From assembly GCA_964577655.1 (NCBI GenBank), contig CAZNZR010000002.1, positions 1 to 61,326 of the forward strand: a stretch of 61,326 nt of DNA. The letters run 5' to 3'. The notes beneath the pieces were generated by a model. It saw only the letters and a program-made list of their open reading frames with translations, was not told where the DNA came from and made no database searches. Positions 1 through 61,326 of this stretch are shown piece after piece (within the stretch, counting starts at the first letter, position 1; each line of letters starts with the position of its first letter). The DNA is from an uncultured Candidatus Saccharibacteria bacterium (GTDB lineage Bacteria; Patescibacteriota; Minisyncoccia; Phycocordibacterales; UBA5272). The position numbers and the translations under genes were made by a program.

Positions 1-43
1 AATTTAAAAGATTATTTTAACTCCTTTTAAGGATTTTTATTTT

Positions 44-679
44 ATGGAATTTGCAGGACAATCAATGTTATTATCTAGTGGTCTCGGATCTTCTTGGAGT
101 TATTTTGTGATTTTATTTTTAGCAATGCTAGATACTCTTTTTGTAATCGGGACTATTTTCCCTGGAGGAATTATGGTTATTGGAGTTGGATTTCTCGCAG
201 CATTTTCTGTATTAAATGTCTGGGTAGCTTTTGTAGCGGCCTTAGTAGGAGGATTGCTTGGAGATATAATTACTTATTATCTAGGTACTCATGGGACCAA
301 TTGGTTCAAAGGAGAGAGTAAATTGCTAAAATATACTTATCTAGAAAAAGGTCAGATATTTTTTGAAAAACATGGAGATAAAAGTATATTGATAGGTAGA
401 TTTATGGGAGTGGTGAAAGCAGTTATACCATTTGTCGCAGGATTACTTGGTATGAGATTTAAGAAATTTTTTTATTTAAATCTAATAGCTTGCGCTATCT
501 GGACATTACTTTATATGGGATTAGGATTTTTTTTAGGAGTTAGTACAAATCATTTTTATATCTCTAAGACTTTAAAAGTATTAATCTTAGCGATACCTTT
601 TATTATTTTTATAGCTTGGATAATATATGAATCAAGAACAAAAATGTGGAAAGCGGTAAAAGAATTTTTGAAAGATTAG
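44..679 (+). CDS. DedA/VTT-family membrane protein
   Basis: 211-aa ORF with several hydrophobic helices and a DedA-like core 'GRFMGVVKAVIPFVAGLLGM'. Confidence 0.75.
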   Translation: MEFAGQSMLLSSGLGSSWSYFVILFLAMLDTLFVIGTIFPGGIMVIGVGFLAAFSVLNVWVAFVAALVGGLLGDIITYYLGTHGTNWFKGESKLLKYTYLEKGQIFFEKHGDKSILIGRFMGVVKAVIPFVAGLLGMRFKKFFYLNLIACAIWTLLYMGLGFFLGVSTNHFYISKTLKVLILAIPFIIFIAWIIYESRTKMWKAVKEFLKD

Positions 680-694
680 TTTTAATCTTCAATC

Positions 695-1639
695 TTAATC
701 TTTAACTACGACTTTAGTTCCTAGTTCTGCCCAAGAATACAATTTTTCAGCCTCATCAGGAATCAGATTTACACATCCATGAGACCATTGTGAGCCAAAA
801 TTATTGTGCCAATATGCTCCGTGTATAGCTCCACCTTGATAAGTAAAGTACATAGTCCATGGGACTCCTGGTAGATCATAATATTGATCAGAGATACCTT
901 CGATAGGTCCTTGCATATATCTGCTAGGTGTCTTTTCGAAAATATAAAAAGTCCCTCTAGGAGTAGGCAGGTCGTCTAGCCCAGAAGATATAGAAGTTTC
1001 TATGTATAACTCATCATTTTCATAAGCGTATAATTTTTGCTCACTTAGCTTGACTATTATCACTTTACTCACACTCTTTTTGACTTTACCAATAAATTTT
1101 TCTGTATAACTTTCTACTGGAGTTAGATATTGAGAAGAGATGTATAAGTCAGAAGGTATCCTATCAGAATATCTTCTCCATTCATCAAATACCACATGAT
1201 ACCAATCTATCCCATCACTTGAGATTATTTCCCCATTCGTCTTGAGTACCATATTATCCCTTAGACTTGATACTGATGGACAAGATAATCCAGGACAAGA
1301 TCTCGCGCGGACGCATCCACCAGCAAAGTCAGTTCCACAGCTATCTGTGATCTTTACATATTGTCCATTTTTTCTGTAGATATCACTATTAGAAGTAGAA
1401 GCCGTCGCGATACTGCTACTAGTGGTAGTAGCTATCTCCGAAGTGGAAGTAAGCTTTTGAAGCTCAATAAATGTAGAATAATTTTGGCTATTACTCTCTT
1501 CATCATAGAGCTTTCCTTTTATATTATCTTTATTTTCGTAGAAAAAGTAGCTAATTAGTAATAATAAAAATATCACTAATAATATTATATTTGTCAGGAA
1601 ATATCTAGATCTTTTATATTTTTTGAAATATTTTTTCAT
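695..1639 (-). CDS. L,D-transpeptidase (YkuD domain) with N-terminal membrane anchor
   Basis: C-terminal catalytic signature 'IHGAYWHNNFG..SHGCVNL'. N-terminal TM helix and a Ser/Thr-rich linker. Confidence 0.85.
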   Translation of the reverse strand: MKKYFKKYKRSRYFLTNIILLVIFLLLLISYFFYENKDNIKGKLYDEESNSQNYSTFIELQKLTSTSEIATTTSSSIATASTSNSDIYRKNGQYVKITDSCGTDFAGGCVRARSCPGLSCPSVSSLRDNMVLKTNGEIISSDGIDWYHVVFDEWRRYSDRIPSDLYISSQYLTPVESYTEKFIGKVKKSVSKVIIVKLSEQKLYAYENDELYIETSISSGLDDLPTPRGTFYIFEKTPSRYMQGPIEGISDQYYDLPGVPWTMYFTYQGGAIHGAYWHNNFGSQWSHGCVNLIPDEAEKLYSWAELGTKVVVKD

Positions 1640-1692
1640 GGTATTTATATACCACTAATTATATCTTAAACCAAGTTTTTTACAAAAATTTT

Positions 1693-1709
1693 GCTGAGCG
1701 ACCTGAGCC
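1693..1709 (-). repeat. Partial copy (half) of GC-rich mini-element
   Basis: 'GCTGAGCGACCTGAGCC' shares the CG[AT]CCTGAGC core with 1769-1789 and 2582-2600. Confidence 0.4.
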
Positions 1710-1721
1710 AGAACCAAATGA

Positions 1722-1748
1722 TTCCTTGCCGCGTAAGGCTTTGGCACC
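1722..1748 (+). repeat. Intergenic copy of GC-rich mini-element
   Basis: 'TTCCTTGCCGCGTAAGGCTTTGGCACC' aligns with the in-CDS copies (CTTCGC..AAGGCTTCGGC core). Confidence 0.6.
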
Positions 1749-1768
1749 TATTTTCAGTATATCATTTT

Positions 1769-1789
1769 GACACGTCCTGAGCGCATAGC
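1769..1789 (-). repeat. Partial mini-element; left member of the direct repeat flanking ORF 1815-2561
   Basis: 'GACACGTCCTGAGCGCATAGC' compared with 'GACGCGTCCTGAGCAACGC' at 2582-2600. Confidence 0.55.
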
Positions 1790-1814
1790 AAAAACTATAT
1801 ATTACGATCCATAC

Positions 1815-2561
1815 TTAAAAACTCAATCGTGAATAGAGTCGGTCTTTCAAATCATACCCTTCTTGCTTAACACTATCATCAAGATTCTTTAATGTATTAT
1901 TGCTTGAGCTATAGTCCTCTCGAGTAGAAGTGCTGGAATCTATATTCAATTTTTTTGTTGATTCAGTTGCAAGTAATCCTGGATGAATAGTCTCGGGATA
2001 TTTTATTTCAATAACATACACATCAGTCAAAGTTCCGTCGTTAGAAAAAGTATAGTGAATATTTGTTCTGCTGTTCTCGTAGAATTTATAAATCTCCACC
2101 TTAGTAGTAAGACCTCCTTTCTGAACAGTGAGTCGTGTTTGAACGGAGCCAACCTGACTTATATCAAAGTCAAATAGTTGACCATGCCCGATATAACCAG
2201 CATCCCCGCAAACCACATAGACGACCTTATCGTCATTACCGAATTGTATGGAGATCATCTCAGACTCTCCAAACCCTGACTCATAGTCGTAGCTGATGCT
2301 ATGGTTATCATTTTCGGTAGCAATAGAAGCAAAATAAGGGGAAGAACCCATAACTCCAAGAACATCCTCACGACTCATGTCCAATTTCAAACTGGAACAA
2401 TGCTCGCGATTCAATCTTGCCAACCGATTTGATTTTTTAAAATGACTAACGAGTAGCAAGAGACAAGCTAGTATAAGGATTGTTATTAAGATTATTTTTT
2501 TCTTCTTTCCCATTTGGTACATATTAATTATATCGCGCATTGTAATTCTCACTCTATGCAA
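1815..2561 (-). CDS. Hypothetical membrane-anchored protein
   Basis: Long ORF with an N-terminal K-rich segment plus TM helix ('GKKKKIILITILILACLLLLV'). No recognisable domain. The track start is TTG; ATG candidates lie at 2522 and 2513. Confidence 0.5.
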   Translation of the reverse strand: MHRVRITMRDIINMYQMGKKKKIILITILILACLLLLVSHFKKSNRLARLNREHCSSLKLDMSREDVLGVMGSSPYFASIATENDNHSISYDYESGFGESEMISIQFGNDDKVVYVVCGDAGYIGHGQLFDFDISQVGSVQTRLTVQKGGLTTKVEIYKFYENSRTNIHYTFSNDGTLTDVYVIEIKYPETIHPGLLATESTKKLNIDSSTSTREDYSSSNNTLKNLDDSVKQEGYDLKDRLYSRLSF

Positions 2562-2581
2562 AACTCACAGAACATAGCCCT

Positions 2582-2600
2582 GACGCGTCCTGAGCAACGC
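2582..2600 (-). repeat. Partial mini-element; right member of the direct repeat, abutting the tRNA-Gln 3' end
   Basis: 'GACGCGTCCTGAGCAACGC', 13/14 identical to 1769-1782. Confidence 0.55.
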
Positions 2601-2606
2601 TCTTGT

Positions 2607-2680
2607 TGGCTGCCAGAACTGGAATCGAACCAATATTCACAGCTTCAAAGGCTGCTGTCCTACCATTAGACGATCTGGCA
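2607..2680 (-). tRNA. tRNA-Gln (anticodon UUG), CCA encoded
   Basis: The reverse complement folds as a cloverleaf. Acceptor TGCCAGA/TCTGGCA, anticodon loop CTTTGAA, T-loop TTCGATT, 3' GCCA. Confidence 0.9.
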
Positions 2681-2785
2681 ATATTAAGAATCTTAGTACA
2701 TTCTTAAATTATGTCAAATTATTATATCAAAAATGCTTCAAAAAACAAAATTTAATATTTTGCAACAAATAAAAAATTTTTCTAG

Positions 2786-2815
2786 TTGCATTTCTATTTT
2801 CCTTTAGAGTATAAT
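2786..2815 (+). promoter_or_regulatory. Sigma70-like promoter (TTGCAT-18 nt-TATAAT)
   Basis: Hexamers read directly from the sequence upstream of ORF 2911. Confidence 0.5.
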
Positions 2816-2910
2816 GTAGAGAATAAAAATTTTGTTAATGTTAAAGTTAGTCTTAGAAAATTATTATTAGTTTACTTTTATAAAAAATAAAATTAATTTT
2901 TTTAAAATAT

Positions 2911-3150
2911 ATGGCGCTTGAAAATAATCTTAAGAGTAATGAATCGGAAAAGGGGAAGGTGATTAATATGAACACTTATCCTGGACAGGAAATTATTGCT
3001 AAAGTTGTAAGTATGACCGAGTCATTATTAAAAAAAGAAGAGGCCACTAAAAAATACGGCAAATCAGGTAAAGCCTTTCAGATGATGACTTATCCAGCAT
3101 CTTTACTTAAAAATATGAGAGATATTAACAATAACAATAATAGAGCTTAG
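2911..3150 (+). CDS. Hypothetical small protein
   Basis: 79-aa ORF downstream of a promoter and followed by a hairpin plus T-tract at about 3158-3192. Confidence 0.4.
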   Translation: MALENNLKSNESEKGKVINMNTYPGQEIIAKVVSMTESLLKKEEATKKYGKSGKAFQMMTYPASLLKNMRDINNNNNRA

Positions 3151-3234
3151 AAAATTAAAACTGTCTTGTGGATAACATTTAGGCAGTTTTTTTTATTATG
3201 TTAAAATTAATAATGAAAATAAATATTAATTTTT

Positions 3235-3552
3235 ATGGATTTTACACAGACAGAAGAAGATAAAGATTTGAATGTAAAGATAAAAAACATTCTCCATAAG
3301 TCTAATTTATCCTTTGATGAGACGAGGGCATTTTTTGATGGTCTTCAATATTTACCAACAGAAGAAAAAAAGCAATTTATATCTATATTAGAAGAAGATC
3401 CAGAGCTTATTTATCCTCTTTATATTAATTTTAAAGCCAAATTAAAAGCCCTAGAAGAAGATGATACTGGAAGAAGTTGGGATCAAATAGTAGAAGACGA
3501 AATAAAGCAGCTAGAAGATTATATGAATAATAAAGGTATGGTTAACAGCTAA
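3235..3552 (+). CDS. Hypothetical acidic protein
   Basis: 105-aa ORF with no recognised domain. Confidence 0.45.
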   Translation: MDFTQTEEDKDLNVKIKNILHKSNLSFDETRAFFDGLQYLPTEEKKQFISILEEDPELIYPLYINFKAKLKALEEDDTGRSWDQIVEDEIKQLEDYMNNKGMVNS

Positions 3553-3594
3553 AATTTAGCCTGCCTTTATTATATAAATTAATTAATTAAATAT

Positions 3595-3783
3595 ATGGCT
3601 CACTTAGCAAGAATTTTGGTTATTATCGGAGGCCTTAATTGGGGTCTTGTAGGTATTGGTAATTTTATGGGAAGAGATTTTAATGTAGTAGAATTATTAT
3701 CTGCCTTATCTCCAATTTTACCAACTATTATCTATGTAGTTGTAGGTATTGCAGCTTTGATTTTAGTTTTTAAGAAAGCTTAA
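3595..3783 (+). CDS. DUF378-family small membrane protein
   Basis: 'IGGLNWGLVGI' motif and two TM helices, typical of DUF378. Confidence 0.7.
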   Translation: MAHLARILVIIGGLNWGLVGIGNFMGRDFNVVELLSALSPILPTIIYVVVGIAALILVFKKA

Positions 3784-3873
3784 TATTTCTAATTTAAATT
3801 AGTGGCGTAAAAGCAGATCAAGAAATTGATTTGTTTTTATTTTTTTAATATAATATATAATATATACAAATAC

Positions 3874-4536
3874 ATGTCTCCATTACCTAAAATCTCTAGC
3901 TTTAAGTCTCCAGCTAAGACTTTTGCTCAGATCATATTATTAATCATTATTGTCGCTATAATTTACGCTATTATAAATACCTTTAATAATTATTTTGTTA
4001 ATAATAAAATTGATAACAGAAAATTATTTATCCAAAATCTCGCTTTTGATTATAGAGTAACTAGAGTTATAGATGGAGATACTCTAGAAATAGAAAGATT
4101 AGACGGTGAAAACATCTTTGATTTTGGAAAAGAGGTGAAAGTTAGGCTAATTGGCATTAATTCTCCAGAGTCTGTCGATCCCAGAAGGCCTGTAGAATGT
4201 TTTGGAGAAGAAGCAAAAGAATTTGTTGATGATATAGCTGATTCTAAGATAGCTGCTTTAGAATTAGATAATTCTCAATCTAGAGTAGATAAATATGGAA
4301 GATTACTTGCTTATGTATTTGTAAAAAAGTCAGGCATTAAAGACGAGAATGTAATTTTTCTTAATGAAGAAGCCATAAAAGAAGGCTATGCTTATGAATA
4401 CACTTATGAATATCCATATAAATATCAGCAAAACTTCAAGTCTCTGCAAGCTATAGCTAGAGCGAATAAGCTAGGTCTATGGTCTATTAATACTTGTAAT
4501 GGACTAAAGATTCCAGTCGCAGCACCAAAAGACTAG
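3874..4536 (+). CDS. Thermonuclease (staphylococcal nuclease, SNase-like), membrane-anchored
   Basis: 'VIDGDTLEI', 'VRLIGINSPE', 'DKYGRLLAYVF' and 'NEEAIKEGYA' match the SNase fold. Start moved to the ATG at 3874 ('MSPLPK'). Confidence 0.8.
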   Translation: MSPLPKISSFKSPAKTFAQIILLIIIVAIIYAIINTFNNYFVNNKIDNRKLFIQNLAFDYRVTRVIDGDTLEIERLDGENIFDFGKEVKVRLIGINSPESVDPRRPVECFGEEAKEFVDDIADSKIAALELDNSQSRVDKYGRLLAYVFVKKSGIKDENVIFLNEEAIKEGYAYEYTYEYPYKYQQNFKSLQAIARANKLGLWSINTCNGLKIPVAAPKD

Positions 4537-4554
4537 TGATATAATAAATTTATT

Positions 4555-5301
4555 ATGAAAAACTTTTTTATTTTATTCTGGAAAAGGGGATTGCAAATAT
4601 TATTTTTAATATTACTAATATGGATATTTTATTTTATATTAAATTTTATGTTTCCTCACATGTTTGATTTTTTGAGAGGAACAGGTAACAATCTTAATTC
4701 TAATAGCACATCTTCTTTAGTTAATAAAAATAATCTCTCTTGGCGAGGAAGGCTTTATAATACATTTTTCGCTTCCAGAGCTAATAAAAATTATACTCTC
4801 AATTCAGATTCTTTGGCTACTAGCACATATCCTAAAAAGCCAAGCTATTGGGACGGATCTTCTACTAGCTCATATGTCTGGGGAAGTGAAGGAGGCTCTT
4901 GGGGTGGAAGCGGTACGAATAGATTAAAGCCGACTGATCTTTATATATATCCTAATCTTAATAATTCTATAGCGCAAAATCTAAGGATAAATAATATTTT
5001 AATTAAAAAAGATTTGAATAATATTCTAGTAGATGGAAATATTATTTCTGGCGACATAGCCAAATCATATCTAAGTCAATATTTTTTTAATATTGATATT
5101 TATAATAGCGCCGGAGATTATATATTTTCGATTGGAGCAAATGCTTATACCGATCTTAAAGATAAAGACACACTTCACTTCTCAGCTATATATAGAGATA
5201 GTCAAAATCTATCAGGATACAAAGGGAATGGCTTTATGGTCATTCGCACCGATAATACTAAAGTCGATGGTATTTTGATTATTAATATAAGGATAGAGTA
5301 A
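4555..5301 (+). CDS. Hypothetical secreted or membrane-anchored protein
   Basis: 248-aa ORF with an N-terminal TM helix and no recognised domain. Confidence 0.5.
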   Translation: MKNFFILFWKRGLQILFLILLIWIFYFILNFMFPHMFDFLRGTGNNLNSNSTSSLVNKNNLSWRGRLYNTFFASRANKNYTLNSDSLATSTYPKKPSYWDGSSTSSYVWGSEGGSWGGSGTNRLKPTDLYIYPNLNNSIAQNLRINNILIKKDLNNILVDGNIISGDIAKSYLSQYFFNIDIYNSAGDYIFSIGANAYTDLKDKDTLHFSAIYRDSQNLSGYKGNGFMVIRTDNTKVDGILIINIRIE

Positions 5302-5313
5302 TTTTTTTAAGTT

Positions 5314-5916
5314 TTAATTTTGATTATCTATATCTTCTAATTCATCATCATCGTAATTTTCTTTTTCATAAAAGTTTCGTAGTTTTTTACTATTTGTTTT
5401 ATTTTTATCAAATTTTTCAAACCAAAAATTACTTTTTTTGTAAAAATAACTTTTAAGATCTTTGATCTTTTTTTGCAAGCTCTCTTTTGTAGGTTTTTTA
5501 TTTATCAAATAGAAATATTTATTAGCTAGAAATCTTGCTGTCCAAGCTACCCAATATGGTTTTTTATCTTTATTTATGGAAGTATTGGATATATTATTTT
5601 TTCTGATCTCTTCTATCAGATCTTCAGTAAATTCTTTTTTTATTTTCTCAAAAGTCTTCTCTTTAAAATTTTTCTCTCCTTCCATTTTCGTTTCTAAAAA
5701 AGAATCTAATTTTTTATTGTTTTGTCTAGCGATAAAATCAAAAATTTCTCTTTTTAATTCTTCCTTTTCTTCATCATTACTATTTTGTAAAGCATCGGAG
5801 ACTATTTCTTCTACAGAATATCCGCTTGGGAATCTACCTAAAAGCTCTTCAATTCTTTGATCTGTTGTAGTATGATTTTCCTTTTTTATTTTTGATTTAG
5901 GGTCTTTATTCCACAT
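5314..5916 (-). CDS. Hypothetical K/E-rich protein
   Basis: 200-aa ORF with no recognised domain. Confidence 0.45.
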   Translation of the reverse strand: MWNKDPKSKIKKENHTTTDQRIEELLGRFPSGYSVEEIVSDALQNSNDEEKEELKREIFDFIARQNNKKLDSFLETKMEGEKNFKEKTFEKIKKEFTEDLIEEIRKNNISNTSINKDKKPYWVAWTARFLANKYFYLINKKPTKESLQKKIKDLKSYFYKKSNFWFEKFDKNKTNSKKLRNFYEKENYDDDELEDIDNQN

Positions 5917-5926
5917 GTTTTTGCAA

Positions 5927-6388
5927 CTATTTTACTAACTCATCTATAACTTCTTTTACTATAGCTCCATCTACATTATTTCCTAATTCTCTCATCATCA
6001 TTCCGACAAATTTTCCTTTATTGGCGACATCTACAGGTTCTACGGCTAATTTTTCAGACACTCTTTTCACTATCTCTTCGCGAGACATCTGAGCTGGAAG
6101 GAATTCTTCTATTATTTTCATTTCCGCTTCTTCTCCCTCAGCTAATTCTGGTCTACCCGCAGCAGTGAATTGCTCGATAGAATCTTTTCTTTTCTTCGCT
6201 TCTCTTTTTAAGACTTTTAAGACCTCCTCGTCAGTTAGGGGAGTGTCAGAAGCTTTTCCAGAAGCAATACGAGCTTCAGATACCATTTCATTAGTAAATG
6301 CAGCAGAAAGCATACGAAGCACACTTAATCTTTCAGCATTTTTTTCCATCATAGCTTTTTTAAGCTCAGCTTTTATTTGTTCTTGCAT
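5927..6388 (-). CDS. yqeY: GatB/YqeY-domain protein
   Basis: 'LSVLRMLSAAFTNE' and 'LTDEEVLKVLKREAKKRKDS' align with YqeY family proteins. Confidence 0.85.
   Translation of the reverse strand: MQEQIKAELKKAMMEKNAERLSVLRMLSAAFTNEMVSEARIASGKASDTPLTDEEVLKVLKREAKKRKDSIEQFTAAGRPELAEGEEAEMKIIEEFLPAQMSREEIVKRVSEKLAVEPVDVANKGKFVGMMMRELGNNVDGAIVKEVIDELVK
6243..6268 (-). repeat. Decayed mini-element copy inside yqeY
   Basis: 'GTGTCAGAAGCTTTTCCAGAAGCAAT' encodes 'IASGKASDT'. It shares the 'K-A-S' (aaR gct tcN) core with the TrmD and L9 copies. The position is about 7 aa longer than in Bacillus YqeY as I recall it. Confidence 0.45.
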
Positions 6389-6453
6389 AGATTTGTTTAT
6401 ATTTCTTATTTATAAAGGGATTATATCACAAATATATATTCAATTTAAATTGG

Positions 6454-6481
6454 TTGACAAAATTATTTTAAGGCGTAAAAT
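6454..6481 (+). promoter_or_regulatory. Sigma70-like promoter (TTGACA-16 nt-TAAAAT)
   Basis: Hexamers read directly from the sequence. Confidence 0.5.
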
Positions 6482-6487
6482 AGGTCT

Positions 6488-6595
6488 ATCTTCAGTGGGT
6501 GTTGCTGAAGAAGAAAAATAGTTATAATAATGGAAAATAGTTGCGAACCCCCGCAACAACCCCCGAAATCGAAAGTAGGGGGCTTTTCTTTTTCT
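6488..6595 (+). ncRNA. Candidate small RNA (~105 nt), identity unknown
   Basis: The promoter is followed by hairpins CTTCAG..CTGAAG and GTTGCG..CGCAAC. An intrinsic terminator CCCCC-N13-GGGGG plus T-tract follows. There is no credible ORF. Confidence 0.35.
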
Positions 6596-6675
6596 TCAAT
6601 TTCTAAGTATCTCCTTATTTTACAATACTTTTTTAGAATTTATAAAAAGTATTTGTTATTTTTAGCCAAAATCGC

Positions 6676-6704
6676 TTGACAAAAGATTTGTATTATGATA
6701 AGAT
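6676..6704 (+). promoter_or_regulatory. Sigma70-like promoter (TTGACA-17 nt-TAAGAT)
   Basis: Hexamers read directly from the sequence. Confidence 0.55.
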
Positions 6705-6710
6705 ATAAAT

Positions 6711-7010
6711 AGTTGGTGCTCTTTTAAAAAATGGGCCAAAAGTGGCCCCTCGAGCATCAACTATACTGCTAAATCATACCCGTCACTTCTACGGGGAGTC
6801 CTTCAAAATAAAAGGACTAGCCAACAATGCGGCTTGATGAATCTGTGTCTCAAATAGGCCATGAGATACTGGTTAAGTGATTTATTTCAAGCTTAAATAA
6901 ATCACAGGAAGTAGGTTGGAGTAAGAAAATTGTAAAATGTGCACGATTTTTCATAATCTTTCCTAAAAGCTCCAATTAAAAGCCGCTGTATTTTAGCAGC
7001 GGTTTTTTCT
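6711..7010 (+). ncRNA. Candidate structured RNA (~300 nt), identity unknown
   Basis: Relatively GC-rich and without an ORF. It has a 13-bp 5' hairpin (ATAGTTGGTGCTC / GAGCATCAACTAT), an AGTCCTT/AAGGACT hairpin and a GTGATTTATTT/AAATAAATCAC hairpin. It ends in the terminator CCGCTG-N8-CAGCGG plus T6. Confidence 0.4.
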
Positions 7011-7042
7011 TTTCATAATTTTACATGCTATAATCCATAAAT

Positions 7043-8164
7043 ATGGATACATCTATTATTATTTTAATAGCTATTTTAGTGATATTTTTGATTGGATTAG
7101 TTGTTGTGATTTATATTTTAAATAAAAAACTGGGTGGCGGTGATAAGAGAAATGAATTATTTTTAATAGCAGATACTTTAAAAGACCTAAAAGATGATCT
7201 AAAAACTGATATTAGAGAGACTAGGAGAGAGCTTGATCAAAAGATATACGCAGGACAGAAAGATATGAATGAAAATGTAAAGTATCAATTCGAAGCTTCA
7301 CAAAAATTAATTCGTGATATCAATGAGCATCTAGGCAAAGTAAACGAAAGTGTAGTAGAAGTAAAAGAAGGCAGTAAGCAAGTCGTCAGTATGACAGAGC
7401 AGCTCAGTAATCTTGAAAAGGTTCTAACCAATCAGAAGCAAAGAGGGAATTGGGGAGAATCTTCTCTTGAACTCATACTTTCTAATTTTTTGCCAAATGG
7501 AGTATATGAGATGCAATATGGATTTAAATCTGGAGAGATAGTGGACGCTGTAATTTTTATAAAAGAAAAAGTTCTTCCTATAGATTCAAAATTTTCGATA
7601 GACAATTATCGTAGATGTGTAGAAGCAAATAATGATGAAGATAAAAAATATTTTGCAGAAGAGTTCAAGAAAGATATTAAAAAGAGAATAGAAGAGACAC
7701 AAAAATATATTTCTGAGTCAAAAGAAAATACTCTTCCATTTGCTTTTATGTTCATACCTAGTGAAGCGATATATTATGATCTAAATGCAGGCGATAACGG
7801 CAATCTCAAGATAAATACTCAAAAGCTACTAGATTATGCACAAGAGAAAAAAGTGATAGTCGTCTCTCCGACTTCTATCTTAGCTTATCTTCACCTTGTA
7901 ATCTCTGGAGCAAAAGATAGTCAGATAGAAAAGAATGCACTCGAAATAAAAAAGAAAGTAGAAGAATTAGGCAAGCATATACAAAAGTATGAAGAATATA
8001 TGCAAAAGCTTGGTAATTCTATCAATACTACTGTAAATCACTACAATGCCTCCTATAAAGAATTAAAGAAGATAGATAAAGATGTATACAAGATCACAGA
8101 CGGCGCAAATGAGATGACTGTAGAGCCTACGCTTCTCGATAAAGTTAATCTGGATGAAGAATAA
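7043..8164 (+). CDS. rmuC: DNA recombination protein RmuC
   Basis: N-terminal TM helix and coiled coil. Motifs 'RGNWGESSLELIL', 'PIDSKFSIDNY' and 'FAFMFIPSEAIY'. Confidence 0.85.
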   Translation: MDTSIIILIAILVIFLIGLVVVIYILNKKLGGGDKRNELFLIADTLKDLKDDLKTDIRETRRELDQKIYAGQKDMNENVKYQFEASQKLIRDINEHLGKVNESVVEVKEGSKQVVSMTEQLSNLEKVLTNQKQRGNWGESSLELILSNFLPNGVYEMQYGFKSGEIVDAVIFIKEKVLPIDSKFSIDNYRRCVEANNDEDKKYFAEEFKKDIKKRIEETQKYISESKENTLPFAFMFIPSEAIYYDLNAGDNGNLKINTQKLLDYAQEKKVIVVSPTSILAYLHLVISGAKDSQIEKNALEIKKKVEELGKHIQKYEEYMQKLGNSINTTVNHYNASYKELKKIDKDVYKITDGANEMTVEPTLLDKVNLDEE

Positions 8165-8193
8165 AATTTAAATTTTTACTTAAATCTCATCTG

Positions 8194-8222
8194 TTGACAC
8201 ACATATTATATTTTGATAGTAT
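8194..8222 (+). promoter_or_regulatory. Sigma70-like promoter (TTGACA-17 nt-TAGTAT)
   Basis: Hexamers read directly from the sequence upstream of ORF 8267. Confidence 0.5.
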
Positions 8223-8266
8223 ATTTTTGGTATTAAACAATTTTTGTTCATATAAAACATATTATA

Positions 8267-8809
8267 ATGAAAGATTATAAAGTTATTTCTTTTCTTGAGT
8301 TGGCGAAATTTTTATCACATAAAGATTCAACAGTCAGCCTTGAAATGCTTGGCGGTAAATTTGTTTTAACAGAAAAAAAAGTTTTTTCAGAAGAAGAAAT
8401 GAAAATTTTGGTTTCTGATTTTTTAAAGAAACAGAACCTAGCCTCTCTTTCTTTTGAAATAGATGAAGAAGATGATCGCTTTTTCTGTGAAGTTGAAAAA
8501 TTGGAACTTCCGAGACAAATTAAGTGGTTAAAGAGAGATTTAAAAGATTTTGTAGATTTCTGTAAAAGAAAAGCATATATCTCAGTAGGTCTATTTAATT
8601 TTCTTTTTCATGTCACAGAAAAGGAGGAATCATTTTTTACTCTTGAAGATATGCTCATAAAGATAAAAGAGTGTAAGGAGAATAAACAAAAACTTCCTTG
8701 GAAGGGGTATGGAAAAGAGAAAGAAAAAGAATTAAAAAGCTTGTTAATTGATTTAAAAGAAAACAAGGAAATAATATCTAATCTTTTCTTTAATGAAAAT
8801 CTCAAGTAA
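8267..8809 (+). CDS. Hypothetical protein (orphan)
   Basis: 180-aa ORF with its own promoter and no recognised domain. Confidence 0.5.
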   Translation: MKDYKVISFLELAKFLSHKDSTVSLEMLGGKFVLTEKKVFSEEEMKILVSDFLKKQNLASLSFEIDEEDDRFFCEVEKLELPRQIKWLKRDLKDFVDFCKRKAYISVGLFNFLFHVTEKEESFFTLEDMLIKIKECKENKQKLPWKGYGKEKEKELKSLLIDLKENKEIISNLFFNENLK

Positions 8810-8957
8810 ATTCGTCTCCTGTGACGCTGGTCACAAGCAAACAATTTCTTTCACTGAAAAGGATGTTGGCTATAGAAAACACTGGAAATGTGGGATCTGT
8901 GGCATAGCAAGTTCTTTTCTAGTGAAAGAAAAATGGTTTAAAAAAGCAAAAGCTTGA
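8793..8957 (+). CDS. Unlisted 54-aa Cys/His small protein (zinc-ribbon-like)
   Basis: The ATG at 8793 overlaps the last 17 nt of ORF 8267-8809 in another frame. It translates to MKISSKFVSCDAGHKQTISFTEKDVGYRKHWKCGICGIASSFLVKEKWFKKAKA. A hairpin plus T-tract follows at about 8966-8992. Confidence 0.4.
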   Translation: MKISSKFVSCDAGHKQTISFTEKDVGYRKHWKCGICGIASSFLVKEKWFKKAKA

Positions 8958-9062
8958 AAACAAAGAATCCGAAAGGGTTCTTTTTTATTTGCAAAAAATA
9001 CAGTTTTATGTTAATATTCTAGTATTAAAAAATACTAAATTTATTAAATATTATTGAAATAT

Positions 9063-9380
9063 ATGACTAATTTTGCAGTTATTCAAACAGGTGGAAAGCA
9101 GTATAAAGTAGAAGCTGGTAGTAAATTAAAGATTGAAAAGATAATCGGTGAATACAAAGTAGGCGATAAGCTATCTTTTGAAAATGTTCTTCTTACTGTT
9201 GATGGGGAAGATGTAAAGATCGGCACACCATTTGTATCTGGAGCAAAGGTAGAAGCAGAGATTGTAGACATTGCAAAGCATAAGACTGTAGAAGTAGTAA
9301 AATATATGCCAAAGTCTAGATATTTTAAGAAAAATGGTCATAGACAACCATATTTTGAGATAAAGGTGTTGTCTATATAA
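9063..9380 (+). CDS. rplU: 50S ribosomal protein L21
   Basis: 'FAVIQTGGKQYKV' N-terminus. Start set at the ATG at 9063. Confidence 0.9.
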   Translation: MTNFAVIQTGGKQYKVEAGSKLKIEKIIGEYKVGDKLSFENVLLTVDGEDVKIGTPFVSGAKVEAEIVDIAKHKTVEVVKYMPKSRYFKKNGHRQPYFEIKVLSI

Positions 9381-9397
9381 TTCAAAATTAATTTAAA

Positions 9398-9434
9398 TAA
9401 AAATCTCGTAATAATTTACGAGATTTTTATTTTA
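9398..9434. terminator. Bidirectional intrinsic terminator (rplU / recR)
   Basis: AAATCTCGT-N8-ACGAGATTT flanked by A- and T-tracts. Confidence 0.7.
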
Positions 9435-9437
9435 TGA

Positions 9438-10076
9438 TTATTCTCGATGCGTAAATGCTTCTTTAAAAGTATTTCTATCTACATATTCTATATCAAGCCC
9501 AGTAGAGAGACCTCTTGCGAGAGTAGACATTTTTATTTTTTCCATACCTACTATTTGCGATAGAGTCTTTTTAAGATAATCAATAGTATTTTCTCCTTCA
9601 TCTGTAGCTGGTAAAGCAAAAACAATTTCTTTTATATTTTCTTCTTTATTTTCATTTTGAATATTAGTGTGTATTAAATTAACTAATTCACGAATATTTA
9701 TTACCTCACTTGGCTTTTCTGTAAGAAATGGAAGTATATTACCAAGTACAAAATACTTTCCATTGTAAAATCCGGTCTTTTCTATCGCATCTATATCAAG
9801 CTCTTTTACTATTATCATAAGAGAACTATTATCACGATTTTTATTATTACAAATATCACACAATTTATAATCATTTCCATTGTTTGATTTACTAAATACC
9901 CTAAGACACTTATCGCATATATGAGAGCTGTCTTTCAAGGCTTCTATATTTTTTGCGAGTTCAACTTTATAATTAGACTTTTCTCGAAGAAGAAAATAAA
10001 CAAATCTGGCCGCTTGCTTTGGGCCAATACCAGGAAATTTTAAAAACAATTCTTGTAATTTTTCTGTAGGATTCAT
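9438..10076 (-). CDS. recR: Recombination protein RecR
   Basis: 'FPGIGPKQAARFVYFLL' helix-hairpin-helix motif, a Cys4 zinc finger (CDKC...CDIC) and a Toprim-like C-terminus. Confidence 0.9.
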   Translation of the reverse strand: MNPTEKLQELFLKFPGIGPKQAARFVYFLLREKSNYKVELAKNIEALKDSSHICDKCLRVFSKSNNGNDYKLCDICNNKNRDNSSLMIIVKELDIDAIEKTGFYNGKYFVLGNILPFLTEKPSEVINIRELVNLIHTNIQNENKEENIKEIVFALPATDEGENTIDYLKKTLSQIVGMEKIKMSTLARGLSTGLDIEYVDRNTFKEAFTHRE

Positions 10077-10122
10077 AATAAATTATCTTAGAATTATAAC
10101 AAAAAGAGAAGTTTATAATATA

Positions 10123-10151
10123 TTGACAACATGACCAGTATTTGCTAGATT
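10123..10151 (+). promoter_or_regulatory. Sigma70-like promoter (TTGACA-17 nt-TAGATT)
   Basis: Hexamers read directly from the sequence. Confidence 0.5.
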
Positions 10152-10188
10152 AATTTTGGTATCTGTTTTTTTAACCAAAATCATTTTT

Positions 10189-10515
10189 ATGTGTATCTTT
10201 ATAAAGAAGACGCTTTTATGGACGAAGCCTGATATAAGATCGCTCACGTTCAAAAATGTTCAAGAGATATTGGAAAAGGCCACTAGAAAAAGTAAAAAAT
10301 CCAAATCTGTTGGATTTGAATTCAAATGTTGGCCATATCTGGTAATAGACTCTTCTCTCTTAAAAGAACCTGAGACATCAGACTCCTTAAAAGATTTCGA
10401 TAAACTTTTTTATTTCACAGTAAAAAAGGAAGCTCGATTTAAGATTTTTGGAGCTCAAATAGAGGAAACAGAATTTGTTTTATACGATTTTACTGGAGTA
10501 GGAGTTATTTATTAG
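10189..10515 (+). CDS. Hypothetical protein (orphan)
   Basis: ORF downstream of the promoter. The track TTG start at 10156 would lie at or upstream of the predicted TSS, so I used the first in-frame ATG. Confidence 0.35.
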   Translation: MCIFIKKTLLWTKPDIRSLTFKNVQEILEKATRKSKKSKSVGFEFKCWPYLVIDSSLLKEPETSDSLKDFDKLFYFTVKKEARFKIFGAQIEETEFVLYDFTGVGVIY

Positions 10516-10534
10516 CTTTATATTGTTTTCAATA

Positions 10535-10567
10535 TTACCTTCTAAAATAAATAGAAGGTAATTTTTT
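10535..10567. terminator. Bidirectional intrinsic terminator
   Basis: TTACCTTCT-N9-AGAAGGTAA plus T-tract, between the orphan ORF and dnaB. Confidence 0.65.
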
Positions 10568-12053
10568 AAAAATCATCTAGACCATCGACTTTTGGCATTT
10601 CGAAGTCGCCAAATTCATTTTTGTCAATAGAGAGGAATGAGGTCTTTTTATTATCAAAGAATAACTCTACTATACCAGTCGGACCATTTCTATGTTTTTC
10701 TATAAGTATCTCTACTATATTTTTCTTTTCACTATTTTCATTATGTTTATCTTCTCTATGGATGAACATTACCACATCAGCGTCTTGCTCTATAGATCCA
10801 GAATCACGAAGGTCAGATAGGCGAGGCCTACCGCCACGAGACTCTACTGCACGAGAAAGCTGAGAGAGTGCTATCACAGGAACATTGAATTCTTTAGCTA
10901 GACCTTTTAATGATCTAGATATTTCAGTTACTTGATTGACCATATTTTCATATGTGCGAGATGTCCCCATTAGCTGCAAGTAGTCTACTATTACGAGTCC
11001 TACCGGCTTATCATGATTAAGCTTTCTTAGGACGCTTCTCATATTCATTACAGTATTCGCAGGCTTATCATCTATAAATATCGGAGCTTGCATGAGCTTA
11101 TGCATACCTTCTTGAAGTCTTTCTATTTCTTCTTCCATGGAAAGTTTTCCTGTACGCAATTTCCATCCGTCGACTTGAGCTTCTGCAGAGAGCATTCTAT
11201 CTACTAGTTGTTGCTTACTCATTTCTAAAGAAAATATAACGGTAGGTACGCTATATTTTACAGCTGCATTACGAGCAAGATCAAGAGCAAGAGATGTCTT
11301 ACCGACAGATGGTCTAGCAGCGAGTATGACGAGGTCAGATTTTTGAAATCCTGATAATTTATTATCGAGATCTTTAAAGCCTGTAGGCACACCTCTCACT
11401 TCATTTTGATTTTCTGCTAAATGTATAAATCTAGATATAGTCTCTTCGCCAAGATCTTTCATGGAAGCGACATCGCTTTTACTATCGCTATTAGAAGTGA
11501 TCTCAAATATTTTTCTTTCCGCTTCTTCTAGTACATTCTCAAGCTCTTCTTCTTCATTAAATGCTATTTCTCCGATATGGCTTCCTGCTACTATTAGTTT
11601 TCTTAAGGTTGATTTCTTTTTTATTAATTCCGCATAATAAACTATATTAGCAGCTGATCCGACAAGACCTAGAAGATTGGAAAGATAATCAGTGCCTCCT
11701 ATTTGTTCTAATTCTTTTTTCTCTCGCAATTTAGAAGAGACTGTCAGCAAATCTACAGGCTCCTTTTTATTTATAAGATCTAATATAGTATCAAATATTA
11801 TTTTATGTTTTTCTGAATAGAAATCATTTCTATTTATTATGTGAGCGATCTCATAAAAAGAATCTGGAACTAAAAGTAAAGATCCAAGAAGAGCTTTTTC
11901 AGTCTCTAGATCCTGTGGAGGTATTCTGATCCCAGCAATCTCATTAAAAGGTGAAAGTATATTTTTATTTTGAAAATTATCTTTAGAAAAATCATTTCTA
12001 TTTTTACTGTTACTTTTTTCATTTTGGCGAGCCAAGTCTTGTGATGTAAGCAT
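10566..12053 (-). CDS. dnaB: Replicative DNA helicase DnaB
   Basis: 'PQDLETEKALLGSLL', Walker A 'ARPSVGKTS', 'VIALSQLSRAVESR' and 'LRDSGSIEQDAD'. Confidence 0.95.
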   Translation of the reverse strand: MLTSQDLARQNEKSNSKNRNDFSKDNFQNKNILSPFNEIAGIRIPPQDLETEKALLGSLLLVPDSFYEIAHIINRNDFYSEKHKIIFDTILDLINKKEPVDLLTVSSKLREKKELEQIGGTDYLSNLLGLVGSAANIVYYAELIKKKSTLRKLIVAGSHIGEIAFNEEEELENVLEEAERKIFEITSNSDSKSDVASMKDLGEETISRFIHLAENQNEVRGVPTGFKDLDNKLSGFQKSDLVILAARPSVGKTSLALDLARNAAVKYSVPTVIFSLEMSKQQLVDRMLSAEAQVDGWKLRTGKLSMEEEIERLQEGMHKLMQAPIFIDDKPANTVMNMRSVLRKLNHDKPVGLVIVDYLQLMGTSRTYENMVNQVTEISRSLKGLAKEFNVPVIALSQLSRAVESRGGRPRLSDLRDSGSIEQDADVVMFIHREDKHNENSEKKNIVEILIEKHRNGPTGIVELFFDNKKTSFLSIDKNEFGDFEMPKVDGLDDF

Positions 12054-12197
12054 ATTATTAAAAATGATTTTTATTAATTATTAATATTCAAATAATAACA
12101 AAATAGATACTATTGATACTAATTATTTTTTATGTTATTCTCTGTGGAGAAAGTTGATAACCTAAAAGATCTTTTAAAAACCTTTTAAATTAACCAT

Positions 12198-12533
12198 TTG
12201 AAAAGAAAAACATTCATTGACGAACATCTTGCTCATGACTTTATTAATGAAGAAATGAGGTGTTTTTTAGAACAACAAAAATTACCCAAACTTTTTGAAT
12301 TTGAGGTAGAATACTCCTTCTTTACAACTCCAGGAGCAATTTCTAATGAAGATGTGGCTTATCAAAAAATAAAAGATGGCGCTTTTATTTTATCTGGAAC
12401 TCTTTATTTTTTATCTTTTTCTACAAAAGACAAAAAACAAAAAAGAATTCCTTTTGCTATGATTTATAGAAATGATTTTAATTACAGTGTTGTGATTTTA
12501 TTTGAACAAGAAAAAGGAGATGAGCAAAATTAA
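12198..12533 (+). CDS. Hypothetical protein (orphan)
   Basis: 111-aa ORF with a TTG start in the track, so the start is uncertain. It is followed by a shared hairpin terminator. Confidence 0.35.
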   Translation: MKRKTFIDEHLAHDFINEEMRCFLEQQKLPKLFEFEVEYSFFTTPGAISNEDVAYQKIKDGAFILSGTLYFLSFSTKDKKQKRIPFAMIYRNDFNYSVVILFEQEKGDEQN

Positions 12534-12566
12534 TACCAATATTTTTTTATAAATTATTGGTATTTT
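12532..12566. terminator. Bidirectional intrinsic terminator
   Basis: AATACCAAT-N15-ATTGGTATT plus T-tract. Confidence 0.6.
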
Positions 12567-13847
12567 TTATAAATTAAGGCCGATGTATTTATCCATCTTG
12601 TGTATGATTATACATTTATCATGAACATTTAATTCTTTATCATTTATCATAACTATCAAGGCTCCCATTGCTGAAGCTGTATTTAAATCATTATTCATAT
12701 CTAGTATGAATTTTTTTAAATAATTTTCTCCACGTTCTGTTAGTTTATAATCATCTAATTTATTAGTTTTTATTAAAGATAAAAAATCTTCATCTACATT
12801 ATTTCTAATTTCTTTTATTTTTTTATTCAGTCTAATAAAACCAGTATTAGCTGCACCTAGTGAATCCCAGGAGAATTTTAATTCTTTACGATAATGAGTC
12901 ATAAGTAGTAGATATTTATAAGCAAGAGGAGAAATGTTTTTTTCTTTTATGCTTTCAAGTCTTAAAAAGTCTCCTGTGCTCTTACTCATTTTTCCTTTGT
13001 CGGCGTTGAGGAAGTTCACATGACACCAAATCTTCACAAATCTTTTACCATCATCTATTACACATTCACTCTGAGCTATTTCATTAGTATGATGAACTGG
13101 TATATGATCAATGCCACCAGTATGTATATCAAGATGATCACCAAGTACTGCTCGACTCATAGCACTACACTCAATATGCCAGCCGGGGAATCCGACTCCC
13201 CAGGGCGAATCCCACTCCATTTGTCTCTTTTCATCGACAGGAGAGAATTTCCATAAAGCAAAATCTGTCTTATTTTTCTTTTCATTATTCTCATCTTCTA
13301 TTCTTATTCCTTTCTGTAATCCTTCTATGTCTAATTTTCCCAGCTCTGTATATTTATTAAATTTACTAGTGTCAAAATATATTCCGTCACTAGTAGTGTA
13401 TGTATATCCTTTCTCTTCTAGAGACTTTATCATTGCTATCTGATCTCTAATATATTCTGTAGCGGGAGTCCAGATAAATTTATCTTTATTTATATTTAAA
13501 TCTTTTAGATCAGAATAAAATGCGTCAGTATAGTATTTTGCTATTTCCCATACACTTTTGCCTTCACGAGCTGCACCTTTTTCCATTTTATCTTCTCCTT
13601 CATCTCTATCTGAGACCAGGTGTCCGACGTCAGTGATATTTATTTGATGTTTTACGGTATATCCAGCTTCTCTTAAAGTATTATTAAGGATATCTGCAAA
13701 GATATAAGCTCTCAGATTACCTAGATGTGCATAGTGATATACTGTGGGGCCACAAGAGTAGATCAAGACCTCATCTTTGTTAATAGGAATAAGTAGCTCC
13801 TTCTCTCTAGTAAGAGTATTGTAGAGATATATATCTTTGGTATTCAT
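12567..13847 (-). CDS. cysS: Cysteine--tRNA ligase
   Basis: 'CGPTVYHYAHLGNLR' (HIGH), 'GFPGWHIECS' and 'KMSKS'. Confidence 0.95.
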   Translation of the reverse strand: MNTKDIYLYNTLTREKELLIPINKDEVLIYSCGPTVYHYAHLGNLRAYIFADILNNTLREAGYTVKHQINITDVGHLVSDRDEGEDKMEKGAAREGKSVWEIAKYYTDAFYSDLKDLNINKDKFIWTPATEYIRDQIAMIKSLEEKGYTYTTSDGIYFDTSKFNKYTELGKLDIEGLQKGIRIEDENNEKKNKTDFALWKFSPVDEKRQMEWDSPWGVGFPGWHIECSAMSRAVLGDHLDIHTGGIDHIPVHHTNEIAQSECVIDDGKRFVKIWCHVNFLNADKGKMSKSTGDFLRLESIKEKNISPLAYKYLLLMTHYRKELKFSWDSLGAANTGFIRLNKKIKEIRNNVDEDFLSLIKTNKLDDYKLTERGENYLKKFILDMNNDLNTASAMGALIVMINDKELNVHDKCIIIHKMDKYIGLNL

Positions 13848-13921
13848 ATAAAGCTTATTTTAGCATATTTTATAAAATATAATATAAGCTACTTTTATAT
13901 TTATGATATAATCACTTTTAT

Positions 13922-15169
13922 ATGAGTTTCAAAGAAATATTTTATAGAAAATTAAATAATAAAATCAAGAATCTGCCCTTAATCCTTATAGCTATATTCT
14001 TTTTTGTTTTTGGATATTTATTTTCTAATATTTCTAATAATAAAGTATTTTCTCTTGCTTCAGCATCCGCTACGCCATTAGAAATTCCTAAGATTTTAGA
14101 AGAAGTTAGGAATGCTTTGGAAGAGAATTTTATTCCTTGGAAAAATTCTTACAAACTTCCAACTTCTCTTGATCTCAATTATGGAATGGTAAAAGGCTAT
14201 GTAGAAAGTTATAAAGATCCTTACACAGAATTCTTCACTCCTAGTGAGTCAAAGCAGTTTGAAGAAAATATCAAAGGATCTTTCGGGGGTATAGGAGCTC
14301 TCATTGGATATAAAGATAAAAATGTAGTTATAATATCTCCTCTTAAAGATAGCCCCGCAGAAAAAGCTGGTATAAAGTCTGGAGATATAATCATCTCAGT
14401 AAATTCTTCTTCTACAGAAGGTATGTCTTCTGATGAAGTCATAAGCTTGGTCAGAGGAGATATCGGGACAGAAGTCGTCTTAGAAGTGCTTCATAAGGAT
14501 GCTATCAAGACAGATAAGATAAAAATAAAACGAGAAGAAGTGAAAGTCCCAGTAATAGAAACAGAAACAAAAGACGGAGTATTTATAATTCATTTTTATT
14601 CTTTTACAGAAGATTCAGCTATTAGATTCGAAAAAGTTCTTCAAGATTTTATAAAGACAGGTAAGAAAGAATTGGTTATAGATCTGCGTGGCAATGGTGG
14701 TGGATATTTGGAATCAGCTATAGATATATCCTCATTCTTTTTACCAAAAGATAAAGTAGTAGTGACAGAGAAAAATAGTAAGACTTTAAGCGATAATAAA
14801 AATTATTCTCGCGGATATGATTATTTTGCAAATAAAAAGTTAAAATTAGTTGTGCTCATTGATAACGGATCTGCTTCTGCTTCTGAGATATTAGCTGGAG
14901 CTCTCAAAGATAATGGAGTAGCTAAAGTCGTAGGAGAAAAATCTTTTGGAAAAGGAAGTGTCCAGCAACTTATAAAGCTATCAGATGGATCAGATTTAAA
15001 GGTAACCGTAGCAAAATGGTTCACTCCAAATGGAATTAATATTTCAGAAAATGGTATTACTCCAGACATTATAGCTACTTCGTCTAGTAAGATTCTCTAT
15101 GATAAAGGTGGTAAAGTATTAGACACTCAACTCCAAAAAGCTATTAGTATTCTTAAAGGATTAAAATAA
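13922..15169 (+). CDS. ctpA: Carboxy-terminal processing protease (S41) with PDZ domain
   Basis: 'GGIGALIG', PDZ 'SPAEKAGIKSGDIIISVN', 'DLRGNGGGYL' and 'NGSASASEILAGALKD'. Confidence 0.9.
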   Translation: MSFKEIFYRKLNNKIKNLPLILIAIFFFVFGYLFSNISNNKVFSLASASATPLEIPKILEEVRNALEENFIPWKNSYKLPTSLDLNYGMVKGYVESYKDPYTEFFTPSESKQFEENIKGSFGGIGALIGYKDKNVVIISPLKDSPAEKAGIKSGDIIISVNSSSTEGMSSDEVISLVRGDIGTEVVLEVLHKDAIKTDKIKIKREEVKVPVIETETKDGVFIIHFYSFTEDSAIRFEKVLQDFIKTGKKELVIDLRGNGGGYLESAIDISSFFLPKDKVVVTEKNSKTLSDNKNYSRGYDYFANKKLKLVVLIDNGSASASEILAGALKDNGVAKVVGEKSFGKGSVQQLIKLSDGSDLKVTVAKWFTPNGINISENGITPDIIATSSSKILYDKGGKVLDTQLQKAISILKGLK

Positions 15170-15227
15170 AAAAACCACTTATACATTTATATTTTAATAT
15201 AATAATAAGTGGTTTTAATGCTCAAGG

Positions 15228-15515
15228 CTAATAAAGAATTTTCTGTCCCGGCGGAACTGATTCTGAAAGATTATGTCCGGTTTCTTCTTTTGCAATTTTT
15301 TCTTCTATAATCTTTTTTACAAAATCTAATTCGCTATTTTCTATAACTTTAGCAGCTTTCTCTACATAAATTGCCAAGCGCGGATCTGACATTAATATAG
15401 AGTTTCCAGCAATTGTATTAAGAATACTAATTTTTTCTTGAAGCATATATTTGCTTTTATTGTGAAAAAATAAAGTTACCTCTAATAGACTATCAAAATA
15501 AAGATATTTTGTCAA
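15228..15515 (-). CDS. Hypothetical small protein
   Basis: ORF with a TTG start in the track; the first ATG would give 15228-15446. No domain recognised. The C-terminus may overlap a degenerate mini-element. Confidence 0.35.
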   Translation of the reverse strand: MTKYLYFDSLLEVTLFFHNKSKYMLQEKISILNTIAGNSILMSDPRLAIYVEKAAKVIENSELDFVKKIIEEKIAKEETGHNLSESVPPGQKILY

Positions 15516-15695
15516 ATATATTATAACCCTCTTAATTTCTATTTTTTGTATATTTAGATAGAGTCTTCATTTCCCTAATAGATTAGGGAGAAAAATAGAG
15601 CTTATTTTTATATAAAAATAACAAAAATACAAGCAAAATATATTTGTATAAAAGGTCTAATTTTGTTAAAATGAAATTAATATTATAATTAATTT

Positions 15696-16193
15696 ATGAA
15701 AGTTATTTTTATTCAAGATGTAGCGAGAGTTGGAAGAAAGGGAGAAGTGAAAGAAGTAGCTAATGGATTTGCTACGAATGTACTAATACCTAAAAAGCAA
15801 GCAGTGATAGCTACCGGAGAAGCTATAAGAAAGATAGAAGTAGAAAAGCAAAATAAAGAAGCCAAAAAAGAATTGGATAAAAATCTTTTTTTAAAAGCCG
15901 TAAATACTTTATGGGAAGAAATATCATCAAGTAGTAATGGGCTACTTGAGATAGAGGGTCACAAGAGCGATAAGCATGGTAATCTTTTTTCTCAGATAAA
16001 AGAAGAAGATATCGTAAAAGCAATATTTGAAAAAATAAAAATTTCTTTTAATCCTAGCCAAATAGATCTCGGTAAAAGTCCAATTAAAAAGCTAGGAGAA
16101 TATGAGATAGAGCTGAAAGATCCGACTTCGCACAAGGCTTCGTCAGGACACAGTAAAGAAAATAAAAGAAAAATAAAGATATTCGTTAAATAA
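15696..16193 (+). CDS. rplI: 50S ribosomal protein L9
   Basis: 'MKVIFIQDVARVGRKGEVKEVANGFATNVLIPKK' is a canonical L9 N-domain. Confidence 0.9.
   Translation: MKVIFIQDVARVGRKGEVKEVANGFATNVLIPKKQAVIATGEAIRKIEVEKQNKEAKKELDKNLFLKAVNTLWEEISSSSNGLLEIEGHKSDKHGNLFSQIKEEDIVKAIFEKIKISFNPSQIDLGKSPIKKLGEYEIELKDPTSHKASSGHSKENKRKIKIFVK
16121..16153 (+). repeat. GC-rich mini-element copy inside rplI
   Basis: TCCGACTTCGCACAAGGCTTCGTCAGGACACAG, translated in-frame as 'PTSHKASSGHS'. Confidence 0.8.
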
Positions 16194-16258
16194 AATAAAA
16201 CTCCTTCTTAAAAGAACATAGAAGGAGTTTTATTTTTAAATTTAAAGTTGTTATTTAT

Positions 16259-16531
16259 TTAAATTACATTGATAACTTTTTTCATTATTGTAGTGTTATC
16301 AAATTTTATTTGTCTTTTTTGAGAGAAAGATACTTTTCCATCTTTTAGAGCAAAAAGAGTGTGATCTTTACCCATGCCTACATTTTTCCCAGCGAGGAAC
16401 TTTGTTCCTCGCTGGCGAATAAGGATATTACCTGCTTTGACAACCTCATTAGATCCTTTTTTAAGACCTAGATACTTTGGTTGACTGTCTCTCAGGTTTT
16501 TCGCGGTTCCGGCCGCCTTACGATGTGCCAT
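16259..16531 (-). CDS. rpmA: 50S ribosomal protein L27
   Basis: '[24 protein letters not shown]' and '[12 protein letters not shown]'. Confidence 0.95.
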
Positions 16532-16557
16532 AGTTTTGTTATATAATTATTAATAAT

Positions 16558-16911
16558 ATGCGAGAAAGTATAACAGAAACTTTGAAAAAAATCAATATTG
16601 AGCTTTCTGGTTCTACTTTTTTATCTTTATTTATAAGCCTTATTTTTCTTAATCTGTTTTTAGGTTATAAGATAGTCTCTAGTCAATATTTTGTTTCTAA
16701 TTGGAATTTTCAGTATATAGAGTCAGATTTTTCTAAAGGGATAGGCAATAATTCTAAAGAAGATAAATATTTTATATATGCTAGCAAAAAAGGTAAGAAG
16801 TATTATTATTACAATTGCAGAGCTACTATAAAAGAAGAAAATAAAATATTTTTTGACTCAGATGCTGCCGCTCTTAAAGCCGGCTATACTTTATCGAAGA
16901 CTTGTAAATAA
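16558..16911 (+). CDS. Membrane-anchored protein with Ada-like metal-binding C-terminus
   Basis: TM helix. The C-terminal 'YYYYNC....IFFDSDAAALKAGYTLSKTC' resembles the Ada Zn-binding or 'sunset' motif. Confidence 0.45.
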   Translation: MRESITETLKKINIELSGSTFLSLFISLIFLNLFLGYKIVSSQYFVSNWNFQYIESDFSKGIGNNSKEDKYFIYASKKGKKYYYYNCRATIKEENKIFFDSDAAALKAGYTLSKTCK

Positions 16912-17001
16912 AAGCTTAATAATTAATTTCTTGCAAAAATTTTAATAAATAGTATATTTAATTCTGATAAAAATATTTTTGTACCTTTTTAATCATATTT
17001 T

Positions 17002-17286
17002 ATGAATACAGAAGCTATATTTAATAGAATATTTTTCTGTGAAAAATGCTTTTTTGCCGGCGGCCCTAATCTTAGGGACGATGTGATTATTTTTTCTGAA
17101 TCCGAAGAGATGTTTTTACTTTATAAATTTCAACAAATAATTAAAGAAATAAAAACTCTCCCAAGAGGATTCACTCCTCATCTTGTACAGTTTACAAGCT
17201 ATCAGCATGGAGAAACTCCTCTTATCAAATATCAGATGCTTTGCAGCGTTTGTGGTGTTGAGATAAACAAAAAAAATACCAAATAA
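17002..17286 (+). CDS. Hypothetical Cys-containing protein (orphan)
   Basis: 94-aa ORF with CxxC at both ends (CEKC ... CSVC). Confidence 0.4.
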   Translation: MNTEAIFNRIFFCEKCFFAGGPNLRDDVIIFSESEEMFLLYKFQQIIKEIKTLPRGFTPHLVQFTSYQHGETPLIKYQMLCSVCGVEINKKNTK

Positions 17287-17445
17287 GCCAGAATGTGAAT
17301 TTGTCAGCTGGCGAGAATATGAGACCAACGCAAATCATTGGCAGGAGATAATCAATAACAAAATTTAAATACTCTAGCTCTAATAGCCAGAGTATTTTAT
17401 TTTTATGATATAATCTAATAATAAATAATTTTAAATATTAAATAT

Positions 17446-17538
17446 ATGGCAAAAGGAGATTTTAGAGAGAGAAAAGAAGCTAAAAAGCCAAAGAAATGCG
17501 GCTGTATGGGAAAGTGTAAGTGTAAAAAAGAAGCTTAA
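17446..17538 (+). CDS. Unlisted 30-aa basic Cys-rich peptide
   Basis: Translates to MAKGDFRERKEAKKPKKCGCMGKCKCKKEA. It has its own extended -10 (TGATATAAT, 17406-17414) and its own terminator (17560-17590). Confidence 0.35.
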   Translation: MAKGDFRERKEAKKPKKCGCMGKCKCKKEA

Positions 17539-17559
17539 TTCTTTTCTTGAAATAAAATA

Positions 17560-17590
17560 AAAACATCTCAGAAATGAGGTGTTTTTATTT
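17560..17590 (+). terminator. Intrinsic terminator
   Basis: ACATCTCA-GAAA-TGAGGTGT plus T-tract. Confidence 0.7.
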
Positions 17591-17601
17591 TAAAAATAGA
17601 G

Positions 17602-17610
17602 TGGTATAAT
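17602..17610 (+). promoter_or_regulatory. Extended -10 (TGGTATAAT) for the MazG-to-nuclease operon
   Basis: Read directly from the sequence. It lies 10 nt upstream of the ATG at 17621, implying a very short leader. Confidence 0.45.
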
Positions 17611-17620
17611 TAAAGAAAAT

Positions 17621-17959
17621 ATGGAGGAGCTAAAAAAACTAGTTGTTGATTTTAGAGATAGGAGAAATTGGAAGCAATTTCATAATCCAAAAGATCTTTC
17701 AATTTCTTTATTATTGGAAGCTAGTGAGTTGTTGGAGCATTTTCAATGGAAAAATTTTGAAGAAATGGCAGAACATATAATAAAAAAGAAAGAAGACATC
17801 GGAGAAGAGTTGGCAGATATTTTATATTGGGTACTATTAATATCTAATGATCTAGATATAGATATAGAATCAGCATTCAAAGACAAGATAGAGAAAAATG
17901 AAAAAAAATATCCAGTAGAAAAATCAAAAGACAATCATAAAAAATATACTGAAATATAA
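17621..17959 (+). CDS. MazG-like nucleoside-triphosphate pyrophosphohydrolase (all-alpha NTP-PPase)
   Basis: 'RNWKQFHNPKDLSISLLLEASELLEHFQW' and 'EELADILYWVLLISNDLDIDI' carry the EExxE/ExxD metal-binding helices of the MazG/DCTPP1-like family. Confidence 0.8.
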   Translation: MEELKKLVVDFRDRRNWKQFHNPKDLSISLLLEASELLEHFQWKNFEEMAEHIIKKKEDIGEELADILYWVLLISNDLDIDIESAFKDKIEKNEKKYPVEKSKDNHKKYTEI

Positions 17960-17961
17960 TT

Positions 17962-19812
17962 ATGATAGTATATCAATCCACTAAATTAGGTTTTTGCTCA
18001 GATGTTAATAATAATATTATTGAGACTGAAATAGAAAAACTTTATATCGAAAATTTAAAGAGAAAACCTATAGAATCTGAGAAGAGATCTTGGCAAAATA
18101 GTATGATGTATATGGAGAACTTATTAAGTTCTTCTTCACTACCTAATGATACAGGAGTGATGATTGAATACCAGATACCAAATATGGCAAAAAGAATTGA
18201 TTTTATGTTAACTGGAAGAAATTCTGATGGAAATCCACATCTCATAATAGTAGAACTAAAACAATGGTCTGAAGTAAAAGAAACAGAGATGGACGGTATA
18301 GTACTAACCGCAATAAATGGTGGAATAAGAGAAACATCGCACCCATCTTATCAGGCTTATGTTTATGCTGAAACATTAAAAAGTTACAATGCTGCTGTTG
18401 CTGAGCATAATATAAATTTTTCTCCTTGTGCTTATTTACACAACATGCGAGATGGATCTGTTATAAAATCAGAATTTTATAAAGAACATATAGAAAAAGC
18501 TCCTGTGTTTGTAAGATCTGAAGTTAATGAATTGAGGGATTTTTTGTGTAAATTTATAGTAAAAGGTGATCAGGGTAAAATAATGAAAGCTGTTGAAGGT
18601 GGAGAAATAAGACCATCAAAACATTTAGCGGAAAATCTTAAAAAGATGGTTAATGGATCAAAAGAATTTTATTTAATAGATGAACAAAAAGTAGTTTTTG
18701 AAAAAGTTTTAAGTTTTACAAAAAATAAAGAAAATAAGAAAAAAGTTTTAATAATAGAAGGTGGTCCTGGTACTGGCAAATCAGTTATTGCTATTAATCT
18801 ATTATCTGAATTAACATCTTCGGGTAAAAATGTTAGATATGTAAGTAAAAATTCCGCACCACGTAGTGTGTATAAATATCATTTAAAAAATGTTCTTAAA
18901 AATGCTGAGATAGATATGATGTTTTCAGGATCAGGTTCTTTTACTGGTGCATATGATAACATTTTTGATGTTTTGCTTGTAGATGAAGCACATAGATTAA
19001 ATGAAAAGAGTGGAATGTTTAAAAATCTTGGAGAAAATCAAGTAAAAGAAATTATAAATTCATCTAAAGTTTCCGTATTTTTTATTGATGAAGATCAAAG
19101 AGTTTCTCTTGATGATATAGGAACAAAAGAAGAAATTCATAAATGGTCTAAAGAAATGAAAGCAGATGTTTACGAATATAAACTCGAATCTCAGTTTAGA
19201 TGTAATGGGTCTGATGGCTATATATCTTGGTTAGATAATGTATTACAAATAAGAGAAACTCCTAACATTGATTTTAAAGGTATTAATTATGATTTTAAAG
19301 TTTTTGATAATATAGAAGAATTAAGAAAAAATATAGAAGAAAAAAATAAATTGAATAATAAAGCAAGAATTGTTGCTGGTTATTGTTGGGATTGGAAGAG
19401 TGCAAAAGATTCAAATTTATTTGATATAGAAATAGATAATTTCAAAGCAAAATGGAATTTGAAAGAAGATGGTATGTTATGGATTATAAGACCTGATTCA
19501 GTAAAAGAAGTCGGATGTATTCATACATGTCAAGGATTAGAATTAGATTATGTTGGTGTAATAATAGGAGATGATCTTATTTGTAAAGACGGAGAAATTT
19601 TAGTTGATCCATCAAAAAGGTCCTCAGGAGACAGATCTATTCTTGGTTGGAAAAAAATAATGAAAGAAGATCCTGAAAAAGGAAAAGAATTAATAAAATC
19701 AATTATAAAAAATACATACAGAACTCTTATGACTAGAGGTCAAAAAGGGTGTTATGTTTATTGTGTAGATAAAGAATTAAATGAGTATTTGAAATCTATA
19801 AGTATAAATTAA
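17962..19812 (+). CDS. DUF2075-type protein: N-terminal PD-(D/E)XK-like nuclease plus SF1 helicase-like ATPase
   Basis: 'KRIDFMLTG...LIIVELKQWSE' (D...ELK), Walker A 'GGPGTGKS', Walker B 'LLVDEAHRL', 'FFIDEDQRV', 'CIHTCQGLELDYVGVIIG' and 'TLMTRGQKGCYVY'. Confidence 0.85.
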   Translation: MIVYQSTKLGFCSDVNNNIIETEIEKLYIENLKRKPIESEKRSWQNSMMYMENLLSSSSLPNDTGVMIEYQIPNMAKRIDFMLTGRNSDGNPHLIIVELKQWSEVKETEMDGIVLTAINGGIRETSHPSYQAYVYAETLKSYNAAVAEHNINFSPCAYLHNMRDGSVIKSEFYKEHIEKAPVFVRSEVNELRDFLCKFIVKGDQGKIMKAVEGGEIRPSKHLAENLKKMVNGSKEFYLIDEQKVVFEKVLSFTKNKENKKKVLIIEGGPGTGKSVIAINLLSELTSSGKNVRYVSKNSAPRSVYKYHLKNVLKNAEIDMMFSGSGSFTGAYDNIFDVLLVDEAHRLNEKSGMFKNLGENQVKEIINSSKVSVFFIDEDQRVSLDDIGTKEEIHKWSKEMKADVYEYKLESQFRCNGSDGYISWLDNVLQIRETPNIDFKGINYDFKVFDNIEELRKNIEEKNKLNNKARIVAGYCWDWKSAKDSNLFDIEIDNFKAKWNLKEDGMLWIIRPDSVKEVGCIHTCQGLELDYVGVIIGDDLICKDGEILVDPSKRSSGDRSILGWKKIMKEDPEKGKELIKSIIKNTYRTLMTRGQKGCYVYCVDKELNEYLKSISIN

Positions 19813-19816
19813 ATTT

Positions 19817-20392
19817 ATGATTTTTTCTATTTTCTATTTTTATATTTTTCTATTATCACATTTAATGCAATTATTAGATAATACATTTTTTGGAACTCTT
19901 TTTGCTGGTTTAATTTTAGCTTTTCTAGCTTTATATTTATATAAAGAGCAAAAGAAATTAGATATAAAATATAATCATAAAGCGAATTTAAAAAAAAATA
20001 TAAAAGAATTTTATATAAACATTGATACTTTATATAGAATATATAAAAATTATAATATCATTTTTGATATATCAGATATTAAAATTCAGAGTTTGTATGA
20101 ATATTTAGAAAAGCATAATTCTTATTCTAATAAAATTGAAGAAAAAATAAATAATAATATTATTGAAATTGATAAAAATTATGAATATTTAATATCGAAT
20201 TTATCTTTTGATGGTATAGATTTTAATGGTGATAAATTTAATGATTTAATAACCAAATATAAACTTTATATTATTTCAATTTCTTATTTAAGGTCATACG
20301 ATAAAGAAAGAAGGGATGAAATGCTAAAAGAGATAACTATTATAAGAAATGATATTTTAAATTATCTAAAAGAGATATTTGATAAAAATTAA
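19817..20392 (+). CDS. Hypothetical membrane-anchored alpha-helical protein (operon-internal orphan)
   Basis: N-terminal hydrophobic helices ('FFGTLFAGLILAFLALYLY') followed by an N/K/I/Y-rich, very AT-rich coding region. Gaps to its neighbours are 4 nt and 2 nt. Confidence 0.5.
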   Translation: MIFSIFYFYIFLLSHLMQLLDNTFFGTLFAGLILAFLALYLYKEQKKLDIKYNHKANLKKNIKEFYINIDTLYRIYKNYNIIFDISDIKIQSLYEYLEKHNSYSNKIEEKINNNIIEIDKNYEYLISNLSFDGIDFNGDKFNDLITKYKLYIISISYLRSYDKERRDEMLKEITIIRNDILNYLKEIFDKN

Positions 20393-20394
20393 TT

Positions 20395-23300
20395 ATGAAA
20401 ATAAAAATTTTAAACCAAAATAGTAACTTCGAAACTCGCTATAAAAAACTGAATGAAAAGCAAAGAGAGGCGGTGGATGCTCTAGATGGTCCTGTACTAG
20501 TCGTAGCTGGCCCAGGAAGTGGAAAGACGGAGATCATCTCACTTCGTATCGCAAATATCATAAAGGAAGGCCTAGCAAAGCCTGATGAGATACTCTGTCT
20601 CACATTCACAGATAGTGCCAGCAAGAATATGCTAGAAAGACTAGCTAAGATAATGGGTAGCACTGCTTACAAGGTTCCTATTTTTACTTTTCATGCATTT
20701 TGTACTTATCTGATAGATAGATATCCGGAGCACTTTTTTGACGCACATAGATATGAGCCTATAGCTGAGCTAAAGAGAAATGAGATATTAGAATCTATAT
20801 TCAAAAATCTTAAATATGGCAATCCACTCTTTGCTCGCCACGAAGAGAGAGGTTACGCATATTTTGATGATGTTAAAGAGAGGATTAAAAATCTAAAAGA
20901 AGCCGGTCTTAATCCTGAAGAAGCAAAAGCTAAGCTGATACAAAATAAGAATGATCTAGAGATCTTGAAGCCTATATTAGACGATATTCCTCTCAATCTG
21001 AGAGCTAAAGGAGCAGTAGAAAGATTTATAAATATTAAAGATCGATTTGAAAAAAGTGGGACAGAGCTTGGAAGATATTACGCATCTTATCTTAAAAAGG
21101 AAATAGAAAAAGAAAATCTAAGTGAAGCCAAAAGAAAGCTTTTTGAAAAAGATGAGAATGACAATTATATTTTTAAAGAAGAGAAATATATAGAGAAATT
21201 ATTAGCAGCAGTAGATATATACAAAGAATATCAGCTAGAGCTTGATAGACAAGGACTTTTTGACTTTGACGACATGATAATCTATGTCAAAGATAGACTT
21301 ATAAATAATAATACTCTTCGCGCAGAAGTGGAAGAGACATATCAATATATATTACTAGATGAATTTCAAGATACCAATCTCGCTCAACTAAAACTAATAG
21401 AATCAATAACTCATAATCCTGTCTTAGAAGGCAAGGCAAATATATTCGTAGTAGGAGATGATGATCAGTCAATATATAAATTCCAAGGGGCTGAGCTAAA
21501 CAACATATTTCACTTTAAAAATATGTATAAAGATGTAAAGACTATCGTCCTTACAGAGAATTATCGCTCTACTCAGAAGATCTTAGACTTTGCAAAAGAG
21601 ATAATAGAAAAAGCCGAAGAGAGGCTGACTAAGAATGATAAGAATCTTGTAAAAGAATTAATTTCTAAAAATAAAGAATTAAAAAAAGGAGAAATATATC
21701 TCAATTCTTTTGTAGAAAAAGAAAAAGAATATCTATTTATCGCCAAAGAGATCAAGAGTTTACTAGAAAGTGGAGTAGAGGCTAAAGAGATAGCTATCAT
21801 CTCAAGAAAGCATGCGGAATTGCAAGATATATTGCCTTATCTAGACGCGGAAGACGTGCCTTATAATTACGAAAGAAGAGAATCAGTATTTAATGAAGCC
21901 CATATAGAGCCTCTAATAAAAATCTGTAAATTTTTAGAGAATGTTGGCGAAAATAGGGAAGAAGAGGATGCTCTCTTGCCTGAGATTTTGTCTTATGAAT
22001 TCTTAAATGTTGACAGGATATCAGTCTGGGAGATATCTAGAAAAGCCTATAAAGAAGACAAATCTTGGCTAGAAGTTATGAGAGAGAGTGAGAATGAGGA
22101 ATTAAGAGAGTTAGCAAAGTTTTTTATAGAGCTAGCCAATATTAGTAAATCTGCTCCTCTTGAGATCGTCCTAGATATATTAGTCGGTAGTAAAGATATA
22201 GAATTAGAAGAAAATGATAAATCTGATGAAGAATCATATCACCATTCATTACCTCACTTAGAAAGTAAATTTGTCTCTAATTATAAAGATTTTTATTTTG
22301 GTAAAGACGCAATGAAGAATAATCTGGCTTCGTATATTCAATTTTTATCCAGTCTAAGAGTCTTTATCTATGCATTGCGAGAATACAAGAAAGGGGAGAA
22401 ATTACTTGTAAAGGATTTGTCTAGCTTTATAAAATTACACAAAGATTATAATGTCCCACTTCTTAATAAGACTAGCTTTGTAGGAGATAAGAATGCTATT
22501 AATCTCTTGACTGCTCACAAAGCAAAAGGGCTAGAATTTGAATATGTATTTCTCATCGCAAGCTCTGAGAAGATCTGGAAGAGTAAAGGTATAAATAATA
22601 AATTACCTCTACCCGTAAATATGCCTTTTGCTAGAAACGCTGATAATGAAGATGACTTTTTGAGATTATATTTTGTAGGAGCAACTAGAGCAAAGCATAC
22701 TATCTATATTACTAGTCGAGACGAAATCTTATCTTTTCTAGCAGATTTTAATTTAGAATCTAAAGAAGAGAAGATAGAAAATTCTGATCTTAAAAATGGT
22801 CTCAAAATATATAATATTCCTCCGTTTGCAAAGAGTGAAAAAGCATTACTTGAGAAGATCTTAGAAGATTATAAATTATCTCCCACGCATCTTAATAACT
22901 TTCTTAATATCGTAAAGGGCGGGCCAAGATTATTCTTGGAGCAGAATTTATTATTATTTCCTCAGGCAAAATCTTCTTCAGCTGTCTATGGGTCAGCTAT
23001 GCACAAGGTGATAGAAGAGCTATATGTCTTAACTAAGAAAGATAAACAAATACCTAATCTAGATACATTAGACAATATCTTAGAAAAAGAAATTAAAAAA
23101 GCTAGATTAGAAGTAAAAGAAGAATTGGATTTAATAGAAAAAGGTAAAGAAAAACTAGAAAATTTCTATAATCTAAACAAAGAAATTATAAAGAAAGAAG
23201 CTGCAGCTAGTAAGATGGAAGTTAACTTTTTAAACGAAGGAGTATTATTAGAAAATACAGAATTAAAAGGAATAGTGGATAGGATATTTGAAAACGATGG

Positions 23301-23700
23301 AGAATTGCAAGTGATAGATTTAAAAACAGGAAAGGCTTTTAAAGATTTTGAATACAGCAAAGCAAAAAAGGAAGATTATGAAAATATAAAAAAGCATAAT
23401 TACAAACAACAATTAATGTTCTATAAAATTCTTCTAGAAAATAGTCGCACTTTTAGAAATAAAGAAATAAAATTTGGAAAAATAAATTTTGTAGATGATG
23501 ATAAAGTCACAGAATTAGAAATAGATTTTGAAAATGATATATCAGGAGAAGAGTGGGAAGATTTTAAAAAGCTTTTAATTAATGTATTTAATATTATAAA
23601 AGATGTAGACAGATTGCAAAATATTGATATTTCCAAATACGACATAAACATAAATGGAATATTAGAATTTGAAAGGGATATTATAAATGATAATATATAA
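20395..23700 (+). CDS. UvrD/PcrA-family SF1 helicase with C-terminal PD-(D/E)XK nuclease (AddA/RecB-like)
   Basis: 'AGPGSGKTE', 'LLDEFQDTN', 'VGDDDQSIYKFQGA', 'TENYRST', 'TAHKAKGLEFEYVF' and 'VGATRAKH'. The C-terminus has 'GIVDRI...VIDLKTGK...QQLMFYK'. Confidence 0.9.
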   Translation: MKIKILNQNSNFETRYKKLNEKQREAVDALDGPVLVVAGPGSGKTEIISLRIANIIKEGLAKPDEILCLTFTDSASKNMLERLAKIMGSTAYKVPIFTFHAFCTYLIDRYPEHFFDAHRYEPIAELKRNEILESIFKNLKYGNPLFARHEERGYAYFDDVKERIKNLKEAGLNPEEAKAKLIQNKNDLEILKPILDDIPLNLRAKGAVERFINIKDRFEKSGTELGRYYASYLKKEIEKENLSEAKRKLFEKDENDNYIFKEEKYIEKLLAAVDIYKEYQLELDRQGLFDFDDMIIYVKDRLINNNTLRAEVEETYQYILLDEFQDTNLAQLKLIESITHNPVLEGKANIFVVGDDDQSIYKFQGAELNNIFHFKNMYKDVKTIVLTENYRSTQKILDFAKEIIEKAEERLTKNDKNLVKELISKNKELKKGEIYLNSFVEKEKEYLFIAKEIKSLLESGVEAKEIAIISRKHAELQDILPYLDAEDVPYNYERRESVFNEAHIEPLIKICKFLENVGENREEEDALLPEILSYEFLNVDRISVWEISRKAYKEDKSWLEVMRESENEELRELAKFFIELANISKSAPLEIVLDILVGSKDIELEENDKSDEESYHHSLPHLESKFVSNYKDFYFGKDAMKNNLASYIQFLSSLRVFIYALREYKKGEKLLVKDLSSFIKLHKDYNVPLLNKTSFVGDKNAINLLTAHKAKGLEFEYVFLIASSEKIWKSKGINNKLPLPVNMPFARNADNEDDFLRLYFVGATRAKHTIYITSRDEILSFLADFNLESKEEKIENSDLKNGLKIYNIPPFAKSEKALLEKILEDYKLSPTHLNNFLNIVKGGPRLFLEQNLLLFPQAKSSSAVYGSAMHKVIEELYVLTKKDKQIPNLDTLDNILEKEIKKARLEVKEELDLIEKGKEKLENFYNLNKEIIKKEAAASKMEVNFLNEGVLLENTELKGIVDRIFENDGELQVIDLKTGKAFKDFEYSKAKKEDYENIKKHNYKQQLMFYKILLENSRTFRNKEIKFGKINFVDDDKVTELEIDFENDISGEEWEDFKKLLINVFNIIKDVDRLQNIDISKYDININGILEFERDIINDNI

Positions 23701-23703
23701 ATT

Positions 23704-24585
23704 ATGTCTGATAAATACAAAGCCATCTGGCTCTCACATTCTTCATATAATGACTTTTTAAATTGTCCGAGAGGATATTATTTAAAAAATGTATACAAAG
23801 ATCCAAAAACAAAAAATAAAATTTCTCTTTTGTCTTCTGCGACCTCTCTCGGCTCCGCAGTACATCTATCTATAGAGACTCTACTCAATTATCCATCACA
23901 CGAGCGAGAAGAGAAGTTAAAAGATCTAGAAAAAGAATATGAGAGGATCTGGAATGAGAATTTTGTAGGGGAAAAAGGCGGATTCCAGAATAGTGAAGAA
24001 GAAAAAGAATATTATGACAAGGGTCTCGCAATGATAGAAAATATAAAAGAGAATCCTAACTTTTTACTTAATAAAATAATTAAAAAAGAAAGCTATTATA
24101 AAGGAGATATTTTGCCAAACTTTTTTATAGATGATGAGGAAGAAGTGTTACTTTGTGGGGTGCCTGATTGGGTAGAGTATCTAGATGATGACACATTACA
24201 TGTAGTAGACTTCAAGACTGGCAAAAATGAAGAAAAAGAAAATAGTACACAGCTCCCAATATATGTACTACTACTTGAGAATCTACAAAAAAGAAAAGTC
24301 ACAAAAGCTAGCTATTGGTATCTTCTCACAGACAAAAATATAAAACACAAGGAGATAAATAGAGAAGAGATAGAAGAAGTAAAAAATAAAATTGTCCAAG
24401 CTGGAAAAGAAATAAAAGATTTAAAAAATGAGACTCTTAAAAAAGACTGGAAAGAAATATTTGTATGTAAAAAAGGGGAGTTTGGATGTATTCATTGTCG
24501 TGACTATGAAAAGATATTGAATAATGAAGCAGAATATATTGGGAAGGATATTTATGGAAAGGATGGGTATATTTTAAGAAATTAG
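23704..24585 (+). CDS. Cas4/AddB-type PD-(D/E)XK nuclease with putative Fe-S cysteines
   Basis: N-terminal 'NCPRGYY', 'GVPDWVEY', 'HVVDFKTGK', 'QLPIYVLL' and C-terminal 'CKKGEFGCIHC'. Confidence 0.85.
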   Translation: MSDKYKAIWLSHSSYNDFLNCPRGYYLKNVYKDPKTKNKISLLSSATSLGSAVHLSIETLLNYPSHEREEKLKDLEKEYERIWNENFVGEKGGFQNSEEEKEYYDKGLAMIENIKENPNFLLNKIIKKESYYKGDILPNFFIDDEEEVLLCGVPDWVEYLDDDTLHVVDFKTGKNEEKENSTQLPIYVLLLENLQKRKVTKASYWYLLTDKNIKHKEINREEIEEVKNKIVQAGKEIKDLKNETLKKDWKEIFVCKKGEFGCIHCRDYEKILNNEAEYIGKDIYGKDGYILRN

Positions 24586-26393
24586 AATTCTATTTTTAAG
24601 AGATTTAGGGTGTCATAATCTGTATTGATTTTATGTTTAAATTTTATATTTGCTAATAATTCCTTATTTATTCTAAAATTATTTTTCTTTAATTCTTTTT
24701 TGATAGTTTCTAATTCTTTTTCATTGTGTTTTTGTTTTAATATGTTTTCAATATCTTTTTCTAAAAATTTTATTTCAGTCTTTTCTAAAGATTTTGCCTC
24801 AATTAATTCTTCAATATGTCCCGCAAGAGTAGAAATTTTTAATTCGCGAATATTTGCAATCTCTTTCAAAGATTTTCCATTTCGAATATATTCAAGAGTG
24901 ATCATCTGAGTCTTTATTTTATTTCCATATTCATCTTTTCGGTGATTTATTTTCTTTTTCTTTTCAGCTTTTTCAAACTCTTTCTTCTCTTCTTCTCTCT
25001 TTTTCTTTTCTTCTTCTAAATCGACCTCTTTTAAATCTCCATCACACGCCAATATGAATTCTTCTTGCTTTTTTCGTAGGTCTTTTGTAGCTTCTTGCGA
25101 AGAAGGAGCATAATATTTTTCTAATGCCTTCACTGCACGAGCAGACTTATCTCTGAATAATTTATCTTGAGCTACTACAGAGCTATTTACTCTTAGAGCA
25201 TCATTATGAATGCCTAGTAACTTTATATTTTCAAATTTACGCACACGAGATAGGGCCACATATCCCATCCCAGAGCCGAAAGCTTTTGCTAGATCTATCT
25301 CCGCAGCGTCCAAAGTCATACCTTGTGACTTGTGAACTGTGATGGCCCAAGCATAGCGGAGGGGAATTTGTGATAATTCTGCGAATACTTTACCGTCATC
25401 ATTTACATATTGCCATGATTCTAGTCCTACATTTATTTTTTTTCCATCAAAAGTCTTTACAATAGGCATATTAGCTCCATCAAATTCTACTACTTCTCCG
25501 AGTGTTCCGTTTTGGTATTCTCTATCTTTTGCATTTTTTACAAAGATGACTTTTGTACCTATTTTTAGATCTAGATATTCTGGAGCAAGACAATTCTGCT
25601 TTAGTATCTCAATCTGATTCTTTTTTCCTGTAGCTACCATGTGATAACTGTGTTCCTCTTTACTTTTAAGAGAGTTATATTTTTCAATATTAATACTATC
25701 AACGTCGATATTGTGAGTATAGAGTTTTAAGATGTCTTTATTTGTCTTATCTTCTAGAATACTATTTAATTTATGAAGTACTTTCTCTACCTCTCTCTCG
25801 AATCTGATATCATTAAGTATCTTAGTTAACGATTCATCTTCTTGGCGATAATTCTCCTCGAGATAGCAGACGACAGGATTGAGCTCTTGCCAGGCGGGGG
25901 AATTAAAAGCAAATTCTTTTCCTTCATTTACAATTTCTTCTTTATTAAAATTTTTAACTACAGGTGGAAGTTGAAAAAAGTCTCCACAAAAAATAATCTG
26001 TACTCCAGCAAAAGGAAGAGTACTGTTTCTAAATTTTTTAAAAAGAGTGTTTATCATCTCTAATCTTGATGCGTGTAGCATTGATATCTCATCTATGATG
26101 AGCACTTTCACATCTTGATATCTTTTAAATAATTTTTCATTCTGCTCTAGCTTGTCTAGAGTATAGCGATCCAATTTTTCATATACACCAATTCCAGTAA
26201 AGGAGTGTACTGTCTGTCCACCAATATGAGTAGCGGCTATACCAGTAGAAGCTGTGATTGATGGATTCACAGAGTGAGATTTTAGATATTCAATATATTT
26301 ATTGAGTACAAAAGTCTTACCAGTTCCGGCAGCTCCAGTTAAGAATACAGAATGTCCCATTTTCATTATATCCAGCGCTTCGTCTTGAGTCAT
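24582..26393 (-). CDS. PIF1/RecD-like SF1 helicase with C-terminal helix-turn-helix domain
   Basis: 'LTGAAGTGKT', 'VLIIDEISML', 'CGDFFQLPPV', 'ITVHKSQGMTLD' and 'YVALSRVR'. A K/E-rich linker precedes 'SLKEIANIRELKISTLAGHIEELI'. Confidence 0.85.
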   Translation of the reverse strand: MTQDEALDIMKMGHSVFLTGAAGTGKTFVLNKYIEYLKSHSVNPSITASTGIAATHIGGQTVHSFTGIGVYEKLDRYTLDKLEQNEKLFKRYQDVKVLIIDEISMLHASRLEMINTLFKKFRNSTLPFAGVQIIFCGDFFQLPPVVKNFNKEEIVNEGKEFAFNSPAWQELNPVVCYLEENYRQEDESLTKILNDIRFEREVEKVLHKLNSILEDKTNKDILKLYTHNIDVDSINIEKYNSLKSKEEHSYHMVATGKKNQIEILKQNCLAPEYLDLKIGTKVIFVKNAKDREYQNGTLGEVVEFDGANMPIVKTFDGKKINVGLESWQYVNDDGKVFAELSQIPLRYAWAITVHKSQGMTLDAAEIDLAKAFGSGMGYVALSRVRKFENIKLLGIHNDALRVNSSVVAQDKLFRDKSARAVKALEKYYAPSSQEATKDLRKKQEEFILACDGDLKEVDLEEEKKKREEEKKEFEKAEKKKKINHRKDEYGNKIKTQMITLEYIRNGKSLKEIANIRELKISTLAGHIEELIEAKSLEKTEIKFLEKDIENILKQKHNEKELETIKKELKKNNFRINKELLANIKFKHKINTDYDTLNLLKIEF

Positions 26394-26460
26394 AAAATTA
26401 TTCTAATTTTAGCATAAAGATTATCTGATTTAAAAAATAAGTCTTTAAAAAAATCAAAAA

Positions 26461-27882
26461 ATGTGTTATTTTATAGAGATGATTTTTAATCTATTTAAGA
26501 CTAAAAGTAAAGTAAAAAATGCTGTAAAAAAAAATTCTGAAGAAAATATTTCAGGAAACTTTTCTTTTGGTCTTACAGAAGAATTGGTGAGAAGTATATC
26601 AAAGGACAAAAATGAGCCTGATTGGATGCTAGAAAAGCGTCTGGAGGCCTACAGGGCCTATAAAGAGACTCCACTTCCAGATTGGGGACCAAGTCTAAAA
26701 GATCTCAATTTAAATGAGATAGTCTACTATGTACCTAGCGATCTAAAAGAGCAAAATAGCTGGAGTGAGGTCCCAGAAGAGATAGCAAAGACTTTTGAAA
26801 AATTAGGCATACCAAAAGCAGAGAGAGAATATCTCGGAGGAGTAGGTGCTCAATATGACTCTGGAGTAGTCTATCACTCTATTAAAGACTCACTTAAAAA
26901 GCAAGGAGTAATATTTGAAAATATGGACACCGCTCTTAAACTTTATCCAGAGATGGTTAAGAAATATTTTATGAATGACTGCATAAAGATTAATGAGCAT
27001 AAATTCGCATCACTTCATGCAGCTTGCTGGAGCGGAGGAACATTTATTTATGTGCCAAAAGGAGTCAAGGTCCGGATGCCACTACAATCATACTTTAGAA
27101 TGAATAAAGAAAAGGGAGGACAATTCGAACACACTATCATCATCGCTGATGAAGGAAGTAGTGTAGAGTATATCGAGGGGTGCTCTGCACCAAAATATTC
27201 TTATTCTTCGCTTCACGCAGGAGGAGTAGAATTATTCGTAGCAAAAGGAGCTAAAATAAAATACAGCAGTATAGAAAATTGGAGTAAGAATGTATACAAT
27301 CTAAATACTAAAAAAGCATTAGTATATGAGAGAGGAGAAGTAGAATGGCTCAATGGTAATACTGGTTCATCAACTACAATGCTCTATCCATCATCAATCT
27401 TGCTTGGTGAATATGCGAGAAGTGAGAGTCTGGGCATCGCTATGGCAGGTAGAGGACAAAATCAAGATGTAGGAAGTAAAGTGATTCATCTCGCTCCAAA
27501 TACAAGCAGTGTCATAAAGTCAAAATCAATTGCAAAGAATGGCGGCATATCCAATTATCGTGGATATGTAGAGATCGGTAAAGCAGCAAAGAATAGTAAA
27601 GTAGTAGTAGCCTGCGATACTCTCATAATGGATAAAGACTCAAAAGCTCTCGCAATACCAGTAAATAAAGTTTCTAATAGAGATGTAGAGATATCTCACG
27701 AAGCAAAAGTTGGGCAACTAAGTGATAAAGAAATATTTTATGCGAACTTACATGCTTTTGATGAATATGGAGCACAGAGATTAATAATAGGAGGATTTGC
27801 AAGTGAAGTAATAAAAAAACTACCGCTAGAGTACGCGGTAGAGTTGAATAAGTTGATAGATCTAGAAATAGAAGGGATGTAA
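26461..27882 (+). CDS. sufB: Fe-S cluster assembly protein SufB
   Basis: 'HTIIIADEGSSVEYIEGCSAP' and 'HEAKVGQLSDKEIFY'. The start may be the ATG at 26479. Confidence 0.9.
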   Translation: MCYFIEMIFNLFKTKSKVKNAVKKNSEENISGNFSFGLTEELVRSISKDKNEPDWMLEKRLEAYRAYKETPLPDWGPSLKDLNLNEIVYYVPSDLKEQNSWSEVPEEIAKTFEKLGIPKAEREYLGGVGAQYDSGVVYHSIKDSLKKQGVIFENMDTALKLYPEMVKKYFMNDCIKINEHKFASLHAACWSGGTFIYVPKGVKVRMPLQSYFRMNKEKGGQFEHTIIIADEGSSVEYIEGCSAPKYSYSSLHAGGVELFVAKGAKIKYSSIENWSKNVYNLNTKKALVYERGEVEWLNGNTGSSTTMLYPSSILLGEYARSESLGIAMAGRGQNQDVGSKVIHLAPNTSSVIKSKSIAKNGGISNYRGYVEIGKAAKNSKVVVACDTLIMDKDSKALAIPVNKVSNRDVEISHEAKVGQLSDKEIFYANLHAFDEYGAQRLIIGGFASEVIKKLPLEYAVELNKLIDLEIEGM

Positions 27883-27896
27883 TTTAAATTAAATAT

Positions 27897-28544
27897 ATGA
27901 TTACTAATAATAAAATAAAATACGGACTTAAAATACATACAGACTTCACTGCTGAAGAGATAATTAATCATACTCATATAATTAATATTGATAAAAGAGA
28001 GCATAGAGTAATAAGAGAAGAAAGTATAGCTACCCTTTCCTTTGGAAAGGGGCTGGGAGATAGGACTAATAATTTCCTATCTCATACTATTATCAACTTA
28101 AATGTAGAAGGAGCAAGTGTAGAATTTATTGGTAGGTACAAGGCGAATAAGAGTCTCTGCGATGTATCATGTGTTGTAAATCACAATGCTGACAATACTA
28201 AGAGTAGTATTAATATAAGAGGAATAGCAGAATTAGAAGGAAAAATAATTTCTAGATCAAATATTTTCGTCCAAGAAAATGTGAGAGGAGTAGAAGGTGA
28301 AGAAAAATGTAAATATATTTTCGTTGTTGATGGAGATGAGAGGGCAGGGCTTGTCCGCCATAGCTTTAGCGAAGGTGGAGAGATAGACGCAATACCTAAT
28401 CTAGATATTAATAGTCACGAAGTGAAAGTCTCTCACGCTGTATCAATTTCTAAAATAAAAAAAGCCGACATTTGGTATGCCGGCTTGCATGGAGCCTCTG
28501 AAAAAGAAGCAGTAAAAAGCTTTGAGGAAAATTTTTTGAATTAA
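27897..28544 (+). CDS. sufD: SufD-like protein (short, C-terminal SufBD domain only)
   Basis: 'VNHNADNTKSSINIRG' and 'IPNLDINSHEVKVSHAVSISKI'. It is only 215 aa. Confidence 0.7.
   Translation: MITNNKIKYGLKIHTDFTAEEIINHTHIINIDKREHRVIREESIATLSFGKGLGDRTNNFLSHTIINLNVEGASVEFIGRYKANKSLCDVSCVVNHNADNTKSSINIRGIAELEGKIISRSNIFVQENVRGVEGEEKCKYIFVVDGDERAGLVRHSFSEGGEIDAIPNLDINSHEVKVSHAVSISKIKKADIWYAGLHGASEKEAVKSFEENFLN
28347..28379 (-). repeat. GC-rich mini-element copy inside the sufD-like gene (opposite orientation relative to the gene)
   Basis: GGGCTTGTCCGCCATAGCTTTAGCGAAGGTGGA, translated as 'GLVRHSFSEGG'. Confidence 0.8.
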
Positions 28545-28639
28545 AAAATATTTTTTGTCAAGACTGAAAAGTCTTTATTTTGTGATATTATTTAGAAATA
28601 ACAATACCCAAGTTTGCTATTAATTATTATTTTAAAAAT

Positions 28640-29926
28640 ATGTTAGATATTAAATTCATTAGAGAAAATCCAGAATTAATTAAAATGGCTGCTACAAAAA
28701 AGAAGCTAAAATTCAATGTTGATGAATTAGTTGAGATGGACAAAAAGAGGCTTGATTTATTACAAAAAATAGAAGACTTAAGAGCAAAGCAAAATGCTGT
28801 ATCTCTAGAAATACCAAATCTTTCAGGCGAAGATAAGGCTAAAAAGATAGAAGAGATGTCTCTTGTAAAATCTGAACTAAAAAAGCTTGAGGAAGAGATG
28901 GAAAAAGTACTTACAGAATGGAAAGCTCTTATGCTCCGTGTACCAAATATTCCAGATATATCAGTACCAGATGGAGAGACTGATGAAAATAATGAAGAAG
29001 TAAAAGTCTGGGGTACTCCAAAAACTGAAAAAGAGTTCGGATTTATTCCAAAGGATCATATAGAAATAATGAAAGCTCAGGACTGGGTAGATTTTGAAAG
29101 AGGAATAAAAACTTCTGGCTTCAGAGGATATTTTCTAAAAGGTGAAATCGCTTTACTTGATGTCGCTATATGGCAATATGGTATGCAGAAGTGGGCAGCA
29201 AAAGGATTTACTCCCATGTTAGTGCCTTCGTTAGTTAAAAAAGAGACTCTGTATGGTTCTGGATATCTTCCGCAAGGACAAGATGATCTTTATAATGATA
29301 TAGATGGAGATTATTTTGCTGGTACTGCTGAAGTAGCAACTATGAATTATTATGCTGGAGAAATTTTAGATAAAAAAGATCTTCCAAAGAAATTTATTTC
29401 TTTTTCTCCATGTTTCAGAAAAGAAGCTGGAGCTCATGGTAAAGATGTTAACGGTCTTATTAGAGTTCATGAATTTATGAAGCTAGAGCAAGTAGTACTT
29501 TGTGAAGCTAGTCATGAAGAATCAGTGAATTATCACGAAGAGCTAACTAGACACGCAGAAGAAGTCGCTGAAGAACTTGGTCTACCATATCACAGAGTCG
29601 CAAATTGTGGTGGAGATCTAGGACTAGGCCAAGTAAAAAAATATGATCTTGAAGTCTGGATGCCGAGCCAAAATAAATACAGAGAGACGGGCTCTTCATC
29701 ATATTTTCATGATTTTCAGACTAGAAGACTCAATATCAGATATCGTGATGAGGATGGTAAATTAAAGTTCGTTCACTCACTCAATAATACCGCCATAGCA
29801 ACTCCTAGATTTTTGCTTATGATAATTGAGAATTATCAGAATGCTGATGGGACAATCACTGTTCCAGAAGCTTTAGTTCCTTATATGGGAGGTAAAAAAA
29901 TACTAGGTAAATCAATGTTTAATTAA
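28640..29926 (+). CDS. serS: Serine--tRNA ligase
   Basis: 'MLDIKFIRENPE' N-terminal coiled coil and class II motifs ('FRKEAGAHGKD', 'GSSSYFHDFQTRRL'). Confidence 0.95.
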   Translation: MLDIKFIRENPELIKMAATKKKLKFNVDELVEMDKKRLDLLQKIEDLRAKQNAVSLEIPNLSGEDKAKKIEEMSLVKSELKKLEEEMEKVLTEWKALMLRVPNIPDISVPDGETDENNEEVKVWGTPKTEKEFGFIPKDHIEIMKAQDWVDFERGIKTSGFRGYFLKGEIALLDVAIWQYGMQKWAAKGFTPMLVPSLVKKETLYGSGYLPQGQDDLYNDIDGDYFAGTAEVATMNYYAGEILDKKDLPKKFISFSPCFRKEAGAHGKDVNGLIRVHEFMKLEQVVLCEASHEESVNYHEELTRHAEEVAEELGLPYHRVANCGGDLGLGQVKKYDLEVWMPSQNKYRETGSSSYFHDFQTRRLNIRYRDEDGKLKFVHSLNNTAIATPRFLLMIIENYQNADGTITVPEALVPYMGGKKILGKSMFN

Positions 29927-29931
29927 AATAA

Positions 29932-30447
29932 ATGTCAGAATCTAAATATAGAGTAAAAAAGAAAAAGAAATTCAGAAAAAGTTTTGTGTTTTTATTTTTC
30001 TTTTTTATATTTTTGATTTTAGTTTTTTTAATTTATAAAGCGACAAATAATTTTGAAGATTTTACTAAATTTTTTATAAAAGAAGAAGAAAAAGAAATCA
30101 TCTCAGAAAAAGAAAGAAGTTTACTAGATATATTTATAGAAAGATTACCAAGCCAGAATCTTAACTACGCTTCTTCAAGTGTTGAAGAAGATGGTGATGA
30201 GAAAATATTTTTGGATGGGACTAGAGAAAATTCTGGATACATATATGTAAACAGTAAAGAAAAAGGAGAATTTGTCTGGACTACTTTCGTCTCCGCTATT
30301 TCTGCATTGCCTCTCAAAGAAAAGATAGAAAAAGATCTGAAAAATCTAGAATACATAGATCTTAGGTTTGGTAATAAAATATTTTATAAATGGAGAAGTG
30401 AAGAGGTAAATTTGACAAAAGAAATTATACCAAATGAAACTAATTAG
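29932..30447 (+). CDS. Hypothetical membrane-anchored protein
   Basis: K-rich N-terminus plus a TM helix. No domain recognised. Confidence 0.5.
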   Translation: MSESKYRVKKKKKFRKSFVFLFFFFIFLILVFLIYKATNNFEDFTKFFIKEEEKEIISEKERSLLDIFIERLPSQNLNYASSSVEEDGDEKIFLDGTRENSGYIYVNSKEKGEFVWTTFVSAISALPLKEKIEKDLKNLEYIDLRFGNKIFYKWRSEEVNLTKEIIPNETN

Positions 30448-30476
30448 AAAATTGATAGTGTTAAATACTTTATATT

Positions 30477-31577
30477 ATGAAAGAAAATTTTGTAGATTCT
30501 CTGAGAAAAAAAAGACACGGAGGAAAGCCGATAGTCGTATTAGCGCCTATGGCTGATGTGACTGATGAGGTCTTTAGAAAAATGATAGAAAGATATTCCA
30601 TGCCATCTGGCCCAGATGTTTTTTGGACTGAGTTCGTTTCTGCAGATGGACTTAGTCACAAAATTGGAAAGAAAAAGCTTTTATTTGATTTGAGATTTTC
30701 TAAAAAAGAATTACCAATTCTAGCTCAAATATTTGGCGCTAATAAAGAAAATCTAATTAAAGCCACTAAGATAGTTTATAATCTAGGTTTTTCTGGGATA
30801 GATATCAATATGGGCTGCCCTGATAAAAGTATAGAAAAGCAGGGTGCTGGCGCTGCTATGATAAGAAATCCAGATCTAGTAAGAGAAATACTAAGAGATT
30901 TAAAAAAGAAAATAAATATTTTAAATAATCCTTCTTCGCTAAAGCTTCGGCAGGATAAAGAAAAAAGATTTTTCTCTTTTTCTATCAAAACTAGAATTGG
31001 ATTTAATAAGGTAGAATATGAAAATTGGTTTCCAAATATTCTAGATTTTGAACCAGATATATTTACAGTTCACTTGCGCACAAGAAAAGAGCTTAGCCTT
31101 GTAAGTGCTCATTGGGAATTAGCAAAAGAAGTAGTTATTTTTATAAAAAAATACTGTGAGAAAAATAAATTAAAAGTCCCATTTATTATTTTAAATGGTG
31201 ATGTCAAAGATGTTGTAGATGCTAAAAATAAAATCAAAATTTCTGGCGCTGATGGAGTAATGATTGGTAGGGGAGTTTTTGGCACACCTTGGCTTTTTGA
31301 TGAAAAAGAATATAAGAAAAGATTAGAACAAAATCTTAATACAAAAAAGGGGAAAGAAAATATTTTATTTAGATTGAAAATAATGTTAGAACATACAAAA
31401 CTCTTTGAAAAAAAGCTTGTGAAAATAAAAAGTTTTAATATAATGAAGAAGCATTATAAGGCATATGTAAATGGCTTTGACGGTGCTAAAGATCTAAGAA
31501 ATGATCTAATGCTAGCAAAAGATTATAAAGAGGTAAAAAAGATTTGTAATGAGTTTATAAGATTACACTCAAAATAA
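30477..31577 (+). CDS. dus: tRNA-dihydrouridine synthase
   Basis: 'VLAPMADVTDEVFR', 'GIDINMGCP', 'IKTRIG' and 'GVMIGRG'. Confidence 0.85.
   Translation: MKENFVDSLRKKRHGGKPIVVLAPMADVTDEVFRKMIERYSMPSGPDVFWTEFVSADGLSHKIGKKKLLFDLRFSKKELPILAQIFGANKENLIKATKIVYNLGFSGIDINMGCPDKSIEKQGAGAAMIRNPDLVREILRDLKKKINILNNPSSLKLRQDKEKRFFSFSIKTRIGFNKVEYENWFPNILDFEPDIFTVHLRTRKELSLVSAHWELAKEVVIFIKKYCEKNKLKVPFIILNGDVKDVVDAKNKIKISGADGVMIGRGVFGTPWLFDEKEYKKRLEQNLNTKKGKENILFRLKIMLEHTKLFEKKLVKIKSFNIMKKHYKAYVNGFDGAKDLRNDLMLAKDYKEVKKICNEFIRLHSK
30929..30960 (+). repeat. GC-rich mini-element copy inside dus
   Basis: TCCTTCTTCGCTAAAGCTTCGGCAGGATAAAG, translated as 'PSSLKLRQDK'. Confidence 0.8.
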
Positions 31578-31635
31578 TTATTGTCAAGTTTTTAAAAGGG
31601 GAGAAATTACAGTATAATTTAACTATAATTTATAT

Positions 31636-32721
31636 ATGAAAAGTAATAATAAAGGATTAGAAAAACCTCAAAATCATTTAGCACTATATAGGAAATATCG
31701 TCCTAGTAGATTTGAAGATATGCTTGGGCAAGAATCAGTATTACAGACACTACAAAATGCTATAAAGCAAAATAAAATCTATCACGCATATATATTCTCA
31801 GGAGACAGAGGCACGGGAAAGACTACAGCTGCTAGAATATTCGCAAAAGAGATAGGATGCTCTCCTGATGACATATTCGAATTAGACGCAGCAAGCAATA
31901 ATAGTGTAGAAAATATACGCTTACTAATAGACTCAACTCAAGCTTCTACTTTCGGATCTAGATATAAAGTATATATATTAGATGAAGCTCACATGCTATC
32001 AAAATCAGCTTTTAATGCACTTCTAAAGACTCTAGAAGAGCCTCCAGAGCATGTTATCTTCATATTAGCTACTACCGATAGACATAAATTACCAGCTACT
32101 ATAATTTCCAGATGTCAGGATATTAGATTTTCTTCTCCATCTATAGCTACTTTAGTTAAGCATATAGAAAATATATCTAAAGAAGAAGGCTATCATGTAG
32201 CCAAAGAAGCTGAAGAAGAAATAGCCAGAGCAGGAAAAGGATCTTTTAGAGATACTTTAGGAGTGTTAGAGAAGATTTTAAATTCAGCTAATAAAAGTGA
32301 TATATCTAAAGAAGATGTAGATAATATACTTGGCATTATAGATGAAAATAAAATTTTTAAATTATTAGAATCTGTGTGTAAAAAAGATACAGAATCTGTA
32401 CTAAGATCAATAAATGAACTCAGTCTAGAGACTGATGATATGATCGAGAAAGCTTATATAAGCTTAATAAAAATGTTCGAGCTCGCTTTGTATTTTAGAT
32501 TAGTCCGAGAAAAAGAAGCTCAGAAATTTTTATATGACAAAATAGGGGAAGATTTAGTAGAAAATCTTAATGGACTAGCAAATCTATATCCTAAAATAAT
32601 ATCGTCAACTAATTTGTATAAATTATTAGATATAGAAAAAGATATTATAGGTAGTATGAGTCTAAAAGGGTCTATTCTAAATCTAGGGCTTCTAAGAATA
32701 ATAGAAGAAGATATTACATAA
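31636..32721 (+). CDS. dnaX: DNA polymerase III subunit gamma/tau (short form)
   Basis: 'YRKYRPSRFEDMLGQ', 'GDRGTGKTT', 'YILDEAHML' and 'SRCQ'. Confidence 0.9.
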   Translation: MKSNNKGLEKPQNHLALYRKYRPSRFEDMLGQESVLQTLQNAIKQNKIYHAYIFSGDRGTGKTTAARIFAKEIGCSPDDIFELDAASNNSVENIRLLIDSTQASTFGSRYKVYILDEAHMLSKSAFNALLKTLEEPPEHVIFILATTDRHKLPATIISRCQDIRFSSPSIATLVKHIENISKEEGYHVAKEAEEEIARAGKGSFRDTLGVLEKILNSANKSDISKEDVDNILGIIDENKIFKLLESVCKKDTESVLRSINELSLETDDMIEKAYISLIKMFELALYFRLVREKEAQKFLYDKIGEDLVENLNGLANLYPKIISSTNLYKLLDIEKDIIGSMSLKGSILNLGLLRIIEEDIT

Positions 32722-32873
32722 TAAATTAATGCTGTATTAAGTATCTAAAGATATTTAAGATAAAGCTTTATTTGTATATATAGAGTCGTAAAAGATATAT
32801 TGTGCGACACTATATATTTAAAACCCTTTCCTTATAAAGGCCTCAAGTAGCTTTATAAGCTTACGCTTAATAT

Positions 32874-32918
32874 AAAAACAAAATACACCTAGAACGATTC
32901 TAAGTGTATTTTGTTTTT
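32874..32918. terminator. Long bidirectional hairpin terminator (dnaX / gltX unit)
   Basis: AAAAACAAAATACAC...GTGTATTTTGTTTTT, with arms of about 15 bp. Confidence 0.65.
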
Positions 32919-33045
32919 ATATAGTCACCCAAGACTATTATTAAGGAGAGGCAGAAATGTGGGATTTTTCTAACTCCCCTATTATTAATTATAGCAATTA
33001 TAAATTCCAATATACAATATTTACAAAAAAAATTTTTATAGTATT

Positions 33046-33279
33046 TTATTTTTTCTTTACTTCAACAATATTTAGTCCTGGAATCTTATTTAACAACTTC
33101 CATAAAGGATCAAAAATCCTCTCAAACAATTTATCTAATCTGATAGTCTTAAATGGAGCAAAAAAATCAAAAGATGATTTTATATTAGAGAAAAACATAT
33201 CTCCAACATATGAAAATCCTAGAAAAATAATAATCGTGATAATTATAATAAGTGTAGATGGATATAGTTCTAAAATCAT
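33046..33279 (-). CDS. Hypothetical small membrane protein (uncertain; mutually exclusive with + ORF 32957-33307)
   Basis: 77-aa ORF with an N-terminal TM helix. It lies between gltX and the terminator at 32874-32918 on the same strand. Confidence 0.3.
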   Translation of the reverse strand: MILELYPSTLIIIITIIIFLGFSYVGDMFFSNIKSSFDFFAPFKTIRLDKLFERIFDPLWKLLNKIPGLNIVEVKKK

Positions 33280-33402
33280 ACTAATAAAAATTATTTATAA
33301 TTTATAATATTTGGCTAATTTATAGAAAGTAAAAATTATAGTTATACAAAAAATAATAAATATTAAAACTAATAGATCTGAAAGGCTTATTTCTATCATA
33401 TA

Positions 33403-34785
33403 TTAATCAAGCGAATCTAGTGCATTTTTAATTCTAGTAAGAGACTCTTTAACGCCGAATATATATATAAGAGTTTTAGGGTCAGGAGATTTTTCTCTAC
33501 CGGTAAGAGCGTATCTAAGAGGCCAAAGTATATCGCCTTTTCCTTTCTCTTCTGCTAGAGAATATATAGAATTCCAAAAAGCTTCAAAGATTTCTAGATC
33601 ATTTTCATTACAATCTATATTTTTCTCAAAAATCTCTTTTAAAATATTCAGATTATTTTTTGTTGATTCTCTATTAGATTTTTTCCAAATTATTTCTTCT
33701 GGATTAGAATAGATAGGAGCCTCTATATAGTAAGCTAGTTCTCCATCTTCTTCCATTTTTCTTAATTCAGCATAATAGCTAATCCTATCAACCAATACAG
33801 GTCTTAATTTCTTTAGTAATTCTTCTCGATATTTTTCTACATTTGGTAAATACTTTTTTATGTAGAATAATTGCTCTTCTTCGGATTGCATCTTGATATA
33901 TTCTTTATTATACCAATTTAATTTTTCAATATTAAATACAGCTCCAGCCTTTTGAACTTTATGTATATCAAATAAATTAATTAACTCTTCCAGTGAATAA
34001 ATTTCTCTTTCTCCTCCAGGATTCCAGCCAAGAAAAGCTAGAAAATTTATTAAAGCTTCTTTTAGATATCCATTATTTTTGTAATATTCTACTGATACCA
34101 TCTCTCCATGCTTTCTTTTGGAAAGTTTTTCTTTTTGTGAAGATAATATTAGAGGTATATGAGCATAGACGGGCTGTTCTTTAACTCCAATAGCCTCTCT
34201 TATCAAGATTTGTCTTGGAGTATTAGCAATATGCTCCTCGGCTCTTATAATATGATTAACTCCCATTAAAATATCATCTATTACATTTGAAAAATGAAAT
34301 ATAGGCTCATCAAGAGATTTGGCTATCACAAAATCACCAAGATCTGTAGTATCTACAGAGACTTCGCCTCTTATCATATCTATAAAAGATACTACTTTAT
34401 TTGGATTCTTAAATCTTATTACTTCGCTTCTTAAAGTTTTCCCTTCTTTTTCCGCTTCTTCTAGTTCTTCTTTGCTTGTCTTTGAAATATAAGCTTTTTC
34501 TTCTGCTATTAATTTTTCTAAATATTCTCTGTGAATTTTAAAGTTATCTGACTGCTTCTTAGTTTCATCAAATTTAAATTCTAACCACTCAAAAATATCT
34601 ATGATGCCTTTTGTATACTCTTCTTTATTTCTTTCAGTATCAGTGTCTTCTATTCTTAAAAGAATCTTTCCATCATTTTGCTTTGTAAAGATATAGTTAA
34701 ATAGAGCAGTCCTAGCCCCTCCAATGTGAAGAAAGCCTGTGGGGCTAGGAGCAAATCTTGTAATAATCTGTTTATTTTCTGACAT
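33403..34785 (-). CDS. gltX: Glutamate--tRNA ligase
   Basis: 'RFAPSPTGFLHIGGARTALFNY' (HIGH) and 'KLSKRK'. Confidence 0.95.
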   Translation of the reverse strand: MSENKQIITRFAPSPTGFLHIGGARTALFNYIFTKQNDGKILLRIEDTDTERNKEEYTKGIIDIFEWLEFKFDETKKQSDNFKIHREYLEKLIAEEKAYISKTSKEELEEAEKEGKTLRSEVIRFKNPNKVVSFIDMIRGEVSVDTTDLGDFVIAKSLDEPIFHFSNVIDDILMGVNHIIRAEEHIANTPRQILIREAIGVKEQPVYAHIPLILSSQKEKLSKRKHGEMVSVEYYKNNGYLKEALINFLAFLGWNPGGEREIYSLEELINLFDIHKVQKAGAVFNIEKLNWYNKEYIKMQSEEEQLFYIKKYLPNVEKYREELLKKLRPVLVDRISYYAELRKMEEDGELAYYIEAPIYSNPEEIIWKKSNRESTKNNLNILKEIFEKNIDCNENDLEIFEAFWNSIYSLAEEKGKGDILWPLRYALTGREKSPDPKTLIYIFGVKESLTRIKNALDSLD

Positions 34786-34848
34786 AAAGTTATATTTAAC
34801 TTATATTTCAATACTAAAAATATAGCATAAAATATACCTTTTTCAGAC

Positions 34849-34877
34849 TTGACAAATTTATATATATTTATTATATT
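34849..34877 (+). promoter_or_regulatory. Sigma70-like promoter (TTGACA-17 nt-TATATT)
   Basis: Hexamers read directly from the sequence. Confidence 0.55.
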
Positions 34878-34919
34878 AATCTTGTTAAAATTATTTTATA
34901 ATTTATAAATTTGTTCTTT

Positions 34920-35363
34920 ATGGCAACAAAAATAAATAGCCACCCTTTTTACCAGGATCCACGATTTGTTACAGAAAAACAAATTTTGGAAAAATTAACT
35001 GAAATTTGTGGTTTTGATGACACTGTTGGAATAATTGATTATTTCCCAAAAACTCCAGCTATTGATATAGGTTTTATATTAGAACAATCTAAAGAAGAAC
35101 AAGAAGTAAGTGTTCCTATTTTAAAAAAGGGTTCTAGTATAAAAATATTTTTAAATTCTGGTAGCTGGTTAAATCCTTTTACTATTTCCGAGGAGTTGTC
35201 TTTTGAGGCTACCAGAAAAATACTTGTACCTCTGGTCCAGCACTGGTTAGAAGTAATCACTTTTCTAGTTGAATTCTATGGAAAAGAAGAAAAATGTGAC
35301 AAACTTTTTTTAAAAACTTCTTTAAAAAGTTTAGAGGAATGGAAAAAAGAATTTGCTAGTTAG
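34920..35363 (+). CDS. Hypothetical protein (orphan)
   Basis: ORF with its own promoter and terminator (AAGCCAG-N9-CTGGCTT plus T-tract at about 35398-35425). Start set at the ATG at 34920. Confidence 0.45.
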   Translation: MATKINSHPFYQDPRFVTEKQILEKLTEICGFDDTVGIIDYFPKTPAIDIGFILEQSKEEQEVSVPILKKGSSIKIFLNSGSWLNPFTISEELSFEATRKILVPLVQHWLEVITFLVEFYGKEEKCDKLFLKTSLKSLEEWKKEFAS

Positions 35364-35440
35364 AATAAAAAGAAATTCTTTTTTTGAAAAACGACTTTAA
35401 AGCCAGTAGCAATATGCTGGCTTTTTTCTTTTAATAATTT

Positions 35441-36562
35441 TTAATAATTATGAGATAATCCTATTTTTATTATTTCTTTTGCAATGAGCTCTGCGGCGCC
35501 GGATTTGAAGTTGTTGAGATTATTAAATCTCATTTTTTCATATCTGTCCTTATTTTCCAATATAGAATCTATTGCGTTCAAAAATATTCCCTTTTTAAAA
35601 TTCGCTTCTTCTATTACAATAGAGCACCCAGCTTTTTCAAAAGTATAAGCATTTAGCATTTGATGATTATTATTACTGAGAGTGATAGGTATTATAATAG
35701 TCGGTATACCCCAAGCAGACATTTCAAAAAGTGAAGATCCAGCTCTTGTCACACAGATATCTGCTACTTCATAATATTTTGAGAGATCATCAAAAGCAAA
35801 GTAATGATAATTTTCCTTATTAGGATTATCTTTCAAAATGATTTCAGAAGAAATCTTAACTTTATTAAAATTATTTTCTCCGACTTGATGAATTATATTG
35901 TATCTTTCTACAAGATCTGGAAGAGCTTCTAAAATCATATTATTAATGGTCTCACTTCCTTGAGATCCTCCTAAAATAAATATATTTTTTCGTCCATTAG
36001 AGCTAGTAGGATTATTAATTTTTTTTTCTAGCTTTTCTTTTGACGGTAAATATCCCTGCATTACAGGCTGACCTGTATATGCTGTTTTCTTGATATCAAA
36101 ATATTTGCCGGCATCTAGATAACTAACCGCAACTCTTTTGGCTATTTTACCAGCTATTAGATTAGTCTTGCCAGGAGCCGAATCGCTCTCGTGAATAAAA
36201 ATAGGAATAGATAATATTTTAGCAGCAAAGATTACAGGTAAACTAGAATATCCTCCTTTAGCAAATACCACATCTGGATAAATAGAGAAAAGTTTATATA
36301 GTGCAACAAAAAAACCAAAAAAGGATTTAATAGGATCTAGTATATTCTCTAAAGAGAAATAAAGTCTCATTTTACCAGCAGGAATATGAACATACTTAAT
36401 ATTTTTAGAATCTAAAAGAGAAGAATTATATTCTTTGTCTGAAAAGAAAAAAATTTCTGAATCAATTATTTGTTCTTTTTGCGTCTCTCTTTCTATTCTC
36501 TCAGCTACCGCTATTAATGGATAAAAATGACCTCCTCCTGCACCAGTTAATACTATTTTCAT
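35441..36562 (-). CDS. murG: UDP-N-acetylglucosamine--LPS/lipid I N-acetylglucosamine transferase MurG
   Basis: 'TGAGGGHFYPLIAVAE', 'ILGGSQGS' and 'VTRAGSSLFEMSAWGIPTIIIP'. Confidence 0.9.
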   Translation of the reverse strand: MKIVLTGAGGGHFYPLIAVAERIERETQKEQIIDSEIFFFSDKEYNSSLLDSKNIKYVHIPAGKMRLYFSLENILDPIKSFFGFFVALYKLFSIYPDVVFAKGGYSSLPVIFAAKILSIPIFIHESDSAPGKTNLIAGKIAKRVAVSYLDAGKYFDIKKTAYTGQPVMQGYLPSKEKLEKKINNPTSSNGRKNIFILGGSQGSETINNMILEALPDLVERYNIIHQVGENNFNKVKISSEIILKDNPNKENYHYFAFDDLSKYYEVADICVTRAGSSLFEMSAWGIPTIIIPITLSNNNHQMLNAYTFEKAGCSIVIEEANFKKGIFLNAIDSILENKDRYEKMRFNNLNNFKSGAAELIAKEIIKIGLSHNY

Positions 36563-36614
36563 ATTTATTAATTATATCAAAATTCTTTTTTATTAAAAGA
36601 TTCCAAACCTCTTT

Positions 36615-37727
36615 TTAAATTGATGCTTGATATTTAGAAATATTAAGCAACACACCAAATTCAAACATTAAAAATACTAAAGACGTTCCCCCTTTTGACA
36701 CGAGTGGTAGTGGGACTCCTGTCAAAGGCGCTAAACCTATAGCCGAAGCTATATTAAGAACTATCTGAAAGAAAAATATTGAGATTATACCTATAACTAA
36801 ATATTTCCCAAAATTATCTGTTATTCTTCTAGCAATATATATACCCCTTAAAATAATAAAAATAAAAATAATTATTAATAATATAGCCCCAACAAATCCT
36901 GTCTCTTCCGCATATACAGCAAATATAGAATCTGATATCTGCTCTGGAAGATAATTAAATTTTTGAATAGACTGCCCTATTCCCCTACCAAAAACCTCTC
37001 CTGAGCCTACTGCGATCAAAGATTGATTCAGTTGATATCCGGCACCTAAGGACTCTCTTTCTGGATTAATAAAAGTTAAAACTCTTTCTTTCATATATGG
37101 TCTTGCTTCTATCAAAATAAAAAACAAAAGAAATCCTGTCAAAATTAAAATTAAAATATCTCTCCATTTAGCTCCACCCACGAAATATACAATAAAAGAT
37201 GGAAACAAAATTATCATTAAAGTCCCAAAATCTGGTTGAAGTAAGAGAGCGGCAGAAACCAAAATTACAAAGACAAGAAAAGGTAAAAGCCCCACTCTAA
37301 AATCTGTAAAATATTTTTGATACTTGGCACAAAAAAAAGAGATAAGTACTATACTTCCAAATTTTAGTAATTCACTTGGCTGTATAGAAAAAGAAAAAAT
37401 ATTTATCCACCGATGAGCTCCTCCATGATAAAAATTAAGAGCTGGAACAAATACTAAAAGTGTCACAAGAAAAGTAAAGATAAATATTAGGATAGAAAAT
37501 CTTTTATAATATTTATAATTTATTTTCGTCCCAATAAATAAGGCAGCCATTCCTCCTATAAAAATATATAATAATTGAGATTTAATTATTGTATAAAATT
37601 TTAATTCATTATTAGCCAGAATACCTAAAGAGGCAGATAAAAATATCAAAGCTCCAATGACTAATAAAATTATTATTGAAATCAATAAGACCTTATCCAC
37701 ATTTAAATTATAAATTATCTTCTTCAT
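36615..37727 (-). CDS. ftsW: SEDS-family peptidoglycan glycosyltransferase FtsW/RodA
   Basis: Ten-TM profile, 'QPSELLKF', 'LQPDFGT', and 'PLPLVSKGGTSL' at the C-terminus. Confidence 0.85.
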   Translation of the reverse strand: MKKIIYNLNVDKVLLISIIILLVIGALIFLSASLGILANNELKFYTIIKSQLLYIFIGGMAALFIGTKINYKYYKRFSILIFIFTFLVTLLVFVPALNFYHGGAHRWINIFSFSIQPSELLKFGSIVLISFFCAKYQKYFTDFRVGLLPFLVFVILVSAALLLQPDFGTLMIILFPSFIVYFVGGAKWRDILILILTGFLLFFILIEARPYMKERVLTFINPERESLGAGYQLNQSLIAVGSGEVFGRGIGQSIQKFNYLPEQISDSIFAVYAEETGFVGAILLIIIFIFIILRGIYIARRITDNFGKYLVIGIISIFFFQIVLNIASAIGLAPLTGVPLPLVSKGGTSLVFLMFEFGVLLNISKYQASI

Positions 37728-37734
37728 ACATGGA

Positions 37735-38838
37735 TTAAGAAATAATATAAAGAGCTATACCTAGCAAAGCAAACATGGCAGTAAATATCCAATATCTCAT
37801 AACTACTTTTTCTTTGGACCATCCGATGTAAACAAATGTGTTATGAATAGGGGCGACAGGAAAAAGCTTCTTTTTTCTTATCTTTTTAGAGAGAAGTTGC
37901 AAGATAGTAGTCAGCACAGTTAAGGTAAATGGTATTGCTATTATTAGAAGTAAAAGAGCTCCATTAGTAAACACAGCTATGATAGCTAATAATATAGCCA
38001 GAGGCATAAACCCAACCTCAGAGAGAAAAAATTTGGCTGGAGCGATATTGAACCAAAGAAAAGCTAAAGTAGCTCCTACGACTACAAAGCAAAGCGTAGC
38101 TATATCTACTTGATTATTTATAAGGGCTATTATTCCATAGCTAGAAAATATTATAGAAAAAAGTCCCCCAGAAAGCCCATCAAGACCATCTATATTAGAT
38201 GCTCCATAACAAGCTAAAAATAAAATAATAAAAAATAAAATAATATAAATCCCTAAATGAAAATCTCCCATAAATGGGATATGAATATAATCAAATCCCA
38301 ATTTAAAATAAAACCAAGCTCCAGATAAAATAGCAAATACAACAACAAAAAGTAGTCTCCATTTAAGTGGAATGCCAACTTCTTTATGCTTATCTACAAT
38401 ATTTAAATTACCTGTAGAGGCTAAATCGTCTAAAAGGCCAATTATGGAAGCAAGAATGAATATTGCTATAGGTAGCCAAGTCTGATTTCTAGAGACAAAA
38501 TTTAATTTATCAAAAATATTAAAATGAAAAATATTAGATAAAATAAAATAAAAGAAAATAGTAAGTAATGTTGACATCACAATCACAAGACCTCCCATTC
38601 TAGGAGTCTCTCTCTTTCCGTCTCCTAGTATAGAAGCAGTTATGGATGCTGCTTGTCCATCTATAGTAGTACTAATATTTTTTTTCTTCCACATCTTATA
38701 TTTATATAAATATCTAGATATAAAAGGTGTAATAAGGAGCCCTATAATAAAAGCGGTTATAGATGGCCATAATATTTTAAAAATAGAAAGAGTGGAAAAA
38801 GTAAGCCCAGAGGTTGTTGTTAATATGTTTTCAGTCAT
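37735..38838 (-). CDS. mraY: Phospho-N-acetylmuramoyl-pentapeptide transferase MraY
   Basis: 'TPRMGGL', 'GLLDDL', 'NIDGLDGL' and 'APIHN'. Confidence 0.9.
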   Translation of the reverse strand: MTENILTTTSGLTFSTLSIFKILWPSITAFIIGLLITPFISRYLYKYKMWKKKNISTTIDGQAASITASILGDGKRETPRMGGLVIVMSTLLTIFFYFILSNIFHFNIFDKLNFVSRNQTWLPIAIFILASIIGLLDDLASTGNLNIVDKHKEVGIPLKWRLLFVVVFAILSGAWFYFKLGFDYIHIPFMGDFHLGIYIILFFIILFLACYGASNIDGLDGLSGGLFSIIFSSYGIIALINNQVDIATLCFVVVGATLAFLWFNIAPAKFFLSEVGFMPLAILLAIIAVFTNGALLLLIIAIPFTLTVLTTILQLLSKKIRKKKLFPVAPIHNTFVYIGWSKEKVVMRYWIFTAMFALLGIALYIIS

Positions 38839-38933
38839 ATTTAATTAAAATTTATTAATTATGGATTAATAAATATAGTATATCATTTAAAAAATCCTTT
38901 TAAATGTTGACTGAATCAAGTATAACTTATATA

Positions 38934-39941
38934 TTAATTTAAATAATCTAAAGTCGCTCTATATAATTTATCAACATCTTGAAATCTACCATCAAAAGAT
39001 GAACCTAATACTACTATGACGACGGGATGATCCACTTCTGAATTAAAAATTATAGCTAAATTGCCACCCGCAGCTTCTGTAAAGCCTGTTTTTGAAGCTA
39101 AAAGGCCTACAGTATGCCCTGCACCCTTATTAGTATTAGGTATCTGGTATATTTTTTCTGAGTTAGATCTAAGGTCGACTTTTGAATTTATGGTATAAGA
39201 CATTATATCTGGTATAAGCTCATAGCTTTTTGCAAAAAGCTTAGCAAATTCTAACGCACTCCCCTTACCTCCTATAATATCACCATAATCAAGACCGGAA
39301 GCAGAATTGAAAATGAAATCTTTAAAACCAAGATTTCTAACATAATTATTCATTTCTTTAACAAAATCTTTATTAGTATAAGAAAGAGAAGACGCTACTA
39401 TATCCATAGACGAATTAGAAGATATGGTCAATCCGTATTTAAGCAATTCTCCCATTTTCCATCTTTGGCCTTCTTTCATGCCTATATCAAGATTTTCATC
39501 TTCTCTCATTAAGGATTTTTTTATTAGAATATCAGTATCATAATCTTGTAAATGTATGGCAGTAATAGCAGTTATCACTTTTGTTAGAGATGCTAGAGGT
39601 AAGATATCATTTTCATTTCTTGAGTAAATTATTTTATCTTCTTTAAAATCAAAAACTACAAAGCTTTTTGCTTTTATTTCTAAATCTTTAAAATTATTTT
39701 CTTTCTTTTCTAGAAGATTCCATTTTTTTTGTAAATTTAAAATACTTTTATGTATATTCTTATCAGATTCATTATTAATAGAAAATAAGTTATTTTTTTC
39801 TATAGATTTAGAGAAAATCTTAGGCGAGGAACTTAGAAAGTTAAGTAGGATAAAAAAACCAATTAATCCAATTAATGCAAAGGAATGCATGTGTTCATGC
39901 CGCGAAACATCTTTTTTTCTTTTTGTATTGTCTTGATTCAT
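38934..39941 (-). CDS. Serine-type D-Ala-D-Ala carboxypeptidase (S11, PBP5-like)
   Basis: SxxK 'ASLTKV', SxN 'SSNS' and KTG 'SKTGFT'. Confidence 0.8.
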   Translation of the reverse strand: MNQDNTKRKKDVSRHEHMHSFALIGLIGFFILLNFLSSSPKIFSKSIEKNNLFSINNESDKNIHKSILNLQKKWNLLEKKENNFKDLEIKAKSFVVFDFKEDKIIYSRNENDILPLASLTKVITAITAIHLQDYDTDILIKKSLMREDENLDIGMKEGQRWKMGELLKYGLTISSNSSMDIVASSLSYTNKDFVKEMNNYVRNLGFKDFIFNSASGLDYGDIIGGKGSALEFAKLFAKSYELIPDIMSYTINSKVDLRSNSEKIYQIPNTNKGAGHTVGLLASKTGFTEAAGGNLAIIFNSEVDHPVVIVVLGSSFDGRFQDVDKLYRATLDYLN

Positions 39942-39961
39942 AATTCTAGATTATTTTTGAT

Positions 39962-40513
39962 CTACTCTTCTTTTTCATCTCTTAAGACATCTCTTAATCT
40001 TTCAGTAAAGTCTTGATTTATTTTTTCATATTCCGGAAGATCTTTTATGTCATCTACACCTAATTTTTGCATTGCTTCAATAGATAAGCTGTATTTTTCT
40101 CCTTCTTTCTTTATTAATCCTCTTGCGGATAAAGAACGAATACTTTGACTTGATTGGACACCTCTTATAAAAGAGATTTCATTTTTTGTTGCTCTACCTA
40201 GATATGCACATATAGTGATCACCTGCAAAGCAGCCGGAGTTAATTCCCCCTCTAGTTCATCTTGACGGATATGTTTCACTATATTACTCATTTCATCTTT
40301 AATAGCAAGAATATATTCTTTACTATTAGCTGAATTAATTATAGTGAGTCCAATATCATTAAAAAAATTTTTAAGCTCTTCTATGGCTTGTAATATATTT
40401 TTTTCTTCCACATCTTGATTAGAAAGAAATTCCTTTATTTTATTAATAGCTATAGAATCATTATAAGCAAACAATATAGTAGCTATTTCTTTTTTAAGAT
40501 TACTCATTTCCAT
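39962..40513 (-). CDS. scpB: Segregation and condensation protein B
   Basis: 'LTPAALQVITICAYLGRATKNEISFIRGVQSSQSIRSLSARGLI'. Confidence 0.85.
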   Translation of the reverse strand: MEMSNLKKEIATILFAYNDSIAINKIKEFLSNQDVEEKNILQAIEELKNFFNDIGLTIINSANSKEYILAIKDEMSNIVKHIRQDELEGELTPAALQVITICAYLGRATKNEISFIRGVQSSQSIRSLSARGLIKKEGEKYSLSIEAMQKLGVDDIKDLPEYEKINQDFTERLRDVLRDEKEE

Positions 40514-40544
40514 TTTTTTATTATATCATGAAGAATAAGAATTA

Positions 40545-41312
40545 TTAATTTGATGAGCTTTTGGAGATGGCTATTTCATTATGATTTTCTCCTTGTTCTG
40601 CATTTAAAAGTCCATTCTTAATGAGTTCTAGCATCGCTAAAAACGCTACAACAAAAGCTGACTTTTTTTCTTCTAGATTTTTAGCGTCAAATCCAACACT
40701 ATTAGAAAAATCTTTAAAGGAAATATTGAAACTATTTTTTACTCTCTCTAATAAACTTTCTATAACATCTTCTATTTTAAGAACTTGGCGAACAGCAACT
40801 TGTTTTAATTTTTCTTTCTTTGGTATCTTAAGTAAAGAAGCTATAGCGATAGAATGTAAAAGTGTGACAGTTAATCTCTCGTCATAAACAAAAACAATAT
40901 CTTTATTTTTAAATCTAGGTAAAGAGTATAAAATATGCTTACCGTACACTTTGTGTATACCTTTTGAGGCATTAATCATAGATTTATACAATTCCAATTT
41001 TTGCTCTAAATTAGATATAGATTCTTTTTCTTCTTCTGTATATTCTAGATTTGGAAATAAAGATTTTGCTTTTATAAGCATTAGAGTGGAAGCTACTGAG
41101 ATGAATTTAGATATATCTATTATGTCCTTATGACCAGTATTCTCTAATTCTTTTATATAAGAAATATATTCATCAGTAATCTGAGATAGAGAGAATTCAT
41201 TTATAGATAATTTTCTAGCTTCTATCAATTCTATAAGCTTAAAATACGGACCAGAAAATCTTTCTAGATTTACATTAAAAATAGATTGCATGATACCTAG
41301 ATATTGTATCAC
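40545..41312 (-). CDS. scpA: Segregation and condensation protein A
   Basis: 'FSGPYFKLIELIEARKLSINEFSLSQITDEY'. The start may be a downstream Met. Confidence 0.85.
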   Translation of the reverse strand: MIQYLGIMQSIFNVNLERFSGPYFKLIELIEARKLSINEFSLSQITDEYISYIKELENTGHKDIIDISKFISVASTLMLIKAKSLFPNLEYTEEEKESISNLEQKLELYKSMINASKGIHKVYGKHILYSLPRFKNKDIVFVYDERLTVTLLHSIAIASLLKIPKKEKLKQVAVRQVLKIEDVIESLLERVKNSFNISFKDFSNSVGFDAKNLEEKKSAFVVAFLAMLELIKNGLLNAEQGENHNEIAISKSSSN

Positions 41313-41321
41313 AAAAATGTC

Positions 41322-42371
41322 TTAAAAATCGAGACCTGTATCTAATCTGACTTTCCTCATGACTTCTTCAGCTTTTTTATTTGCTTTTTTAGCACCAGAC
41401 TTCATTATAGAAAAAATTTCCTTTTTACCTTTTGCTGTCTTAGTGTAATAATCATATTTCTTTTGCATTTCTGCAAAATATTTTACGAAAGCATTATAAA
41501 GATCTTCTTTAGCCTCTTTATAGCTATAAGGAATTAGCTCACTATTTAAAAACTTTTCTCTCAATCTCTTATTCTCTACCTCATTTAGAAATAATTTATG
41601 AATATTATAAATATTATTTTCATCTGGATTCTTTTTTTCATTTGGCATCTTACTATCAGTCTTTATACTCATAATCTTTTTCTTTATTATCTCTAAAGAA
41701 CCAAATACTTCTATTTGATTATTTTTACTCTTAGCCATCTTATTACCATCTATCCCAAGAACAGTACCTGTATCCGCTTCTATATAAGCTTTAGGCATTT
41801 TAAAAGTATTTACTTTGTAGGCTCTATTATATTTACCCGCTATCTCTCTAGCGTATTCTAGATGTTGTTCTTGATCTTTACCTACCGGAACTATATCTGC
41901 ATTATAAATTAAAATGTCAGCCGCCATAAGGACAGGATAATCAAAAAGTCCAGCATTAATATCTTTAAGATTTTCAATATTCATTTGCTCTGTTTTTGAT
42001 TGTCCTGCTTTATCCTTAAAAGAATGAGCCAAAAAAAGCATAGGGATCGGTGTCACTGTATTCAAAATCCATCCAAGCTCAGCGACTTTTTCTATATCAC
42101 TCTGCTTAAAGATATGGACTTTTTCTTTTTTTATTCCACAAGCTAAATATGTCGCAACGGTATTAAAAGTACTATCTAATCTAGCAGCCTTATCTTTTAA
42201 AGTAGTCATAGAATGATAATCTGCAACAAAAATATATGACTCATATTGAGATGTGTTGATCAGATTGACTATTTGTCTTATCGCTCCAAAATAATTGCCT
42301 ATATGAATATTTCCACTTGACTGAATAGCGGAAACTAATATTTTTTTTGAATTTTTACTTTCTTTTTTCAT
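41322..42371 (-). CDS. trpS: Tryptophan--tRNA ligase
   Basis: 'SGNIHIGNYFG' (HIGH), 'VPVGKDQEQH' and 'KMAKS'. Confidence 0.95.
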   Translation of the reverse strand: MKKESKNSKKILVSAIQSSGNIHIGNYFGAIRQIVNLINTSQYESYIFVADYHSMTTLKDKAARLDSTFNTVATYLACGIKKEKVHIFKQSDIEKVAELGWILNTVTPIPMLFLAHSFKDKAGQSKTEQMNIENLKDINAGLFDYPVLMAADILIYNADIVPVGKDQEQHLEYAREIAGKYNRAYKVNTFKMPKAYIEADTGTVLGIDGNKMAKSKNNQIEVFGSLEIIKKKIMSIKTDSKMPNEKKNPDENNIYNIHKLFLNEVENKRLREKFLNSELIPYSYKEAKEDLYNAFVKYFAEMQKKYDYYTKTAKGKKEIFSIMKSGAKKANKKAEEVMRKVRLDTGLDF

Positions 42372-42373
42372 TT

Positions 42374-44752
42374 TTATTTTTTAGTTTTATCTTTTGTTGT
42401 TGTGTCTGCCACTGGGGTGGCTGTACCACCTTTGCTATTATTGTAGAATTTTCTTAAATCTATTATGCGTTGATCATTTGGTAAAATCTTCTCGAGGGCT
42501 GATATTATATTGTCTGCATTTGTATAATCTTTAGCTAATATATAAGTGACTGAAAGATAATAAGCAGCTGTAAGATTGTTTCTGTCAATATTAAGAACGC
42601 TCATAAAAGCTGTATATGCTTGATTTAATTCTTCTTGATTTAATTCTTTCTTATTTAAGATTAAAACTCCATATTGTAAATAAGCATCTACACTTTGTGG
42701 ATCAGCTTGTACTGCTTGCGCAGCATAATTAATAGCAGCGTCTCTATCATTAGCTTGCACAGCAAGTTGTGAAAATAGATAAAAAGCTGATGAGTAATTA
42801 GGCTTGATCTCTAAAGATTTTTTAATAGTCGCCGCAGTAGAATCTATGTTTTTACTGTAAGAATACTCTAGATTAGCTAAAGATAAATAAATAGAAGGAT
42901 TCTTTGGATAAAGACTGTAAGCTTTACCAAAAGCTTCTTTAGCATTATTATAATCTGTATCCCTATTTTCTTTATCAATAGTCATTAAGAATGAATAAAC
43001 ATTACCTAATGCAATGTAGTTATTATAATCTTTTATATCTAGATTTATAGCTGTTTTGGCAGAGGCTATAGCATTATTCATAGAATTCAAAACTTCTTTT
43101 TCTAAAGCTGTTGTATCTGTAGCTGCTTGATTATTAAGGATTTGTTGTGTCTTAAATACATAGAATTGGCTCAATAATCTATAATCAGAATCATCATTAG
43201 ATATTCTAGCGGCTTTCAGCAAACCATTTTCTAAATTGTTTATATTTGAATCTACTTGATAGGCTTTTATGGAATTAGCAGAGACAGAAGTAGCTCTAAC
43301 TCTATTTATTATCATAATAAATCCGATTAAGATTAATATAAATAATATCCCAAAAATAGCAAAGTAAATTTTAGATACTTTTACCTCTTTCCATTTTATA
43401 GTATGAGAAAGCACCAAACCCATTGTGATTGCTAAAAATATTAGTGTAGCTATAACATTAGCAAAGAAAAAGAATAAAGCCGCGGAGAAAATAAATGAAG
43501 CAGAAGAAGCTACAAGATAAAATCTATTTTCTTCGTCTAATTCTAGATAGGAATTAACCCCTGATGTCTTTTTTAATTTTTTCCAGATCGTAAATAATAC
43601 AGACAACACAATAAATCCAACCAATATAGCTCCGATTATACCGATTGTTGTGAAAAATGTAGTAAAAGTGGAATAAGAAGATGTAAAATCAGTCCCCCAA
43701 TAATTAGAATTGACTACTGATTGTGGTTTTTCTTTTTGCCAAACTTTATAAAAGTCTGACGGACCAGATCCAAACACTTTACCTTGCTTTAATTGAGACC
43801 ACCCCAGTCCCATACTTACATTGATTTTGGGCTTTATAAAATTATAACTAACTCCTGTGTATTTGCTAGTAAATGTGCCTAATTTAGTAACTATATTATT
43901 AGTAAAAGCGCTAGAAATAGAAAGAAATACAGTAAAAACAAGAGAAATTATAAAAATATAGAAAGAATATTGTTTATAAAATACTTTTTTCTCTAATTTG
44001 ACTTCTTCTGACTCTACTCTTTTATTCCTTGCGATTAAAAAAACAGCTAAAGAAGCTAAAAGTAAAGCGAGCCAAATATCTGGTATTAAGACTAAGATTA
44101 GTATTATAATGTGCAAACCAATTAATATTCCAGTTATGATTTTTTGCTTTTTAGAAAAAGCAATAGTCTCAAAATATACTAGAGCGATAACTACAAACAT
44201 ACCAGAAACAGCTGCCACAATATCCCAACTATCCACCAGAAAAACTATCTTATTGGCAAAATTAGACATTCCAAATTTAGAAAATAATATACCTAAGATA
44301 ACTGCTACTGTAACCAAAAGATTACCCAATACAAAAAGTATCCAAGATAATCTCTTGGAGATTTTAGAATAAGAAGATAAAAGGTAAGTCAAAAATATTA
44401 TAGATAAGAAAGCTATTCCGCTTTGCATAAAAAGATATTTTCCGAAAAGATTATCTCCTAAATTGCCAGAAAAAATACTTGAAAGTATTACTAGAGCAGG
44501 AAATCCTAAAAACATAATTCTAACTAATTTATTCTCTGGAATTAGAATCTCTTTCTTAAAGAAGAGAAACAGGATATAAAATATTAGAGACAATAAAGTT
44601 ACAAAAACTAAAACTAGAGCCTTACTTAAATCAGCCGTTAAAAGAGTTGATAGAAAAGGTATCTTTACAGAAAAGAAAAAAGAAAGACCGAATAAAGCTA
44701 ATAAAAACGAAATAAACACGAATATTTTGTGTGATGATATTTTTAATGACAT
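42374..44752 (-). CDS. Polytopic membrane protein (O-antigen-ligase-like) with C-terminal TPR repeats
   Basis: More than 10 TM helices followed by repeated 'A...Y..LG/A..Y' TPR-like units. Confidence 0.6.
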   Translation of the reverse strand: MSLKISSHKIFVFISFLLALFGLSFFFSVKIPFLSTLLTADLSKALVLVFVTLLSLIFYILFLFFKKEILIPENKLVRIMFLGFPALVILSSIFSGNLGDNLFGKYLFMQSGIAFLSIIFLTYLLSSYSKISKRLSWILFVLGNLLVTVAVILGILFSKFGMSNFANKIVFLVDSWDIVAAVSGMFVVIALVYFETIAFSKKQKIITGILIGLHIIILILVLIPDIWLALLLASLAVFLIARNKRVESEEVKLEKKVFYKQYSFYIFIISLVFTVFLSISSAFTNNIVTKLGTFTSKYTGVSYNFIKPKINVSMGLGWSQLKQGKVFGSGPSDFYKVWQKEKPQSVVNSNYWGTDFTSSYSTFTTFFTTIGIIGAILVGFIVLSVLFTIWKKLKKTSGVNSYLELDEENRFYLVASSASFIFSAALFFFFANVIATLIFLAITMGLVLSHTIKWKEVKVSKIYFAIFGILFILILIGFIMIINRVRATSVSANSIKAYQVDSNINNLENGLLKAARISNDDSDYRLLSQFYVFKTQQILNNQAATDTTALEKEVLNSMNNAIASAKTAINLDIKDYNNYIALGNVYSFLMTIDKENRDTDYNNAKEAFGKAYSLYPKNPSIYLSLANLEYSYSKNIDSTAATIKKSLEIKPNYSSAFYLFSQLAVQANDRDAAINYAAQAVQADPQSVDAYLQYGVLILNKKELNQEELNQAYTAFMSVLNIDRNNLTAAYYLSVTYILAKDYTNADNIISALEKILPNDQRIIDLRKFYNNSKGGTATPVADTTTKDKTKK
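42401..42433 (-). repeat. Possible mini-element copy in the C-terminal tail of the TPR membrane protein
   Basis: TGTGTCTGCCACTGGGGTGGCTGTACCACCTTT resembles the RF2 copy TGTGTCTCGCTGGAGCC... It encodes 'GGTATPVADTT'. Confidence 0.35.
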
Positions 44753-44838
44753 ATTAAATTATTAATAAAAATCCAATAAATTGACCCTTTTATCTTATAA
44801 AAGATCTAAATATATTATATCATAAGAAAAATGATATT

Positions 44839-45771
44839 TTATATATTTAAATATCTTCTCATAGCTAAAATAGAAGAAACTGATGATAAAATAAAGCTTA
44901 TTAATAATAATAAAATAAACAAGGAGAAAAAATTATCAAGATAATACCTATAAATACTAAGTCCGTCCAAAAATTGAGAAGTCTTTTGAGAGATATAATA
45001 TGTTATGGGGAAAAATAATATCATAGCTAAAATAGAAGATAAAATAGCATAAATAGAAGATTCTACTAAAAATGGTCCCCGTATATATGTATTAGAAGCA
45101 CCCACCAACTTCATAACTGCTATCTCATCTTTAAATATAAATATAGATAAACGAATAGTGTTAAAAATTATAAGAGAGCTCATCAATATGAATATAAGTG
45201 TTATCCAATAGCCGATAGTATTTACCCAATTAACCACATTATTTAATTTATCTATTGTTGGCTTTAATTCAAAATAATTTACATCATCTATTATAGAATA
45301 AGATTCTCCTAAAAATTCAGAACCAGCCTTGAGTGAAGCAGCAATGGATTCATAACTTTTTGTATCTTGAGCTACTACAGTGAGCATGGAACCAAAAGGA
45401 TTTTCTCCTACCTCTTCAAGAGCTGCTAATATTATCGCGTCATTCTCATGCTCTTCTTTGAATTTATTTAAAACTTCTTCTTTATTAGCATAGATTACCG
45501 ACTTTACTTCTGGCAAACTCATTAATTTATCTTTTATCAAAATAGCTTCTTCATCTGTGGTATTTAATTTAAAATACACCTTTATATCTACCTTACTTTC
45601 TATCTCATTAATAGTATAATCAAAAATCCCTCTAAAAAAGAAAAATATTCCAATAATAATAAGCGTCGTGGTGAGTATGGCTACAGAAGAAATAGATACT
45701 GTCTTATTTCTTAAAAAGTTAAGAGTTCCTGATTTTAATGTTCTTTTTATATATACTAATGTGTTATTCAT
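44839..45771 (-). CDS. ftsX: Cell division permease-like protein FtsX
   Basis: Topology of TM1, a periplasmic domain and 3 TM helices. It sits directly downstream of ftsE. Confidence 0.8.
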   Translation of the reverse strand: MNNTLVYIKRTLKSGTLNFLRNKTVSISSVAILTTTLIIIGIFFFFRGIFDYTINEIESKVDIKVYFKLNTTDEEAILIKDKLMSLPEVKSVIYANKEEVLNKFKEEHENDAIILAALEEVGENPFGSMLTVVAQDTKSYESIAASLKAGSEFLGESYSIIDDVNYFELKPTIDKLNNVVNWVNTIGYWITLIFILMSSLIIFNTIRLSIFIFKDEIAVMKLVGASNTYIRGPFLVESSIYAILSSILAMILFFPITYYISQKTSQFLDGLSIYRYYLDNFFSLFILLLLISFILSSVSSILAMRRYLNI

Positions 45772-45780
45772 AATTTTATT

Positions 45781-46473
45781 TTATACAGTATATTTACCAA
45801 CTCTTTCGTCTTTTAAGATTTTACCATCTTCCATAGTTATAACTCTTTTCTTTAAATGATCGATAATGCCCTTATTGTGTGTAGTCAAGATCACTGTAGT
45901 ACCTAAATCATTAATCTTTTTAAGAATCTGAATAATATCATAAGTATTCACCGGATCTAGATTACCTGTTGGTTCATCAGCAATTATTATTTCCGGTCTA
46001 TTAACTAAGGCTCTTGCTATAGCCACTCTTTGCTTTTCTCCACCAGACAATTGATTAGGAAAATGGAAAATTTTATTTCCTAAATCTACCAATTCTAATA
46101 CATGAGGCACATCTTTTTCTATATCCTCATCTGTCTTACCTGCAGCTTCCATCGCAAAAGCGATGTTTTCAAATACTGTTTTATTCATGAGTAATCTATA
46201 ATCTTGAAATACAATACCTATTTTTCTTCTAAAATTAACAAGGTCTCTTCCTTTTAATTTTTGAATCTGGCTAGAGTGAAAAGATATTTTACCACCCGTA
46301 GGCTTTTCTTCTGCTAATATCATTTTTATTAGAGTAGTCTTACCTGCTCCTGAATGACCCACAACGGAAACTAATTCCCCTTTTTCTATAGTCAAATTAA
46401 TATCATCCAAAACAATAGCTCCACCAGGATATTCTTTTCGTATATTTTCAAAATAAAGCATAGAAAATAGCAA
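45781..46473 (-). CDS. ftsE: Cell division ATP-binding protein FtsE
   Basis: 'GHSGAGKTT', 'LSGGEKQRVAIARAL' and 'IIADEPTGNLD'. The likely start is 'MLYFENI' at 46461. Confidence 0.9.
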   Translation of the reverse strand: MLFSMLYFENIRKEYPGGAIVLDDINLTIEKGELVSVVGHSGAGKTTLIKMILAEEKPTGGKISFHSSQIQKLKGRDLVNFRRKIGIVFQDYRLLMNKTVFENIAFAMEAAGKTDEDIEKDVPHVLELVDLGNKIFHFPNQLSGGEKQRVAIARALVNRPEIIIADEPTGNLDPVNTYDIIQILKKINDLGTTVILTTHNKGIIDHLKKRVITMEDGKILKDERVGKYTV

Positions 46474-46537
46474 TAAATTATTATCTTTTCATTCTATCAT
46501 AATTTCCAGTATTAAAAAAAATAGTTATTAACAAAAG

Positions 46538-47500
46538 CTAAATACTCTTTTCTTTTTCTATAAATTCATCTATTTCTCCTTTCTCTAAAATTTTATCAAT
46601 ATCAGTAGTTTCTACTCCAGTCCTTAGGTCTTTTACAAGTTTATATGGATGCAAAACATAATTCCTAATCTGATTGCCCCACTCTATTTCTGTAGTTTTA
46701 GAAATTTTCATCCCCTCTTTTTCTTTTAACTTATTTTCTTCTTCTATTTTAAATAATTTTGCATAGAGCATATTTATAGCCTTTTCCTTATTTTGCTCTT
46801 GAGATCTTTCAGATGATACATGTACTGCAATATTTGTTGGCCTATGAATTACTCTCACCGCAGTCTCTCTTTTATTTACATTTTGTCCGCCTGGCCCACT
46901 AGATTTTGAAGTTTCTATTTCTATATCATCAGGATTAATATTATTTTTAAATTTATCAAATTCTAATTTTGGAAGTATTGGCAGTACTTCTACCATCGCA
47001 AAGCTCGTATGTCTCTTACCGTTACTATTAAATGGAGAAATTCTGACGAGCCTATGCACTCCTGATTCATTTTTTATTTTCCCATATACATTTTTACCTA
47101 TTATTTCTAGACTTATATTTCTATATCCACCATGATCATTTTTATTTTCATGTAAAATATTTATGTTAGTAATTTTGGTTTCTTGCCAAGCTGAAGCTTT
47201 ATGCGAAAGCTGGTCGAAGTATTTTAAGTACATATTGAGTAGCATTCTCGCCCAATCTTCACTATCGTCTCCACCTGCTCCTGCCAATATATTTATTATT
47301 GCTCCACCAGCGAGAAGAGCGCTTCCTCCTTCTAATTCCGTCTTGAGATCTTTTATCTTCTGAATTACTTCTTGCGCCTTCGCTTTATCATTCCAAAAAT
47401 TCACATCGTTCATCTGCGCTTCTAATTCTTGTATTTGTTTCTGTGTCTCGCTGGAGCCTTGCGCGGAAGCGGATTGAATATTTTGTTTATCGGGATTCAT
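46538..47500 (-). CDS. prfB: Peptide chain release factor 2 (single ORF, no frameshift)
   Basis: 'RISPFNSNGKRHTSF' (SPF) and 'GPGGQNVNKRETAVR' (GGQ). Start set at the ATG 'MNPDKQ'; the track start is TTG at 47521. Confidence 0.9.
   Translation of the reverse strand: MNPDKQNIQSASAQGSSETQKQIQELEAQMNDVNFWNDKAKAQEVIQKIKDLKTELEGGSALLAGGAIINILAGAGGDDSEDWARMLLNMYLKYFDQLSHKASAWQETKITNINILHENKNDHGGYRNISLEIIGKNVYGKIKNESGVHRLVRISPFNSNGKRHTSFAMVEVLPILPKLEFDKFKNNINPDDIEIETSKSSGPGGQNVNKRETAVRVIHRPTNIAVHVSSERSQEQNKEKAINMLYAKLFKIEEENKLKEKEGMKISKTTEIEWGNQIRNYVLHPYKLVKDLRTGVETTDIDKILEKGEIDEFIEKEKSI
47441..47473 (-). repeat. GC-rich mini-element copy inside prfB
   Basis: CTGTGTCTCGCTGGAGCCTTGCGCGGAAGCGGA, translated on the minus strand as 'SASAQGSSETQ'. 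Confidence 0.8.
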
Positions 47501-47542
47501 AATTATTAAAATTATACTCAAAAATCAATATGTTTTTAAGAC

Positions 47543-47572
47543 TTGACAACATAGATTTATATATGATAAAAT
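47543..47572 (+). promoter_or_regulatory. Sigma70-like promoter (TTGACA-18 nt-TAAAAT)
   Basis: Hexamers read directly from the sequence. Confidence 0.5.
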
Positions 47573-47618
47573 ATATTTAGAATTTTAAACAAATTGTTCA
47601 CATTTTAAAATAATCAAA

Positions 47619-47951
47619 ATGAATAAGGAAGACTTAAATCAAGAAGAAATAAATCAAATCTTGAAAAAATTAACTATCGGCACTGTTGTAAAATCAACAT
47701 ACGCTTCTACAAAAATTGTTATAGACAAAGATAGAACAATTCGTGTAGGACAAGGACCGTTGTCTGAAAGTCTTGAACGTATAGCTAGAAATATACTACA
47801 AGGAAAAATCTCTGGTAAGAATCATACTTGGATTTTAGAAGAAAAAGAGGCAAAAAAGATTAAGGACGCAGAAAAAGAAAAAATGCAAGATAGAATTTTT
47901 ATTCTAAAAAGCGAAATTGCACGCCTTGAAGACATAATTACTATTCTCTAA
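47619..47951 (+). CDS. Hypothetical protein (orphan)
   Basis: 110-aa ORF with its own promoter and terminator. Confidence 0.45.
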   Translation: MNKEDLNQEEINQILKKLTIGTVVKSTYASTKIVIDKDRTIRVGQGPLSESLERIARNILQGKISGKNHTWILEEKEAKKIKDAEKEKMQDRIFILKSEIARLEDIITIL

Positions 47952-47957
47952 AAAACA

Positions 47958-47992
47958 AAAGTCATCTCTACATAATAGAGGTGACTTTTTAT
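47958..47992. terminator. Bidirectional intrinsic terminator
   Basis: AGTCATCTCT-N7-AGAGGTGACT plus T-tract. Confidence 0.65.
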
Positions 47993-48669
47993 TTTAATAC
48001 TACCTCCCTCAATTTCTCATCTTCAAAACTTTCACAAATATAATTTGCAATAGATAAATCTTCATCGTTATTAAAAGCGTGCTCATTTGGTATTGCGACA
48101 ACTGGAATACCGGCTGCTTTTGCAGACTTTACTCCAGCAAAACTGTCCTCTATAGCCAGACAGTCGGATTTTTGTATCATAAACTCATTTGGGTTTTGAT
48201 TTAATTTTTCAAAAATTTTATTATAAATTTCTGGATCAGGTTTACTTTTTTCAATGTTTTCTACAGTCAAAATAATATCAAACTCATGCCATAAATTATA
48301 TTTATCAAAAAGTATCTTGACGGTATTTAATCTAGCGGTAGTCGCTACAAATTTTCTTATTTTATTTTCATTTAGAAAATCTAAAAATTCTCGCGCACCC
48401 TTAGTCATTTTTACTTTATTTTCATATTCACGAAAAACTATTTCATCTTGCTCTTTTAATAATTCTTCAGCTGAAATCTCTTCTCCGGTCTCATTTTTAA
48501 AATATTCTGAGAAAGTCTCCATTAATTCTATAGTCTTGCTACCTTTATTATGGGGAAGAATTTTGTATTCAAGACCCCTATTCTCAAACATTACTTTATG
48601 AGCATCTTTATATACACTAAGATTATCAAATAATGTCCCATCCAAATCAAAAATAATAGCTTTTTTCAT
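47989..48669 (-). CDS. HAD-superfamily hydrolase (beta-phosphoglucomutase-like)
   Basis: 'AIIFDLDGTLFDN', 'ATTAR' and 'AIEDSFAGVKSAKAAG'. Start set at the ATG 'MKKAIIF'. Confidence 0.8.
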   Translation of the reverse strand: MKKAIIFDLDGTLFDNLSVYKDAHKVMFENRGLEYKILPHNKGSKTIELMETFSEYFKNETGEEISAEELLKEQDEIVFREYENKVKMTKGAREFLDFLNENKIRKFVATTARLNTVKILFDKYNLWHEFDIILTVENIEKSKPDPEIYNKIFEKLNQNPNEFMIQKSDCLAIEDSFAGVKSAKAAGIPVVAIPNEHAFNNDEDLSIANYICESFEDEKLREVVLK

Positions 48670-48705
48670 ATATAAAATTATAACAAATAAAGATATTTTT
48701 AATAC

Positions 48706-48734
48706 TTGACTACTAAAATAGTTTAGTATATATT
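48706..48734 (+). promoter_or_regulatory. Sigma70-like promoter (TTGACT-17 nt-TATATT)
   Basis: Hexamers read directly from the sequence. Confidence 0.5.
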
Positions 48735-48771
48735 TTAAAAGCATTATTAAAATAAAACTTTAAATTTGGCT

Positions 48772-49083
48772 ATGGCAAATATTGACAAAAAAGAAGATAT
48801 TTTAAAGATGTTGGATCTTCTTGAACAAAAAACAAACAAGCAAGAATGGGCTAAAACTTTTATAAATATTTATAGAAGATTTATAGAAAAATATGGAGAT
48901 AAATGGGAAAAGCAGTGTGAAGTTGAATTAGAATTAGAAGAAATAGTATTGTTCCAATCTGATTATACAGAAATTAAATATTTACGTATTTTTAGAGATT
49001 TATTATCAACTTTACTTAATGTTAGTATTACTTTACCCAAACTAGATTTCATATATATAAAATTTGAAATAAATATTTCTTAA
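48772..49083 (+). CDS. Hypothetical protein (orphan)
   Basis: ORF with its own promoter and terminator. Start set at the ATG at 48772. Confidence 0.4.
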   Translation: MANIDKKEDILKMLDLLEQKTNKQEWAKTFINIYRRFIEKYGDKWEKQCEVELELEEIVLFQSDYTEIKYLRIFRDLLSTLLNVSITLPKLDFIYIKFEINIS

Positions 49084-49101
49084 AATTGTTTTGCCTAATT
49101 T

Positions 49102-49126
49102 ATCGCTCGAGAGAGCGATTTTTTTG
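49102..49126 (+). terminator. Intrinsic terminator
   Basis: ATCGCTC-GAGA-GAGCGAT plus T7. Confidence 0.75.
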
Positions 49127-49199
49127 AGCCACTTGCAGGGATCGAACCTGCGACCTTCTCGTTACGAGTGAGATGCTCTACCAACTGAGCTAAAGTGGC
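49127..49199 (-). tRNA. tRNA-Thr (anticodon CGU)
   Basis: Reverse complement GCCACTT..AAGTGGC acceptor, anticodon loop CTCGTAA and T-arm GCAGG-TTCGATC-CCTGC. There is one A-C mismatch at 31:39. Confidence 0.85.
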
Positions 49200-49223
49200 T
49201 TTGCTAACTATTTTAGCAGAAAT

Positions 49224-50576
49224 TTATCTAAAACTAAACTCTTCAAAATGAATGTCTGTAATATTTAATTTCTTTGCGTCGATTATGATCGCCTCTCGCA
49301 TAGCTATAGGCCCGCAAATATAAAGTGAAATATTTTTGTATTGTTCTTCTTTGGAATGGTTAGAGAAAGACAGTGTTTTTATTTTTTCTTCTATATTTGC
49401 AAATTTAAAGAATCCTAACTTATTAGTGTCATGAAGGATAAAATTAATATTACTTGGCAGATCTTTTTCTATTTCTTCTTTATATACTGCTTCTGATTCA
49501 TCTTTTACACTCCAGACAAAAATTATCTTTTTATTTGGATTATTATTTAATTTATAATCTTGTAAAATTGCTAAAAATGGAGTTATACCAATTCCTCCCG
49601 CAATCCAAATCTCGAGATTATTTTTACTTTTATCAGAAATAAATCTCCCATATGGTCCATCAACTTTGACTTCTATATCAGCATTCAGATTTTTAAATAA
49701 GTTGTCAGTCCAGTCTCCTAATACTTTTATAGACAGCCTTATTTCTCCTTTTTCATTTGGAGCATTTGATATTGTGAACGGGTGAATTTCTTTAAGAATG
49801 TCTTGATAAAATTTAAAAAAAGCAAATTGTCCAGCTTTCCAAATAAATTTATCTTTTTTGCTTTGTGGAGCTAAAAATAATTCTACACAAGATATATTTT
49901 CGAATTTTCTTATACTAAATATCCTATAAGTGTTTTTCTTTTTTAGAAATCTAAAATAGATAGATATATAAAATAATGACACTAAACCAATAGTATACAC
50001 AAGATACACATATATAGATAAAGTAGTATTTGAAAATGTTAAAGTCCTAACGCCTATAGAATGATATATACCGATTAGAAATAATAATCCCATAAAGTAA
50101 TGAGAATATTTCCAGATATGATAAGGAATATTGAATATCTTTTTGACAACTGGAATATGGGGTAAAGCAGAAATTATTATTAAAATGAAAAACGCCAACA
50201 TAAGTGGATTGGCAATATCTTTGGCTAATGAAAAGAAGCCGGAGATTTGTCCTCTAGAGCTATTTATAAGAGTGTTGTGAAGAATTATAAGCAAAAAAAT
50301 AAAGTAAGCACTATATTTGTGAGCGACATAGACTTTATCAAGTCCAGAAAATATCTTTTCTAAAAGCTTGATACGGGTAGCCAACAAGATATTAAAAGAT
50401 ATTAAAGTCATAAGAAGGGTAGCATAATATTCTCCTTGCTTTTCTATGATAAATCTAAAAAAATTATCATAATATCCAAATATGTCTTCTTTCGCCAAGA
50501 AATAAAATGCAAGATACCAGATGACAGTGTGGATTACTAAGATTATAAATAGCCCAAATTTAAAGCTTGTTTTCAT
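49224..50576 (-). CDS. NOX/ferric-reductase-type flavocytochrome (6-TM bis-heme domain plus FAD/NAD(P)H dehydrogenase domain)
   Basis: TM His pairs H-x13-H ('HKYSAYFIFLLIILH') and H-x12-H ('HYFMGLLFLIGIYH'). Also 'HPFTIS' (FAD), 'GGIGITPF' (NAD(P)H) and 'YICGP'. Confidence 0.8.
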   Translation of the reverse strand: MKTSFKFGLFIILVIHTVIWYLAFYFLAKEDIFGYYDNFFRFIIEKQGEYYATLLMTLISFNILLATRIKLLEKIFSGLDKVYVAHKYSAYFIFLLIILHNTLINSSRGQISGFFSLAKDIANPLMLAFFILIIISALPHIPVVKKIFNIPYHIWKYSHYFMGLLFLIGIYHSIGVRTLTFSNTTLSIYVYLVYTIGLVSLFYISIYFRFLKKKNTYRIFSIRKFENISCVELFLAPQSKKDKFIWKAGQFAFFKFYQDILKEIHPFTISNAPNEKGEIRLSIKVLGDWTDNLFKNLNADIEVKVDGPYGRFISDKSKNNLEIWIAGGIGITPFLAILQDYKLNNNPNKKIIFVWSVKDESEAVYKEEIEKDLPSNINFILHDTNKLGFFKFANIEEKIKTLSFSNHSKEEQYKNISLYICGPIAMREAIIIDAKKLNITDIHFEEFSFR

Positions 50577-50698
50577 AATATTGATATTTTATATATCTTA
50601 TCACATATATCAAGGTATAATATACTAGAGATATTGATCTAATTAAATAACTAGAACTTTATCTCTTTAAGTCTAGTTTTATTATTAATAATAAAAAT

Positions 50699-50776
50699 AT
50701 GTCTACAACAACAATTATTATCATCTTAGTCGTCTTAGTAGTTCTTTATTTCTTACTAAAGAAAAAGAAACAATAA
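50699..50776 (+). CDS. Unlisted 25-aa hydrophobic peptide
   Basis: Translates to MSTTTIIIILVVLVVLYFLLKKKKQ. The terminator AAGCCAC-GAAA-GTGGCTT plus T-tract follows. Confidence 0.3.
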   Translation: MSTTTIIIILVVLVVLYFLLKKKKQ

Positions 50777-50802
50777 TCTGAGATAAAAATCGATAATAAT
50801 AC

Positions 50803-50828
50803 AAAAAGCCACGAAAGTGGCTTTTTGT
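50803..50828 (+). terminator. Intrinsic terminator
   Basis: AAGCCAC-GAAA-GTGGCTT plus T5. Confidence 0.7.
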
Positions 50829-50840
50829 ATTTTATAAAAA

Positions 50841-50916
50841 TGGAGCCAATAATCGGGATCGAACCGATGACCTCATCCTTACCATGGATGTGCTCTACCA
50901 ACTGAGCTATATTGGC
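50841..50916 (-). tRNA. tRNA-Thr (anticodon GGU), CCA encoded
   Basis: Reverse complement GCCAATA..TATTGGC acceptor, CATCC-ATGGTAA-GGATG anticodon arm and T-loop TTCGATC. Confidence 0.9.
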
Positions 50917-51019
50917 TAATTTTAAAAAAATATCAAAAACTAAAATTTTATTTTTGAAATTAATTTTTCTGAGCTATATTATATTCAAAAAGTATATTTT
51001 GATTATATCAAAAAATGAT

Positions 51020-51238
51020 CTAATCTTCAATTGAGAGTATCTTGCTTGGAGAAGTGTGCCCTGAGACCAGCCTGACATTTTTCTTTTTCAATTCCTTTTT
51101 TAATATTTCTATCACTCTCTCATTTGCCCAACCATTCCTAGCTTCTTCTCTCACTGACACTAAAAATTCATCTTCTTTTTTAGATTTTTCAAAAGATTCA
51201 TTTTTCTGCTCTGTCTTTACTTTTACTTTTATATACAT
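51020..51238 (-). CDS. DUF167 (YggU-like) protein
   Basis: 'ARNGWANERVIEILKKEL...VRLVSGHTSPSKIL' matches the DUF167 signature. Confidence 0.7.
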   Translation of the reverse strand: MYIKVKVKTEQKNESFEKSKKEDEFLVSVREEARNGWANERVIEILKKELKKKNVRLVSGHTSPSKILSIED

Positions 51239-51245
51239 AAAAAGA

Positions 51246-51584
51246 CTATTTAATAAATAAGGCTGCTAATAAACCTAATACCCCTAAAATAAGACCTATA
51301 ATTGCGCCTTTGGACGGCAACTCTGAAAAAATCAAATAGGTTATTATTGGTTCAGCTATTATTATAGATGTTATAGAAATCACACCGATAATCCATATAT
51401 CATCAAAATATTTAATTCCTAACATATATCCTAGTATTAGAAAAATTCCGGCTATCATCATAATACATGACATTTTTAAAAATGTTGGTAAAAAATTATT
51501 AACATTTTTTGCTGCAATGACTTCAGAATAAATTGCTAAGGCTTCCCCAAAAATAATAAATAATATAGGTATAATCTTTCGCAT
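51246..51584 (-). CDS. Small 4-TM membrane protein
   Basis: 112-aa hydrophobic ORF between trmD and the DUF167 gene. Confidence 0.5.
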   Translation of the reverse strand: MRKIIPILFIIFGEALAIYSEVIAAKNVNNFLPTFLKMSCIMMIAGIFLILGYMLGIKYFDDIWIIGVISITSIIIAEPIITYLIFSELPSKGAIIGLILGVLGLLAALFIK

Positions 51585-51591
51585 ATTTTAA

Positions 51592-52359
51592 TTATATATT
51601 AAGTATTTTTTCTCTCTTCCAATTCTCTATATCTTTATGATTCCCAGACAACAAGACTTTTGGTGCAGAATATTTTTTTAATTTACCAGTCTTTTTATCA
51701 CCAATTTTCCTCTCATATATTTCCGGGCGTGCATACATTTCACTACTTGCAACCCTATTTTCTTCAATACTTTCATTGTCATGCAAAACTCCAGAAATTT
51801 GTCTTGATATGCTGTCTATCATAATATTTGCCGCTAGCTCTCCACCAGTCAAAATAAAATTCCCCACTGATATATTTTCTATTTTAAAATCAAATTTAAC
51901 TCCTTTTTCTTTTAGAGATTTTTTATTATTATTTAAAATATCTTTTAATACTAGATTGACTCTAGCATCTACTCCCTCATATCTACCGCAGATAAATATA
52001 ATATGCGTATATTGTTTTGCGTATTCTTTTGCGATATTATTAGTAAAAATTTTTGCTGATGGTACAAAATTTACTACTAATAAATTTATTTTTTTATTTC
52101 TTTCTTGTCGCGCCGAAGCCTTGGCGAAGGAGGATAATATCTTTTCAAAAGTATTTATTATAGGATCAATCCAGAGTACCATACCAGGTCCACCACCAAA
52201 TGGCTTTCCGTCTGTACGTCCGTGCTTGTCTTTTGTATAATCACGAAGCTGATATGACTTTACAGAGATTAATTTATTGTTTTGAGCACGACCTAGAATA
52301 GACTCTTTTGTATAAGAATCTATCATTTCTGGAAAAAGTGTGATCGCAAAATATTTCAT
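51592..52359 (-). CDS. trmD: tRNA (guanine37-N1)-methyltransferase TrmD
   Basis: 'ITLFPEM', 'GGGPGMVL', 'ICGRYEGVDARV', 'GNFILTGGELAA' and 'LLSGNHKDIENWKRE'. Confidence 0.95.
   Translation of the reverse strand: MKYFAITLFPEMIDSYTKESILGRAQNNKLISVKSYQLRDYTKDKHGRTDGKPFGGGPGMVLWIDPIINTFEKILSSFAKASARQERNKKINLLVVNFVPSAKIFTNNIAKEYAKQYTHIIFICGRYEGVDARVNLVLKDILNNNKKSLKEKGVKFDFKIENISVGNFILTGGELAANIMIDSISRQISGVLHDNESIEENRVASSEMYARPEIYERKIGDKKTGKLKKYSAPKVLLSGNHKDIENWKREKILNI
52104..52134 (-). repeat. GC-rich mini-element copy inside trmD (reference copy)
   Basis: CTTGTCGCGCCGAAGCCTTGGCGAAGGAGGA, translated on the minus strand as 'SSFAKASARQ'. Confidence 0.8.
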
Positions 52360-52381
52360 AAAACTATTATAACAAAAAATA

Positions 52382-52410
52382 AAACCGCTTATTTTGTTTG
52401 CGGTTTTACT
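52382..52410 (-). terminator. Intrinsic terminator or attenuator between the KH gene and trmD
   Basis: On the minus strand: AAACCGC-N11-GCGGTTT followed by TATTTTTT. Confidence 0.55.
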
Positions 52411-52417
52411 CTTTATA

Positions 52418-52747
52418 CTAAATCCCCTTTATACCATCCATCACTGCGTCTACATCATCAAGGTGTGATCTATATCCTTCTCCTGATTGAGCTCCAAGCA
52501 TTTCTGCTGGCTCATTAATCTTAAGATTAACTCTGGCATTATTTTTCATCCCTACGACTCTTAGAAGCGTACGGATAGCTTTTGCGGTTGCTCCTTGGCG
52601 ACCAATAATCTTACCCATATCATCTTTATTAACGTCGACAGTGATGAGAACTCCCATTTCATCTACTTTTCTATCAATCTTTACTTCATTTGGATTATCT
52701 ACTAAATTCTTTACTATGAACTCTACGAATTCTGAATCTTTAACCAT
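52418..52747 (-). CDS. KH-domain RNA-binding protein (YlqC/UPF0109)
   Basis: 'VKNLVDNPNEVKI' and 'DMGKIIGRQGATAKAIRTLL'. Confidence 0.85.
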   Translation of the reverse strand: MVKDSEFVEFIVKNLVDNPNEVKIDRKVDEMGVLITVDVNKDDMGKIIGRQGATAKAIRTLLRVVGMKNNARVNLKINEPAEMLGAQSGEGYRSHLDDVDAVMDGIKGI

Positions 52748-52859
52748 ATATTTATTCTTTTCTTATTTAATTTTAAAATAAACTTATAACAAAATTATTA
52801 TATCACAAAACAAAGATTTCATTTTCAGATTTATAAACACTTTTAAGAAAAATCAAAAA

Positions 52860-53165
52860 TTATTTCTTTTTTAATTCTTTCTTTGGCTTTGTAACACTCT
52901 TTTTTGGAAGCACATTTTTCTTCTTACCTTCTACTAGATTTTGAGCTACTAAGAAATTAAAAACAGTTGGAGTAACTTTAGCGCCCACACCCATCCAATA
53001 CTTTATCCTATCAGCTTTGAAAATATTTTTACCGCTTTTAGCATCATAAAATCCCAAATCCTCTATAAATTTATGAGTCTTTGGCTTATATGTGTGTGGG
53101 GTGACGATCAATTTGAAATGAGGGTCATTCTTCCTTCCTAATCTTTGTAATCTGATTTTTAGCAT
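52860..53165 (-). CDS. rpsP: 30S ribosomal protein S16
   Basis: 'MLKIRLQRLGRKNDPHFKLIV'. Confidence 0.95.
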   Translation of the reverse strand: MLKIRLQRLGRKNDPHFKLIVTPHTYKPKTHKFIEDLGFYDAKSGKNIFKADRIKYWMGVGAKVTPTVFNFLVAQNLVEGKKKNVLPKKSVTKPKKELKKK

Positions 53166-53263
53166 AATAAATTTGAATATTAATTTTTATTTCACTAATA
53201 TATCACATTTTTAGAAAAAAGAAAAGCGCCCTGTATCTAGAGCGCAATAATTCCTTTTTCCTT

Positions 53264-53470
53264 TTATACTCTAAAAAGAATCCATTTAGAGAAAAATTTG
53301 TTTTCCTCACCCATTTTTGCAATACCTATGTAAATGCAAAAATATATAACTTCACATAATATGAAAAACAAATTTTTAGAATTTGTCTTGGATTCATCTA
53401 AAATCCAAAACAAATAAACTAAAATGAAAAAAGGTGCTAACAAAACTATCAATTTTATTATTCTTTTCAT
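53264..53470 (-). CDS. Hypothetical small 2-TM protein
   Basis: 68-aa hydrophobic ORF with a minus-strand terminator (GCGC..GCGC plus T-tract) at about 53228-53255. Confidence 0.35.
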   Translation of the reverse strand: MKRIIKLIVLLAPFFILVYLFWILDESKTNSKNLFFILCEVIYFCIYIGIAKMGEENKFFSKWILFRV

Positions 53471-53556
53471 TTTGTTAATTATTTATGAGTTTTGAAATTA
53501 CAATACCGAAAATATAATATAAAAAATATATGAAAAAGTCAAGTCTAAATAAAAAG

Positions 53557-53897
53557 TAAAAAACCGCACCTTGTGAGATGCGGTCCAAAAAATAATTTTT
53601 GGTTGTCCGTTTTGAGTAGCAGTTCTGAGTTGTCTGTTTAAGGACTTCTCAAGAACGCTACCAAAAGGACTAAATGTTCTTCTTAAATTCTTCTTTCTAC
53701 TCTTTTTCAGGTTTACCTGAAGATTTGTAAGAAGTTTTTGATTCCAAATTTTTTCTCTTAGAAGCTTCTTTTTACGGAAGATACTTTTGAGATTTGAAAT
53801 TGAATTTAAAAGAACTTGCCCTGCAGGATTTTTTGGACTTTGGAAATCTTTTCAGATTTTCCTTATCCTATCCATGGGTGGATATCCATGCTGGGAC
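53557..53897 (-). ncRNA. Candidate structured RNA (~340 nt) downstream of rnr, identity unknown
   Basis: It has a minus-strand promoter at 53902-53930 and a terminator ACCGCATCTCACAAGGTGCGGT plus T6 at 53557-53584. It has no ORF. Internal hairpins include CATGG-N8-CCATG and GGAAAATC-N4-GATTTCC. Confidence 0.4.
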
Positions 53898-53901
53898 ACA
53901 T

Positions 53902-53930
53902 AATATATACTATATAAAAAAATAATGCAA
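53902..53930 (-). promoter_or_regulatory. Sigma70-like promoter (TTGCAT-17 nt-TATATT) on the minus strand
   Basis: Hexamers read on the reverse complement. It is preceded by the rnr terminator hairpin TGTTAAGA-N2-TCTTAACA. Confidence 0.5.
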
Positions 53931-53978
53931 GTCTTTTACAAGTTAAATGTTAAGAAATCTTAACATTACTAAAAAGCC

Positions 53979-55970
53979 TTATTTTACAAGCTGATAATCT
54001 ATCTGTTTTAATTCTAAGTCCGCACTTTTTACCTTTATTCTGATTCTATCTCCTATTCTATATTCATCTCCACTATTCTCACCAAAAATTCTTGACTTTT
54101 TCTCATCATAAATATAAAAATCATCTCCGATATCTCTCAATCTTACCATGCCTTCACATTTACTTTTCTTTTCTTCTACATATATACCCCATTGTGATAC
54201 TCCAGATATTACACCATCAAAATCTTGCCCTACTCTATATGACATATACTCGACTTGCTTATACTTTATACTTCCTCTCTCTGCATCAGCCGCTTCTTTT
54301 TCTCTCTTACTTGCAAGAGCACACATTCTGTCAAAATAATTTTTCTCTTCTGCTTTTAAAAAGTCTTTTTTAAGTACTCGCATCAGGATACGATGAAGCA
54401 TCACATCTGGATATCGTCTAATAGGAGAGGTAAAATGTGAATAAAATGGGAAAGCAAGACCATAATGGCCAATATTCTTTGTAGAATATACAGCTTTTTG
54501 CATGCTTCTTGATATGTGCATTGAAAGAAGATCCTTTTCGGCTTCTCTATTTTCATTCTTCAGCTTTGCTAATAATTTATTTAATTCTGATGATGGAATA
54601 AGCCCATCAATAAATCTAACTTTTTCCCCTATTGATCTTATAAATAGATCTAGCTCGTGCATCTTATCAGGATCTGGCTTATCGTGAATTCTGTAGACAG
54701 ATATTTCTGGCATATTATTTTTGACTTCCTCATCAAAAATGAATTTTGATACTTCTCGATTAGCGAGTAACATCAATTCTTCTATAAGCTTATTAGAATC
54801 TTTTCTTTCTTTTACAAAAACATCCACAGGAACTCCTTTGTCATCTAATTTAAATTTTACCTCTTCTGTCTCTATTATCAGAGCTCCATCTTTTATTTTT
54901 TTAGCTTCTAACTTCTTAGCAAGATTATTAATAATTGTTAATTCTTCTTTATATAATTCATTTCTTCCTTCTATACTTTCTCCAGCTTCTTCATAAGTAA
55001 AGCGCTTGTCTGACTTTATAATAGCCCTTCCGAACCAAGAATTAATAACTTCTGCTTCTTTATTCATCTCAAATACAGCGCTCATGACTAATCTCTCTTT
55101 GCCTTCTACAAGAGAGCACAGATCGTTGGAAAGTACTTCCGGAAGCATTGGTATTGTCCTATCTACCAGATAGACGCTAGTCTCCCGAAATATAGCCTCT
55201 TCATCCATTTTCATATCTTGCTTTAAATAGTGAGATACATCAGCGATATGAATACCTATTTCAAAATTATTATTATCTAACTTTCTAAAGCTTATAGCAT
55301 CATCAAAATCTTTAGCGTCTGCTGGATCAATAGTAAAAGTAAGAATATCTCTAAAGTCCCTTCTTCCGTCTATACCATTCATGTTTATCTTTTTATCTTC
55401 TTCTGTAATACCTTTTTTATGAATCTCTTTTGCTTCTTCTTTCACTTCTACATTATGCTCATCAGAAAAGCCTCTTTCAAGAGCAAAAGCTAACATCTCA
55501 GCATTATTTTCTCCTGGGCGACCGAGTATCTTTATAACTTTTGCAAAAGGAGACTTCTTGTGATCCTCCCAATTTAATATCTCAGCGATGACTTTTTGTC
55601 CTGCTTCAGCTCCTTCTGCATCTTCTTTTTTTATAATAAAGTCTACATAAGTCTTTTTATCATCAGGAATAAGAAAGAAAACTCCATGATCTTCTTCTAA
55701 TTTACCAGCATGAGCGTACTTTGCTCTTTCAAGTACTTCAGTCACTTTTCCATAAAAAATATCTTCTCCCGTCCTCTCGTTCTGACTTTTACCGAGAACT
55801 TCTACTTCTACGATGTCACCATTGAGAGAGCAATTTAGATGTTCACGATCTATAAAAATAGATTCGCCTTCTGTAAAATTAGAATCAATCTTCTCGTGCT
55901 CTTCTCCTAATTTTAAATACCCATCACCTTTACTAGTAATACTAATTCTGCCATGTACATTTTTTTTCAT
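53979..55970 (-). CDS. rnr: Ribonuclease R
   Basis: RNB motifs 'IDPADAKDFDDA', 'HYGLAF..YSHFTSPIRRYPD' and a C-terminal S1 domain. Confidence 0.9.
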   Translation of the reverse strand: MKKNVHGRISITSKGDGYLKLGEEHEKIDSNFTEGESIFIDREHLNCSLNGDIVEVEVLGKSQNERTGEDIFYGKVTEVLERAKYAHAGKLEEDHGVFFLIPDDKKTYVDFIIKKEDAEGAEAGQKVIAEILNWEDHKKSPFAKVIKILGRPGENNAEMLAFALERGFSDEHNVEVKEEAKEIHKKGITEEDKKINMNGIDGRRDFRDILTFTIDPADAKDFDDAISFRKLDNNNFEIGIHIADVSHYLKQDMKMDEEAIFRETSVYLVDRTIPMLPEVLSNDLCSLVEGKERLVMSAVFEMNKEAEVINSWFGRAIIKSDKRFTYEEAGESIEGRNELYKEELTIINNLAKKLEAKKIKDGALIIETEEVKFKLDDKGVPVDVFVKERKDSNKLIEELMLLANREVSKFIFDEEVKNNMPEISVYRIHDKPDPDKMHELDLFIRSIGEKVRFIDGLIPSSELNKLLAKLKNENREAEKDLLSMHISRSMQKAVYSTKNIGHYGLAFPFYSHFTSPIRRYPDVMLHRILMRVLKKDFLKAEEKNYFDRMCALASKREKEAADAERGSIKYKQVEYMSYRVGQDFDGVISGVSQWGIYVEEKKSKCEGMVRLRDIGDDFYIYDEKKSRIFGENSGDEYRIGDRIRIKVKSADLELKQIDYQLVK

Positions 55971-56014
55971 AAATAATAACTAAAAAGATTTTAAATTAAT
56001 CTCAGTATAACACA

Positions 56015-57040
56015 CTATCTCATTAATCTTATTTCTCCCAATTCTTCTTTTATAAAGCCATTTATCTCTAAGCTCATAAGAGAAACTAAAGAATCTGTAA
56101 AGCTTATACTGCTTTCCTCTTCCATTTCTCTAAGAAGAATATCTTTCTCCATATTTCCATTTTGTAAAATTTTTTCTAATATCTTTCTCTCATTTTGATT
56201 AAGACTTTCTAATACTTCTCTCAATCTATCTATGTGTTTTTTATTATTAAAATCTAGTTCTAATAATCCTTGCTCGTCTTTGCTAATATTTAGTATCTCT
56301 AATATATCTTCTACTTTTAAAATAGTCTGAGCACCTTCTTGCATTAGCTTATTAGACCCCTTAGAAACTTCAGCAAAAATATTATTAGGAATCACTCCTA
56401 CATTTTTACCGTACTCCATAGCGAGCCGTGCTGTGATAAGAGTTCCGCTCTTCTCACCCGCTTCTACTATAAGTACCGCGTCAGATATTGCGGCCATGAT
56501 CCTATTTCTAGCTGGGAAAAAATATAATTGACTCTTTCTATCCTCCTCATATTCAGAAATTAAAATGTTATTAGAAATAATTATCTCTTTAGTAAGAGAA
56601 ATATTCACAGCTGGATAAAGCACTTTATCACCAAGACCTGATCCGGGTATTGCGATAGTTGGTAAATTATTTTTAATAGCATTTTTATGAGCCAAAGAAT
56701 CAATACCTATAGCTAAGCCAGAAATTATAATTATATTCTCTTTTGCCAAACTTTTTATTAAATACTCTAAAGACTCTTTACCATAATGAGAATATTTTCT
56801 AGAACCGACTACGGTCAAAATCTTATAATCTCTACCATTAATATTTTTGTTTAAAAAATTTTCTAATATTTCTCTATCTTTAGATTTAAAAAATAACTTT
56901 TTAGGAGTATCGTGTATGTGAAGCAGCGGAGATAATAATTTATATTTATGAAAGTCTTCTTTTGAAATTTCTAAAGAATATTCACTGAATTCTTTTCCGT
57001 TTTCTTTTTCATAAATATTGTTATCTTGGTACATATTCAA
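56015..57040 (-). CDS. dprA: DNA-processing protein DprA (Smf)
   Basis: 'VGSRKYSHYG', 'IISGLAIGIDSLAHKNAI' and 'FPARNRIMAAISDAVLIVEAGEKSGTLITA'. Confidence 0.9.
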   Translation of the reverse strand: MNMYQDNNIYEKENGKEFSEYSLEISKEDFHKYKLLSPLLHIHDTPKKLFFKSKDREILENFLNKNINGRDYKILTVVGSRKYSHYGKESLEYLIKSLAKENIIIISGLAIGIDSLAHKNAIKNNLPTIAIPGSGLGDKVLYPAVNISLTKEIIISNNILISEYEEDRKSQLYFFPARNRIMAAISDAVLIVEAGEKSGTLITARLAMEYGKNVGVIPNNIFAEVSKGSNKLMQEGAQTILKVEDILEILNISKDEQGLLELDFNNKKHIDRLREVLESLNQNERKILEKILQNGNMEKDILLREMEEESSISFTDSLVSLMSLEINGFIKEELGEIRLMR

Positions 57041-57070
57041 GATATTTTATCATAAAAAATTTTAGAAAAA

Positions 57071-57122
57071 ATAAAACTCCACACTATTTCAAAAATAAAA
57101 ATAAATTTAAAATAGTGTGGAG
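57071..57122 (-). terminator. Intrinsic terminator (12-bp stem)
   Basis: CTCCACACTATT...AATAGTGTGGAG, followed by a T-tract on the minus strand. Confidence 0.6.
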
Positions 57123-57134
57123 ATAATTAATCGA

Positions 57135-58361
57135 TTAGTATCTTGACCCATCAAAGTTAAATGATCTGGCATTAATGACATACACATACTCTGGTAAAGT
57201 TAGAGATATGTTTATATCATTTTGCAATTTTTGACTCATCGCCCCATCAAACGGACGATGATTATAAGACCAGAAAAGCTTACCTCTGCAAGCAAACACA
57301 AAAGTAAAACAATCATCCATTTCCGAGATGGTAGAACCAAATGAATTTGTTATAACAAAGCTCCCATCATAATTTCTATTAGAGAATAAAGTATATCCTT
57401 TATTCAAATAGTTAGCTGTCTCATAATCTGGATATTTATAAAGGATTATGTGTGGAATGAAGACAATAGACGAATTTGCAACATATTTTTCCACATCAAA
57501 TTCTCTAACATTTTGATTTACGACAACATCATTAGAGGAATTTGTGGTAGTATTTGTCTCTTCAGGATACCGACTTTCCCTTTTATGCTTTATCCTTTTA
57601 GCTGGAGGCATGTTGGAATTATCTACTTCGGGACTTTCTCTATACTCATCTGTTCCATTAGTAATGACCGGAGCTGTTGTGTCGCCATAATATTCTGCAT
57701 TCGGCGTCACAGCTTTCACACTGTCCACATAATCTTTCATTATTTTCTGATGATCTATTGTTTGTGAAGTAGAAGAATTTGAAGAATTAATTATCGGAAT
57801 AGATGTTTGCCTTTCTTTTTTAGCGAAATTTTCTGAAAAATATTCTTTGTTAAATTTCAAAAAATATGTACTAAGAAACCAAGCTAAGAAAAAAGTGACT
57901 ACCGCTATCCAAAGTGAATCTTTAATATCTTTTCCACTCCAATACTGGCGAAGAAAGTCTTCTAATGCACCCCAAAATCCTTTTAGCTCTCTTTGTCTTT
58001 CAACCTTTCGATTAGCATAGTCTTTTAGAGCGCCAGCCAATTCTCTCGTGTCTAAATGTATAAAATTTCTTTCTTCCATATTTACTACTTGAGTAATAGT
58101 ATGAACTTTGCCCCACCACATAATTAGTGGGATAAAATAAAATCCAGGAGATAAAACAAAAAGTCTTCCACCAAATACTTTATTGTGTAGCTCTTTACTT
58201 TCATAAGGAAGAACCAAAATAGAAGCAGAGATGAGATAGATCCAAGTGAAGATAAATTGCAAGACAAAATGTTTTGCTACAAATGCGCCACTAGCGCATT
58301 CCCATAAATAGATCAAAAACCATACCAATATGGTGATGATCCAAGAAACTATAGGTCTCAT
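57135..58361 (-). CDS. Hypothetical polytopic membrane protein with a C-terminal soluble domain
   Basis: 408-aa ORF with N-terminal TM helices, an N/S/T-rich linker and no recognised domain. Confidence 0.5.
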   Translation of the reverse strand: MRPIVSWIITILVWFLIYLWECASGAFVAKHFVLQFIFTWIYLISASILVLPYESKELHNKVFGGRLFVLSPGFYFIPLIMWWGKVHTITQVVNMEERNFIHLDTRELAGALKDYANRKVERQRELKGFWGALEDFLRQYWSGKDIKDSLWIAVVTFFLAWFLSTYFLKFNKEYFSENFAKKERQTSIPIINSSNSSTSQTIDHQKIMKDYVDSVKAVTPNAEYYGDTTAPVITNGTDEYRESPEVDNSNMPPAKRIKHKRESRYPEETNTTTNSSNDVVVNQNVREFDVEKYVANSSIVFIPHIILYKYPDYETANYLNKGYTLFSNRNYDGSFVITNSFGSTISEMDDCFTFVFACRGKLFWSYNHRPFDGAMSQKLQNDINISLTLPEYVYVINARSFNFDGSRY

Positions 58362-58537
58362 AATTACTAATTTAAATGAACGAATATTATTTAAAAAATA
58401 AAAAATATATATAAAATTTCAAAAACAAAAAGAGCATATTTTATAAACTCTTTTTATTATAGAAACAGAATTTTATCTTTACTAAATACAAAAATACTAT
58501 ATTTTAAGAATAAAGTCAAAATAGAAATCTAGTCGGG

Positions 58538-58610
58538 TGGACCCTAGCGGATTCGAACCGCTCACCTCCGGAGTGCAAAACCGGCGCTCTACCAAATGAG
58601 CTAAGGGCCC
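58538..58610 (-). tRNA. tRNA-Ala (anticodon UGC)
   Basis: Reverse complement GGGCCCT..AGGGTCC acceptor with G3:U70, anticodon loop TTTGCAC and T-arm AGCGG-TTCGAAT-CCGCT. Confidence 0.9.
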
Positions 58611-58666
58611 AGATTTATACTATATATTATAGCATAAATTATTTTTTTTCAAAAGTGAACAATTTT

Positions 58667-59128
58667 TTATTTATCCTCAACTATTTCTCTTTCTAGATGA
58701 TGAAGGTGTTCATCGATCTCTTTTATAAGCTCTCGTTCTTTATTTTCCGCCTCTTCTTCTTTTTTTAATTCTTCTTCTGTCTTGTCTATTTCTTGTTTTT
58801 CTTTTTTAAGTCCAGAGATTATCACATCTGCTCCTATAAATTCTTGCACCAAAAGACCTATTGAAGAAAGTAAAAGTATTCCCAGCAAAATAGAGCCGAC
58901 TGGAGAAAATATTATTTTAAGTAATAGACCTCCTTCACTTTCTAAGATATCAGCTGTGTGCCAGATACCTCTCCAATAAAGCACTACTCCAGCTCCACCA
59001 AGTAGAGCATAAAGAAATTTATGCTTGGAGAGATATGCTCTATTTTTTAATTCTGTTTTAGATATACTTTCTTCTATTTTTTGGAAAAAACTTTTATTTG
59101 GATTTTGCATAACTTTTATATATTTCAA
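58667..59128 (-). CDS. Hypothetical 2-TM protein with a charged coiled-coil tail
   Basis: 153-aa ORF with no recognised domain. Confidence 0.5.
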   Translation of the reverse strand: MKYIKVMQNPNKSFFQKIEESISKTELKNRAYLSKHKFLYALLGGAGVVLYWRGIWHTADILESEGGLLLKIIFSPVGSILLGILLLSSIGLLVQEFIGADVIISGLKKEKQEIDKTEEELKKEEEAENKERELIKEIDEHLHHLEREIVEDK

Positions 59129-59144
59129 GAAGGATTATAACATG

Positions 59145-59218
59145 AGGTGCAGGCGGGAGTCGAACCCGCGAATGGCGGTTTTGCAAACCGCAGCGTTAGG
59201 CCACTTCGCCACTGCACC
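59145..59218 (-). tRNA. tRNA-Cys (anticodon GCA)
   Basis: Reverse complement GGTGCAG..CTGCACC acceptor plus U73, GCGGT-TTGCAAA-ACCGC anticodon arm and T-arm GCGGG-TTCGACT-CCCGC. Confidence 0.9.
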
Positions 59219-59277
59219 AGCCGTATACAGAGTTTATCATAAAATATGATATTATAGAAATATAAAAATAGAATTTT

Positions 59278-59466
59278 ATGGAAAATCTAAAAAGAAAGAA
59301 TATAGAAAATAAAGATAAAAAAGTGGGTGATCTTCTTAGGGATAAATTAAGAAAACAAAAAAAGAGACTAGCTATAATTTCTGCACTGGGTAAAGAAAAG
59401 CCTGCAAAAAAAGTAAGTCCTTTAGACTCTAAACAAATATCCGAATTTTACAAAAGAAATTCTTAA
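59278..59466 (+). CDS. Hypothetical small basic protein
   Basis: 62-aa K/R-rich ORF. Confidence 0.3.
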   Translation: MENLKRKNIENKDKKVGDLLRDKLRKQKKRLAIISALGKEKPAKKVSPLDSKQISEFYKRNS

Positions 59467-59515
59467 AATACCCTATTTTTGAAAATCTATTTTTATGTTA
59501 AAATAGATTTTAATT

Positions 59516-59596
59516 GCTCGGGTGGTGGAATGGTATACACGAAAGACTTAAAATCTTTTGCCTCACGGCTTGCGAGTTCGAGTCTCGCCCCGAGCA
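59516..59596 (+). tRNA. tRNA-Leu (anticodon UAA), class II with a long variable arm
   Basis: Acceptor GCTCGGG/CCCGAGC, AAAGA-CTTAAAA-TCTTT anticodon arm, variable arm TGCCTCACGGCTT and T-arm GCGAG-TTCGAGT-CTCGC. Confidence 0.9.
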
Positions 59597-59599
59597 CAT

Positions 59600-60382
59600 A
59601 TGTCTATACTAGAAGTGATAATTTTAGGAATAGTAGAAGGTATTACAGAATTTCTACCGATCTCATCAACTGGTCACTTAATACTCGTTTCTAGTATTTT
59701 AAATCTTGAAGAGAGTATATCTTTAAAGACTTTCTTAATAGTAATCCAATTTGGGGCAATATTAGCAGTCTTAATACTTTATTTCAAAAGCTTTTTTAAT
59801 TTCAAGACTTTACAAAAACTTTTTGTCGCCTTTCTACCTATCGGAATAGCCGGGCTTACTATTTATAAATTTTTAAAAGAATATTTATTAGGAAATATAT
59901 TTATAGTAATAGTCACTTTATTTATCGGTGGAGTAATAATGATAATTCTAGAAAAGAGATATATTAAAAATAATAAAGAAAAAGAATTAGAAAAAGAAAC
60001 AGATATAAAAAATGTCACTATAAAGCAATCTTTCTATCTTGGTCTTTGGCAATGTCTCTCTTTGATTCCTGGAGTCTCACGAAGTGGGGCTACTATAATC
60101 GGTGGACTACTAATGGGAATTAATAGGGAGCTGATTATCAAATTTTCGTTCTTACTTGCTGTACCTACAATGTTCGTAGCTGGCACATATGATCTTTATA
60201 AAAATTATACATATCTAGAAAATAGTGATTATCAGAGTATCGCTATTGGATTCTTAATCTCTTTTATTTTTGCTTTTATTTTTATTAGATGGCTACTTTC
60301 TTATGTCAGAAAGAATAATTTTATAATTTTTGGCTGGTATCGTATCCTTATCGCAGTAATATTTGCCTTGATATTTTTTTAA
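59600..60382 (+). CDS. uppP: Undecaprenyl-diphosphatase (UppP/BacA)
   Basis: 'LGIVEGITEFLPISSTGH' and 'PGVSRSGATIIGG'. Start set at the ATG at 59600; the track start at 59558 lies inside tRNA-Leu. Confidence 0.9.
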   Translation: MSILEVIILGIVEGITEFLPISSTGHLILVSSILNLEESISLKTFLIVIQFGAILAVLILYFKSFFNFKTLQKLFVAFLPIGIAGLTIYKFLKEYLLGNIFIVIVTLFIGGVIMIILEKRYIKNNKEKELEKETDIKNVTIKQSFYLGLWQCLSLIPGVSRSGATIIGGLLMGINRELIIKFSFLLAVPTMFVAGTYDLYKNYTYLENSDYQSIAIGFLISFIFAFIFIRWLLSYVRKNNFIIFGWYRILIAVIFALIFF

Positions 60383-60390
60383 TATAAAAT

Positions 60391-60594
60391 AAAAAAACCA
60401 TATCATATTGTTAAAGTTAACAATCAATATGGTCTTTCCGCTCGGTCTGTTAAGCTCCGGCTTTGGGTTTACCAGTCGACAATATCTATTGTGCGACTTT
60501 TTAATGATAAGTATTTTGACTCTAGTGGCCTATTTGGTATTATGGTGCCAACTTCCACATTCGAGTCTGAGAAGAACAAAATAACAAATCATTA
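60391..60594 (-). ncRNA. Candidate ~200-nt RNA on the minus strand between uppP and smc, identity unknown
   Basis: It has a minus-strand promoter TTGCAA-16 nt-TATAAT (60601-60628) and a long terminator hairpin (60397-60433) followed by T7 on the minus strand. Nested helices include UUAAUGAU/AUCAUUAA, GACUC/GAGUC and GUCG.ACAAU/AUUGUCGAC. Confidence 0.45.
60437..60468 (+). repeat. Possible mini-element copy (intergenic, inside the candidate RNA)
   Basis: TCCGCTCGGTCTGTTAAGCTCCGGCTTTGGGT compared with the RF2 copy TCCGCTTCCGCGCAAGGCTCCAGC... Confidence 0.35.
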
Positions 60595-60600
60595 AAATCG

Positions 60601-60628
60601 ATTATACTCCTATAAAATATTTTTGCAA
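60601..60628 (-). promoter_or_regulatory. Sigma70-like promoter (TTGCAA-16 nt-TATAAT) on the minus strand
   Basis: Hexamers read on the reverse complement. Confidence 0.55.
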
Positions 60629-60721
60629 GTGGAAAAAAAGAGAAAATAAAAAGAAATTTATATGCTATAATTTTAATAAGTTTAAAATATATTTTGAGTA
60701 AATTATTTTTAAGTTATTTTT

Positions 60722-61326
60722 ATGCATCTTAAATCTATCAGCATGCAAGGCTTTAAAAGCTTTGCAAAAAAAGTAACGATCGATCTATCTACAGATGTGA
60801 CAGGTGTAGTAGGACCAAATGGATCTGGTAAATCAAATGTCGCAGAAGCGATAAGATTTGTTCTTGGTGAGCAAAGCATGAAAGGTCTAAGATCTAAATC
60901 AGGTAGCGACTTGATATTTAAAGGATCTTCTTCTCTCTCTCCCCTCTCAAGAGCTAGTGTATCAATACATCTTGACAATACAGAAAAAAAAATAAATGAA
61001 AAACTTTTTTCTAAAAATGAAGATATAGAAAATACACTTATTAACTTTATAAATCTAGATGAGATAATCTTAACTAGAGAGATATATACTGATGGGTCAA
61101 GTGAGTACTTAATAAATGGGACCAAAGTCAGATTAAAAGATGTACAGGAGCTTCTCGCTATGGCTAATATCTCAGCAGCTGGACACACAATAGTTAATCA
61201 AGGCGAAGCAGATAGAATACTACTATCTAACAATAATGATAGAAGAGAGATGATAGAAGACGCTCTCGGACTTCGAATATATCACATGCGCATAAAAGAA
61301 GGAGAGAAAAAATTAGAAAAAGTAAG
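60722..61326 (+). CDS. smc: Chromosome partition protein Smc (5' partial, runs off the window)
   Basis: Begins 'MHLKSISMQGFKSFAKKVTIDL...GVVGPNGSGKSNVAEAIRFVLGEQS'. The frame is open to the end of the window. It is not in the ORF track, which instead lists an antisense ORF at 60709-61188. Confidence 0.9.
   Translation, partial: MHLKSISMQGFKSFAKKVTIDLSTDVTGVVGPNGSGKSNVAEAIRFVLGEQSMKGLRSKSGSDLIFKGSSSLSPLSRASVSIHLDNTEKKINEKLFSKNEDIENTLINFINLDEIILTREIYTDGSSEYLINGTKVRLKDVQELLAMANISAAGHTIVNQGEADRILLSNNNDRREMIEDALGLRIYHMRIKEGEKKLEKV

Follow-up and report, generated by a model that had tools for sequence, protein, structure and literature searches.

The window, as we call the whole stretch of 61,326 nucleotides analysed here, carries five open reading frames on the forward strand between 17621 and 24585, separated by intergenic gaps of 2, 4, 2 and 3 nt. 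The tight five-gene packing described in an earlier note on this DNA was thus reproduced. The genes and features at the locus are the following:

17446-17538, + strand: 30-aa Lys/Cys-rich small ORF, MAKGDFRERKEAKKPKKCGCMGKCKCKKEA; the final backbone gene 5' of a variable slot
17553-17592, + strand: intrinsic-terminator-like hairpin with an 18-bp stem and a U-run, which ends the 30-aa small ORF
17603-17611, + strand: extended -10-like box, TGGTATAAT, 10 nt 5' of the MazG ATG
17621-17959, + strand: MazG-like all-alpha NTP pyrophosphohydrolase of the DCTPP1/RS21-C6 type, 112 aa (PF12643); proposed cargo gene 1
17962-19812, + strand: PD-(D/E)XK nuclease joined to a DUF2075/Schlafen group-3 SF1B helicase, 616 aa (PF09848); proposed cargo gene 2
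19817-20392, + strand: small membrane protein with an N-terminal TM helix and a four-helix bundle, 191 aa (family alignment, AF2); proposed cargo gene 3
20395-23700, + strand: AddA-like helicase-nuclease, UvrD/PcrA-type SF1A with a C-terminal RecB-type nuclease without Cys, 1101 aa; lineage core
23704-24585, + strand: stand-alone RecB/Cas4/AddB-type four-Cys nuclease ("mini-AddB"), 293 aa; lineage core
24582-26393, - strand: PIF1-type SF1B helicase with a C-terminal HTH_40 (PIF1 1.1e-41, HTH_40 1.2e-9); backbone gene

The upstream terminator, the extended -10 box and the stop-codon overlap with the convergent PIF1 gene, all described before, were found. The hairpin folds at -19.7 kcal/mol (z = -7.54), and none of 200 shuffled sequences was equally stable. 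The TAG of the last gene (24583-24585, + strand) overlaps the TAA of the PIF1 gene (24582-24584, - strand). The earlier start coordinate of 17602 holds for the promoter-like box, not for the first gene, whose ATG lies at 17621. The TGGTATAAT box is a consensus match alone, read from the sequence, and the region shows no excess of promoter-like sites. A search for terminators inside the five-gene cluster found none. Gaps of at most 4 nt cannot accommodate a promoter or terminator, so a shared transcript of all five genes is almost certain in this genome.

At the protein level, profile matches upheld all the domain assignments made earlier. The MazG-like protein scores 63.5 bits against PF12643 (2e-17), above the curated threshold (cutoff 27), and aligns over its full length to mouse and human dCTP pyrophosphatase 1 (2e-17) and to 4qgp (2e-21). 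Its metal-binding residues E33, E36, E39, E63 and D66 follow the EXXE...EXXD motif and are kept in at least 90% of 76 partners. By homology, the substrate would be dCTP or a 5-modified dCTP, converted to the monophosphate and PPi. DCTPP1 prefers 5-modified dCTP-type nucleotides.

The second protein matches PF09848 (SLFN-g3/DUF2075) over residues 260-603 (9e-106). D80/E98/K100 (PD-(D/E)XK-type), the Walker A GGPGTGKS and DEAH are invariant in the family alignment. Because its N-terminus holds the first of these motifs, the earlier count of three PD-(D/E)XK domains is correct, as is that of three SF1 helicases. Structure comparison of the AF2 model (pLDDT 80.6) confirmed the SF1B fold, the best PDB folds being human SLFN11/SLFN14, RecD2, RecD, Dna2 and Dda; against the sequences of solved structures the protein had no match. 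In part of the family the C-terminus holds a LexA/UmuD-type S24 peptidase domain, a hint of SOS/RecA control. The gene has a GC3 of 13.9%, against 20-27% for backbone genes. In PADLOC its matches to PDC-S41, AbiO and Nhi are partial: the Nhi (PDLC02372) and AbiO (PDLC02350) profiles reach 57-58 bits, with residues 233-463 aligned to about positions 175-375 of 470, short of a full-length match. With these partial helicase matches and no model for the MazG-like protein in PADLOC 2.0, we agree that no named system has this arrangement.

To see how far these two genes travel together, we rely on a scan of species-representative genomes, which returned at least 598 DUF2075 relatives. The best 80 of these loci were analysed; they come from many phyla, at 50-59% identity. 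A same-strand MazG/DCTPP1-like homologue lies beside the DUF2075 gene in 69 of these 80 best loci, directly upstream with a gap of at most 64 nt in 59 of them and downstream in seven. MazG was directly upstream in all five further DUF2075 contexts as well. For the 11 of the 80 loci that lack MazG no common substitute emerged; the upstream genes encode TPR, MTase-HNH and NERD proteins and unknowns, and two of these loci had too little upstream DNA. Pairing in 69 of 80 loci argues against a strictly single-gene unit. Besides, the pairwise identities of the two proteins correlate (r = 0.46; 0 of 2000 permutations in a Mantel test), with a mean pairwise identity of 57% across phyla in the comparison set. 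The pairing is tight and co-evolving across phyla.

The surroundings of the pair are rich in restriction and related genes. Among 141 immediate neighbours, raw counts were six for HNH, six for ResIII, five for Fic (four of them SoFic), four each for type IV methyl-directed REase, AbiEi and type I REase, and three for NERD. There is no fixed third partner: DUF8370/8371 turns up in three loci only, HD_4 in what is essentially a single lineage, and YgjP in a handful of loci. Plasmids carry the pair too: one of them is haloarchaeal, and among the bacterial ones is a Priestia plasmid, where it adjoins type I R-M. A MutT gene lies near the pair on the Priestia plasmid, and in one locus (L056) RadC sits between the MazG and DUF2075 genes. 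The pair is in no PADLOC 2.0 defence model and in no paper of the literature searched, where nothing joined DUF2075 with MazG, or Schlafen with MazG in a relevant sense. It is a widespread two-gene pair of many bacterial phyla and an archaeal plasmid, apparently unnamed. The AddA-like, PD-(D/E)XK, PIF1 and membrane genes were found within 10 kb in none of the 80 best DUF2075 loci, and an AddA-like gene is likewise missing beside the pair in four other loci (L003, L005, L008 and L009).

The downstream genes have a different distribution. The AddA-like protein joins UvrD-helicase (3.5e-63), UvrD_C (3.8e-28) and PDDEXK_1 (7.8e-16) in one polypeptide, the layout of AddA, RecB and AdnB in the AddAB, RecBCD and AdnAB enzymes. 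Its motor scores nearer PcrA (258 bits) than AddA (123-128 bits against NCBIfam cutoffs of 708-861); the protein falls outside the equivalogs TIGR02784/02785/02786, and the PcrA score is likewise far below its NCBIfam cutoff. The gene is backbone-like in composition (GC3 25%). In five relatives (L102, L104, L105, L106 and L107) it is syntenic after Ctp-L9-L27, and this order is kept even where the flanking proteins are only 34-61% identical.

Mini-AddB matches PDDEXK_1 (5.7e-24) and Cas_Cas4 (5e-6) and shares the AddB-type four-Cys nuclease; C21, C255, C262, C265, D155, D169-x-K171 and Q183...Y187 are invariant in 20 homologues. These homologues are found in Patescibacteria only, with identity graded from 98% to 43%. 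Against the AddB model it reaches 15-26 bits (cutoff 486), and its 293 residues include no helicase-like scaffold, whereas AddB is a large subunit that combines an inactive-helicase scaffold of about 900 aa with an Fe-S nuclease. As a Cas4 candidate of a CRISPR system it was rejected: it scores 38.8 bits against a cutoff of 65, and the window holds no repeat array, CRISPR RNA family or cas genes. The neighbours of the Cas4-like nuclease are helicases and SufBD. Gabija was also considered and discarded; GajB profiles match the generic UvrD core (2.4e-77), and none of the six proteins matches a GajA model.

Other genes split the AddA-like and mini-AddB genes in some relatives, and the PIF1 gene keeps its convergent position in five (L001, L101, L102, L104 and L105). 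The AddA-like/nuclease pair is a vertically inherited lineage core. Nevertheless, the window AddA-like protein is 39-40% identical to its counterparts in L001, L102 and L104, which are 65-69% identical among themselves, whereas for the small nuclease identity to the L102 and L104 proteins is 78-87%. This discordance indicates that the AddA-like gene has a history of exchange separate from its neighbours, possibly including arrival together with the cargo.

Close relatives share the backbone DnaB-CysRS-Ctp-L9-L27-…-AddA-like-nuclease-PIF1-SufBD-SerRS-Dus. A 30-31-aa ORF is present at the equivalent position in L102, L104 and L106, with tblastn similarity between the window ORF and the first two. 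What lies between this ORF and the AddA-like gene differs among the relatives. In L104 the slot is empty, and the genes follow one another as DnaB, CysRS, Ctp, L9, L27, the 30-aa ORF, AddA-like, nuclease, PIF1, two SufBD, SerRS and Dus. L105 has an N6_N4 methylase and a 176-aa gene in the slot; L102 has a methylase, a MutH-like endonuclease and a ClpP-like gene; L107 has an RNase_T gene; and L106 has YgjP, MazG, a 528-aa SLFN helicase and a DUF8370/8371 protein. L001 carries four of the five genes, the membrane gene being the one it lacks, and opposite-strand and unrelated genes break up the series. The slot upstream of the AddA-like gene is strain-variable across L102, L104, L105, L106 and L107, its content ranging from nothing through R-M genes to a different MazG-helicase set.

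The third gene, called an orphan before, belongs to a real family. The 191-aa protein had no matches in Pfam, PADLOC or NCBIfam, and a PDB fold search returned generic helical bundles, all with E > 0.1. A representative-library search, however, retrieved 39 relatives of about 180 aa that share the membrane motif LDNTFxGTLxAGxLLAxxGLxLYRxQK, with N22-T23-x-x-G26...A30-G31...Y42 invariant. Homologues are encoded between hsdS and hsdR, where stop and start codons overlap, and at the 3' end of other restriction-like operons; the contexts include type I R-M, Eco57I-MTase/T5orf172-helicase/HARE-HTH-nuclease operons and a RelA_SpoT gene. A metagenome scan with a narrow family alignment gave eight loci, and a scan of viral contigs confirmed nothing. 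Since homologues align only from about residue 15, we propose that the true start may be M17 (19865), which would widen the gap before the gene to 52 nt.

One could take this ORF for a spurious AT-rich frame, its packing incidental and only four genes real: its GC is 16.3% and its GC3 9.9%, an obvious ribosome-binding site is absent, and the profile libraries are silent on it. The family alignment and the conserved operon positions refute this, and with a confident AF2 model (pLDDT 91) besides, we give the idea practically no credence. The larger question is whether the five genes work together. The earlier note preferred an undescribed five-gene system, in which MazG and the DUF2075 protein would sense or cut, the membrane protein would signal or kill, and the AddA-like protein and nuclease would degrade the cut DNA. 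The short gaps, the single promoter-like box and terminator upstream and the continuity of the cluster fit such a system, as do the discordant phylogeny of the AddA-like gene and the MazG-SLFN helicase sets that lie 0-2.7 kb 5' of an AddA-like gene in the window and in L106 and L001, three lineages of Paceibacteria. A lineage-specific functional link with the AddA-like gene in Paceibacteria keeps some probability. But the co-occurrence data largely refute the integrated system: none of the 80 DUF2075 loci has the other genes nearby, L104 carries the AddA-like/nuclease pair on the backbone without the first three genes, four loci have the MazG-DUF2075 pair without an AddA-like gene, and in L001 the genes are interrupted. 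The AddA-like gene is also backbone-like in composition, and the DUF2075 and membrane genes are not. We thus regard the integrated system as very improbable. The earlier note itself had named as evidence against its preferred reading that the five genes would not co-occur outside this genome, and in the 80 loci they were not found together outside this lineage. Its alternative, a housekeeping AddAB-like module beside a separate MazG/DUF2075 module, gains support from the same 80 loci, from L104 and from plasmid carriage.

Another possibility is that the pair is a mobile module for nucleotide sanitation and DNA repair, in which the DCTPP1-like enzyme would clear non-canonical dCTP derivatives from the pool and the nuclease-helicase would remove or process DNA that contains them or has stalled replication, much like the replication-stress factor SLFN11. 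The location next to repair genes would in that case carry meaning. The conservation of the pair across phyla, the full-length DCTPP1 homology, the S24 peptidase domain of some members, the RadC and MutT genes mentioned above, and the AddA-like and PIF1 genes adjoining the pair in the window are in line with this. However, the pair occurs patchily and is missing from close relatives that share the backbone, plasmids carry it, restriction, Abi and toxin-antitoxin genes abound around it, and the nuclease-helicase architecture is common to the validated defence proteins Nhi and Nhi-like. We consider a sanitation role unlikely, though less so than the integrated system.

Overall, the locus is probably a mobile defence-type cargo (17621-20392) inserted at a variable hotspot 5' of a lineage-core AddA-like/mini-AddB operon (20395-24585). 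The catalytic motifs are intact, and the two units are independent, sharing merely a transcript. The first unit is best read as horizontally acquired, consisting of MazG, an Nhi-like nuclease-helicase and a membrane accessory. Judged by its architecture and neighbourhood, this three-gene cassette is probably anti-phage; the earlier view that the upstream genes are defence-like agrees with the Nhi architecture and the restriction-type neighbours. PF09848 also serves as an Abi marker. Against a defence role speaks the conservation of the DUF2075 protein across phyla, which is unusual in an immune gene and would also fit a housekeeping role.

Under the preferred reading of a mobile cargo, by analogy with Nhi, the nuclease-helicase would unwind and degrade invading or replicating phage DNA. 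MazG, translationally coupled to it, would hydrolyse dCTP-type nucleotides, possibly 5-modified ones; phage DNA synthesis could thereby be starved or de-modified, or the nuclease tuned. An optional accessory role, as effector or anchor, would fall to the membrane protein. The AddA-like protein and mini-AddB would resect DNA ends as housekeeping repair and act on breaks at most incidentally, downstream of the cargo. Going further, we put forward with considerable doubt that the pair is an unnamed two-gene immune module, horizontally spread through bacterial phyla and archaeal plasmids, which couples the destruction of dCTP-type nucleotides (perhaps phage 5-modified ones) with Nhi-like DNA degradation, the membrane protein being a possible add-on.

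Among known systems, the closest are Nhi (S. epidermidis SERP2475; Bari et al. 2022) and Nhi-like (Millman et al. 2022), validated single-gene anti-phage nuclease-helicases. They likewise combine an N-terminal PD-(D/E)XK with a DUF2075 (PF09848) SF1B helicase in one polypeptide and are associated with defence islands. Neither is described with a MazG partner, whereas the DUF2075 subfamily found here is almost always paired; it matches the Nhi and AbiO profiles only in part, is far more conserved and has a far wider spread, including an archaeal plasmid. dCTP deaminase and dGTPase are reportedly nucleotide-depleting defence enzymes (Tal et al. 2022). The MazG-like protein would share with them the concept of attacking the dNTP pool, but it belongs to a different, all-alpha family and always comes with a nuclease-helicase. 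PrrC/RloC-type accessories are inserted between the hsd genes of type I R-M operons. The homologues of the membrane protein also lie within hsd operons; they have no Pfam family, and the TM and four-helix-bundle protein bears no sequence or fold relation to those accessories. Finally, animal SLFN11/SLFN14 are the best structural matches of the helicase, and DCTPP1 matches its partner in full length. Animal Schlafen proteins have an N-terminal RNase core where the bacterial protein has PD-(D/E)XK, and an operon-like SLFN-DCTPP1 link is not known in animals.

This locus illustrates that tight spacing alone does not define a system: here the leader of a core operon has taken in a mobile cassette. 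It is also a record of a strain-variable defence hotspot in the Patescibacteria, a poorly known group with an immune repertoire that has received little study. Two further leads are a possible minimal end-resection pair of AddA and nuclease only, and a new family of small membrane proteins found alongside restriction systems. If immune, the MazG-DUF2075 pair would add a nucleotide-pyrophosphatase arm to Nhi/Schlafen-type nucleases and may explain how cells counter phages with modified cytosines. In animals, DCTPP1/SAMHD1-type pool control and Schlafen-type restriction are deployed separately; should the two-gene immune module be true, it would represent a prokaryotic pairing of these activities.

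At the gene level, the five tightly packed ORFs are two independent units on what is likely one transcript. One is a cargo of MazG-like, DUF2075, and membrane-protein genes; the other is an AddA-like/nuclease pair. The features of the region (window GC of 30%) are:

17446-17538: conserved 30-aa Lys/Cys-rich ORF (MAKGDFRERKEAKKPKKCGCMGKCKCKKEA), with a strong terminator just after it
17553-17592: hairpin, 18-bp stem followed by a U-run (-19.7 kcal/mol, z = -7.5), terminating the 30-aa ORF
17603-17611: box TGGTATAAT, upstream of the first ATG at 17621
17621-17959, + strand: MazG-like ORF, 112 aa; PF12643 by profile search
17962-19812, + strand: DUF2075/Schlafen group-3 helicase ORF, 616 aa; PF09848 (9e-106) by profile search
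19817-20392, + strand: membrane-protein ORF, 191 aa; no profile match
20395-23700, + strand: AddA-like ORF, 1101 aa; UvrD, UvrD_C, and PDDEXK_1
23704-24585, + strand: nuclease ORF, 293 aa; PDDEXK_1/Cas4
24582-26393, - strand: convergent PIF1+HTH_40 gene; PIF1 profile, stop codon overlapped by the TAG of the nuclease gene

The earlier note had described this packing (gaps of 2, 4, 2, and 3 nt), the upstream terminator, the overlap with the stop codon of the convergent PIF1-like helicase, and the domains, and all of these were confirmed, the domains by profile searches. It started the operon at 17602; a box is present there, and that position marks the box rather than the first ATG. The flanks are housekeeping genes: DnaB, CysRS, Ctp protease, L9, and an Ada-Zn-like protein on the left, and two SufBD genes, SerRS, and Dus on the right. 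No CRISPR array or tandem array was found in the window. The 30-aa ORF is a conserved micro-protein, with a 30-31-aa ORF at the matching position in three loci from other genomes (L102, L104, and L106). The SufBD genes at 26461-28544, one of 473 aa and the other a short 215 aa, directly follow PIF1, near the four-Cys nuclease, and this order is common to the window, L101, L104, and L105; the proximity to the nuclease is probably coincidental synteny.

Relatives of the DUF2075 protein number in the thousands. Scanning a single genome per species, we identified at least 598 of them and analyzed the best 80 loci with up to 10 kb on each side. These best 80 were all 50-59% identical over the full length, and their hosts were Gamma-, Beta-, and Deltaproteobacteria, Bacteroidota, Verrucomicrobiota, Bdellovibrionota, Acidobacteriota, Nitrospirota, Chloroflexota, several CPR groups, and one Methanobacterium MAG. 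The identity series of this protein goes from 100% to 76% and then to a cross-phylum plateau. A homologue of the window's MazG lay on the same strand within 1.8 kb of the DUF2075 gene in 69/80 loci: directly upstream in 59 (gap of at most 64 nt) and downstream in 7. It was also directly upstream in all five further contexts from an exact-protein look-up (three Patescibacteria, Gracilibacteria, and Chryseobacterium). Plasmids from Halalkalicoccus (an archaeon) and Priestia also carry the pair, annotated as "nucleotide pyrophosphohydrolase" and "DUF2075 domain-containing protein"; the Priestia copy has a DUF3578 gene on one side and type I R-M on the other. A RadC (L056) or HNH (L062) gene can separate MazG from DUF2075. 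Pairwise identities of MazG and DUF2075 were correlated over 76 pairs (r = 0.46, reached by none of 2000 Mantel permutations). Because of the pairing across loci and plasmids and these correlated identities, we conclude that MazG and DUF2075 form one unit of two genes, mobile and evolving jointly.

The earlier note preferred a single five-gene system and asked whether the MazG, DUF2075, and membrane genes travel together. MazG does, but the membrane gene does not: homologues of the 191-aa protein, the AddA-like protein, the 293-aa nuclease, and PIF1 were found in 0/80 DUF2075 loci within up to 10 kb per side. L001 (DUF2075 76% identical) has MazG-DUF2075, AddA-like, nuclease, and PIF1 in the window's order; there PG_binding and SIMPL (both on the opposite strand), Tag, and VTT genes break up the set, and the membrane gene is missing.

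Synteny in relatives points the same way. In L104 the order is DnaB, CysRS, Ctp, L9, L27, a 116-aa ORF, the 30-aa ORF, and a 160-aa ORF, followed by AddA-like (1130 aa), nuclease (292 aa), convergent PIF1, a pair of SufBD genes, SerRS, and Dus. What lies from the 30-aa ORF to the AddA-like gene differs among the loci compared; the earlier note had proposed a check for flanking variability.

Content of the slot upstream of the AddA-like gene in related loci
L102 (nuclease 87% identical to the window's): methylase, MutH-like endonuclease, and ClpP-like gene
L104 (nuclease 78% identical): the 160-aa gene only; MazG, DUF2075, and the membrane gene all absent
L105 (another strain of the L104 species): N6_N4 methylase and a 176-aa gene
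L106 (AddA-like 72% identical): YgjP, MazG (62%), a different 528-aa SLFN-type helicase (33%), DUF8370/8371, and a 292-aa protein
L107 (AddA-like 58% identical): RNase_T gene

Therefore, this is a strain-variable slot in which restriction or defense cargo recurs, and the AddA-like gene is ancestral at its downstream edge. Composition agrees: in GC3, DUF2075 (13.9%) and the membrane gene (9.9%) lie below the backbone genes (20-27%) and the AddA-like gene (25%). With no co-occurrence in 80 loci and the cargo absent from the L104 slot, we reject the five-gene system. The fallback of the earlier note, an AddAB-like housekeeping module joined to MazG/DUF2075, is the part that stood.

For this lineage, the AddA-like/nuclease pair is a core feature, as settled by its syntenic relatives. 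The 293-aa nuclease has homologues only in Patescibacteria/Paceibacteria, with a graded identity series (98, 94, 91, 87, 79, 78, 73, 64, then ~47%). An independent sample (L101, 98-99% identical) confirmed that the AddA-like-nuclease-PIF1-SufBD junction is real. The 293-aa protein, with invariant C21, C255, C262, C265, D155, D169-x-K171, and Q183...Y187, is a RecB/Cas4/AddB-type nuclease with a four-Cys motif, which is absent from the nuclease domain of the AddA-like protein. The pair is AddAB-like in its presumed working, but it falls below equivalog thresholds and has no AddB scaffold; judged by sequence, it is a minimal variant of AddAB and not a member. Profile evidence excluded Gabija for the cluster, and CRISPR-Cas4 was excluded as the window has no CRISPR array.

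The histories of the two genes in this pair are discordant. Among themselves, the AddA-like proteins of L001, L102, and L104 share 65-69% identity, but the window's shares only 39-40% with them; its own clade includes L106 and L107 (72% and 58%). Its nuclease is 87% identical to that of L102 and 78% to that of L104, but only 48% to L001 and 44% to L106. Between these neighbors we therefore infer either a breakpoint of recombination or the replacement of an allele. This does not rescue a five-gene system, because both AddA-like clades share the syntenic position and the composition of the window's AddA-like gene is native-like. The AddA-like allele may have been exchanged as the cargo arrived, in a single event.

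The membrane protein was called an orphan, and it is not one: an exhaustive representative search found 39 relatives of ~180 aa. They share the N-terminal membrane motif LDNTFxGTLxAGxLLAxxGLxLYRxQK, with N22, T23, G26, A30, G31, and Y42 invariant. The AF2 model (pLDDT 91) has a TM helix continuing into a long helix, plus a four-helix bundle, and its PDB fold search gave no match with E <0.1. Homologues lie between hsdS and hsdR of type I R-M operons with overlapping stop and start codons (L091, L092, and L099), after an Eco57I-type methylase, a T5orf172/MUG113-ResIII helicase, and a 245-aa HARE-HTH-PD-(D/E)XK protein (L094, L095, and L100), after the same type of 245-aa nuclease (L093 and L096), or after a RelA_SpoT-domain protein (L098). 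From these relatives, motif, and contexts, the protein is therefore a genuine but unannotated accessory of restriction-type operons. The window's copy goes with the cargo upstream of it rather than with the AddA-like gene; its GC of 16.3% is far below that of every neighbor.

Two further observations concern this family. Homologues align from about residue 15, so the true start may be the ATG at 19865. The 245-aa protein and the membrane homologue directly after it recur as a two-gene unit in L093 (7260-8600), L094 (7257-8597), L095, L096, and L100, attached to Eco57I-type methylase/T5orf172-helicase operons or near type I HsdR, and are possibly an undescribed restriction accessory pair.

Full-length alignments relate the window's MazG to dCTP pyrophosphatase 1 (DCTPP1/RS21-C6) of mouse and human and also to 4qgp, and the metal ligands E33, E36, E39, E63, and D66 are kept in at least 90% of partners. 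In the DUF2075 protein, N-terminal D80/E98/K100 are invariant. No sequence relatives were found among solved structures; the best fold matches of its model (pLDDT 80.6) are human SLFN11/SLFN14, RecD2, RecD, Dna2, and Dda, which makes it an SF1B helicase. Catalytic motifs are intact, and MazG and the helicase are co-inherited.

PF09848 has been used by others as an Abi marker. The nuclease-plus-DUF2075 layout is common to the window protein, Nhi, and the Nhi-like protein of Millman et al., and phage protection was shown experimentally for the latter two. Compared with Nhi, MazG-DUF2075 is a distinct, far more conserved subfamily with an obligatory-looking pyrophosphatase partner. The earlier note recognized no named system here, in line with PADLOC 2.0, which has no model for the window's MazG and whose Nhi, AbiO, and PDC-S41 models match the helicase only partially. 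Among the papers covered by our literature search, none linked MazG with DUF2075.

The pair also has variants. Halomonas-type loci (L063 10001-12391 and L074 9932-12391) encode a DUF2075 helicase with a C-terminal LexA/UmuD-type S24 peptidase and MazG downstream, a fusion also present in the related proteins P0079 and P0094; this suggests RecA/SOS-type control. In Algoriphagus vanfongensis (L070 7668-11857), a 208-aa MazG-containing ORF precedes two different tandem SLFN-type helicases (568 and 618 aa). A DUF8370/DUF8371 protein of ~480-500 aa adjoins the MazG-helicase pair in three unrelated loci (L008 6134-7570, L106 7308-8810, and L036 ~8075-8689) and could at times serve as a third component. 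In a 22-kb sequence that was deposited as Microcystis phage Mwe-JY31 (PP438423.1; L110 3657-5863), a gene for a DUF2075 protein sharing 53% identity with the window's is directly preceded by a 109-aa ORF.

Among 141 immediate neighbors of the pair at 71 loci, raw, uncorrected counts were HNH 6, ResIII 6, Fic 5 (SoFic 4), PLDc_2 5 with DUF3427 4 (four members matching PADLOC type IV methyl-directed REase models), AbiEi 4, type I REase 4, NERD 3, and RhuM 3; the PADLOC candidates PDC-S05 and PDC-S23 were also present. In L005 the pair lies amid MazE-like, TIR-like, Mrr, SocA, and Fic genes, and in L009 DpnI overlaps the end of the helicase gene. Lutz et al. also saw DUF2075 NTPases beside DUF3427 modification-dependent endonucleases.

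By analogy with Nhi, the nuclease-helicase would act on replicating foreign DNA, and MazG would hydrolyze dCTP-type nucleotides. DCTPP1 prefers 5-modified dCTP. By homology, MazG may share this preference, which would fit the recurrent modification-dependent endonuclease neighbors. The membrane protein would be an optional accessory, and AddA-like plus the mini-AddB nuclease would resect DNA ends in housekeeping repair.

In the main rival reading, MazG-DUF2075 would be a mobile module for sanitation and repair. Its unusually high conservation and the S24 fusions speak for such a role, but the patchy presence, plasmid carriage, and defense-type neighbors of the pair speak against it. The value of this locus is not a five-gene system, but a cross-phylum MazG-Nhi-like pair, a new membrane accessory family, and a defense hotspot in Patescibacteria.

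Follow-up and report, generated by a model that had tools for sequence, protein, structure and literature searches.

The window analysed here, a 61,326-nt stretch of DNA from an uncultured Candidatus Saccharibacteria bacterium, contains a set of short, related GC-rich segments that lie inside conserved genes. Five of them had been listed in an earlier note together with the peptides SSFAKASARQ, PTSHKASSGHS, SASAQGSSETQ, PSSLKLRQDK, and GLVRHSFSEGG; their sequences, coordinates, and strands were checked in the window and agreed, and the peptides were exact. Pfam assigned the hosts to TrmD, L9, RF2, Dus, and a SufBD-core protein, and every host open reading frame is open throughout, i.e., the copies contain no stop. 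The TrmD copy (52104..52134, minus strand; 31 nt, with a degraded stem) lies in sense orientation in the gene at 51592-52359 (minus strand) and encodes SSFAKASARQ. The Dus copy (30929..30960, plus strand; gene 30477-31577, plus strand) is likewise in sense and is read as NPSSLKLRQDK, as are the copy in ribosomal protein L9 (16121..16153, plus strand, 33 nt; gene 15696-16193, plus strand; PTSHKASSGHS) and the N-terminal copy in RF2 (47441..47473, minus strand, 33 nt; gene 46538-47521, minus strand; SASAQGSSETQ). The copy in the SufD-like SufBD-core gene (28347..28379, minus strand; gene 27897-28544, plus strand; GLVRHSFSEGG) is antisense to its host. A sixth copy, which was not on the list of five, was found in RF2 at 47180..47214 (minus strand, sense; QLSHKASAWQE). 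A candidate decayed copy (25074..25109, minus strand) in a gene named by Pfam as a PIF1-like helicase (24582-26393, minus strand) was inspected and is read as APSSQEATKDLR. This amounts to six or seven copies per 61 kb, all but possibly one of them in genes. Occurrence in both orientations had been claimed; of the six copies, only the SufD-like one is antisense, and the other five are in sense.

Many substitutions and 1-nt indels separate the copies of the window from each other. The RF2 copy at 47441-47473 and the L9 copy share TCCG...GCNCAAGGCT...GACACAG, the RF2 copy at 47180-47214 has the K-A-S reading frame seen in the L9 copy, the L9 copy represents a subfamily with an extra loop A and a bulge in the 3' arm, and the SufD-like copy retains the best-preserved hairpin. 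Recent activity in the source genome is not supported, as the window holds no near-identical pair of copies. The weaker copies that had been suspected in yqeY and in intergenic DNA were not recovered at significance. To regard the GC-rich islands of the window as copies of a single sequence was an overstatement, since about 50 intervals of 30 nt reach at least 60% GC, several of which overlap tRNA genes. GC-rich islands in DnaB and CysRS were considered as copies and rejected, both being conserved protein motifs.

Similarity among the copies exceeded composition-matched chance. In leave-one-out nhmmer searches, four copies (TrmD 18.5 bits, Dus 20.3 bits, L9 14.7 bits, SufD 11.5 bits) scored above the best match across 30 dinucleotide shuffles of the window (7.7 bits), and the RF2 copy at 47180-47214 reached 12-14 bits (12.4-14.0) with models built without that copy. 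A covariance model was built from 131 copies taken exclusively from other organisms; the pattern by which these outside copies were gathered was derived from the TrmD, Dus, and SufD copies of the window, and the flanking stem arm and tail fall outside that pattern. Against this model, the SufD copy scored 44.8 bits (E = 4e-10), the TrmD copy 35.0 bits (E = 2e-7), and the Dus copy 27.1 bits (E = 3e-5). The L9 copy was marginal (11.3 bits) and fits the extra-A subfamily, which was separately confirmed in metagenomes. Sequence alone gives no significance to the RF2 copy at 47441-47473 (6.3 bits when left out, no match to the covariance model); its only support is that it is a GC-rich insertion of 33 nt that is missing in the closest relative. 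The helicase candidate at 25074..25109 was not significant (11.6 bits and E = 0.6 with the covariance model, 6-7 bits with nhmmer). The family as such is real.

The tests that the earlier note had named as refuting were run, and their outcome favoured insertion, the reading of that note, rather than ancestry; alignments of orthologues gave clean presence/absence patterns. In the TrmD, Dus, L9, RF2, and SufD-like alignments, the 10-11 extra residues are confined to the window and its nearest relatives. Among relatives at 82-86% identity, some have the TrmD insert and others, such as P0004 and P0005 (85-86% identity), lack it; at the DNA level, 31 nt were inserted and about 19 nt lost just downstream, for a net gain of 12 nt. 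All differences between the TrmD copies of the window and of P0003 are synonymous. The same TrmD loop received independent insertions in P0060 and P0021, and a second TrmD loop an independent insertion of the same element in P0049; the P0060 copy agrees with the Dus copy of the window at each of its first 18 nt. The Dus insert occurs only in the window and P0121 (98% identity) and corresponds to an 11-residue gap in 119 other homologues. A clean 11-residue insert in L9 is limited to three sequences, those of the window, P0242 (90% identity), and P0243 (72%); about 70 other homologues lack it (filled site GA|33 nt|TAAAG, empty site GA|TAAGG). In RF2, the 11-residue insert at 47180-47214 is restricted to the window and its closest relative P0328 (88% identity), and the 11-residue insert at 47441-47473 is lacking in all others including P0328, whose site is empty and which already has the former insert. 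The syntenic SufD-like orthologue in L185 is 6 residues shorter at the insert site. No target-site duplication was found at the filled and empty sites of TrmD, L9, and Dus, the TrmD and SufD events couple insertion with loss of adjacent bases, and at each site the net change in length is divisible by three. Judged from these comparisons, every copy is a lineage-specific insertion.

The consensus of the element is TCCGCC-TTC-GCC-AA-GGC-TWC-GGCGGA-CAAG. Intact copies measure about 30 nt, or 33 nt in the subfamily that has a bulge and one additional base in the loop, and consist of a 6-bp stem, a 3x3 internal loop, a GC-clamped AA apex, and an unpaired 3' ACAAG tail, which on the opposite strand reads CTTG and tags the 5' foot of the hairpin. 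The middle pair of the stem shows compensatory substitutions that include all four Watson–Crick pairs (chi-square p = 8e-24); 93% of the stem cells are paired compared to 85.4% in shuffles, and 94 double changes were counted compared to 33 (0/500 shuffles as high). The consensus folds at -12.9 kcal/mol, and the SufD-like copy, on the mRNA-sense strand, folds into the family structure at -10.4 kcal/mol. The earlier note had seen only a short potential CGC...GCG stem; the intact element is a real hairpin with the covarying 6-bp stem, which the copies of the window have mostly lost. The length of the element is a multiple of three (30/33 nt), and it is stop-free in five or six of the six frames. 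In the TAC variant, GTAG is present inside the loop only. About 10-12% of the copies, i.e., a subset only, sit at the apex of longer hairpins formed by the flanks (controls 1-3%), and at one locus (L043) the element is exactly centred in a perfect palindrome. Short tandem repeats flank 14% of the copies in other phyla compared to 4.7% of control positions, and were rejected as a general feature at this frequency. A pseudoknot between loop GGCU and tail AGCC was also rejected (69.5% paired, 69.3% in shuffles).

On low-GC contigs, 18 copies are in sense and 5 in antisense (p = 0.011), and nearly all are read in one frame (NPPSHKASEGQ or SSFAKASxDK). The statement of the earlier note that both orientations and different frames occur gives way to a strong bias toward sense and one frame. 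The sense and frame bias could stem from selection on the encoded peptide and not from the insertion mechanism. Hosts with in-frame copies elsewhere include NusA, IF-2, ArgRS, RecF, GAPDH, GatB, and RNase R, in addition to Mur ligase and UvrD-like proteins. Predicted peptides that would span an insert include ILSSFAKASARQER and LKDPTSHKASSGHSK.

The element is not peculiar to Patescibacteria but belongs to a family found across many phyla and in viral contigs. In a pattern scan, near-unchanged copies were found in species genomes of more than 15 phyla among the matches listed, and 55 viral contigs contained true copies. Core, arms, and tail recur together, among the matches listed, in Patescibacteria, Verrucomicrobiota, Acidobacteriota, Planctomycetota, Bacteroidota, isolates of Alphaproteobacteria, Desulfobacterota, Nitrospirota, Elusimicrobia, Omnitrophota, and others, and the sequence core ranges from Bradyrhizobium and Opitutaceae to Saccharibacteria, Parcubacteria, and phage contigs. 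In genomes other than Patescibacteria, copies are rarer in long ORFs (40%, random positions 76%), and some lie directly upstream of tRNA genes; the gene-neighbourhood test gave no enrichment of a gene family beside the copies. GenBank phage and PLSDB plasmid collections returned chance-level partial matches only and no annotated name. Rfam gave no family at gathering score in 15 loci apart from tRNAs, and the best match of the consensus copy scored 12.7 bits against a threshold of 50 bits. The literature search retrieved no paper with the DNA core, its reverse complement, its RNA form, or the typical peptides (a single match was an unrelated paper sharing a six-letter string), and nothing relevant on Patescibacteria combined with palindromic or intragenic repeats.

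At the six sites of the window, a short, dispersed, non-autonomous element has probably left copies that are old and partly decayed. The element is copied to new places without target-site duplication, and a copy landing in an A-rich surface loop would add 10-11 hydrophilic residues that are presumably tolerated and translated; this tolerance would follow from a length that is a multiple of three and from the freedom from stops in five or six frames. Where the length is not divisible by three, e.g., in TrmD, an indel in a nearby A-tract restores the frame, as seen at the DNA level. After insertion, the segment may evolve as ordinary coding sequence, drift toward AT, and lose its hairpin. Three features, namely the architecture of hairpin plus tag, the absence of duplication, and the bias toward one strand, suggest that the hairpin forms in single-stranded DNA, and a trans-acting HUH-type enzyme would cut-and-paste or copy it, as proposed for REP/RAYT and IS200/IS605; the likely site of mobilisation would be the replication fork or, in transcribed genes, the non-template strand. 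Because no transposase was found, we can only infer the mechanism of mobilisation: about 5,300 ORFs in about 1.3 Mb around copies contained no Y1 transposase in a weak test with approximate queries, and no transposase family was prominent among 146 neighbouring ORFs, again in a weak test. Taken over all phyla, the element is perhaps an undescribed pan-bacterial mobile hairpin of about 30 nt with a conserved core, which in gene-dense, AT-rich Patescibacteria acts as a pervasive strand- and frame-specific donor of peptide inserts to essential proteins; we put this forward tentatively, at somewhat less than an even chance. The conservation of the core across phyla fits functional constraint equally well, e.g., a protein- or RNA-binding hairpin in an intergenic setting.

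Functional constraint is the basis of one competing explanation, in which the hairpin is a cis-element (a signal for RNA stability or processing, or a site bound by a protein) that is kept by selection, with the genic copies as by-products or functional themselves. A core shared across phyla and compensatory change in the stem are the usual signature of structured nucleic acids, and the depletion from long ORFs outside Patescibacteria, the copies directly upstream of tRNA genes, and the roughly 10% of copies at the apex of longer hairpins fit as well. The genic copies of the window, however, are without the stem and diverged by many substitutions and 1-nt indels, inserts are polymorphic between close relatives and recur at different sites, neither an associated gene family nor an Rfam match was found, and the tested pseudoknot had no covariation support, so that we regard this explanation as unlikely. 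It is also quite improbable that the segments were captured without a dedicated transposase, i.e., as hairpin oligonucleotides or exogenous DNA caught during template switching at the fork or break repair in naturally competent cells. The precise, repeatable ends (TCC...CAAG) at independent sites and the strand bias are more typical of ends defined by an enzyme, although several observations would agree with capture: no transposase near copies, no target duplication, base loss next to the TrmD and SufD insertions, copies in phage contigs as a possible route of DNA delivery, and dprA in the TrmD neighbourhood of the window, with a syntenic gene in L002.

The proximity of this competence gene also bears on the uptake-signal alternative raised in the earlier note, in which the motif would accumulate through biased uptake and recombination, and, like uptake sequences, the motif is scattered and lies within genes. 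Known uptake signals are lineage-specific short motifs of high density and conserved sequence that arise by substitution, and the motif occurs in many unrelated phyla; the copies, just six or seven per 61 kb and mutually diverged, originated as 30-33 nt insertions and not by point mutation, and their orientation is biased, which makes this alternative very improbable. Equally little credence is given to inserts that remain untranslated through ribosome skipping or removal from the mRNA, as for the byp elements of a yeast mitochondrion. Open, in-frame host ORFs, a net length change divisible by three at every site, the compensating deletion in TrmD, one strongly dominant frame across many host proteins, and synonymous substitutions between related TrmD copies all speak against it, whereas the inserts do resemble byp elements in being short and GC-rich within AT-rich genes, and lengths of 31 and 32 nt for the element are not divisible by three. 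On the evidence, read-through translation is favoured.

With a mobile element that inserts peptides, Patescibacteria would join the small group of lineages whose essential proteins are reshaped internally by short palindromic elements. The recognisable, recurrent inserted peptide inflates and confuses protein alignments and family models of these genomes. Insertion polymorphisms between close relatives are natural markers of strain history and, at the same time, tests of how far a minimal proteome tolerates loop insertions. Near-identity over more than 15 phyla, among the matches listed, and in phage contigs contradicts the species-specific picture of REP-type repeats, and therefore raises the question of what recognises the hairpin. 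If the pan-bacterial reading is true, the mobilising or binding factor would be universal, or horizontally shared and not yet recognised.

The earlier comparison with Rickettsia palindromic elements and yeast mitochondrial GC clusters is apt with respect to behaviour. RPE-1 of Rickettsia, reportedly described by Ogata and colleagues in 2000, is about 100-150 bp long and confined to Rickettsia. The Rickettsia elements likewise lie in-frame in conserved genes, within a genome that is reduced and AT-rich; their presence varies from one relative to the next, and they are translated in surface loops (for the present element, a loop placement that we infer), whereas the element described here is 30-33 nt long, unrelated in sequence, and found in many phyla. 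Yeast mitochondrial GC clusters are GC-rich palindromes of about 30-50 nt that are mobile in a very AT-rich genome and sometimes occur in coding sequence, and byp elements, which are skipped in translation, derive from them. The likeness is that of a GC-rich, palindromic, mobile cluster in an AT-rich genome; the clusters differ in being organellar and of unrelated sequence, and byp elements are skipped whereas read-through is favoured for the present element. Also considered were the sarcin-ricin loop, the preQ1 riboswitch, the twister ribozyme, SRP RNA, the 16S 3' end, integron attC sites, and IS91/Helitron ends, each of which resembles the element in a few bases only.

MITEs, which make target-site duplications, are also short, non-autonomous, dispersed, and sometimes located in genes, whereas the element is a single 30-nt hairpin without target duplication. 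MITEs measure 70-300 bp and have terminal inverted repeats (PMC3733652). In build, the element matches the REPs and REPINs that RAYT transposases mobilise, i.e., a GC-rich imperfect palindrome of 20-40 nt that forms a stem-loop. GTAG-3 REPs carry a tag at the foot, a stem of 6-9 bp whose variant positions are complementary, trinucleotides that stay unpaired, and a short loop with a GC clamp (PMC3733652; PMC6006769), an architecture that the element matches, and copies are found single, clustered, or inside genes where they encode short peptides. The foot tag of the element, however, is CTTG (ACAAG on the opposite strand) and not GT[AG]G or CGTC, and its sequence and peptides are absent from the paper on GTAG- and CGTC-tagged REPs and its supplements. 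REP families are normally species-specific and not conserved between species (Quentin et al. 2018, PMC6006769), whereas the core of the element is common to many phyla. A RAYT (Y1 HUH) was not found near copies in a weak test with approximate queries, and nearly all copies of the window are in genes. High copy number and a predominantly extragenic location mark REPs; of the six or seven copies per 61 kb in the window all but possibly one are genic, and in other phyla copies are depleted from ORFs. The two comparisons meet in RPE-4 and RPE-6, which are counted among the CGTC REPs (Di Nocera et al. 2013, PMC3733652). In construction the element resembles REP elements, and in behaviour it resembles intragenic REPs or the palindromic elements of Rickettsia.

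GC-rich stretches inside housekeeping genes of the window (29.9% GC) had been proposed in the earlier note to be five copies of one selfish mini-insertion element. All five sequences were found in the window, i.e., at 52104-52134 (- strand) in TrmD (51592-52359, -), 16121-16153 (+) in ribosomal protein L9 (15696-16193, +), 47441-47473 (-) in RF2 (46538-47521, -), 30929-30960 (+) in Dus (30477-31577, +), and 28347-28379 (-) in a short SufBD-core protein (SufD-like; 27897-28544, +), with hosts identified via Pfam. The five quoted peptides were exact, and each host ORF is open throughout its copy. An nhmmer profile was built from the five copies and evaluated by leaving out one copy at a time, using 30 dinucleotide shuffles of the window as the null (maximum 7.7 bits). 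The left-out copies of TrmD (18.5 bits), Dus (20.3 bits), L9 (14.7 bits), and SufD (11.5 bits) are significant from sequence alone; the left-out RF2 copy scored only 6.3 bits and needs support other than its sequence score. A sixth copy was detected in RF2 at 47180-47214 (-; peptide QLSHKASAWQE) with 12-14 bits by models that never contained it. RF2 is encoded in one uninterrupted frame that has a short N-terminal region and contains the two element inserts.

The statement that one sequence accounts for the GC-rich islands of the window was too broad: about 50 30-nt windows reach 60% GC, several of these overlap tRNA genes, and the two islands checked, in DnaB and CysRS, were rejected as copies, being conserved protein motifs. 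An intergenic stretch at 1715-1750 (TCCTTGCCGCGTAAGGCTTTGGCACC) resembles a badly decayed copy (7.6-9.5 bits with nhmmer) and was not significant (E 0.1-0.4, barely over the best shuffle). A perfect GC-rich inverted repeat at 16387-16418 (TCCCAGCGAGGAAC...GTTCCTCGCTGG), located between L9 and an opposite-strand L27-like ORF, looks like a bidirectional terminator unrelated to the element.

Comparison with orthologues, by which the earlier note had proposed to separate insertion from ancestral sequence, favoured insertion at every site. Among 120 TrmD homologues, SSFAKASARQ was present only in the window and in P0002, P0003, and P0006 (P numbers denote homologous proteins from other genomes); TrmD of P0004 and P0005 (85-86% identity) has the ordinary lysine-rich loop KEINKDKKVLNKK, as in more distant relatives. 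In the DNA, the empty allele has ...ATTTTG followed by AAAGAAATAAATAAAGATAAAAAAGTATTAAAT..., and the window allele ...ATATTA, the 31-nt insert, and AAAGAAATAAAAAAATAAAT...; about 19 nt were lost in the A-rich tract immediately downstream, leaving a net gain of 12 nt, so that the frame is restored. In Dus, NPSSLKLRQDK was found in the window and one 98%-identical protein only, with an 11-residue gap in 119 of 119 other homologues. Additional segments also occur in the Dus homologues P0229 (VRSASSGQA) and P0163/P0192. The L9 insert (PTSHKASSGHS) is common to the window and two relatives (90% and 72% identity) and missing in about 70 other homologues, all of them shorter by 11 residues in the final beta-hairpin. 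The insert at 47180-47214 in RF2 (LSHKASAWQET) is common only to the window and one 88%-identical relative; the insert at 47441-47473 (SASAQGSSETQ) is absent from that relative and is therefore the younger event. For the SufD-like protein, the syntenic orthologue in L185, a DNA locus from elsewhere, is six residues shorter at the insert site. The L9 junction (GA, 33 nt, TAAAG vs. GA, TAAGG when empty) is clean, as is that of Dus, and comparison of filled with empty sites revealed no target-site duplication at either.

The TrmD site, as aligned to solved structures, is the short connection from the helix after the GGG.GMVL motif to the next strand, and in an AlphaFold model the insert is predicted as an extension of this helix, with mean pLDDT down to 63 for residues 81-90. 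The same loop is occupied by the element in other lineages, at other nucleotide positions and in other forms, e.g., in P0060 (TCCTTCTTCGCTAAAGCTACGAAGGACAGGGGCTACGACGGGACAAGG, its first 18 nt identical to the Dus copy of the window) and, as a decayed copy, in P0021 (TCTGCTGTCACTAAAGCTTCAGTAAGACAAG); P0049 carries a canonical copy (36.4 bits; peptide KSSFAKATEGQEN) in another TrmD loop. These cases indicate that insertion recurs and is filtered by protein tolerance. Unrelated GC-rich palindromic inserts were also seen in the first loop in P0009 (...CCCTTTCCCAAAGGGTAAGGGG..., L007:6874-7698) and P0049 (...GCTTCCCTTGGGGAAGC..., L006:71-937), so more than one GC-rich mini-insert family colonises these AT-rich genes.

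One genome per species was scanned with a degenerate pattern derived from three window copies, which matched at least 120 loci. The matches listed include Patescibacteria (several classes), Verrucomicrobiota (many Opitutaceae), Acidobacteriota, Planctomycetota, Bacteroidota, Alphaproteobacteria (cultured Bradyrhizobium strains among them), Geomonas, Cerasicoccus, Nitrospira, Elusimicrobia, Omnitrophota, Bdellovibrionota, Dependentiae, and others. Conservation extends beyond the search pattern (consensus TCCGCCTTCGCCAAGGCTWCGGCGGACAAG), and true copies were found at 55 IMG/VR viral-contig loci, some on contigs with capsid and tail genes. The consensus is 30 nt long; the L9 and 47180-47214 copies belong to a second subfamily of 32-33 nt, whose loop has an additional A and whose 3' arm is bulged; among the matches listed, this subfamily is also present in metagenomes.

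The consensus fold (-12.9 kcal/mol) comprises a stem of 6 bp, an internal loop (3x3), a GC clamp, and a small apex; the 3'-terminal ACAAG stays unpaired. Covariation links the variable base in TCC[N]CC to that in GG[N']GGA (chi-square p = 8e-24; G-C 45, T-A 21, C-G 8, A-T 7). Pairing was seen in 93% of cells across 131 distinct copies vs. 85.4% after shuffling, and double changes number 94 vs. 33, a value that 0 of 500 shuffles reached. A loop-tail pseudoknot was rejected, having no covariation support. A covariance model built from outside copies scored SufD at 44.8, TrmD at 35.0, and Dus at 27.1 bits; the window copies are degraded, with the family structure retained by the SufD copy alone.

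Five of the six frames of the element are stop-free, and all six in the TTCG variant, by reading of the sequence. Of the copies on low-GC contigs (three scans), 23 are located well within long ORFs, 18 sense and 5 antisense (p = 0.011), and nearly all sense copies use one frame ([N/D]PPSHKAS[E/A]GQ or SSFAKASxDK), which is also that of the window copies in TrmD, L9, and RF2 47180-47214. Hosts elsewhere are ordinary housekeeping enzymes, i.e., NusA, IF-2, arginyl-tRNA synthetase, RecF, GAPDH, GatB, RNase R, and Mur ligase, and further a UvrD-type helicase-nuclease, a 5'-3' exonuclease, a SpoU methylase, and glycosyltransferases. The TrmD copies of the window and P0003 differ at 3 or 4 positions, all synonymous. 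The open ORFs, the compensating loss in TrmD, these synonymous differences, and the dominance of one frame indicate that the inserts are probably translated and have since evolved like coding sequence. In the window, the cumulative GC skew has its maximum near 33 kb (~32700-33400), on which the genes converge (left almost all +, right -), and this region looks like a replication terminus. Five of the six window copies are on the strand sense to genes co-oriented toward ~33 kb, so that replication and transcription strand bias are inseparable there.

Genomes of other phyla have the element mostly outside long ORFs, with 40% of copies vs. 76% of random positions inside them, and it sometimes adjoins tRNA genes. 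Intergenic copies outside Patescibacteria and on viral contigs (L145, L162, L071, L103, L111, L118, L052, L010, L030) are often within 6-9-nt tandem repeats with an identical unit on both sides, e.g., CAATATT, CCCTCAG, or GCAGTAA (14% of copies vs. 4.7% of control positions). At about 10-12% of copies vs. 1-3% of controls (L043, L063, L021, L227, others), the flanks are mutually reverse-complementary and the copy is the exact centre of a longer perfect palindrome, as in L043 with AGACGCGATT before and AATCGCGTCT after the element; this would mean either that hairpin loops are preferentially targeted or that the unit includes the long hairpin. In L086 (Candidatus Tantalella remota, ~56-78), the element halves are each in tandem, CCGCCTTTGCCAAGGCTT about 3x on the left and CGGCGGACAAGT about 4x on the right.

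A functional hairpin under selection is the serious alternative for copies between genes in other phyla and would account for the conserved core and the covarying stem; it leaves the decayed, polymorphic intragenic copies unexplained. A role as uptake signal is contradicted by the origin by insertion, the divergence of copies, the strand bias, and the spread over phyla, and translational bypass of the inserts by the conserved frame. Capture without a transposase, in repair or template switching, is possible. Judged from its sequence features, the element is most likely a REP-like, non-autonomous hairpin element. A trans-acting HUH-type enzyme may mobilise it via single-stranded DNA, a route that would fit the strand bias and the lack of target duplication; two tests, both weak, found no such enzyme near copies.

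No Rfam family matches the element, annotated plasmid and phage records with it were not found, and neither its sequence nor its peptides were found in the literature searched, including Di Nocera et al. (PMC3733652) and its supplements. GTAG-3 REPs are terminally tagged and have a stem of 6-9 bp whose variant positions are complementary, di- or trinucleotides that stay unpaired, and a short GC-flanked loop (Di Nocera et al., PMC3733652), and REPs are defined by a tetranucleotide guide 5' to the hairpin foot (Quentin et al., PMC6006769). The element shares this anatomy, its reverse strand reading CTTG plus hairpin. Membership in the described REP families was rejected on two defining features, as the tag is neither GT[AG]G nor CGTC and the sequence is not species-specific. 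Intragenic REPs occur in several species, most in Opitutus terrae and Rickettsia conorii (RPE-4, RPE-6) (PMC3733652). Palindromic mini-elements placed in-frame in conserved genes are a kind already known. This family appears undescribed in its tag, in its range of phyla and viral contigs, and in how systematically it has colonised, in-frame, the housekeeping genes of Patescibacteria.
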